A DNA stretch of 64,000 nucleotides. It comes from Reclinomonas americana ATCC 50394. Lineage: Eukaryota. The position numbers and the translations under genes are program-made. The stretch lies in assembly GCA_048213135.1 (NCBI GenBank), contig PS015085.1:27456-91455 (forward strand), written 5' to 3'. This document shows, piece after piece, positions 1 through 64,000 of the stretch. A model generated the notes under the pieces. It made no database searches and had not been told where the DNA came from. It was given only the letters and a program-made list of their open reading frames with translations. Numbering within the stretch: position 1 is the stretch's first letter; every line of letters starts with the position of its first letter.

Positions 1-11744: not shown

Positions 11745-13105
11745 TCACCAATACTTGACGCCGGAATATCTGTACCGGTCGTCTGGTGCGCGTGATGGGG
11801 GCTCATCGTCGTCTTCGCCGCCGTCGTAGTAGTTTGTGCTCCAGTGGATCTCCATGCCGTCTGGATCGCACGCAACGAGANNNNNNNNNNNNNNNNNNNN
11901 ACGCGGATCACACTGGACACGCACACCGCAGCAGTGCTCGTCGACCGGCCGCACGACAATCTGCACCAGACCAAAGTCGCCCGACAGCGTGTTGCGCGCA
12001 TACAAGCCAGACTCGTGCTCCGTGTACACAATGTGCACCAGGTCGTTGCCGATGTGTCGCTTCTTGTGCGTGTGCTGCGGGTCGTCCTCCACGTTCTCCA
12101 TCAGCGAGGCCACGTGGAACACAGTTTCTGTGACGCCAACGCGGTGAATGACAAGGCGAAAACCGAAGGAGAGAAATCTCGAGCAAAGTGACTCACCCGA
12201 CACGCCATCGCGATGGATGAGTGCCGTCGGCCCGTCAGAGCCGAATCGGTCGAGGCCGCCGAGATACATGTCCGGATCTTCATTCACACGCACAATCTCA
12301 CCGAGGCCTTGCAAGAACTGATGGTGCCAATGTTGGTCACATGGCACGTACTCTTCTTGCTACCACTCACACACGCACCTTCATGTACCGCAACGACACA
12401 AGATCTGTGTTGCCGAGAATCTCCTCTTCGGTGGTCTGTCCACGCGCCACATACAACACGCCAATACGCGAGGTGAAGGTGGTCGGCAGGCGATCGAGAG
12501 CCGCCACGGCGCGCTTGATGGCATCGTCCGAGTCGTCGGCACATGGCACTGCGGCAGAGGTGCACATGAGAGACAAAAATCAACTTGTCTGGCACGGCGG
12601 CTCGACTCACCCGACGGCGCCGACGCCAGGTTGAACAGATGCAGCACCTCTTCAACGCTGTGTACTGGAGCGGTGTTGTTGACGCGGACGGCGGCGACCG
12701 TGGGCGTCGTGTCGAACAGGCGTTGCGAGAACGACTTGGTCAACGCCACTCCACCACCACCTCCACCTCCGCCTCCTGCACGGCAACACAATCAGCGTCA
12801 CTCCATTCTCTCTTTCTCACACACTCATGAACGAATCGCCACACCATGCGCACTCGTGTTTTGCGACGAGCCATCGGAGGTCACATCGGTCACGCCCGGA
12901 CGATCGTGACTGGGCGCCCATGTTCGTGAACGGCGACGGCCGCTCAGCGGCGACATTTCCACCTGCAGGCAGCGTCAGATCGCTGATTGACAATAAAGTG
13001 CACGCGCGACACATACACACACGCAACAGACATGCCCGGCGATCCGAGTTCCGGCGGCGACAGAGGACCATCTGCATGACATGGGTGAGAAAACGCATCG
13101 AATAG

Positions 13106-13140
<35 letters not shown>

Positions 13141-13526
13141 NNNNNNNNNNNNNNNNNNNNNNNNNNNNNNNNNNNNNNNNNNNNNNNNNNNNNNNNNNNN
13201 NNNNNNNNNNNNNNNNNNNNNNNNNNNNNNNNNNNNNNNNNNNNNNNNNNNNNNNNNNNNNNNNNNNNNNNNNNNNNNNNNNNNNNNNNNNNNNNNNNNN
13301 NNNNNNNNNNNNNNNNNNNNNNNNNNNNNNNNNNNNNNNNNNNNNNNNNNNNNNNNNNNNNNNNNNNNNNNNNNNNNNNNNNNNNNNNNNNNNNNNNNNN
13401 NNNNNNNNNNNNNNNNNNNNNNNNNNNNNNNNNNNNNNNNNNNNNNNNNNNNNNNNNNNNNNNNNNNNNNNNNNNNNNNNNNNNNNNATCTGCATGACAT
13501 GGGTGGAGAAACGACATCGAATAGTT

Positions 13527-13580
<54 letters not shown>

Positions 13581-13633
13581 CACACTGCCGAAAACAATGA
13601 CACTGTCAACCACTCCGCACCTCTGTTTCTCCA

Positions 13634-13664
<31 letters not shown>

Positions 13665-16600
13665 AGAGCGCACACACTGTCGAACACAATGACAGCAAAT
13701 CTCTTTGCACTTCTATTTCTCACTCTCTCTCTCTCTCACACACACAAGAGCGCACACACTGTCGAACACAATGACAGCAAATCTCTTTGCACTTCTATTT
13801 CTCACTCTCTCACACACACACAAGAGCGCACACACTGTCGAACACAATGTCAGCAAATCTCATTGCACTTCTGTTTCTCCCTCTCCCTCTCCCACTCCAC
13901 CTCCCTTCCCTCCCCCCCCCCCCCCCTTCCTCTCTCCTACCGTGGTGCTCGAGCGAGGAACCGAGAATGCTGTGTGCACTGGGAGGCTCGCGCAGACGCA
14001 CTCTGTCTTCGACACCCAGCGAGCCGAATCGGCGCGGTTCTTCGGGTGTCGACGAGACGGCCGCCAGGCCGGCCCCAGAGAAGTTTCCGCTGGCAAACAC
14101 CACTGTGCCAGCGGCTCGTTGCGATGGTGCCTCCACTGCGGCTCCGAGAACTCCACCAAACGACACGCCTTCGGTGGGCGACGTGTGGCCCGATCGCGAG
14201 TCGACTTTCACTCCCCCCGGTGACGAGTGGAGATGATGTGGGAACGGGCGCGACTCGGCAAACGAAAAGAGCGGCGAGGCAACATCGCCAGGCGTCACTG
14301 GCGACTCGACTCCCTCCTCCTCGACACCGAGGAATGCCGACGCCGTCGACACAACAATGCCCGACGCAACCGCGGCCGCCACACCGCGGGCAACCTCTGC
14401 TTGTGCCTCGCTCTGCGCCGGCATTGTCGGCAGCAGCACGCCCACAAGATCGGGACAACTGCCGGCTCGCGGTACGTGAAACATCGCCGTGTCTTCCAGA
14501 TCGCGCTCGCGCTGCCCGGCACCAATGGCCACGGCACTGCCCGGACCCTCCGATAGGCCAGCCGCACGCGTCCAGACCGCGCCCAGATGAGCCGGTATCA
14601 ACACTGCGCCAACACAATCATGTGAGAGGGGAGACGGCAATTGTGAAAGAAACGAAGAGACAACGAAACGAGACGACTCAATGTCGGACGAGCTGGCTCT
14701 CCTGCAGGCGGCGATGCATTTGGTGAGTCTCACGTCACGCACATTCCTTCACGTCACACGCTCACCTTCGCTGTCGTGACGGTCTGGCGGCGAACCGTGG
14801 CGCACTGCGTCGCCGGTTGCCACCAGCGGCGAGCTGCTGCGAGGCGGCCAACTTCAAGGCACGATCAGCGGCGACCGCAAAGAGATTGCTGACCGAGTGG
14901 AAGAGATTGAAGGGACTCAATTGCAGCGCGTGGCGGTGCAGGCTGCGCGGTAAACAGGTCAGTTATACAATGATGGGAGAGCGGGCCATGGGTGACGCAA
15001 CCCGGTAGCCATGTGACGCGGCAGATTCTCGGTCAGCAGCATCCACTTGAAGACACCGGACGGGCGCCGCACGGCCAGCTCGCTGTACCCGGTTGGCGAC
15101 GCCGTCAGAGTGACGAGCTGACCGTCGCGGTACCAGAAGCGCGACGGACACGAGGCAAAGAGATCAGAGAGGGAGTGAGAGGGTCGGCCCTGCAAATCCT
15201 CGTGCAAGTCACGATCCACAAAGTCGGCCAAGGCCACTGCGTAGGGTCGAGCTGGACTCGTCGGCGGCATGTCGGTGACCAGGCGAGTCAGAGTGCCGCG
15301 CAATGGCACACGTCGCTTCGGCTGTGGGCAATGCTGGACGAGGGCGGTGACCGCCGTCACACACAACATCGATCGGTAGTAGTCCCACTGCGATGCGTGA
15401 GAAAAAGGAAGACTCATACGCACAAGAGCGAGCGGCAGCGTATCGTACCTCCTCCACCTCCTCGGAGCCTCCATAGTCGTCGGGAGACGACGACACGGCA
15501 TTGCTGCCGCCTTGCCAGTCTCCGCTGGCAGCAGCCCCAGCGTCGTCGCCGTCGGTGACCTCGGGCATCGAGTCCACCGAGAAGTGCTTCTCCATGGCAC
15601 CCTGCTTGCTTCGCTGTTGCAGTTGTTGTTGTTGTTGTGAATCGCGACGCATCTCGGCCAAGTCGCTCAGGTCAAACGAGGCGGCCATGTGCATCTGGCT
15701 CGACGGAGCAGAGGGATGCGCTTGTGAGCCAGCGTTGACACCCAAGTCCTCCATACTCGCACTGCGACTCTCCTACAGCGCGCGTGGATGCACACACACG
15801 CAGCGCGAATGAGCGGCTCAATCAGCACAGCAGACACTATCATCGTCAAACGTTACCTTGCGCAACCCTCCCGTGGCTGGCGATGAACGGCGCGGGAAAG
15901 CCGACAGGCCGACTCCTGACAGCAGAATGCAGCACAGATCGCGGAAGCCCTCACGACGGAGGCTAGCCAACGCACGCATACTGCGGCAGATGGGCTCGAC
16001 GGCCTCACACACCATGGTGCGCAGGAACGGCTCCTCCAAGTACACTCGCGCCAACACAATGACAAAGTGGTTGAGCGAGGGAAACATGGCCGGTGTCAGC
16101 ATCGTCAGCAGAATCTGCGCCGTCTGCAACGCTGTGGGCTACACGGGTGTGGTGAAGTCAGTACACCTCGTTTTTTCTTGCGCCGCACTGATCGACGACG
16201 AACCCGCAAGCCCACTTCCATTAGTGCACTGGTCGTCACCTCGAGAGCCACACGCCGGGTTTCATCGGCGATCTTCGAGTTGTGGAGGGCCACCAGGCAC
16301 CGCAGTGTCAACAATAGCTCCTTTTGCAATTCGGCAAGGAAGCGACCCGACTGCATGTACGTACGTGGTTGGCGGAAGAAGTACACACACATAAACACTC
16401 AGTCTCTCTCTCTCTCTCTCTCTCTCTGTGTCAATTCAGAAGAGCAAACAAAATATCCACGGTGCGCAACTGTGACATCGTGGCGCAGCATCCACTTGCG
16501 GCACACGACTCCGGCCAGCGTGTTCACGTCGACGTCCTTGAGCATGTACACATTGCAGATCCACTTCTTCAGCAAGTTCAGCGTGCTGATGGAGAACTGG

Positions 16601-18545
16601 TTGTCGGTCTCCGAGACCAGAATCTGGCACAGGGCATCCGTCATCGACTGGATCACGTCGAGGACCGATGTCACCAGCGACGGTGGCGCGTGCGGCGGAC
16701 GCGGCGGCAAGTGACCGCACCGAATGTACGGGCTGCCATTGTCGACAAACTGCACACGCACACATATGCAAACTCTTCAGAGGAGGCCGCATGCGTAACA
16801 AAGAACGTGTGCCACACGCACGTGCAAAAAGTGCGCCGAGTCGGCGTAAATATTGCTAAGCGTGGACATGACGTGCACTCGCACGTCCATGTTGGAGTCC
16901 GTGACACTCCGCGCGAGTGCCTCGAGCACGGACACGGCAGAGCTGAGACGCGGTGTGAGTGCCCAGAGGCAAGAGGGGCTTGCGAGAGTCAAAGAGAGAC
17001 GCACCTCGACGGGTAGTGCAAGAAGCGACGGGCGAAAATGCTGCTGAGGCCGTTGACGACAATGAGCGGAATGGACACGTCGGGCAGACTGCACGTGTCG
17101 ATCATTCCAGTAAGTGGGAAACAAAAGGCAGATGGACATACATACGCAGGGAGGACACGTACTTCAGCAGAGATTCGAGGAGCGAGAGCAGTTCTGCAAA
17201 CACGCTCGATTGCAACTCGCGCAGAATGCAGACGAGGACGTTGACCACACTGGAGACGGCGGCATCAAAGACGAAATGAGAATGACCATAACAAGACATC
17301 CATCCTGCGGAGCATGACACTTACCGCTCCCGCACAGCGGAAGGCGCTCCCTCGTTCTCCAGCAGCGGGCGCAGATATCGCTGAAAAATATCGCGTGCAA
17401 TCACATCATCGTTGGTGTAGGCACACGACGGCACGAGCTTCTCCAACACTTGCAACGCCTGCAATCCAGCGCATACAACAATGAGCCCCACAATGGTCAC
17501 ACACACACTTGATGGACAACGGCATTACGCACCGCCAGCTTCACATTGATGCGAGTGTCGCCGACGAGAAAGTGCTGCAAGAGCTTTTCGAGATAGTGAT
17601 GCCAGTCGGGGTGCGACGGATGCACATCGCTTTCCTATATCGTTGAGAAGAAAACACGTGTGAGCCACGGTCGCTCGCTCTTTTTGTCCACGAATTCACT
17701 CACCAAGGCGCTGACGAGGCGAATGACGGTAGTCTCCGGCAACCAGTGCGACGCACGAATGGCGAGCGCCGACAGCGCCTCCTCCGAGCCGAAAAACTCG
17801 CCCAATCGCGCAAACTCTATCAAATATCAATCAGAAAAGGAACGTGCAAAAGAGGCCCAAAATCCCCCCGCCACTCACCGGCAATCTTCTCGAGCGTCTG
17901 CTGCAGCGTGGCCTCGATCTGCGGCCGCACAATCTCGTCCAGCGGGCCCGTCACAATGGACTCGAGAATGCGCCCGACAGTGTCCCACTCCACCGTCAGC
18001 GTGTTGCCGTACTTGGTGATGAGACGGCGCATCGACAGCAGCACCTCAAACGACAACTCGGCACGACCGTAGCGCAACACCATCAGAAGCGCCGTTAGAA
18101 TGGGGGTGAATGGCACGCGCAAGTTCTCCACTTTGCGACCGCCCCACGTGGCGCTGCTGACGGCGAAGACGGCGCCGCGATACAGGCAAAAGTCCTCGCC
18201 GCGACCGGGACTCTCCAGCACCGTCAGCATGCACTGAAAGACGGCGTAGCCGAGCAAGCTGCGCAGCACGTCGCCCACCAGCGCCGTGGCAGCCTCGCAC
18301 GTGCTCTCGCTGCCGACCAGGCGACACAATATTTCGGTGTACGTCTGCACGTCGCCGGAGGGCGGAAAGCCGCCGCGATGCATGGCCTGCAGCACCTTCA
18401 ACACCGATCCCAACACCTCCTTTTCGGTGGAAAACGCTGGATCCACCACCGTTGAGTACAGCACTCGCAGGCACTCGTTGGCCACCTGCTCATTCAAGCA
18501 AAGTCCCGAGCGCGCCACCGCGTCGGCCGCCAAGTCCAGCCCCAC
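11745..18545 (-). CDS. TSC2: Tuberin (TSC2), Rheb/Rap-GAP; 5' end lost in a gap
   Basis: N-terminal tuberin-like RGAVFAVSSATWG...SFEVLLSMRRLITKYG; middle GYSELAVRRPSGVFKWML; C-terminal RapGAP RAVAALDRLP...IGVLYVARGQTTEEEILGN...FLQGLG...YLGGLD...VFHVASLM...KKRHIGNDLVHIVY. Confidence 0.92.
13655..13880. repeat. Intronic tandem repeat, 3 units of ~80 bp
   Basis: ACACAAGAGCGCACACACTGTCGAACACAATG.CAGCAAATCTC.TTGCACTTCT near 13660, 13742 and 13818. Confidence 0.85.
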
Positions 18546-18709
18546 NNNNNNNNNNNNNNNNNNNNNNNNNNNNNNNNNNNNNNNNNNNNNNNNNNNNNNN
18601 NNNNNNNNNNNNNNNNNNNNNNNNNNNNNNNNNNNNNNNNNNNNTGCACACACACACACACGCACACACACACGCACACACTCCCTCTCTCACTCACACT
18701 CTCTCACAG

Positions 18710-20479
18710 TTCACGGTCACATCGTCGGAGAACACTGCACAGAAGGTCCCTTTCGCGCACATCGCCTTGTTCCATCAGCAGCATCATCATCAGTGCCAGT
18801 GGAGGGCGAAGGAGAACAAGAAGGACTCTGTCGCTCACTGATGAGTGGCGATGCTGTGCGCGTGGATGTCATTGCTGCGGATGAGCACAGCGCGACCTCG
18901 GTGACTGTCGTGGCGGCGAATGCTGCGTGGGATCAGTTGCATCGTCGTGCGGCCATGTGCGTGCACAGTGCGGATGTCGTCGGTGACTGGGGAGTCAGTG
19001 GTGACGCGCGTGGAGGAGTCGTGGTGTGGTCGGCGGTGACGGGGCGACCGCGATTGGTGTTTCGGGAGCATGAGAGCATGGGTGTGGGGGTGTATGTGTG
19101 TCGGTTCTTTCCGTCGGGGCAGGTGGTGGCGTCGGGTGGGGCGGATATGCAGTTGCGAGTGTGGCGGGTGGAGGATGGGTGGGTCGGGGCCACGTTGCGT
19201 GGTCATGCGGGTGCGATTAATGGCATGGACTTTGTGGAGCGTGGTCGGAATGTTGTGAGTTGCGTGGGCACGTGGAGGGGAGTGGCCTGTTCTTTCTTCT
19301 CGTGTTCATTGTATCCCATAGCGTGTGCCTCCGATGGACAACTCAAGCTGTGGGACTGTTCATCGGCTGCGTGGTGCGTCTCTCGCTCTCTCTGTGCGCG
19401 TTCGTGTCTGTGTGAATCCCATGTTTTTGCCTGGCTCGCCATCGCAGTATCCACACGTTTGACGGTGGAGTGTCGCCGCTGCTGGCATGCCGCTTGTTGG
19501 ATATTGGTGGTAGCGCTGATTCGCCAGTTGCTGCTGCTGCTGCTGGCGGCGAGGTCGGCACCGACGGCAAAGTGTGCGTGACTGGCGCCGCCGACGGCAC
19601 GTGTTTGGTGTGGGATGTGCGAGAACGCAGCAGGGTGCGTGTTTCCTGCACTCACCATCCCTCTCTCTCTCTCCCTCTCTCACATCCTGTGAATTGCAGG
19701 TCACAACGCTGTCGGAGGTCGACGGCGATCCCATTCTGTGCCTGGCTCCTGGTCTGGAGTCGCCGTTCTCGGTGGCGATTGGACGCGAGTCGGGCCTCGT
19801 GCAGTTGCTCGACGTTNNNNNNNNNNNNNNNNNNNNNNNNNNNNNNNNNNNNNNNNNNNNNNNNNNNNNNNNNNNNNNNNNNNNNNNNNNNNNNNNNNNN
19901 NNNNNNNNNNNNNNNNNNNNNNNNNNNNNNNNNNNNNNNNNNNNNNNNNNNNNNNNNNNNNNNNNNNNNNNNNNNNNNNNNNNNNNNNNNNNNNNNNNNN
20001 NNNNNNNNNNNNNNNNNNNNNNNNNNNNNNNNNNNNNNNNNNNNNNNNNNNNNNNNNNNNNNNNNNNNNNNNNNNNNNNNNNNNNNNNNNNNNNNNNNNN
20101 CGGAAACCCGACACTGCCTTGTCACCGCCACCCATTCGCAGCAGCGACACTGCGTTCCCGTCGCCAATTCAGGCGCTTACTCGAGTGGGCGCTGGACTCG
20201 TGTTGGGCTCTGGTATGTGTGTGTGTGTGTGTGTGTGCCTTGTGTTGCTGGTCTCGCCATCATCTCACCGCGCTGCGTCAACCAGGCAACGGCCACGTAG
20301 CGCTGATGCAGCCGACCGACGACAGTCGGTCACTCCAGCAGGTGGCCTTGTTCACCGGCTCCGAATTCGACCCCATCAATGCAGTGTGCTACGTGCCGGC
20401 AACCAACTCCCTCTACGCTACTGGCCGCGATTGCGTGATTCGCCGGTACTCGCTCGATGTGCTCACACGAACCGAATGA
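18710..20479 (+). CDS. PAAF1: Proteasomal ATPase-associated factor 1 (PAAF1/Rpn14), WD40; 5' end lost in a gap
   Basis: CRFFPSGQVVASGGADMQLRVW...GHAGAI...VERGRNVVTCASDGQLKLWDC and C-terminal FTGSEFDPI...YATGRDCVIRRYSL match the PAAF1 signatures as I recall them. Confidence 0.88.
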
Positions 20480-20555
20480 AGTTGGCGACGAAGAAAAATG
20501 ACGGGGATGTTGAATGCAAAACAATTTGGTTTATTTTTCCCTAGAATATAGTTAA

Positions 20556-23500
20556 TTACAGTTTCTCTGCCACACTGTCGTCCACCACAAACGACATGGG
20601 CGGCGAATCACTGTCCGAGTTGCACTCGTTGGTGGCAGTGGCGGCGCTGGTGGCAGCTGGTCTGGCGGTCGGCAGTGGACTCTCGATTTCCGTGAGCAGC
20701 GATTCGCGCAGAGAGCCAAGTTCCGTTGTGGCCTCACTGTCGCGATCTTGGCCCTTGGAGGTACGCGAGCGCCGCTTGGCTAATCGGCGTCGCTCGCGGC
20801 ACCAGCGAATGAGGCGAACAGCGGCACGGAAGATGTTCAACGCCACCGGCAGCACAAGGATGCCAAGCATCACGGACTGCAGAATGACAAACAAGCTGCG
20901 AAAAGCACCGCCGAAATGAGCAATGGCGACGGAGACAAGAGTCAATTTACATGGCATCACGCAACAGGTCCTTGTAGTATTGTGCGGCCGACGTGCTGGC
21001 AATGATGCCGATCCACATGAGACCAAGAAGACAAATGGTCTCCAGCTGCACGCGGCGACACGAATGAGCAAGCAGTAAAATCGATGACATACCCGCACAG
21101 GTAACGCAAGGCGCACATGATTGTTCCACTGCGAGTGGGGAGCGCGAATAAGTGAGCAAAGACAATTTTCCACGCTTCAATCGCCACGCACTACGCACCT
21201 CGTTTGTGTACGGCATGATAAACAGGTGCACCATGAGCGCCACAAAGAGCGCCAGCGTCAGCAGCGTTGTCAGCAGCACCAGTGGAGGATGACCTGGAAG
21301 CCGAAGTGAGAGGCACGCTTGTTGAGCAGGAGAAAATAACAGTTTGAATTACCAGCCGCGCCCGTAAACACAATGACGAGAACCAGGCGCTTCAGGATCT
21401 GCACGACTTCCCACCAATACACTTGCGGGCGGTAATGCTGCGTGTGGTGCGTCGTGAGTTGCAAGAGCGACAAGCGCAACGCAAGAACGGCGCAGAGGAG
21501 AAATGACACTGCCCTCGGCGCTAAACGCATCTGAGTCACCCACCACCTTGTGTCTCCTCCCTTCTCTCTCTCTCTTTCTCTCCCTTCTCTCTTTCTCTCT
21601 CCCTCCCGCCTTCCCTCTTTTCTCTCTCCATCACCCACACACACCTGATACAGAGGTCCATACCGCCGCTGCAGTCGGCGATTGTGGAACAGCTGCCGGT
21701 CCTTGCCGATACGGCGCAGCCACACAATGAGGAATGTCGGCACGCCAGCACCGACCACGAGTGCGACGACGAGGAACAGCGGCATGAGGCGCCACCAGTC
21801 GGCATCGAAGCAGTAGAATGAGGGCGTCAGCGAATTGACGTGCTGCAGCTTCATGAGACACATGGTAGCAAGCAGGAGCCACACAGCAGAAAAAGAGTGG
21901 CGCACCGAATCCAGCAATTCGGAGCAATTGAAGAAGCTGAGGGTGGCCGACATCATCGGCTCATACAAGGACACACCCAACACGACCGTGGTTCGCAGGT
22001 ACGAGTTGAGAGACGACCATTTGGCGAATGCGCGGACCCACGGACGCCAGGCCGTCGTGTTGTCCTTGGCGCTGCTGTCAATGGTGCTGAAGGAAAGCTG
22101 CCGGGATGGAAACAAAGAGAGTCACACTCCATGATGTCGTCAACGGCACCCCGATTTCAACCCACGCGACAAACCGCCACTTCAACCGACTTGTCTCGCG
22201 CCACCGCCAAGATGATCCACGCGAGGATACGGTGGAGTACAAATTGGACCCAGAGCACCGCCAGGAACGCCACAGGCAGAAACACTTGCACCAGTACCTC
22301 ACCGTGCCCATCGATATAAAATGGACACAGGGTGGAGCCACCCTGTTGCGAAAATCATGTTTCTTAAGTCGCATGCTATGGGATACGCCGCTTCTCATGC
22401 ACACACGGGCACACACCGTAATGTAAAAGTGAAAGACGGCCTGCACGGTGGCCAGTGTCGTTCTGCGAATTTCGACAACCGTGAGAAAATGAAGCATTAT
22501 CACCTGTGCGTGCGTGGCGTGCGAGACGCAACGATGGGTACATCACAAAGGCACCGATCTGCACTGAAAAGAAGATCATGCGCAGCGCCGGTGTGCTGTT
22601 GCCTTGCGACAAAATGTGCTGCGCTAGCACAAAGCACACAATCACTATCACAGTGAGGAACACGATTCTCCCGTGCCAGTGCGGACACACTGCGCAAGCA
22701 AACGGCATTCAGGAGAGAGCCCAGTGGCACGACGGGCGAATGTGAATGCTTACGAACCGAAGCAAGAGTGGAACCACTCCGAGTAGCCGTCCATGCACCG
22801 ACCGCACAGCGGCGACGCACTATCGCGGTTGCTGTTGGGCTTGCAAAATGTGCCATTCACAACGACGGGAGTCGACGGTTCGCTGCCGAGACTGCGAGTG
22901 ACCACCGTCTGCGGCAGGCCCACGGCCCACTCCGACTGGAAGCCGGGCTCGTCGTCGCCACCACCGTGCGAACAGAAATCGAAAGGACACAGTCGAGGTC
23001 TGTCGAAAAAGAAAGCAAGTCAGGCACTTGAGATATGCCACGTACCACAATGGTGTACGCAACTGAAGGGCGCCACTCGGCAGCACCAGCGGCCAGTACT
23101 CGGAGAATACCGACAGCTGCCCACCGCCAGAACACACTAAACCCTGCTGACATGGCTGGCAAGTGGTGCTGGTGGGCGTGACCTGGTAGAATCCACTCGG
23201 GCACGACACACAGCCGACTTGCGGCTGCAAACCGAATCCCGGCTGACAATCCGACAGGGCGATCTGGTACGTCACCGCACCTTGCAGCGTCAGCTGCGAC
23301 GACGAGACTGAAATCGCACTGGTGCTCCCGCTGGAACCAATCGGCGTCAGCACCGCCGTGGCGTTGCCATCGAATGTGTTGATCAACTGCGAGATGACCT
23401 GCGCTCCCGCGTATGTGATATGTGATGCGTGAGCGACGGAGAACACAAGTGAGAGCACAATCGACACGAGATGCGACCAACCGTGCACGATGGGCAGTAG

Positions 23501-24605
23501 AACTGCACCGGAAAGCCAACTATGGTGTTGATGAAGTTGCCGAAAATGTCCATCACCAAGCACGTGATGATTACCGACGACCCTGCCGACAACCGGGAGT
23601 GAGGGAGAGATTCGTTTGCGTAGCACAAAGCCTCCGCAAACCTGGCTGAATGGCAGCTGGTGCATCGGAGCAGAACAACGAGTATGGTGCTGCACGCGTT
23701 AAAGGAAGAGAATTTCAGATTGCATCGACTGTGCGGAAGGCATCTCGACTCCACGCACCGGACGCAGTGCTGTTGCCATACATGGCAGTGCTCGTACCAA
23801 ATACGTTGGCGTAGACACTGGTAAGTGCAGGGCCAGGGCTGCTGCTGGCTTCGAAGAGAGACTGCAACAGTACGTCGCTGCCGTCAAAATAGATCGCTCC
23901 ACCACCGCCTGTGAGCAATCGGTGAGAGAAGAGAAAAAGATGACAACGGCGGCATTTCGCGACGAACCCACGCCGTCTGTCAATTGGGCGCCACTTGGTG
24001 CCGACATTGTTGCCGCATTGTTCACAAACTGATTTCCAGACAGACTGACGCCATACGGGTACTTTACAGAAATGTGTTGTGAGGCGATGCTGTAGCGCGA
24101 GACGCACAACAGGGAAGGAAATCGCGTACCGCAGTCGGGCCAAAATTTTCCTGCACCCATTGAATCACTGTGCTGTTCACCATCTGCAAACAGCCTCGCG
24201 TCAGTGAGACACGCACACGAGAGAGGGAGAGATGAGACAGTAGCCGCAACAATTGCACCCCCACGGAACGCTGTGTTGCTGTTGAAAGTGGAGTTCACCA
24301 CTGCCGTTATCAGCGTCCCTCCGATATTCATCGCGCCTCCGTCGGAGCGGAGAGAAACACACTGCAGAGGCGCCGTTAAGAATACATCGCGGGTCTTGCG
24401 CAGGACAGCGGAAAATAAAGCACCTCCGTAAACGTGCAGTTGACGACGGATGCCATTGCGTAATTTTGCGACGTGAAGCCAGACAGTACCAGGCAGCCGC
24501 CCATATAGGCTTGGTTGTCAATGAACTGGGTGTTGGTAGCGGTAAACACCAATCCGTCTGTGGCCAGCACGCAACCGCCGCAGTTGGTGGTTCTCCCTGC
24601 AACAC

Positions 24606-24687
<82 letters not shown>

Positions 24688-27385
24688 CACACACACACGC
24701 ACACGCGCACACGCACACACACGCACACACACGCACACTCGCGTCAGCAACGAGGTCGATCATCATCAACAACAACATAGGCACACACCTTTTGAGAGTT
24801 TCGAATTCGTCAACGACACAGTTGCGTCGCCGGACATGCAGAGGTGCGCGCCTGATTGTGACCGCACAGTTAATCATTGAGGATGGCACAGAAAATGCAG
24901 AGGAGGACACAGACCTCCGAGCGTAGATGTCGCTTGCGTTGATGTGAGCTGGTAAAACGAGGCGATGCCTTCGCCATTGACGGCCACCGATCCACCGCAA
25001 CCATAGACCGTGGAACTCGCTATCACGTCGCTCACCGACGACAGTGTGGCAGTGTCTTGGACGGCTACTGCGCCGCCGATGCCCTGTGTGGTAAGCAGAA
25101 TGTGAGAGACTCTCGACCGGAGGGCATCGATTCAGATTCCCTTTGTGAACGCAACGTTACTGGCGATGGAGCTCACAATCGTGTTGTTGAAGGTGTTGGC
25201 ACCCGAGGATTCACGGAGCATCCACGTGCCGCCTTCGCAGAAGGCTCATTGGTATGAATGGCACAGAAACAACGCAGCTGTACAAATCACACCAACCTGA
25301 CAACGCAGCATTGCAAGTGTAATACTGACTGCTGTTGCTCGTCAGCTGCGCGGTTCCCACAATATAAAAGGCTCCTGTGTTATCGCACAAAACGAGCTGC
25401 GATCAGAATGTGGCTAGGACAACACATAGGCACATTCAATATGACTGCAAACCGCCGTGGGCCGTGAACGCCATGCAATTGAGGAACTGCGAGTTGATGA
25501 CTTCAACTACGGAGACATCTTCGGCTGCCACCGCTCCACCGTAAGCTGCTTGACTGTGGTGTGAAGTGCAACGCAAAGTGTTTGGCAAGGCGATAGACGT
25601 CACATACACATGCACACAGTGTACCTCTGGAAGAAGTAGGCCCTGATGACACACGAATAAGCAGAGCGGAACGATGTGTCGACAAACGCATCTCGGCGCG
25701 CAACTGATTCAGCGAGAGCTTGGAGTTGGCGGACAGCGCGAACGAGCCACCATGCAAGGCCAAATTCGTCACCATTCTGTCGAGAATGGAAGTCCACGAG
25801 GCCTCCACAGCCAACATGGCCGCACCACTACATACACATTGGTGAGTGAAGAAAACAACTGCTGGCCAGCTCGACATTACGCAACGCCGTGTTGGCCGAG
25901 TTACTGGTAAAGTTGCATGAGGTGCTGACAACGATGGTTGGCGTGTCGATGTAGACCGCACCGCCTTCTTTGATGGCCCTGTTGTTCACAAAATTGACCT
26001 GGGCAACCCACAGTGTCAAGCAAGATACAACGAAGAACAATACGGGGCGAGCGCTGCGCAACTCTGACGAGATCGATGGTGCCCTTGACAACCAGGGCTC
26101 TGTGGCAGGCGAGGAGGTTACAATCGACGACTGTGAACGAAAGCGCAAGTGCGCGTGCAGTCATCAGCTCACCCTCCATTAGTGGCCTCGTTGAACATGA
26201 ATGTCGAATCGCCGACTCCAACCTGAATCATGTCGCCCTTCATCCCCACAGCGCCGCCAGCATCAGCTGTGCAGTTGTAAAACCGGCCAATAATAATGGC
26301 GCCGCTGCCATTCTCGACCATTATGCAACCACCTGTATTTGCGTACATGAATCTGTGAACAAGGAATGTCGCTGGATAAAGTATCTATTTTGACTGACCA
26401 TTCGTGGCGATCGGACTGACGTAGCCGGGAGGTACAATAACATTGACAGAGTTGAGGAAGAACTGCATCATTCCACCGGCGATGAGTGCGCACAATAGCG
26501 CAACGGAGACAGATTACGACAGTGCTAACAAACCGATACGTCTTGGAAGATGAAATCGCGCACACTGGCATACACGCCACCGCCGCCAACCTATTCATGG
26601 GACAGCAAGTCAGCAACAGTCTCATGAAACTGGGAGTGTAAGAGCATATCTACGCAACACTGTAGGTGGCGCCGGAACGGCTGCGCACATCGGCAATGCC
26701 GGCAGGCAGGTGCACCGAGAACTCGTGCTGGTTCACCGTCAAGTAGCGAGTGAACAATCGCATGGTCGTGGAGACAACCATGGCAGCTGCACACAAACGA
26801 AAATGTGTGATGAGTGTAGGGAGGGACCCACAGGCGCACTAGGACGGCAACTGACCTCCGCCCCCGAGAATGACATTGGACGGCACCGAGTTGCCAGCGC
26901 TGCACAAATCGAACGAGATGAGAGCAAGCGACGTGTGCAGAGCATAAACGTATCCGCGCTCAACTCTGGAGTACAAATGACATTGACGTCAACGACGTTG
27001 TTGGCAAACAAGCCGCCGAGACTGAACAGAGAATCGGTGAGGGTGTCGACGTTGAGATACACAAAGAGANNNNNNNNNNNNNNNNNNNNNNNNNNNNNNN
27101 NNNNNNNNNNNNNNNNNNNNNNNNNNNNNNNNNNNNNNNNNNNNNNNNNNNNNNNNNNNNNNNNNNNNNNNNNNNNNNNNNNNNNNNNNNNNNNNNNNNN
27201 NNNNNNNNNNNNNNNNNNNNNNNNNNNNNNNNNNNNNNNNNNNNNNNNNNNNNNNNNNNNNNNNNNNNNNNNNNNNNNNNNNNNNNNNNNNNNNNNNNNN
27301 NNNNNNNNNNNNNNNNNNNNNNNNNNNNNNNNNNNNNNNNNNNNNNNNNNNNNNNNNNNNNNNNNNNNNNNNNNNNNNNNNNNNN

Positions 27386-27449
<64 letters not shown>

Positions 27450-30400
27450 CAGGTGAGACGCAACAAATGTCCAAGTTGGCAACATTATACGCCATATTCA
27501 AACCCGCCAAGTTGTACACTGCCGGCACGCTGAACGCAAAGTAGACCCAGGTGAACTCGATAAGCACTGCCAGAGAGGGGAATCATATGTCAGGCGTACG
27601 TTGTAACAGTGAGCAAGACAGTAACCAACCTCCAGCGCCGCCCACAATCAGCGTCTGTGATTCGCCGACAGTGAACGACAGCGAGTTGTACGTGTATGAA
27701 CTGCAAGAGCGCGGTACGTTGGTTCAGTGAGATGAGCGAGACATAACGCGCGGCTTCATGAAAAGATCACCAGTTGGTGGACGTGTAGAACATTGACGGC
27801 ACGGCAGAGTCGAGAGCCGAGGCCACTGAGGCCATGGCACCGCCGCCGGCGATAGCTTGTTGCGCGTACTCCGATTGCACAGTGAGAGAGTTGTCGTGCA
27901 TAACGCTGCGTGTCTCGGTCACATTCAGCGGGGCCACGTGCCCAGCTGTGCATTGTAACAAAGTAAGTAAGCGGAGCAACACATTGCTGCAGTTGAAGAA
28001 AACGTAGATCCGCACCCATGATGTTGAGCCAAGCACCACCGCCCATCACCGCTACGACGCAGTCAGAAATCATACAGTTAGCAATTCTGTTCTCGACGGA
28101 GCAATCATGTCGCACACGCACCGGCAAGCGTCGTATTCCGCAGCACCGGATACAGTGCGCTCAAGGTCACCGAGTTGAATGCCGCGGAGACGTCGGTGAG
28201 AGTCACGCTCAACGCCGACTGCACAATGCCAGTGGAGTTGGCCGCCATGAATCCGGCGCCTGTAGCAGCGCACGCGTGAGGTGATGACGGAGGAGGGTAA
28301 GGACCGGCGGCAGAGTCGGTGTTGTACTCACCACCACCGAACGCACAGTCCGCCGAATCAATGAACCCGACCTTGATTGTGCAAAGTTAATCGAACCGTG
28401 CTCGAGTACCACCAAGAACACGGCGCAAATCAAACTCACCTCCACAGAGTTGCGCATAAAGGAAGTGGAGGTCACCGAGATCGTGTTCAAAGCCGTCGAT
28501 TGTGCCATGCCACTTTGGTACGGCGTAAGATAGGTGGATGCAAACGCACCGCCACCGACAGCCATTGAACCCCATACTGCGTTATACGAGAAATAGAATC
28601 AATGAAAAGCGAACGCACACTAAAACACTGTGCAGGGATGGCGCACCAGTGGCATTGTGAACTGTAGTAATGAAAGTAATGAGACAACAATGGCAGTCCT
28701 GCAAGGCAATCTTACAGAGTCGCACACCTTTCACACGATTGTTGAAAAACTGAGAATTTGCCACTGTGACTGTCGAGTTGAGACCGCAGTTCTCACCCAC
28801 CGACGATGAAATACTGTAAGATTAAGGTGGAGCTGATGAGCAGACAGCGGAGACAGGGACGATGATTCAACCCGCGCAAGGTGAACCTGGCACCGCCAAT
28901 AAATACGGTGGGGAGGATTCCGTCGAACGAATTTGTGGAGAGAAGGAGAACGACCTCGACATTGTTGTTCGTCAGCGTCGAGTTGTTCATCGTCATTTGG
29001 TATGTCATCGATGGCGAGGAGAAAAGGCTGCACAGTAGCACAGTTCAGCGCTTTGAGCGGCACACAGATACACAGATATGAACTGGCTCAGACCTGCCCG
29101 GAGTAACCCCGGTGAAGCCCAAACCCATGATCGCTGAGTTGTGTTGAGGAAATGAGTGTTGAGAGAGAGCGCCACAAGTGCGCAGAATATAATGACTCAC
29201 CGGAACCACCAATAAACAGCCGAGGAACAACCGGCACTTGTGAAGGGGAATAGGCGCTGGAACTGCACGGAGACGGCAAGTAAGCAATACATAAAGTGAC
29301 TGGACGCAGAAAGATGGTCGACAACGTAACGTGGAAGTGCCAATGACAACACCAATGGCAGTCACATTATTGCGCTGAAAATTGGACGACAACACACTGA
29401 CAATGGTGTTTGCGTTGGGCTGAGTTCCACCCGCAGCAGAACTGGCTCCCTATACACGCAGAATACAGATGTGAGAGGTACTATGATCCCAAATGGACTC
29501 GGTCTCATCGTGTGACGCACAGAATAGACGGATCCGCCTGAGAAACCAGCAGCCAAAACAGGGTCAGCAGCACCACTGCATGATCTGAACGGGGAGACAG
29601 ACGTACCGATCGTAAAAACACCAGCCGGTACCATGGTAATGTTGATAGCCATCACCAGCGAGTCCGCGATGACAGTGTTCCACACGTCAACTTCGATAGC
29701 CGAAATCTTGTACTCGTAGTAGATGTTGCTGATTGCCGCCCCTGCACACACACACACACACACAGAAGTCAGCAGAGCATGTGATGAAACAAATGCGCCC
29801 ACAAAGAGCACTCGCCGGCGACCCGAATGACTGGATAGGAAAATGCAGTCCCTTCGAGGCCAGCCGAATTGGTCATGTTGGTCGCCCACAACGAGCAACC
29901 GCTGAACGCACTCGACTGCACAGTCAACCGGCGGGATCCGGAGACATACTCTGCACCCAAGCCCGGCACAGAACCAAACGCTGACACCGCGCCGCTCAGG
30001 TCCATGAAACCTGCAGGCAAGTCAGAAATGAGACTTTCATCTGTGCAACACAAGAGAGCGTCAAATGATTCGTTACCAATGTTGGCGGTGCGTATGTTTG
30101 TCGACATGTTGCTGATGGTGCATCCGGTGAGTGTCGCCGCTAATGTCGTAGCCAGACCGTCAAAGAACAGGAAGCCGCCTCCAGCCACAAGTGAACTCGC
30201 GAACATGGAGGTGATCGACACCAGCCCTCCGGTGGCAGTCACATTCGTCAGTGAGCTCTGCAGACTTGTCTGGAAACTGCCAGTCGCCATGAACGGTACC
30301 GACACACTTCCGCCGCCCACCACCAGATTGGAAAGCAGATTCAAATGACCAAATGGGCCAGCAGACGACACGGAAACCGAGTCCCCGGTAAATGTTGTGG

Positions 30401-31522
30401 CGTCGATGTTCAGCACAGACGGCTCCACAGCGGCCAACGGCGTCGTCGGGTAACTTTGTGCGGAGTAGAACGAGAACGAGCCTCCGCCCACAATTAGCGC
30501 TTCAGGGCCACCGTTCTGCATCCCCGTGATTGCCGGAAGCACTGCGGCCACAAACTGCACCGAGTTGTGACTGAAAGTGCAAGACTGGAAGACGGCTGAT
30601 GCGGTGACGGCATACGAATTGTAGATGGAAATGGCACCGCCGCCCACCACCTCCAGAACCGGACCGTAATAGCTGCGCAACGAGGAGAACAAAGGAGTGA
30701 GTCACCAACAACTGAGCGGAGACAATGTCATGCATGGCGTACTTCGAGGATATCACGCTGATGTAGTGCAGCACGTTGACAATGTTGCGCTCGAACACAG
30801 CGCCCGTGATGCTCATAGCGGCTGTCACTGCTTGCGCCGCTGGCGAGGCTATAGATTGCACGGTGGAGATGGCCGCGCCTGCAGAGTGGGGAAAGGAGAA
30901 GGGAGAAGGGGAAGGGGGAGAAAAGGGGAGAGGGGAGGGAAAGGGAAAAGGAGAGGAAGAGGGCGAGGGAGTTAGAGACAGAGAGGAAAAAACAAGGAGA
31001 GAAATGGAGAGAGAGAATGGAAGAGAGAAATATGGGGGAGAGAAGGAGAGAGGAAGAGTGATGAGGGGTGGAGGGCAATAGTGAGACAGGAAACGGAAAA
31101 GATATGAATACAATTGGAGAAAAGTGACAGAAAAATACGAGAGGGAAAGTTGGAGAGAGACGAAGAGAAGACATGGGGAGAGGGTGATTTGGAGAAAAGG
31201 GAGAGAACGGGAGAGAGAGGGGGCGGGGGACGGGGTTGAAGAAAAGGGAACGAAAAGATGAGGGAAAAGTGAGTGAGGGAGAGAAAGAAATGGAGAAACA
31301 GACAGAGAGACGCGGAGAATGAAAGAGAAAGATGAGAGGTCATGTGGCAGAGAGACAGGATTGAGGCAGAGAGACAAACAGAGGTAAGAAAAGAAGTGAG
31401 ACGGTGTGGCAGCGAGACAGCGAGAGAGCGGGAGAGAAAGAGGGAGAGTAACACAAGAGCAGAGTGGCAGACAGAAACGAGTTAGAGCGAGAGACAGAAG
31501 CATGGCAGAGACAGGAGTGACG

Positions 31523-31556
<34 letters not shown>

Positions 31557-33454
31557 AATAGAAATTGTGTGTGTAACGAGAGAGATGAGAAAGAACAGGA
31601 GCGGCAGCGACAATAAACAAATAGATGAAAGAGATGAGAGACCAAGGAGAAGAGAGGGCGAGATGCAAGACACTCGCGCCAAGAAGACAGAGTGCGTCTG
31701 TGCATGGCGTACCTCCGATAAACAGCACATACTGGGTGCACACCACGGAGATCACGTTGTCGACGAACTGGGACGCGCCCGTCACAATCAACCCGACTGT
31801 GAGCTGAGGGCTCGTGTAAAACATGTTCTGCATGGTGGAGCAGAGAGCGCATCAGCGTCATAGAAAGAAGAACAGCACTGCTGTGAGCACGAAAGCACCT
31901 GCCAGACACCCAATGCAGCGCCAAATATGACCAATGTAGAGTTGTTTGTGGGTCTGACCAGCGGTTGTGTGACGGTAATGTGGTTCTCCGACATGGTGAC
32001 GTTCGTCATCTCGACTTCAACCAGAGACAACTGTGGCGCACAAGAACGAGGGGCGTGAATGAGTGCGCAGGTGACAGCTAGAGAACTGGCCAACACAACG
32101 AACCGCCATCGGAGTCCCTTGTGTCTGTAGGCATGCGTGCGCGTGAGTAAGAGAGCAAGAAAGAGAGAATGAGGTGTGAGACGGAAAGCAAACCGAGGGC
32201 GGTGAGGTGCTGACATCCAGCAGCAGACCAGCTCCGGCAACAGAAAAGGGCAAGACAGCTGCCTCGCCGACGATTGCGTTGTTGTTGATAATCGAGTTGA
32301 CGACGGCGATGAATGAGGGTCCCTGGATACGCATTCCGGCACCACCGACACCGGGGTTGACAGTAACGTACGGGCCAACACTGGCGGGGCGAGACGGATA
32401 TGCCGGCGGATTGGCGACATTGATGGTGTTGCCGGTCGCCGTCACGTTGTAGATCAGCACGCTGCTGCTCTGCGGGGCAAGGAGCCAAGTTCCGGTCTCG
32501 TAGTTGGTGAACGACAATGTGGCGAGCGTAACGTTCACGGGACCGCCAGACGACGAAATGAATTCTGTGAGCAAGGAGCACCCAATTATGAAACACAGAA
32601 ACAGGGGGAAATCAAGAAACAAGATTGGATGCTCACCCATGACCAGACCGCGACCGACACCCGACCCGAGGAACGTGCTGGACATGACCAGAATCGGGAT
32701 GGCAACTTGCGGGGAGAACCCCGCTCCGTAGGTGGCCAAGTGTACAGACAGTGGTCCCGGACCCACCACCGTCAACCCCGATACACACAACGGCCCCGCT
32801 ATCACCACCGTGGGGCCAGTCACAATGTCCACCAGGGAGACGGCCGCGCCAAAGGCTGTGGAGGCCGACGGCGCCGGCTTGAGCACCACCGCACCCGGAG
32901 TGGGGTCCATGCTGATCAACCCGAAGCCGCCGCCTGACGCGACCATGGTCAGCGTTTGCGTGAGGGTGTAGTTGCCGGGCGTGAGGTAGATGACGGAAGA
33001 TGCCGTGTAGATGTTCGGGATGAGACTTGCGGCGGTGGTCAGGGTGCTGCGAGGGGAAGGGAGAAGGATGGGGAAGGGGAGGGGGGAGGGGAGGGGAAAG
33101 GTAGAGCAGGGAGGAGGAGGGAGGGAGGGGAAGGGGAGGAGGGGAGGAGGGGAAAGGGGGNNNNNNNNNNNNNNNNNNNNNNNNNNNNNNNNNNNNNNNN
33201 NNNNNNNNNNNNNNNNNNNNNNNNNNNNNNNNNNNNNNNNNNNNNNNNNNNNNNGAGAGAGAGAGAGAGAGAGAGAGAGAGGAGGAAGTATGAAGGTTGG
33301 GAGGGACGGTGAGCACATGCGCCTCCAAAGAGAGACGCTGTGAATATGTGTGTGCACGATAGAAAAACACATTTTTCAGAGTGGAAGCGCTCTCTCAACT
33401 GGGGGCACAAAGCAAACGCACTCGGCACAGAGAGAGAGAGGGGAGAGAGAGAGG

Positions 33455-33489
<35 letters not shown>

Positions 33490-34035
33490 AGGGGAGAGAG
33501 AGAATATCGGAAAGGCGAGCGAAACGGGTCGTAAGACACGGGATATGCATGAACTGAAACAGGCATGTTCTGCTTGTCGCACGGTATCACCTCTCAGTGC
33601 AACATAACGAAACTATAATACAAGGAGAGTGCATGTGCATGTGAGTGAGAAAACGGAGATGCGAAAATCAGACAAGGACCATGTGCACGAACATACAAAG
33701 ACAAGCATCCTGCGGTACGCGCGCATTCTCTCATATGCACACACACACACATGCAGCGACTGAGCGCCTCGCTGCGTTCACTAAATACAAACAAAACAGA
33801 GACGGGAGCTTCCGAACACACTCGCATAAATCAGCGCGAGAACTCTCCAAAATGCACTCGCAAACTGACTGCTCACAAACACACACACTCGACTGACACA
33901 CACACAGACAGGCACACACAAGCACGCAACACACGCATACTCTCATTCTCGCGCACGCATGAAAAAAAGACACACATGACAAAGATGTCACTGTCTCATT
34001 GCAACTGCAGTGTGTGAATCGAGCACAGAGTGAGT

Positions 34036-34117
<82 letters not shown>

Positions 34118-34580
34118 GAGGAGAGTACGTACGACGTANNNNNNNNNNNNNNNNNNNNNNNNNNNNNNNNNNNNNNNNNNNNNNNNNNNNNNNNNNNNNN
34201 NNNNNNNNNNNNNNNNNNNNNNNNNNNNNNNNNNNNNNNNNNNNNNNNNNNNNNNNNNNNNNNNNNNNNNNNNNNNNNNNNNNNNNNNNNNNNNNNNNNN
34301 NNNNNNNNNNNNNNNNNNNNNNNNNNNNNNNNNNNNNNNNNNNNNNNNNNNNNNNNNNNNNNNNNNNNNNNNNNNNNNNNNNNNNNNNNNNNNNNNNNNN
34401 NNNNNNNNNNNNNNNNNNNNNNNNNNNNNNNNNNNNNNNNNNNNNNNNNNNNNNNNNNNNNNNNNNNNNNNNNNNNNNNGTGTGTGTGTGTGTGTGCGAG
34501 AGAGGAAGAGTGACAAAGTGAGTGAGATCGACACTGACAGTAATCATTGCAATCATTGAGAGTGAGGGAGAGAGAGAGAG

Positions 34581-34612
<32 letters not shown>

Positions 34613-34909
34613 CATGTGTATGAGACACCACACTCACCACGCAGTCTGCAGAGTGTTACAAGGTCCCGCAGTCGCTGCATTAGCCGCCGCCGAGGCGAAC
34701 AGCACCACTGGATTGAGAAACATTCCCTCTGCACAGGCTGCTCCCGCTGGAACCACTTGCGCCTCCACTCCCACTGTTCCCATCATCATCATTATCATCA
34801 TTGTGGAGAGTGTCATCATGGTGAGAAGAGTCGCGAGAAGTGTCCATCCTCTTCTTCTTCTTGTTGTTGATAGTGAGGATGGTAGTGAGCGCATGTTGGC
34901 GCTTCTCAT
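20556..34909 (-). CDS. Very large surface protein: signal peptide, Pmp-like GG(A/G)x and FxxN beta-helix repeats, Cys-rich region, multi-pass membrane domain
   Basis: Hydrophobic signal exon about 34637-34909; PCNTLQTA..IYLTPGNY; many exons with FxxN and GGAI/GGAV/GGGF; CQPGFG...CVSCPSGFY...CQPC...C; NRDS..PLCGRCMDGYS; TM helices with RRYGPLY..YRPQVYWWEVVQILKRLVL and HL..MPY; stop at 20556. Dozens of introns, not all placed. Confidence 0.8.
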
Positions 34910-35080
34910 GGTTGTGGTGTGCGGGTGCTGTGTGTGTGTGCTCCACTGGCATCGATGAGGTGCGATGCTCGCGATGGTGCAGTCAAACGCGAAGTCGAAA
35001 TTAGATTGACTTCGAAGATGGGAGAGGGGGTAGGGAGAGAGTGGGAGGGAGAGTGTGTGCGTGCGTGTGTGTAATTCTTG

Positions 35081-35511
35081 ATCAGTGGGGATGACCTCCT
35101 AGAAGAGCTTTTACACGCAACTTCTGACCTTTAGAACCGGTGTCCTGCAGCTGATGTCGATTGCAGGTGCCACAAACTACATTACTGTGGATGATCACTA
35201 CAGTAGAGCACCCACTAGGTGGCTTGCTGTCCGAAGAGAGGAAGCCAACAGAAGCGAACCGCTGCGATAATATAAGAGAGGACACATGTACAATCGTCAG
35301 GGTGTCCGCAGCGACTTAGTTTTCGCTTCTCTCCTCTCTCTCAGCTCGGGTACCAAGCTGGACGTTGACCTCCGACCGCCTTGCTCGCCTTGGAGTGGAC
35401 ATCTTGTGGTGGGGTTTTGCTGCGAAGTCGATATCGAATCCGCTTTACGCAGGTCAACTTGCAATGTTGGGAGTGTGGAGGCAACCAGACCGCACTGTCT
35501 GAGCAGAGTGC
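35081..35511. ncRNA. Candidate structured non-coding RNA of unknown class
   Basis: Microsatellite-free intergenic block with no convincing ORF and at least 8 nested or adjacent helices, listed in findings. Confidence 0.4.
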
Positions 35512-35667
35512 CATCGTCGTCGCAGTCCGAGTGATGCTGTGCGCGTGCGTAAACACGATCATGACGTCGCGATCGCGATCGACGAAATCTATATAGATCT
35601 CTGTGCAAGCTCCGAGAAGCCTGAAACAAGAAAATTTTCCACTGCCTCAAGACTGGTGTTTGCGTTG

Positions 35668-37777
35668 ATGTTTGGGATATGCTTGGACTCGGTCAAGGGA
35701 TCACGATATCGATCAATTGCGGAACGTACGCGTTTTCGTCATCCTCTCTCTTCTTTCTCGGGGTCCCCTTTCTCGTTCCCTACTCTTTCTCATCGACTTC
35801 CCTCCTCTCTCCGTCTCTGTTCTTCTCCATCCTCCTCTTCCTCTTCTCTCCTCCTCTCCCTTGCATGTTGTGTCCGCTGTCTGGTGTTCGGTTTCTGCAA
35901 TCAACGTTCTTTCATTGTGTGTGTGTGATGATCGCAGGAGGTGGCCAAGAGAGCAGCAGTGGAGAAGGCGCCTCTTCATCATCATCATCATCATCCTCTG
36001 CGCCCGCTTCTTCCTCGTCGAGTGGAATGCTGGCGGGAATGATGCGCGGGATGCGTGTGAGTGGAGGAGGCGAGGAGGTGGAGGTCGATGAGGGGTATCA
36101 TGTGCAGAGGGTGACGGTGCCGATGCAGTTGCCCAGGCAGGTGAGAGAGGGAGAGGGAGAGAGGAAAGGGGGAAGGGAGAGGGAGGAAAGGGGGAGAGAG
36201 AGAGGGGGAAATGATTGAGTGATTGAGAGAGAGGGAGAGACTCTGCGAGAGAGAGAGAGAGAGGCTGAAAGAACGAGCCCGTCTCGTCCTTCTTCTTCTT
36301 CTTCTTCTTGTTCTTCACTCTCTCTCAGTCAGTATCACTGTCTCTCTCTTCTCTCTGAGCACCTCTTCACTCTTCGTTTGTTTCTCTCAGCGTCGCTCAG
36401 TCTCTCACAGTCTCGCTGCCTCTTTGCCTCATTCATCCTCTCAGTCAGCCTCCCTCTTTCTCAGTCACTCTCTCTCTCTCTCTGTTTTTCCTCAGTCTCT
36501 CTTGTGCTTTCCCTCCGTTTCTCTCAGTATATCTCACTCTCTCGCTGCCTCTCTGTGCTTGTCAGCCTCGCCGTCATCTCAGCGTTCAAGCTTCCTTCAC
36601 GTCGCAGGTTTTTACTGAGTCTCTCGCCAGTCACTCTCTCTCTCTCCCTCGCTCTCTGTGCAGCATCTCTCTCAGTCTCAGCATTGTGTCTCCCTCCTCT
36701 CCCTGAGTCTCTCTGAGACTGCCTCTCTGCGTCTCTCAGTATCGATGCCTTTCCACCTCTTTCAGCCTGAGCCTCTCCTCGCCCACCCTCCCTTTCCCCC
36801 CACCCTTCCCTCCATCTCCTCTCCCTCCCTCCCCCCGCAGATCGGTCGCACCGCAGTGGCCAGCGACTGGGTCGTGCGCACGTGCTACCGCCTCTTTGAC
36901 AAGGGCCACCTGGGCACGGGCACCTACGGCTCTGTGGTGTCGGCACTCGACGCCAAGACGCAAGAGGTGGTGGCCATCAAGGTCTCTCCCACTGCCTCCT
37001 TCTCGACCACTATCACCAGGTGCTTATCGTTGCGATGCAGAGGTGCCCCGAGGTGCGACGCAGCGCGACGTATTTGAGACGGTGCGAGGTGGCCTGCCTC
37101 TTGCCTCGTTTGCGTGTGACAGTTCATTCACTGTGCTATCGCTGTAGGATTACGAGGGAGCTGATCTTGTTGCGGCATCTCAGTCATCCTAATGTTGCGC
37201 GCCTTTGCCGCGATTGTTCGTCGTCCAGCTGACATTTGTGAGAGTGCAGCTGGTGCGACTGCGTGACGCCTTCCCCAACTCCTCGCGCTTTTCGCGCTTT
37301 CGCGATGTGTATTTTGTGTTTGATCGGGCCAGCACTGATCTGCATCGGTGCGCTGCTTACTACGTTGCTTGCTCGTCCATCGTCGGTGCTCATCTCGCGT
37401 GTGTGCGACAAGCCTGCTGCGCCAAAGACCGCTCGCCGAACAGGAGCGCCGCCGTCTGCTGTACGACATCATCAAGGGCGTCAACTACATGCACGCCTGC
37501 AATGTGCTGCACCGTGATTTGTTGCGTCAGTCGTTCAGATGATGCTGGCAGTGAGTTTATGACAGACAGACAGACAGACAGGCAGACAGGCAGACAGAAA
37601 GACAGACAGACAGGCAAATAGAGAGACAGATAGACAGAGAGACAGAGAGTTTGAGTATAAGAGAGAGAGAAAAAGACAGATAGACATGCAGACAGACAGA
37701 CAAATTGACATGCAGACAGACACACAGACAGACACACAGACAAACTGACAGACAGACATACAGAGAGAGAGAGAGAC

Positions 37778-37856
<79 letters not shown>

Positions 37857-39259
37857 GAAACAGAGAGACAGACAGACAGAGAGAGAGAGAGAGTTTGAGT
37901 GAGTGAAAGACAGGCAGAGAGAGAGAGAGAGAGAAACGAGACAGACAGACAGACAGACAGAGAGATAGGCAGAGAGAGCATTGGGGAGGTTTGGAGCCTC
38001 AGGATTCTATCTCACACTGCAGTGCCACAGGAAACCAGCTAACATTCTCATCAGCTCCGACGGCAGTGCCAAGGTGAGCGTATACTTAGTGTTTCCGCTC
38101 TCTTCCTCTCGCTCGCGTCTGGTGTTACTCTTCTCTCTCTCTCGCCCTCGTTCTATCCTTCCCTGTGTCCCCCACCTCATCCCACTGTCAGCTTTGCGAC
38201 TTTGGCCTCGCTCGCTCCGACCGCCGTCGCGCCCAAGACCCCACTCTCACCATGTATGTCATCTCACGACCGTATCGAGGTTTGCCGTTGCCTTCCGCTC
38301 GCTCTCCCCTCATTGTAGTCTCTGACTCTCTGCCTACAGCACCTGAGCTCATTCTCGAGAGTCCATACTATTCGGATGCAAATATCCTTCACCCTCTGCT
38401 TCTTCGTCCCCGCGCTCTCCTCTTCATCTGGAACTCCTTGACTGACACGTTCACTCGACATGTGGAGCATCGGCTGCGTGTTTGCAGAAATGTACTCGCA
38501 GAAGATGCTCTTCGAGCCAGTGCAAGGACCACGTTGCGTTGCACGTCTAGAATACACTCTGTCTGAGACTTACATCTCTCTGCGCAGCCTTGACGCAACT
38601 GCGCTGCATTTTTGAAGTTATTGGCACGCCGCCGCAAGACGAGGTGGCCGATGTGTGCACGGGCGATGTGCGTATTGCTTGTAAATTCCTCCTCCCCACC
38701 AAGCTGACGAGAACCGCACCACGCACAGGCGCTGCGCTATCTCAGCACCATCATCCAGCCACGATTCGTCGGCCGCAGTTTCAAGAGTCTCTTCCCCGAC
38801 GCTCCTCCTGCTGGTCAGCTCGTTCCTCTCCTCACCGCACATCGCATCTCACTCACTTTTCTCCTTTTGCAGCCATTGACTTGATGCAAAAGCTGCTGCG
38901 CTTCCACCCGAATCATCGCATCGCCGCCGACCAGGCACTGGCTCACGAGTACTTTGCTCCCATTCGAAGTGAGGCGGACGAGGTGGGTCGACTGCAGGCG
39001 TGCTCCACGCTTCGCCCACCCCTCTCTCCTCACTCTTTGTTTGCAGCTCGCGTCATCGCCGTTCGAGAGCGAAGTGTCGACCGAGGCGCCCGAGAACGAG
39101 CTTGCTGGTGCACTGTTCTCTGCCATGCTACGCAACACACACTTGGCTCACACACTACCCCACGCAGCTCGTCTGTGGGCCGAGTTGCGCGACTTGCATC
39201 CAGACATGGAACAGGGACCGCCAGCACCGTCCCACGACCGCTCCCCCGACGTCAGGTAA
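35668..39259 (+). CDS. MAP kinase with a TMY activation motif, about 16 exons
   Basis: LGTGTYGSV, VAIK, RITRELILLRHLSHPN, DVYFV, HRDLKPANIL, CDFGLAR, LTMYVISRPYRAPE, IDMWSIGC, AIDLMQKLLRFHP.HRI.A.QALAHEYF; stop TAA at 39257-39259. The start codon is uncertain (35668 or a later Met near 36027). Confidence 0.93.
37561..37975 (+). repeat. (GACA)n/(GA)n compound microsatellite in a MAPK intron
   Basis: Seen directly. Similar tracts: (GA)n 2259-2382, (CA)n 24602-24738, (CTGT)n 63020-63258. Confidence 0.9.
38382..38454 (+). other. U12-type (minor spliceosome) AT-AC intron
   Basis: 5' ATATCCTT, branch site TCCTTGAC at 38435-38442, 3' ...GTTCAC. Removing it restores GCA A|TC GAC ATG TGG = A-I-D-M-W of kinase subdomain IX. 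Confidence 0.93.
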
Positions 39260-39331
39260 CATGCACATTTTGTTTTGAGCGCAGACAAGTGTATATGTGT
39301 ATTTGGCATCAATTTCGCTGGCCACATAGCA

Positions 39332-39938
39332 TTATCTCTCAATGTTGAGCGCCGGCAATGGCCCGCCATCACTCATGTCGAACGAATATCCCACTGGAAT
39401 GCTCCGCTGGTGGAACATGTCAAAGAGGCGAGTCGAGACGCTCAAGTGCTCCGCCAGCTGCACCAGGGACTCGTCAGTCATCAGCATTCACACGCTCGCG
39501 AGAAATGAGCACACACCTTTTTCAGCGACGCCAGGGAATTCACCAGCCGCTTCTGCGTGAATCGCAACTCGCCACGCGCCTCCAACACCTGCCTCTCTGC
39601 TCTTGTGTGTGCATCCCAGCGCTCGATGGAGGACTTGCAGCGCTCGAAGCGCTCCTGTGCTCTGGCGAAGGCCTCGGCGGCCTGCGCGACAAGAGGGGAA
39701 GTGGTGAGAGAGGGTGGAGGAAGAGAGAAATGAGGGGGAGAGTGAAGAGGGTGGGAGACATGCAAACAAAAGCTTAGGTTCTAGAAAAACAAGTGCACAC
39801 AAGGGGTTGGTAGGTGTGGCGTGAGGTACCCCGATGTGAATGAAGGCAATGTGTGAAAACAACAGATGCACACGACAGAGAAGGGACGGCCAACCTGCTA
39901 AGTTGCATGCGATCAATGTCATCGAATACAAGGGAGGG

Positions 39939-39976
<38 letters not shown>

Positions 39977-42900
39977 TGAGTGTTCGACGCGAAGCAAGCG
40001 AGCCATGGAACATGCACATATTTCAAGGGATATGTGGTGGGCGAGGAGGGCAGCATCAAGGCGCTCTGCTCATCAATACTTGAACAACGATACGCAGAGA
40101 GGCAAGAGGGCGGAGAGAGAGGGAGCGATGAGTATATCGCACAAGAGTAAGCGAACCGCGGCACACACACATGACAAGGCTACGAAGTGGGCAGCATGCA
40201 GGCGCTCTGCTCATCGATCACTAAGCGATGATATGCGAGGAAAGAGGGCGAGATGAACCACTCCAAGAAAGTGACACACAATGCAAGAGATTGCAGACAT
40301 GAGGCATGAGGCGCTCAGTTGCTGTGCGCACAAGGGGCAAGAGAATCGAGAGAATAGACACTGCGTAACCGCTTCGTCCATGCAGAGAAAAGAGCACCGT
40401 GCCTCGATTGAAATCACCACCCCCTTCCCTGTGTCAGCTCACCGCGGCCTCAGGTGGGATCTGCTGCAACGGACCGCGACTCAAATAATTGTCAAACGAC
40501 AACAGATTGGGGACCTTGACGCCGGCAAACTTGTCCAATCGATGCATGTAGCGCAGCTCGTCGCTCCCAAAGCCAAACTCGCGCAGCTTGTACTGCTTTG
40601 CAATAAACATGCCTTGCAGCATCTGCAGATGCACGAGTCAGACAAACGTTCTTCCTTCCCCTTTCCCTCCTCTTCCTCTCCATCGCCACACCTGCTGCAA
40701 TGCGCTGGCCAGCTCGGTCGTCCGCTCCACCTCCTCAATCGGCAACATGGTCGACAACACCGTTAACCGCTCCAGCTTCTCCAGCCGCTGCGCCAACACG
40801 CTCTTGTTCTTCTTCTTGGCCTTGCTCTTCTTTTGCTTGCCGCCACCAGTGCGACCGTGCTTGGCGTTCAGCACGCCTGCAAGTCAATGGTGAGTATATG
40901 GACAGATATCAGCTCTCACACGACACAAACCTCTCTCGTCCAGCTCCTTGAGTTTGGTGCTCCACGCTTGCAGGATGCGGTCGGCCATGATGAAATAGTG
41001 TCCGCGCACCGCTGCCACATATGAAATGTACCTGCGCGGATAACAGCGAGGTGAGTATCAGCTGCCAGGAGCAAGACGGAGGAGAACGAGAGCAAGAGGG
41101 AGGAGAACATGAGTAAGAGGGAGGACACCGAGAGCAAGAGAGAGAGAGAAAGCGAGAGCAAGAGAGAGGACACAGAGAGCAAGAGGAAGGACAACAACGA
41201 GATGAGTTTCAGTTGTCGAGAGCAAGAGAGAGGACAACGAGAGCAAGAGGGAAGACACCGAGAGCAACAGGGAAGACAAAGAGAGCAAGAGGGAGGACAA
41301 CGAGAGCAAGAGGGAGGAGAACGAGAGCAAGAGGGAGGGCAAAGAGACGAAGAGGAAGGACACAGAGAGCAAGAGAGAGGGCAACGAGAGCAAGAGAGAG
41401 GAGAACGAAAGCAAGAGGGAGGACACAGAGAGCAAGAGACAGGACAAAGAGAGCAAAGAACAAACAATCATACAGGGTGAGACCATCTTTTACATCGTTG
41501 TACGATGTCTTCATGTGCGTCAAGGGGAGAACAGAGAGGGCGAGAGAAAGTACGGTGCAAATGTGTGCTTGTGGGCGAGTGAGAGAGACAAACCACAGAA
41601 TGAATGGAACCTCCTCGGCCGAGTACAGATCCAACTCAAAGCCGAGGAACAGGTATTGTTGCATGAGCGTGGCGGCCACATCGACGGTAAAGAAGAATGA
41701 ACAAATCGGTCTCTCCATGGTGGTCTGTCGCAGCAGGTGAGACATCTCACGAGAAAGAAAAAATGCACACACGCGCGCAACTCCTTCGCCCTGCAGAAAC
41801 TTGGCCGCATCCTCAAACTCATCAAACGCCACTCGGTCCACCTCCAGGCTCGCCGACTGGAGATTGTCGTACTCGCGGAAGATGTTGCCAATGCGACGCC
41901 GCAGCAGCGCGCGATTGGAGCAGTAGGCCTTGACGTAGTCGCGGAAGAAGCGGCGGAAAAAGTACAACCAGTCCGCCGCCTCCGGTCGCTCCCACGTCTC
42001 GCGTGGCAGGGGGAGAATGGTGAAGAGCATGTCGCCGAGGGTGTGCAGGCCGAGGACCAGGTCGTGGATCATGAAGAGGTTCTGCGGGAGTGGGGGAGGG
42101 AGGGTGTGAGGAGAGTGAGGAAGGATGAGGGAGAAGAGGAGAGAGAAGATGACAAGTCAAGTGATTATCCCCCAATCTTTTCCCCTCACGCAACATTCAA
42201 CAAACTGCGTGCGACGATGCTCGGCTGCGACGCTGAGTAGGTGTCGAGGAACGCAAAGCAGTCGCGCATGGTGCCACAGCGGTACACGTCACACATGCGC
42301 GCCAGATCACGAACGTGGTTCACCAGCACTGTGCGGCGAGTCTGGGGTGATCACAAGTCAGCGCGTCGTCAACACAGGTTCCCTCTCGCGATGACACAAA
42401 CAATCAGTGCACTACGGACCGGTGAGAGAATCACATCCGCCGGCGCAATCGGTCCGATACTCGATGGCCCACGCGCAGAGGCCAGCACGCGGCCCTTGGC
42501 GTTCTCCAGCTCCTGCTCAGACGGGAATGCGTCCAGAATGCGTTGCAGCAGCGATTCGGCTGTCGTCGACGCGCACAATAAACAACACAGCGACGTTGCG
42601 TTGTGAGAGTATTGCAAGACATACCGCGATGGAAGCACTCCTTTGCAGCCTCGTATTCGGGTGTCCGCGCACCGAGCAATCCGAATCCCTCGGCCAGCGC
42701 GCATCGGTAGACGATGCGCAGTTCAATGCCGGCGGCGGCGGTCTTGTCTTGCTCTGAAAGTGGGAGGGGAAGGGGGAAAGGGAGAGTAAGAGAAAAAGAG
42801 GGAGAGGTGTGTGAGAGAGAAACTCACAGCGAGAAAAGGACAGAAACAAGAGAGACAAAGAGATGAGAGAGCGCGCGCAAAAGCGACGCGCACAATGAAA

Positions 42901-45502
42901 GAAAGAGAGCCAGAGCCAGAAACGCATTCACAGAAAGAAAGAGGGACGCACAGAGAGGGAAACACGGGTGTTCACAGAGAGGGAATGATGGATGCAGATA
43001 CAGAGATTGACAGACGCATTCACATGCACAACAGACAGACTGGGACATGAAGAGAGAAAAAGAAAAGAGAACACACGAAAGGTAGAAAAGAATAGAGAGA
43101 GAGAGAGAGAGAGAGAGAAAGAAAGAAAGGCGCACACATGGAGGGAGAGAGCAACAAAGACGGATGCAAATACAGAGAGAAAGAGGGATGGACACAGTCA
43201 GAAACAGAATGAGAGACGTACACACAGGGTAGAGGGATATAGACACAGAGAATGAGAGATGCATTCACATACACAACAGACAGACAGCGACACGAAGAGA
43301 TGTAGAGATTGAAAAGAAGGAAGAAAAGAGAGAGAGAGAGAAAGCGCGAGATGGACGGAGAACGATGCATGTGAATGTCGACAAATACAGAAAAACAAGC
43401 AGCGCAGATGATAGAAAAACACCCTGAATAAGAAGTTAAAGTGTGAGAGACAGATTCGAAAAGACAGATGCAAACAGACTCTCACACAAGAGAAAAAAAC
43501 GAGATGTCACGCTGCCACACATCTATCGAGCGATTCCGCACCTGACGCAGTGCTGGAGGAAAGGATCGTCTGCACTCCTTCCGACACAACTGTGCACACA
43601 CGCGAGGCATGAGAGGCGGCGACCGTCAACAGACAAACCACGGGACTCACCTCGTCGCCACGCCAGCAGCTCTGTCACTGGTACATCGTCGGCCATGCTG
43701 TACGTTGGGTAGTTGAGGCAAAATTCTTCCTCCTGCAAAAGAGTGAGTTTGGCGCTTTCCCTCTCCTCCCTTCTCATTCATCCACCACACCTCATGCACC
43801 CGCGCCAGCGCCACCACACGACGCGCCTCGCTGCAGCAACGCAGCATGAACAAAATATTGCCGCACAAAAAGGGCGATCGCAGCGCCTCCCAACGGCGCG
43901 TAAAGTGCGACTGGAACACGGTCTGCGCCAGCGCAAAGCCCTCCAAAAACTTGATCTGTATCCACCCTTTCGTCAGCAAAGAGGAGAGAGGCACACACAG
44001 AGGGCGAGGCGACAACGCAGCACCTCTTCTACCATGAGCGCGTCCAACACCACCAAAATCTCGTGCGGCGTGAGCGATGCCTCCAAGGCCACCACCTCCT
44101 CCGCGGTCATGGCGGCCTCGGCGTCACTGGCGCCGGCTTCGCGCGGTCGGTTCATGCCCGGGTCCATCTTGGGGTCCATGAGCTGCGGTGAGGTGGTGTG
44201 AGAGATGGAAAAGGGGGAGAAGAGGGAAGAGCGTGCGCAACCTCCAGGGCCGTCATGGCTTCGGCCAGGGTGAAGCCGGATGAGTGCACCATTTCGCCGA
44301 CTTTGAGCTCTGGGGTGAGAGGAGGGGAGGAGGAGGGGAAAGGAGAGAGTGAGAGAGAATGAGAGACAGAGGCGGGGAGAAGAAGAAGAAGAAGAAGAAG
44401 AAGAAGAAGAAGAAGAAGAGATAAATGAGGAAATAGAGCGTCCGACGAAGGGCGATGCACGAGAAGAGAGATGAATTAGGAAAGGACAAAGCACGTCGCA
44501 GGGAAGAGACATGGAGAAAGGAGAACGACGTATACGCAAATGAACAATGGCGAGAGGAGGCAGAGAAAGCGCCGAATGGAGTGAGATGAAGGGAACGAGC
44601 ACTGAAGAGAGCAGAATCAACACGTGAACGGAGAGAAGAAAGGGAGCGAAAGCAAGCAGCAAGAGGAGACTGCTTCGAGACAGAACAGAGGAGGATGAAG
44701 CAAAGAGACGAAAAGAGAGAAGAGAAGGGAGCGAATGGGAAGGACGAGATGAACAAGGAGAAGAAGAATGAGACAGAGGAAGAGGACGACAAAGAGAAGG
44801 AGAAGAAGAATGAGACAACAAGGAAAACAAAGAGATACATAGGAGAGGAGAGACGCGAGAGAAGAGGAAGAAGAAGGAGGGAAGGAGAAGAATGGAATGA
44901 GACAACAAGGAGCACAGAGTCGAAGAGGACCGGGAGAGGAAGAAGGAAGACGAGGGGCGGGAAGGAGAAGAAGAGAATGAGACAACACGGAGCAAAGAGA
45001 CGAGCAGACAAGAGGAAGAGAGACAAGCGGAAGCAGAAGGAGGACGAGGGGAGGGAAGGAGAAGAAGAACAAGAAGGAGAAGAAAGGGTAAGAGACAAAG
45101 GTGGACGAGAAGACGGCAGAACAAGCACGCTCAGCGAGAGACAAGTCCCCATTATACATCCTCTCATCCTCCTCACCGGCAATCGCACTCTGCATCTGCG
45201 CCGTCACATCCACCCACGGCTGCGGCGCGGCCACAACAGGCGTAGGAACACCTGGAAGCACAAGAGGAGTTGTCAGAGAGAGAGAGAGAGAGAAGGAGGG
45301 TGTGTGAGGGAGCGTGTAAGAAACAGGAAGAGTGATTGAGGCGAGAGTCAGTGCATGTATCAGTGACGTGGGGTGTGTGTGGGAGAGTGGGAGAGAGAGA
45401 GAGAGAAAGAAGGAGGGTGTGAGAGAGGGAGTGTGCTAAAAACAGGAAGAGTGATTGACGCGCGAGTCAATGCATGTATCAGTGTACGTGGAGAGTGTGT
45501 GT

Positions 45503-45580
<78 letters not shown>

Positions 45581-45951
45581 TAGACGAACGAACGAACGAA
45601 CGAACGAACGTTACGTACGTACGTACGTACGTACGTACGTACGTACGTACGTACGGTACGTACGGTACGGTTACGTTACGTTACCGTTACCNNNNNNNNN
45701 NNNNNNNNNNNNNNNNNNNNNNNNNNNNNNNNNNNNNNNNNNNNNNNNNNNNNNNNNNNNNNNNNNNNNNNNNNNNNNNNNNNNNNNNNNNNNNNNNNNN
45801 NNNNNNNNNNNNNNNNNNNNNNNNNNNNNNNNNNNNNNNNNNNNNNNNNNNNNNNNNNNNNNGTGAGAGGAGTGTTCTCTCTCTCTCTCTCACTACACAC
45901 ACACACACACACACACTCCCACATACAGGCACACGCTCACACACTCTTTCA

Positions 45952-45986
<35 letters not shown>

Positions 45987-46134
45987 CTCTTGTCACTCAC
46001 ACCTCTCTCTTCTCACCTTCTCCACCATGCACAATCACTTCACCCGCACCATCATCATCATCATCGCCAGCCACACACTGCTCCAACAAGGCGCGCACTT
46101 GTTCCACAGAACTCGCACCACCCTCAGTCGACAT
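39332..46134 (-). CDS. NAA35: NatC auxiliary subunit NAA35/Mak10
   Basis: WVDVTAQM..AIAELKVGEMVH..GFTLAEAMTALELMDPKMDPGM, FLEGFALAQTVF, VHEEEEF, YCSNRALLRRRI, YLFLGFELDLYSAEE. First exon 46134-46018; stop at 39332. Confidence 0.92.
41070..41460. repeat. 21-bp minisatellite in an NAA35 intron
   Basis: GAGAGCAAGAG(A/G)GAGGA(C/G)A(A/C)N repeated more than 15 times with variants. Confidence 0.85.
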
Positions 46135-46885
46135 GTCGCTCATCTCCCCTCTCACACACACACACTCACTCTCTCACACTCTCTCACACTCTTGTCCCAC
46201 TCTCTCACACACACAACAACACTGACTTGCGCGCTGTGAGAATGATGTTGCAACGAAGAGACAAGTTGTCGCAGGACACGAGATGCAATGAATGTCTCCC
46301 TCTCTCTCGTCTCTGTTCGTTGCTGCAGATGCACTCCTCCTCTCACAACAAGGTGATCGTTAGCTTGTCGATGCAGGTTGCACGGTTGTCGCCTGTCGAC
46401 GTTGATATCGGACGGCGACGTTGAACGATTGCGAACGAGCTGTCGGACCCCGTTTGACAGAAGTGTAGATGTGGAATGTGCACTACGTACAAGTAGTCGC
46501 AGAGAACGCAGAGGCATCAAGAGCCAGAGAGAATACGAAGAAGAAGACGTCGACGGAAGACTTTCACTCTTCTCGCTCTTCTCCCCTCTTCCTCTCGCTC
46601 TCGCGCTCCCCCTCTTCTCGTGCGTGGAATGGCCTCTGCGAATGCTACACTTGCATTCGTGCAGCAACACGCCACACAAGAAGCAACCACACAAAAATTG
46701 ATATCACGACGTTCGGATCCAGTATTTCACATTTCTCTCCCGTATGCACTCAGCTTGCGGCGGTGTTTTGTGAGCGACACAGCGTGTAATCGTTATAGTG
46801 TAGCAGGCACCAAGAGTACAGCTGGAATTCCGTCACAGTCCCGTACAATGCAATATATTGCTATTTTCGTACACACGACTCAAAC

Positions 46886-46948
<63 letters not shown>

Positions 46949-47154
46949 AGACGAAGTAGACAACAACGTAACGAAAACCGAACTAACTTACGTAATAATG
47001 TATCGACTAGTACGTAAGTTAAGTAAGAGATAGTAGAGTCGTACGACGACGAAGNNNNNNNNNNNNNNNNNNNNCGTACGTACGTACGTACGTACGTACG
47101 TACGTACGTACGTACGTACGTACGTACGTACGTACGTACGTACGTACGTACGAC

Positions 47155-47204
<50 letters not shown>

Positions 47205-47231
47205 TGTGTGGAGAGAGAGAGAGAGAGCAAG

Positions 47232-49672
47232 ATGCACAATCGAAACAACCGCCACCACTACAGTGACAGTGAGAGTGAGAGTGAATACGGCGAAGAATTA
47301 GAAGACGACGATGCGTCTTCTCACTCTTCCTCTTCCTCTCGTTCTCGCTCTCGCTCTCCGGCTCGCTTCTTTCCCGGACTGGTCTCTGCGAATGTTCAAT
47401 TTGAAGTCTTGCAAGAACAAGCCGCGTGGCTTCCCCCGCGTTCCCCGCTAGGCGGCGATTATGATGAAGAAGATGAGGAGGCAGTGGCGGAGGCGGAGGA
47501 GGTTGATGAGGAGGAGCTGAATAGGCCGAAGAAGAAGAAACGAGTGGAGGTGAGTGTGTGTGAGAGAGAGTGATTGCGTGCATGCATGCATTCTCGTATC
47601 CGAACGCGCTTCCTCATTTCTCCTTGACTCTCTCTCTCTCTCTGTCTTGTGGCATTCACTGAGTTGCTCATCTCCTCTCCTTCGTCACTCACTGACTCAC
47701 TCTCCACTCATTCACTGTGACATTGCTTGCAGCAAGACACAAGTTGCAGTCTCTCTTCACTTGGTTCTCACTCGCCCAACTTTCCTCCTTCCGCTCTCTG
47801 AGTCCCTCATATCATCTTCTCCCCTTACTCACTCACTCACTGACTTGCTCCCGCACTCAGTCACTGTGGCACTGCTTGCATAGTGCAAGACACAATGCAT
47901 TCTCTCTTCACCAAGCTCCCACTCGCTCAACTTTTCCTCATTCCAGTCACTGAGTTGCTCATCTCCTCTCCTCTCTTGTTCTCTGACTTGCTCTCTGACT
48001 TGCTCTCTCTCTCTCTATCACTCACTGTGACAATGCCTGAGCATCGCAACGCACCATTGATCTCTTTCTTCATCAATGTCCTCTCCTCGCTCGCCGTGTT
48101 GCAGTCTCTGAGTCTCTCATCTCCTCTCTTGCTCACTGACTTGCTCTCTCTCTGTATCAATGCCTGAGCATTGCCTTCTCTCTTCACCAGTCCCAACGCA
48201 TTCTCATTCACTTTTCTCCTCTATCTCCTCGCCTCTCCTTTGCCTTCCCTCCTTCCCTCCACAGCCCCTGGCCCCCGCCCGCAAATCCGGCCTCACAAGA
48301 CCCCTCCGCATGGCGATGCCGCTGATGAGACCCGCCGATCTACTACAACCGCTGCCGCCACTGCAGCACTTGCCGCCGTTCCCGCCACCGGCTGCTCCGT
48401 TCCAGCTGAAGGAGGTGGCGGATCCCTTCAAGCATCTCGTCGTGCAGCTGGCGCGCGAGTTGGATGCCGTCATGGCCGCCGCCGGCTTCCCGTCGTACCT
48501 GCATGATGATGTTGATGACGACGATGATGCCGACGATGAGGAAGAAGAAGCAGAGGAGAAGGATGACGTGGAGCATCAGCAGGCGCGCAAGATGAAGAAG
48601 GAGGTAGAGGCGGCGGCTGAAGAGAAGCAGCAGGAGAAGAAGGAGATGCCGGAGGACGACAAGGAGGAGCAGGAGCAGTTGGCGGCGTCGGTGCGCTCGC
48701 CTGGCGCCCCGCTGGCTGTTGCGGATATCTTTGAGGTGCGTGCTGTGTGAAGCGCCTGGTGTGCGACTTGATTCCTCACCAACATCGCTGTGTGCCAGAT
48801 CGAGCGCGTGCAATGCATGTTCTGCCACGATCAGACGTTCGAGTACATTGTGTTGCCCGAGTGCTTGACGCCACACCCGCTGTGCTACGGCTGCTTCACG
48901 TGAGTTTCTGCTCGCAGTATGCGTGTGTTCTTGACTCACCATCTTCTCTACGCAGCGCGTACTACGAGGCGGAGTTGCATTCATTGCAGGCCGCCGACGC
49001 ATGTTTCAAGTGCACTTGTTGCTCGGCGGTGCGTATTTAGTGTGGAGCGTGTGAGACTCTCGCTGACCTTCAATGCAGGAGTCGGTGGTGCGCCGCGGAA
49101 GCGACATTCACGAGTTTGTGTGCCTCTCGCCGGTTCAACTGAAGCGCAAGTTTCGTGTTTCTCCTTCTATTGTTGCAGCTTGGTGGCGGTGCTCATTTTT
49201 CTGTGACAGTCGCGATGGTGCGGAGGGCGTTTTTGACAAGCACGACGCCGCCAGCCTTGTGTGCTCACTGCACCGTGCTCCACTGACCCTCGTCGATCTC
49301 AAATCCATGTCGCCGTTGTGCGAGCAGTGCGCGGCGAGGTTGGTGATGGTGCTGCGCGCGTTTCTATTGAAGTTGCGTTAAACTCGATAAGCACAGCGCG
49401 CCAAAGCAGTACACGCTGGTCAAGGCCGACGACGACGCAGCGGCGCAGATTCGTACGAATGTGCGCGCAACGGTGAGTGCCTGGCAGGTGGTGTGTGTCA
49501 CGGTTGGGACAGGGGAGGTTGTCAGAGGACTTTGCACCCTGCACTCGCTTGGCAGATGGAACGCAGAACCGCCCGTCTGATAAGTTTGTAGATGTTGGCG
49601 AATGTGTTCTTCTGTCTCTCTTGTCCTTGTTCAGTTAGCTTGAAGATGTGCCTTCTTTCCCTCTTCTCACTG

Positions 49673-49704
<32 letters not shown>

Positions 49705-50310
49705 GGCCCCCGTAGTCTGCAGTATTGAGAAGCAGAAGAGCGTTGTTCTCCTGCAGTTTATCATTCAAAATCGTCGGCGCTTGTGTTCTCTCTCTTCTCT
49801 CTTATCTCTCACTTTCTCTCTCTCACTCACTCACTCACTCCCTCTCTCTCTCTCTTTCTTGGCCTCCTTAGCTCGCATTGCTGAGGCGCAGCAGAGTGTC
49901 GTTCTTCCGCCGCATGTCTCTTGAAATCGTCGACTCGTTCTCTCTCTCTCTTGGCCCCATCAGCACAGCGTCATGCTCGTGCAGTTCGTCATTTGTAACG
50001 TGCAACAGACTTGAACATCGTGTCCTCTCTGTCCCTCGATCTCCTTCTTGGCCTCCTTAGCTCGCATTGCTGAGACGCAGAAGAGTGTCGTGCTCTCTCT
50101 CTCTCTCTCTCTCAGTCATGTGCGAGAATTCTGCAAAACGCTGAGGTTTACTTTTCCACTCTGCTCTCATTCCTTGTCGCTATTGAGATGGAGCAGTGTC
50201 GCTCATTCTCTTCCTTTCTCCTCTCTCCCACTTCCCCCCTTCCGTCTCCCCCTTCCAACCCACACTTATTCTCATTCCTTGTCTCTCTTGTCCTTCATGC
50301 CGTTTCCCTC

Positions 50311-50342
<32 letters not shown>

Positions 50343-53231
50343 CTTTCCTTCTCCCCTTTCCCTTCCCTTACTTTCTCCTCCCCTTCTCTGTCCCCTTATC
50401 GCCCGTCCCCTAATATATTCCCTGTGTGTGTAGCGAGACTACGTTCAAAGGGCCACCAGCAAACTCCGAGTGGCGGTGGCCGAGCGCTCACGCAACGTGG
50501 AGGCGATGAAGACGGCGCTCGCAGCCGCCGAGGATCCTGTTGCGTGCCGCCACCCCGTCCGCCTCTCCACTCGTCCACTTCGCGCGCCACTCACCCCTTG
50601 CAGGCGGAGATTGATCGCCTGGTGGACCTTTTCCGGCACCAACTGCAAGACCTCGTGGCACAGGAGGTGCGAGCTCGCCAGCTCGCCATTCAGCGTGAAC
50701 AGGGTGCGCACGTGGTCTCCTCTTTTTCTTGATATCTTTTCTTGTTGTTTATTGATTGACCTCACCAGAGTTCTTGTTGCGCGCCAACCGACAACTGGCG
50801 GAGCTCAATCCCACCAGCGAGTACTTGCAGAGACTTGACATTGCGCGCTGGGAGTCGCTGGACAAGACTCTGGTGGTTCGTGCCGCCTTTCTCACGTCAC
50901 CGACAGAATTCGTGTGTTGCTCATCATTCTCTGCCGCATCACGCACACAGGACTTGCAGGAGAATTTCGAACGTGTGCGCTCCGCCGTTCGTGTCGCCCA
51001 CTCTGTGACCGCCGACGGCGACTCGATCAATCGCTTCGTGCGCGTGTCTGCCTCGCCCGTGGCGCAGACGTCGGCCGCGGACATGCTGGCGGGTGAGTTG
51101 ATACAAATAATGGCTTGTGCGAAACAGCCACTGACACCCTCCGTGTCGCGCAGGTGCCTTGGCCGGTATCAGTGAGAAGCGTCTCAAATCGCTTGCCGAG
51201 TCTCCCGATGCGCGAGCTGCCGCTGCTCGTCCTCCCCCTCTCGCCTACTCTGGCGTCACAGTGTTCGGCGTGCCCTTGTATCGGCAGCCAGCAGAGCAGC
51301 CTGTGGTTTCTGCCCAAGTCGGAGATCGCTCGGCCTCTCCGCTTCCGCCTGCAGATGGTGTTCGAATCAGGGCGTCGCCACAGCCAGCAGCGGGTGGTTT
51401 CGCATTCGGTGCTGCTGCTGCAGCGCCGGCCGAGGCACGTGCGGTTTCGCTCTCACAACGAGCCGCGTTCAGATTAGGTGTACCTGCACAACCAGCTGCG
51501 GCCAAATTTGTGTCGCCTGCTCCGTCTCCGCCGCCAGCGGAGGGTGGTTTCGGATTCAAGGCGGAAGCGCGTGCGGTTAGGTTCGGGCAACGTGCTGTGT
51601 CTCCGCAGCGTGCTCCTCCGCCAGCAGCGGCTGGTTTCGGATTCGGTGCTGCAGCACCTGCACCAAGTCCAGTGGTTGCAGCAATTGAAGCGGCCGCGGC
51701 AGCTGCCAGAGCGTTCCCGAACCTGAAACCTGCACCGCCTGGTTTTGGCATTGGTGGCGCCGCGGCTGCGCAGGCTGCAAAACCCGCATTTGGATTTGGT
51801 GGAGCCGCTGCTGCTGCTGCACAACCTGCGCAACCTGGTTTTGGCCTTGGTGGTGCCGCTGTTGCTGCACAACCTGGGCAACCGGCTTTCGGATTTGGTG
51901 GCGCACAGGTCCAACCTGCTGTTGGATTTGGTGGCGCCGCTGCTGCTGCACAACCTGCGCAACTTGGTTTTGGCTTTGGTGAGTCGGCTGTTGCTGCACA
52001 ACCTGCGCAACCTGGTTTCGGCTTTGGTGGCGCCCCTGCTGCTGCGCAGGCTGCACAACCTGGGCAACCGGCNNNNNNNNNNNNNNNNNNNNTTTCGGAT
52101 TTGGTGGCGCACAGGCCCAACCTGCTGTTGGATTTGGTGGCGCCGCTGCTGCTGCGCAACCAGCGCAACTTGGTTTTGGCTTTGGTGGCGCCCCTGCTGC
52201 TGCGCAGGCTGCACAACCTGCGCAACCGGCTTTCGGATTTGGTGGCGCTGCTGCTGCTGCACAACCTTCGCAACCGGCTGTCGGATTTGGAAGTGCCGCT
52301 GCTACTGCGCAACCTGCGCAACTTGGCTTTGGCTTTGGCGGGGCGGCTGCTGCTGCACAACCTGCTTTCGGCTTTGGTGGCGCCCCTGCTGCTGCGCAGG
52401 CTGCACGACCTGCGCAACCGGCTTTCGGATTTGGTGGCGCTGCTGCTGCTGCACAACCTGCGCAACTTGGTTTTGGCTTTGGTGGCGCCGCTGCTGCTGC
52501 GCAGGCTGCACGACCTGCACAACCTGGTTTCAAACTGGCAAACCAGCCTGCCGGCGGTGGCTTTGGATTCGGCTCTCCCGATGCTCCACCGGCGGCGGCT
52601 GCTGCGAAGCTTGCCCCCGTCGTGAAGAATAAGTCGGATGCTGCGGGGAACGGAAATGCGCCCAAGGAGGCGCCGGCAAATATGCCGAAGGGAAAAAACC
52701 CTGCTGCCCGTGGGTTTGCGAATCCAGCCGCAGGTTTCGACGATCCGCGTGCCGGTCAATTGATCGCCGGATTCGCTCCGGGTTCACGCCCAGACGCCGT
52801 TGGATTCGGCGGAGGCGCAGCCATACGCGTGCACGCGGCTCCGCAGCCCGTTGGATTTGGACCTCATGGTGGTGCTGCTGTTCCGGCTGCCGTCGCTGCC
52901 GCTGCTGCTCCTGTCCCTCCAAAAGGCAAAGTCAGCGACGATGCAATCGACCGCCCCCTCAACCCGTTCCTGCGATTCGCGCGTGCGAAGCAGGAGGAGT
53001 TCAAAGCGAAGGTTTTGTGGGGCGTTTGTGATGCTGTGGTGTTCCTATCCTTGTCAACTGATTGTTGTTGTGCAGCATCCGGATCGCCCGGCCTCGGTGA
53101 TTGTGAAACTCTTGGGTCAGGCGTGGAAGGAAATGTCGGACGCCGAGAAAGCCGTTGCGTCATGCGTGTGTACCTCGTGATTGTCATCTCTCTCGGCACT
53201 CAAAAGTGTCACTCTTCTGCAGACCTACTGA
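47232..53231 (+). CDS. TRIM-like RING + degenerate B-box + coiled-coil protein with FG repeats and a C-terminal HMG box
   Basis: About 14 phase-compatible exons: acidic N-terminus with NLS-like RPKKKKRV; RING CMFC-x12-C-x3-H-x2-C-x2-C...C-x2-C; B-box-like CSLH...LCEQC; helical region 50434-51090; ~24 (G/A/V)FG(F)G repeats; HMG box DRPLNPFLRFA...HPD....IVKLLGQAWKEMSDAEKATY*. Confidence 0.78.
51390..52860 (+). repeat. Coding FG-repeat array (GFGFGG separated by Ala/Gln/Pro spacers)
   Basis: GGTTTTGGCTTTGGTGGCGCC / GCTTTCGGATTTGGTGGC units separated by GCTGCTGCACAACCTGCGCAA. A 20-N gap at 52073-52092 lies inside the array. Confidence 0.9.
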
Positions 53232-53300
53232 GCAAGAGACACACACGTGAAGATTGTCTATGCGATTCTCTATTGTTATTTGGTAATGAAAAAAGCGAGG

Positions 53301-57713
<4,413 letters not shown>

Positions 57714-58054
57714 CACAAAACAACAAAGACAATAAACTCGGGGACATAAGGACACATGCAAGCTGCGAAGCGTAAGTGATGAACAGCTGCGCGAAGTGCC
57801 GAGAAGCAACTGAAGAAGCCTGTTCTTTGTAAACGTGCACTCTTTGCATTTCAGTGCAGGCGAAGAACGTCGTGGTGGAAGTCGAGCTGCATGCAATCAG
57901 CAGCTGTCTCGGAACAACAGTCTCGACGACAGCAATGTTGTTCGCGCTCCCTCTTGGAGCTTCGACCAAGCCAAGAACTGCGATCTGCACAGATAGAAGC
58001 ACTTGGAGCCCCTGTTCTGCAACCAAGTCACAACCCTCACCCTTCAGTCTTCTT

Positions 58055-59287
58055 TCACGGCATACACTCCCTCCCCCGCACCACCCCCACCTCCACCACT
58101 CGCCACTCACTCCACTCACTCCTCGCCCTCCCCGGCGGCGTCTCCCGCTCCCGCCACACCACCTTGCCCGACGCCGTCCGCACCACCATCGTCTGCGACA
58201 CAGTCGAAAACGACGCCGCCAAATGCTCTGGCTCGTGACCGCGCACAAACACCGCCTGACAGCACACCAGCTCATGCTCGTCGCGATAGACACCGGGCCG
58301 GAAGAGCGTCGCATCGCGTAGCCGCTCGTCCACGGGTGGCGCGTCGGCATCGGACCTGCGCTCCTTGTTTAGCAAAGCACACTCGGTGTCGTCGCTGCCC
58401 AAACGAAACATGAGCTCCGCCAAGCCATCGCACAGCTGCTCGACCAGTGCCGACTCGTCCTCTTCACTCGCCTGCAGTGACTCCAGCAGCCTCTGCAGTC
58501 CATCGCGCACCACTTGCGTCTTGGGTCCGTGCGTGGCCTCGTCCAACACCGATCCGTTCGACACGGCCAGCAGCAGAGGCGGGCGCAGAGTGCGTCGCGG
58601 GATCTCCTCATTGTCGTGTGTGGAAAGAGGGCGATTGGTGACGACGAGGACCTCGTGCTCCAGAGGCGCAAACGCGTTGCAGGTGGTCAGTGAGAAGCCG
58701 TGGAAGCGGTGCCACTCGGCAATGTCGTCGGGTGACTCGTCTCCACTGGCGATGTTGCTGTGAGGAGGGAGTGAGTGAGAGGGAAGGAGGGAGGGAGGAG
58801 AATGAGAGAGAGACTCAACACGACGAGTTGTCCTCGCGATCGGGCTCCGCTGCCTGGTGCAGGTGGCGCCACGACATCGCTCACTCGATCGTCGTAGTTG
58901 GTGAGAGCGACAAGGCGACCTTTGAGTCACATGAGTGAGAGAGAGAGATGGAGGAGAAGTGATTGTGTGTCTGTGAGCGGACCTGTGTGGGTGTTGAGAG
59001 CGATAAAGGAGCCTTGGCTTTTGATGTCGAGTGGGCGCAGGATGCCGGTGGAAGGGTCGATGGAGGCGGGTTCACTGTCGCGGCCCTGTGAGTGAGAGAA
59101 AGTGAGAGTGGGGGAGAAGAGAGGGAGGGAGGGAATGAGGACGCACTGGTACTTCGTCGCGATTGAAGGCCAACACCAGTGGGAATGCTGTGTGGAGTGT
59201 GAGTGAGTGCTTTAGTGAACGTGGGAGTGGTGAGGGTGGGGAAAGAGAACTTGGGTGCATGCCGATGGCCAACACGAGGAGGCACAT
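58055..59287 (-). CDS. TANGO2: TANGO2/NRDE-family protein (alternative duplicate first exon with ATG at 59439)
   Basis: MCLLVL...PLVLAFNRDE, LD....GSFIALN..GRLVALTN, SRGQLV, FHGFSL, AVSNG.LD...PK, STVSQT. Five exons. Confidence 0.8.
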
Positions 59288-60145
59288 TGTGATTGAGCTG
59301 TAAATGGTCGTCTACACAAGCGATACGTGCAGAAATGTGCTGCATTGTGTGAGGTGTGTGTGAGTGCTTTAGTGAAGAGTGGCGAGTGTGGAGGAGGAGA
59401 ACTTGGGTGCATGCCGATGGCCAACACGAGGAGGCACATTTGTGATTGAGCTGTAAACGAAGCATTTACACAACGACAGTTTCGCGGGTTGGGCTCTAAC
59501 AAGCTCGGCGGACACCATAAAGCCACTTCATTGATGCGCACAGAATGAAGCACGAAAGCGCTGCGCTACAGATACCCATTGACGAGCTGGCTCTACAGTA
59601 GATATCGAGGAAACAAGAATTCATTCACCAACAGCTGTCTTGATGACCCAAGTTCAACCATATCCAAAACATCAACACAGACACCAATCTTGAGGCAGCA
59701 GCGGGTTCCTTGTGTGTGTGTGTGTGTTCGCTCTCGGAGCTCCGAACAAGTCGAGAACTGCGATCTTCACCGCATAAGCGTGCTTGCCTGNNNNNNNNNN
59801 NNNNNNNNNNACCGCAAACAGCGCGGTTGAACAGTTGCATACATTGGACGCCAGCGTGTATGGTTGCTGTAACACACTGACAGTTGCAAGGTACAGAACA
59901 CAAGCTCGGAGAACCGCAAAAAGATCGAATTATTGTGAATTATTTGACTTTTTTTTCGCTTATTGTCATCATGTCTCCTTCTCTGGTGATCACCATCATG
60001 CGGCTGTGTGTTGCAGCTAGCATCAGCATAGTTGCTGCTGTTGTTGCCTCCACCGAATAGAGGCACTTCGGTTGTGTCGACAGTCGACATCGACCTCGAC
60101 ATCGACCTTTGCATTTCCCTTTTTTTGCTTCTTTGCTTGCGAGAG

Positions 60146-62793
60146 ATGACTGCAGTTGCCCCGTGGGTTTCTCGTCACACCACCAATGCCTCCATTATTC
60201 AACTCTCACGCCAGCCGGATTACATTGGGAGTGGTGGAGAGAAGGGCAATGCGCCTCCGATCACGCTGAAGGCGTATCAGTTGTCGGGTGTGAACTGGTT
60301 GCTGGAGCGCGTGCAGAGTGGCGTCAATTGTGTGTTGGGTGAGTGTGCATTGTGCATTGTGTGCATTTTGTGCATGCATTGATCAATGTCGGAGAAAGGA
60401 GAGCATCACATGTTGTCTCTTCTTCTTGTTCTCCTCCTTGCTCTTCTCCTTCTCCCTCTTGCTCGTCTTTCTTGTTACAGCTCTTCTTCTTCCACCTCTC
60501 TCTTCCTCTTCCGCCGCCGTGCTCTTTTCCTTGCGTGTCTTCGTCTTGTTCTTGTTCTTGTCTTGTCCCTCTCTTTGCTGCTTCTTCTTGTTGACATCAT
60601 TCTCTTCCTCCTTCTCCTCATCCTCTTCTCCTTCTCTGTTCGTCTTGATGCTGTTCTGCATTGACATCAACTTGTCTTCCTCTTCCTCATTGGTCCTTGT
60701 TGTCTCATCCCTCCTCCCCCTCGCTGCTCTTCGTCGTCCTCGCCTTCCTCTTCTCCTCCTCACTCCTCTTCAATAGCTCTTGTTCTTCTTCTTCTTCCTC
60801 TGCTCCCGTTGCCTCCTTTTCTCTCTCTTCGTTGATGCTTGCCTCTTTCTCCCTTGTCTGTTTGCTTCTGCCTGCAAAGTCTCTTCCTTCCTTTCTCTCT
60901 CTTTTGCTCGTTCACTCTCGTTGTCTCTCTTTTCTGGCACATCCTTTTGCGTTGCGCCTGTCTGAGAGAGGAAGAGACGGGTGAGGAAAACGAGAAGAGA
61001 CTGGAGAACATGAGTCTCAGAAGACACTTCTTGTCCTTCTCATTCGTCCATTCCATTTTCTTGTCCTCTCTTGTTCATTCCTTCTCCTCTTCCAATCTCA
61101 CTCTTTTCTCTCTCTGCTCTCCCTCTCCCCCCTTCCGTCCCCCTCCCTCTCCCGTTCCCTCCTTCCCCCCCTTTTCAGGCGACGAAATGGGCCTCGGAAA
61201 AACCATCCAAACCATCACCTTCCTCGCCGCCCTCTACCGCGAATGCAACATCCGCCCACCCTTCCTCATCATCATGCCGCTCTCCCTGCTGCGCAACTGG
61301 CGCGACGAATTCTCGCGCACGCTCAGCCCCGGCATCCTGCGCGTGGTGACCTACGCGGGCGAGCGCAAGGACCGCGAAGCCGTGGAGCAAGAGGTGCTGC
61401 GGTGCGTGCTGCAGCAACCGAAAGAGAAGAGGCGGGATCCGGATCTGCCGTTTGACGTGCTGCTGACGACGTACGATTATTGCTTGCTGGAGGTCGATTT
61501 TCTCAGTCGGTTTATGTGGAGGATGGTGGTGGTGGATGAGGTGGGCGGGGTGGCGAAGGGGGAGGAATGGGGAAAGAGGGGGAGAGAGAGAGACGTCATT
61601 CTTTCTCTCGTTGTTTGTCTCTCGTGTTGCCGAATGTGCCCTCTCGTTCCAATATGATTGTGTCGCTGTTCCTCTCGCCTGTCTTCATTCATTCTCTATC
61701 CTCGCGGTATAGCTGCTCTCTTCGTCCCCATTGGGTACACACTCGTTGCGCCTTCTGTCTCACACGCCATCAATCCTTGCCCGTCACTGCCCGTGTTGAT
61801 TTTACCACTAGGCTGCTCACCGCAGACGCAATTTCAATCACTCGTCTCCTCCTATACTCCTTCTTTCTCACACTCATCATCAGTCCTTGCCCGTCACTGC
61901 CAGTGCTGGCCCTCCCCCACTGTGCTGCTCGCTGCAGACTCAATTGCTCTGTTCTCTTTTCTGCACACCCCCCGAGCTTCTTCAGCTCTTGCCCTTGATG
62001 CTGCTCTCCTGTTTTCTCGCACACATACACAGTCGACTTCCAGCAGTGAGGCTCTTTCTCTCGTTTTCTTTCTCTCTCTCTCTCGTCTCCCTTCGCTGAT
62101 CCAACTCTTTTACCTTCCACAGGCACATCGACTTAAAAACCACAAGAGTCAGCTCTTCAAGAAGCTGACGGAGGAGTACGAGATGCCACGGCGCGTGCTT
62201 CTCACCGGCACGCCGCTGCAGAACAACATTGGCGGTGCGTCATGTTGTTCAGTTTCTAGTTGGTGCGCTGCCTGACTTGTCTTTTCAGAGCTGTGGTCAA
62301 TCCTGCATTTCTTGGATCACAACAAGTTGCGTGACCTTCATGCACGTTCCTCCTTAGTTATCTCTCATTTGTTGCCGCTGCACACTTCCCCATTGCTTCA
62401 TTCCTCATGTGCCCTCCTCCATTCTCGCTCTACTTTCTTTACTTCTCACTCGTTGGTATTGCGCTTCTCCGCTGTCGACATTACACTCTTCTTCCTCTGT
62501 GTCCGTGGTGTATTCTTTCTTGCATTCCTCCTCCTCTGTCGGTGATAGTTTTCTGTGCACTCCTCATGTCTTGCTATCGTTGCTGTAGTCTTGTGGTGTC
62601 AGTGCATTCTTCTTCTTTTGTCATGTGCTTCCACTCGTGTCGCTGCTGCACTCCTCCAATGTCGCCTATGGGCATACCAGTTTCTCATATCCTTTTGTGC
62701 AGGTTCTACGATGTGCGAGACTTCTCTCGAAGATATCGGCAAGCCGACGAGGGCACCGGTGGCGAGGGAGCACAGGAGCTGCATGAAGTGCTG
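60146..62793 (+). CDS. CHD1L: SNF2-family chromatin remodeller, CHD1L/ALC1 (plant CHR10)-like; continues beyond the window
   Basis: LKAYQLSGVNWL, GVNCVLG|DEMGLGKTIQ, LPFDVLLTTYD, VVVDE|AHRLKN, PRRVLLTGTPLQNN, ELWSILHFL. The short N-terminus without chromodomains fits the ALC1 subfamily; the macro domain is not visible. Confidence 0.75.
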
Positions 62794-63116
62794 GTACGTG
62801 TTGACAGTGGATGGCCATTCTCTCTGTGTAACTCAGTGTTGCTCGCATTCGTTGACTCCATCGTCCCTTGTCTCGTTCACGTGTCATCTGTCCATCATGG
62901 ACGCGCCTTTTCTCTCCCTCTGTGTGTGCAACTCTCCTTGTCTTTCTCTGTTCTTCTCGCTGTTTCTTTCTTCTTTTTCTCCCTATCCTTTCTCTCGTTC
63001 TGTGCGTTTTTCTCTCTCTCTCTCTGTCTGTCTGTCTGTTTGCCTGTTTGCCTGTTTGCCTGTCTGCCTGTCTGTCTGTCTCTCTCTCTCTCTCTCTATC
63101 TATCTCTCTCTCACTC

Positions 63117-63258
<142 letters not shown>

Positions 63259-64000
63259 NNNNNNNNNNNNNNNNNNNNNNNNNNNNNNNNNNNNNNNNNN
63301 NNNNNNNNNNNNNNNNNNNNNNNNNNNNNNNNNNNNNNNNNNNNNNNNNNNNNNNNNNNNNNNNNNNNNNNNNNNNNNNNNNNNNNNNNNNNNNNNNNNN
63401 NNNNNNNNNNNNNNNNNNNNNNNNNNNNNNNNNNNNNNNNNNNNNNNNNNNNNNNNNNNNNNNNNNNNNNNNNNNNNNNNNNNNNNNNNNNNNNNNNNNN
63501 NNNNNNNNNNNNNNNNNNNNNNNNNNNNNNNNNNNNNNNNNNNNNNNNNNNNNNNNNNNNNNNNNNNNNNNNNNNNNNNNNNNNNNNNNNNNNNNNNNNN
63601 NNNNNNNNNNNNNNNNNNNNNNNNNNNNNNNNNNNNNNNNNNNNNNNNNNNNNNNNNNNNNNNNNNNNNNNNNNNNNNNNNNNNNNNNNNNNNNNNNNNN
63701 NNNNNNNNNNNNNNNNNNNNNNNNNNNNNNNNNNNNNNNNNNNNNNNNNNNNNNNNNNNNNNNNNNNNNNNNNNNNNNNNNNNNNNNNNNNNNNNNNNNN
63801 NNNNNNNNNNNNNNNNNNNNNNNNNNNNNNNNNNNNNNNNNNNNNNNNNNNNNNNNNNNNNNNNNNNNNNNNNNNNNNNNNNNNNNNNNNNTCTATCTGT
63901 CTCCCCTTGTCTTCCTCTTATCAAGCCCGTCCGTCTCTCTCACGATCACACTCTCGCACCGTGTTGATGACACTATCCTGTTTCCCTGCTTTCCCTCGCA

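Follow-up and report, generated by a model that had tools for sequence, protein, structure and literature searches.

A predicted nuclear RING E3 ligase with an FG-rich region and a truncated HMG box in Reclinomonas americana

TRIM (RBCC) E3 ligases, such as TRIM5alpha and PML/TRIM19, place a RING-HC finger first, followed by a B-box2 with two zinc sites, a coiled coil and a variable C-terminal module such as SPRY, NHL or PHD-bromo. Members of the TRAIP and HEI10/Zip3 class do without the B-box; their RINGs are N-terminal and are followed by a long coiled coil, the disordered tail is Ser-rich or carries PIP/SIM motifs, and their function is nuclear or chromatin-linked. FG nucleoporins hold many FG clusters within low-charge disordered regions, and cohesive FG domains generally combine low charge with regular FG clusters. 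RanBP2/Nup358 is an FG protein with SUMO E3 activity, which resides in its IR region. Lastly, oncogenic fusions of the NUP98-HOXA9 type set an FG low-complexity region directly upstream of a DNA-binding domain, an arrangement reported to drive chromatin-bound condensates.

Here we describe an unannotated gene model from a poorly sampled eukaryote, Reclinomonas americana ATCC 50394. The exon chain occupies positions 47232-53231 on the + strand of a 64,000-nucleotide stretch of contig PS015085.1 (the window), and reads in the order RING-HC finger, heptad-periodic helical region, FG-rich low-complexity region and HMG box (Table 1). As in TRIM proteins, the model places the RING-HC first, a Cys/His motif with the spacing of B-box2 site 1 about 40 residues on, directly after it a heptad-periodic helical region some 170 residues long, and then a variable C-terminal module. 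Unlike in TRIM proteins, the B-box was undetectable in every search and its second zinc site is missing, a 268-residue acidic extension stands ahead of the RING, the C-terminal module consists of FG repeats and half an HMG box instead of SPRY, NHL or PHD-bromo, and the databases searched contain no close relative of the lineage. Because the B-box is undetectable, the protein cannot be filed as a TRIM despite the TRIM-like order of RING, Cys/His motif and coiled coil, and the gene is not demonstrable as one. The most economical functional analogy is with the B-box-free RING and coiled-coil E3s, which share the RING, the long coiled coil and the disordered tail, although the RING here is not N-terminal and the tail has FG repeats and an HMG box. 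The FG clusters within a low-charge disordered region recall FG nucleoporins, but the spacers are Ala-rich, the match to Nucleoporin_FG is insignificant and there is no pore-anchoring domain. As in RanBP2/Nup358, FG repeats and a putative ligase would share one polypeptide; however, the ligase module is a RING. The FG region directly upstream of a DNA-binding domain resembles NUP98-HOXA9 by analogy and not by homology; the present gene would be a natural one, in which a RING and a coiled coil precede the FG region and the DNA-binding domain is truncated.

Table 1. Features of the gene model, in positions of the window.
Feature	Position	Strand	Basis or remark
Exon 1, 106 codons	47232..47549	+	Ser/Arg- and acid-rich; sole open frame over that stretch
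Intron 1, 715 nt	47550..48264	+	GT-AG; CT-rich, CT fraction 0.706 on + strand
Exon 2, 157 codons	48265..48735	+	Pro-rich first, then strongly acidic
RING-HC (C3HC4) finger	48799..49028 (exons 48799-48899 and 48956-49028)	+	Consensus match, spliced reading
Exon 5 of the preliminary model	49079..49338	+	Probably two exons, 49079-49149 and 49210-49338
Cys/His motif C-x2-H-x7-D-x7-C-x2-C	49262..49330	+	Pattern match; "degenerate B-box" of the preliminary description
Helical region, about 177 residues, five exons	49397-49472, 50434-50538, 50604-50703, 50769-50875, 50951-51092	+	Heptad periodicity
Intron 6, 961 nt	49473..50433	+	GTGAGT...TAG; CT fraction 0.688; repeat family D4
Large exon	51154..53011	+	Linker, FG-cluster region (about 51393-52921), first HMG box third (52949-53011); gap 52073-52092
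Truncated HMG box and TGA stop	52949..53231 (exons 52949-53011, 53076-53153, 53223-53228)	+	Pfam HMG_box

A preliminary description of this DNA had joined the exons in compatible phases, and this model held: from the ATG at 47232 it runs through 14 exons, 14/14 of which are without frameshift or internal stop, and all 12 of its introns are GT-AG. Ten introns measure 50-75 nt, the two outliers being introns 1 and 6. Exon 7 has a TAG acceptor; the remaining 11 acceptors are CAG. Third-position GC content (GC3) is 0.65-0.88 across every non-repeat exon downstream of exon 1. The window contains 19 runs of N, one of which, 20 N long, sits in the FG repeat of the large exon. In addition, exon 5 probably contains an unrecognised in-frame intron at 49150-49209, as judged from its composition. 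This candidate (60 nt, GTTTCG...ACAG) is free of stops, with a CT fraction of 0.65 and a GC3 of 0.35 (7/20) vs 0.74 for the remainder of exon 5, and its excision costs 20 codons, including two for Cys. We regard it as about evenly balanced whether the whole of 47232-53231 is one + strand gene with at least 15 exons, encoding a protein of some 1,200 residues or more. The length is given as a minimum because the assembly gap lies within the repeat. The product is probably, from these predictions, a single nuclear RING E3 with an unusual tail of FG repeats and half an HMG box. Genes are tightly packed here, a convergent helicase ORF ending about 50-70 nt from the stop of this gene.

The RING finger is split by a 56-nt phase-2 intron. 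Once spliced, residues 269-319 follow the RING-HC consensus C-x2-C-x13-C-x3-H-x2-C-x2-C-x17-C-x2-C with 8/8 zinc ligands, so that the RING-HC of the preliminary description is borne out at the level of the consensus. The general RING pattern that we used (C-x2-C-x9-39-C-x1-3-H-x2-3-C-x2-C-x4-48-C-x2-C) is matched nowhere when the unspliced window is translated in six frames (125,342 aa), and shuffling the 165-aa Cys-rich stretch 20000 times produced it by chance in 6 cases. Since the consensus arises only upon splicing, the exon 3/exon 4 junction is validated. Searched alone, exon 3 gave zf-RING_14 in Pfam (E 0.072, 14 bits vs a cut-off of 26.6) and no RING among its PDB matches; exon 4 alone gave no Pfam family.

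The HMG box is likewise divided between exons. Positions 2-22 of the Pfam profile (PF00505) align with the C-terminal 21 residues encoded by exon 12 (14.7 bits, E 0.044) and positions 23-48 with exon 13 (20.2 bits, E 8e-4), the profile passing from 22 to 23 exactly at the splice. Simply added together, the two halves reach 34.9 bits, above the cut-off of 25.4. Moreover, 21 of the 23 PDB matches of exon 13 are HMG-box proteins, the best being SOX-18, TFAM and SMARCE1. Helices 1 and 2 are present, together with the N-terminal strand and the opening turn of helix 3, as in HMG-box proteins. Unlike those, the box stops at EKATY (TY-TGA) after about 50 of 69 profile positions, and roughly the last 19, most of helix 3, are missing. 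It thus falls short of a complete three-helix L-shaped fold, and a box of this type that has no helix 3 would probably not fold on its own. The 23 codons past the stop, read with TGA as X, contain no Pfam family and nothing HMG-like, and no alternative acceptor with a helix-3-like continuation was noticed in the sequence. The Pfam halves and PDB matches therefore confirm the claim of a terminal HMG box with a short helix 3.

Between these domains lie the helical and FG-cluster regions. The hydrophobic periodicity of the former at 3.5 residues has a power of 0.88 vs a shuffle mean of 0.20 and is reached by 46 of 5000 shuffles, which supports the coiled-coil region of the preliminary description as a heptad-periodic helical stretch. 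It is poor in Pro and Gly (4 and 2 in 177 residues); its exons match no Pfam family, and there is no TRIM among the PDB matches of exon 8. The FG region as assembled contains 36 FG dipeptides in 502 residues, arranged in 23 clusters of which 13 are FGFG, and the earlier figure of about 24 xFGFG repeats is fair as a count of clusters. Clusters are spaced 11-17 residues apart, and the composition is 33% A, 18% G, 13% P, 9% F and 8% Q, with 7% charged residues. The frame of the large exon is the sole stop-free one through the non-repeat parts flanking the gap. The gap interrupts the frame record, and on both sides of it the repeat reads as a GFGFGGAAAAAQPAQP-type peptide. At the DNA level the repeat has periods of 48-129 nt and almost all of its six frames are open, so ORF length is weak as evidence there.

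Whether the RING part and the coiled-coil/FG/HMG part belong together turns on intron 6, which joins them, carries three copies of a 68-nt unit and exceeds every other non-coding interval by a wide margin. In the exon model RING, Cys/His motif and helical region stand in this order, most of the helical region lying beyond this putative intron. Two tandem + strand genes could instead be present. A RING protein from exons 1-6 would end by read-through about 35 codons past 49472, where a stop is reached at 49578, and a second protein would start at the Met 22 codons into exon 7 or have a non-coding leader, with the 961-nt CT-rich stretch being intergenic or a 5'-UTR intron. The length of the interval, its unique TAG acceptor, the tight gene packing and the failure to find any homologue of the fused architecture (in searches with exons 5 and 12) would fit such an arrangement, but several observations make it rather unlikely. 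Both long introns are CT-rich on the + strand, short introns have a CT fraction of 0.59, and the region upstream of the ATG (46400-47231) lacks that bias at 0.417. The convergent helicase gene contains an intron-like stretch whose CT fraction is 0.149 on the + strand, and hence 0.85 on the sense strand of that gene; the bias being the same, long CT-rich sense-strand runs look intronic in this genome. Exon 7 looks internal because an in-frame TAG immediately 5' of it at the acceptor bars any extension in that direction, the 64 nt upstream are 77% CT, and its first 21 codons already have a coding-like GC3 of 0.71, so that coding composition begins at the acceptor rather than at the Met. Furthermore, phase is compatible across the interval, and helical character continues from exon 6 into exon 7. 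The strand-biased CT-rich long introns, the phases and third-position composition lend indirect support to a single gene. Least probable of the explanations is that the gene is decaying or the assembly at fault, low-complexity ORFs and two domain relics having been linked by permissive splice-site picking. The gap-ridden draft, the HMG box that ends with nothing recognisable beyond it, an exon 5 without relatives and a repeat open in almost every frame all lean that way. Against it stand the uninterrupted exons, the complete set of RING ligands, the contrast in GC3 between the coding exons and the hidden intron, and the predicted splices that precisely restore the RING consensus and the HMG profile.

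The gene might also be a true but highly diverged TRIM/RBCC member whose B-box2 lost its second zinc site, with FG repeats and HMG box as a lineage-specific C-terminal module replacing SPRY and the like. RING, Cys/His motif and heptad region are in the right order, and about 43 residues separate the last RING Cys from the first Cys of the motif (hand count, intron-corrected reading). The motif keeps a ligand spacing that we take to be identical to that of the first B-box2 zinc site, and its pattern, picked after inspection of the sequence, occurs once across all six frames of the window and was reached by 6 of 20000 shuffles. However, the second zinc site by eye reads D, S, K and T, none of them a ligand, and the full B-box2 pattern is absent from the pattern search. 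Pfam returned no family at E<=10 for either version of exon 5 (49079-49336 or 49211-49336), and PDB searches of the exon gave no B-box or TRIM and no match to the motif. The sole HMMER match among 1.84 billion proteins was a spurious one to a bacterial SpaA-repeat protein. In the ESM Atlas the recognition score was 1962, below the 2300 reached by 91 of 100 known-family proteins, and there was no usable match; the AF2 model of the Cys/His part is poor (pLDDT 60.3). No sequence search thus found a relative of exon 5, and we consider a diverged TRIM quite unlikely. The degenerate B-box of the preliminary description reduces to a bare C-x2-H-x15-C-x2-C spacing, and the label "TRIM-like", which depends on it, cannot be upheld; of the RING and B-box, for both of which profile significance had been at issue, this outcome covers the B-box only. 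An FG nucleoporin peculiar to this lineage, or else a protein of the nuclear basket or associated with the pore, is very unlikely; its FG region would occupy the transport channel, with RING and HMG box as accessories. The regular clusters and low charge favour it, as does a weak match of exon 11 to Pfam Nucleoporin_FG, but that match is insignificant (E 1.7, 10 bits vs a cut-off of 32.2). Exon 12 has no Nucleoporin_FG match in Pfam, the spacers are rich in Ala instead of Ser/Thr/Asn, and no exon contains a known pore-anchoring Pfam domain. Moreover, the literature available to us describes runs of the GFGFG type for keratin tails, J-protein G/F regions and hnRNP low-complexity domains as well. 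Of the 7999 candidates scored in the exon 12 search, chosen for having the most words in common with the query, none reached E <= 0.001, and no named FG protein scored; searches with exons 5 and 12 also found no homologue of any non-domain part. "Nucleoporin-like", as the tail had been called, therefore holds for composition and not for the Pfam match or anchoring domains.

For the preferred reading, a single nuclear RING E3, a division of labour can be proposed. The acidic N-terminal region with its basic NLS-like cluster may serve nuclear entry, and the C3HC4 RING would recruit a ubiquitin-charged E2 and act as an E3 ligase. The helical region, of demonstrable heptad periodicity, could form dimers or oligomers. 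The 500 or more low-charge Ala/Gly/Pro/Gln residues with about 23 FG/FGFG clusters might, judged by composition, make multivalent cohesive contacts, for example in condensate partitioning or transport receptor binding. No finding bears on sensing, and the earlier idea of a restriction-factor-like sensor is unsupported. The C-terminal HMG box, mostly without helix 3, would provide at best a weak auxiliary contact with DNA or chromatin, or may be a relic.

The N-terminal region deserves separate comment. Exon 1, with the donor GTGAGT, closes with RPKKKKRV (47523-47546), a run of basic residues that looks like a classical NLS, so the SV40-like motif noted previously is present. This exon is the least certain of the model. 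Its GC3 is 0.55 vs about 0.75 in the other non-repeat exons, and it is directly preceded by (AG)n/(CGTA)n microsatellites and a gap; because of this lower GC3 and microsatellite border the NLS may not be part of the protein. Exon 2 has alternative in-frame Met codons close to its start and gave low-complexity matches only in Pfam, all sub-threshold. The net charge of residues 1-268 is -33. Intron 1, between these two exons, contains a tandem repeat with a 152-nt unit present in 1.9 copies.

The locus lies in eukaryotic DNA of approximately 55% G+C that carries 19 assembly gaps across the window. The 14 exons proposed in the preliminary description could be joined from the ATG to the terminal TGA into a consistent chain, with GT-AG borders at 12/12 introns and compatible phases throughout (coordinates are tabulated below). 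Ten of the 12 introns measure 50-75 nt, the other two being far longer, and a run of 20 Ns interrupts the repeat exon. The predicted product opens with an acidic stretch rich in Ser and Arg that closes on RPKKKKRV; there follow an acidic exon 2, a segment rich in Cys and His, a helical segment, a long segment rich in FG and an HMG-like end closing on EKATY and the stop. Directly upstream of the ATG, two microsatellites of (CGTA)n lie between (AG)n runs and adjoin assembly gaps, and the true 5′ end of the gene and its promoter region are therefore poorly assembled. Rfam and tRNA scans gave no match inside the gene; their sole match in the window (Rfam/ARAGORN) is a tRNA-Glu with anticodon CTC.

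Coordinates (window positions) of the gene and of other features in the window
Feature	Position	Strand	Remark
tRNA-Glu	815-887	plus	anticodon CTC
Open frame	22823-24517	minus	
Open frame	32020-33159	minus	
NAA35-like TPR repeats	41212-42156	minus	open frame
(CGTA)n microsatellite	~45580-45690		(AG)n-flanked
(CGTA)n microsatellite	47075-47157		(AG)n-flanked
ATG of the gene	47232	plus	
First long intron	47550-48264	plus	715 nt
Exon 3	48799-48899	plus	RING
Exon 4	48956-49028	plus	RING
Exon 5 as first proposed	49079-49338	plus	
Probable further intron	49150-49209	plus	60 nt
Cys/His motif	49262-49330	plus	in exon 5
Helical region	49397-51092	plus	five exons
Second long intron	49473-50433	plus	961 nt, between exons 6 and 7
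Gap of 20 Ns	52073-52092		inside repeat exon
Exon 13	53076-53153	plus	HMG
TGA of the gene	53229-53231	plus	
DEAH-box helicase gene	53279-57560	minus	convergent
Duplicated C+T-rich stretch	54110-54478		
Stretch read for RecA2	~54100-56190	minus	two gaps
TANGO2 domain	58058-59071	minus	open frame

One exon requires correction. Within exon 5, 60 nt start with GTTTCG, end with ACAG and remain in frame without a stop. Their GC3 is 7/20 (0.35), whereas the remainder of the exon stands at 0.74 and the other non-repeat exons downstream of exon 1 at 0.65-0.88, and GTT-type donors occur at 5/12 of the other introns. This stretch is most likely one further intron, to judge from its composition and borders; its removal takes out 20 codons, including two cysteines, and keeps the frame downstream. 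A shorter intron of 29 nt (49150-49178) was rejected, being too small beside the others, which measure 50-75 nt.

The proposed RING finger holds at the level of its consensus. Residues 269-319 show the C3HC4 spacing C-x2-C-x13-C-x3-H-x2-C-x2-C-x17-C-x2-C with all eight ligands, an arrangement that arises only when exon 3 is spliced to exon 4 over a phase-2 intron. In the unspliced six-frame translation of the window (125,342 residues) the general RING pattern had no match, and when the 165-residue Cys-rich stretch was shuffled 20000 times it appeared in 6 cases. Being both confined to the spliced form and rare in shuffles, the spacing is good evidence for the finger and for that splice. Exon 3 alone, which holds only part of the intron-split RING, reached zf-RING_14 in Pfam at E 0.072, below threshold, so support is at consensus rather than profile level. 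A PDB sequence search with the same exon returned no RING among its matches.

The B-box, in contrast to the RING, is the one domain of the four named that finds no support. Its Cys/His motif reads C-x2-H-x7-D-x7-C-x2-C, which preserves the ligand spacing of zinc site 1 in the B-box2 consensus. At the second zinc site the four positions are D, S, K and T; the complete B-box2 pattern is absent. Neither form of exon 5 (with or without the 60 nt) matched a Pfam family at E≤10, and PDB phmmer retrieved no B-box with the full or the shortened exon. In the PDB searches with RING exon 3, helical exon 8 and shortened exon 5, matches were either absent or limited to cytochromes c and a designed repeat protein, with no RING, TRIM or B-box among them. 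HMMER against 1.84 billion representatives gave a single match for exon 5 (E 1.2e-5), a 590-aa bacterial-type protein of SpaA prealbumin-like repeats, which was rejected as spurious because the score adds up three weak stretches. The ESM Atlas yielded no usable match for exon 5, with a recognition score under the level typical of known families. Moreover, a word-indexed search of longer proteins with this exon gave 34 candidates, none significant, and of 279 pattern matches from a metagenome scan none could be confirmed. A single-sequence AF2 model of the 86-aa exon 5 (mean pLDDT 60.3, pTM 0.48) was too poor for a fold search. The profile score of the B-box is thus insignificant, an outcome that the preliminary description named as counting against its reading, and since this defining domain was looked for and not detected, the product cannot be filed as a TRIM; the TRIM-like identity first proposed reduces to a likeness in, at most, the order of domains. 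The restriction-factor-like sensor first suggested draws no support from these results.

The helical region comprises approximately 177 residues with few Pro or Gly. A heptad periodicity is present, its hydrophobic periodicity at 3.5 residues being matched by 46 of 5000 shuffles. The region has no Pfam family, and the PDB matches of its exon 8 include no TRIM coiled coil.

The FG region (502 residues as assembled) is rich in Ala (33%), Gly (18%), Pro (13%), Phe (9%) and Gln (8%), with 7% charged residues. It holds 36 FG dipeptides in 23 clusters, 13 of which are FGFG, spaced mostly 11-17 residues apart. The underlying DNA repeats in tandem (periods of 48-129 nt), has a low GC3 (0.40-0.44) and is open in nearly all six frames, so that the length of the open frame alone means little. 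In the non-repeat sequence on either side, however, the frames joining the coiled-coil exon upstream and the HMG exon downstream are the only open ones, and both give the same repeat peptide. Pfam Nucleoporin_FG scored E 1.7, and when the 7999 candidates sharing most words with exon 12 (FG repeats together with the start of the HMG box) were scored, none was significant and no FG protein was found. 'Nucleoporin-like' therefore describes the composition of the region, and not its family. In the portions of the literature consulted, GFGFG runs are also reported from keratin tails, the G/F regions of J-proteins and hnRNP domains.

The truncated HMG box is real, in agreement with the preliminary description. 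Positions 2-22 of Pfam HMG_box are matched by the closing 21 residues of exon 12 (14.7 bits) and positions 23-48 by exon 13 (20.2 bits), the two matches meeting exactly at the predicted splice. Of 23 PDB matches to exon 13, 21 were HMG-box proteins, led by SOX-18 (E 0.0025). The last exon contributes TY and then the stop, and the box ends without helix 3. Read-through of the TGA into a lost helix 3 was rejected, as the sequence beyond it matches no family, contains nothing HMG-like and is also AT-rich; no alternative acceptor that would supply the helix was seen in the sequence. From what is established about HMG folds, it is unlikely that a box lacking this helix would fold by itself.

The chain might instead be split at the second long intron into two genes, each half being an ordinary lineage-specific protein. 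Consistent with this, the acceptor of exon 7 is the only one that reads TAG, read-through after exon 6 would stop within 35 codons and genes are tightly packed at the locus. However, C+T on the plus strand is approximately 70% in both long non-coding stretches, compared with 59% in the short introns and 42% in the region upstream of the ATG; in the convergent helicase gene, a stretch resembling an intron reaches 85% on its own sense strand. This shared richness, which resembles the helicase stretch and not the region upstream of the ATG, favours one gene. Moreover, exon 7 cannot extend upstream, owing to the in-frame TAG at its acceptor, yet its GC3 is coding-like (0.71) over 21 codons ahead of the first Met; this too favours a single gene, as do the phase fit at the joint and the helical character carried across it. 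Among the structural alternatives we consider the single-gene reading reasonably probable.

On the best-supported reading of the domains, the gene would encode a nuclear E3 ligase of the RING type that carries a coiled coil for oligomerisation, a low-complexity domain rich in FG and an HMG element that is either vestigial or auxiliary. The RING would confer ubiquitin ligase activity and RPKKKKRV nuclear import, whilst the helical region may oligomerise, the FG region may show cohesive or receptor-binding behaviour and the HMG element may contact DNA. FG repeats of this kind form the selective phase of nuclear pores. A more specific proposal, which we regard as unlikely, is that in a eukaryote either deep-branching or poorly sampled an RBCC-ordered RING E3 has become naturally fused to a cohesive domain of FG repeats and to half an HMG box that contacts DNA; such a ligase would either belong to the FG phase at the nuclear pore or basket or form a chromatin-tethered FG condensate of its own. 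If true, this FG-HMG ligase would be the physiological counterpart of NUP98-homeodomain fusions, and might show that RBCC-like ligases predate animals or arose outside them.

We know of no RING ligase that combines a coiled coil, an FG-repeat region and a DNA-binding box. Homologues of the searchable pieces (exons 5 and 12) were not found, and the portions of the literature consulted on the domain combination, on TRIMs outside animals and on GFGFG motifs held nothing directly relevant. As a coverage control, a piece of the DEAH helicase matched 90 proteins among 1127 candidates, from scattered eukaryotic groups. The best of these was only 34% identical; the lineage is therefore poorly sampled and the lack of a homologue is weak evidence. 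The novelty of the combination rests on a predicted gene model in a gap-ridden draft of an unsampled lineage. If the locus is one gene, it would offer a natural test case for whether FG domains serve outside the pore to direct an enzyme into a phase or onto chromatin, and also for TRIM-like domain order outside animals. Either way, the exon model is corrected by an extra intron and the B-box is stated to be unsupported.

The convergent neighbour is a DEAH-box RNA helicase gene (OB_NTP_bind, E 5.7e-20) in which GETGSGKTT and DEAH motifs can be read, and whose stop lies approximately 50-70 nt from that of the RING-FG-HMG gene. RecA2 (motifs IV-VI) was not seen in frames of at least 40 aa over a stretch that holds two gaps and long sequence CT-rich on the sense strand; its exons may have fallen into the gaps, or they may be very short. 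Two ordinary eukaryotic housekeeping genes flank the locus, one with NAA35-like TPR repeats (E 1.2e-14) and one with a TANGO2 domain (E 4.2e-5). Two further open frames have no Pfam match; their translations contain Gly/Ala/Thr/Asn-rich stretches that, as an impression only, resemble beta-helix or adhesin-type repeats. Lastly, long introns across the window appear strongly pyrimidine-rich on the transcribed strand (C+T 0.69-0.85) and contain local tandem duplications, for example in both long introns of the gene and in the stretch 54110-54478. The 1-kb C+T profile changes sign with gene orientation, and could therefore help to annotate this genome by marking which way genes run.
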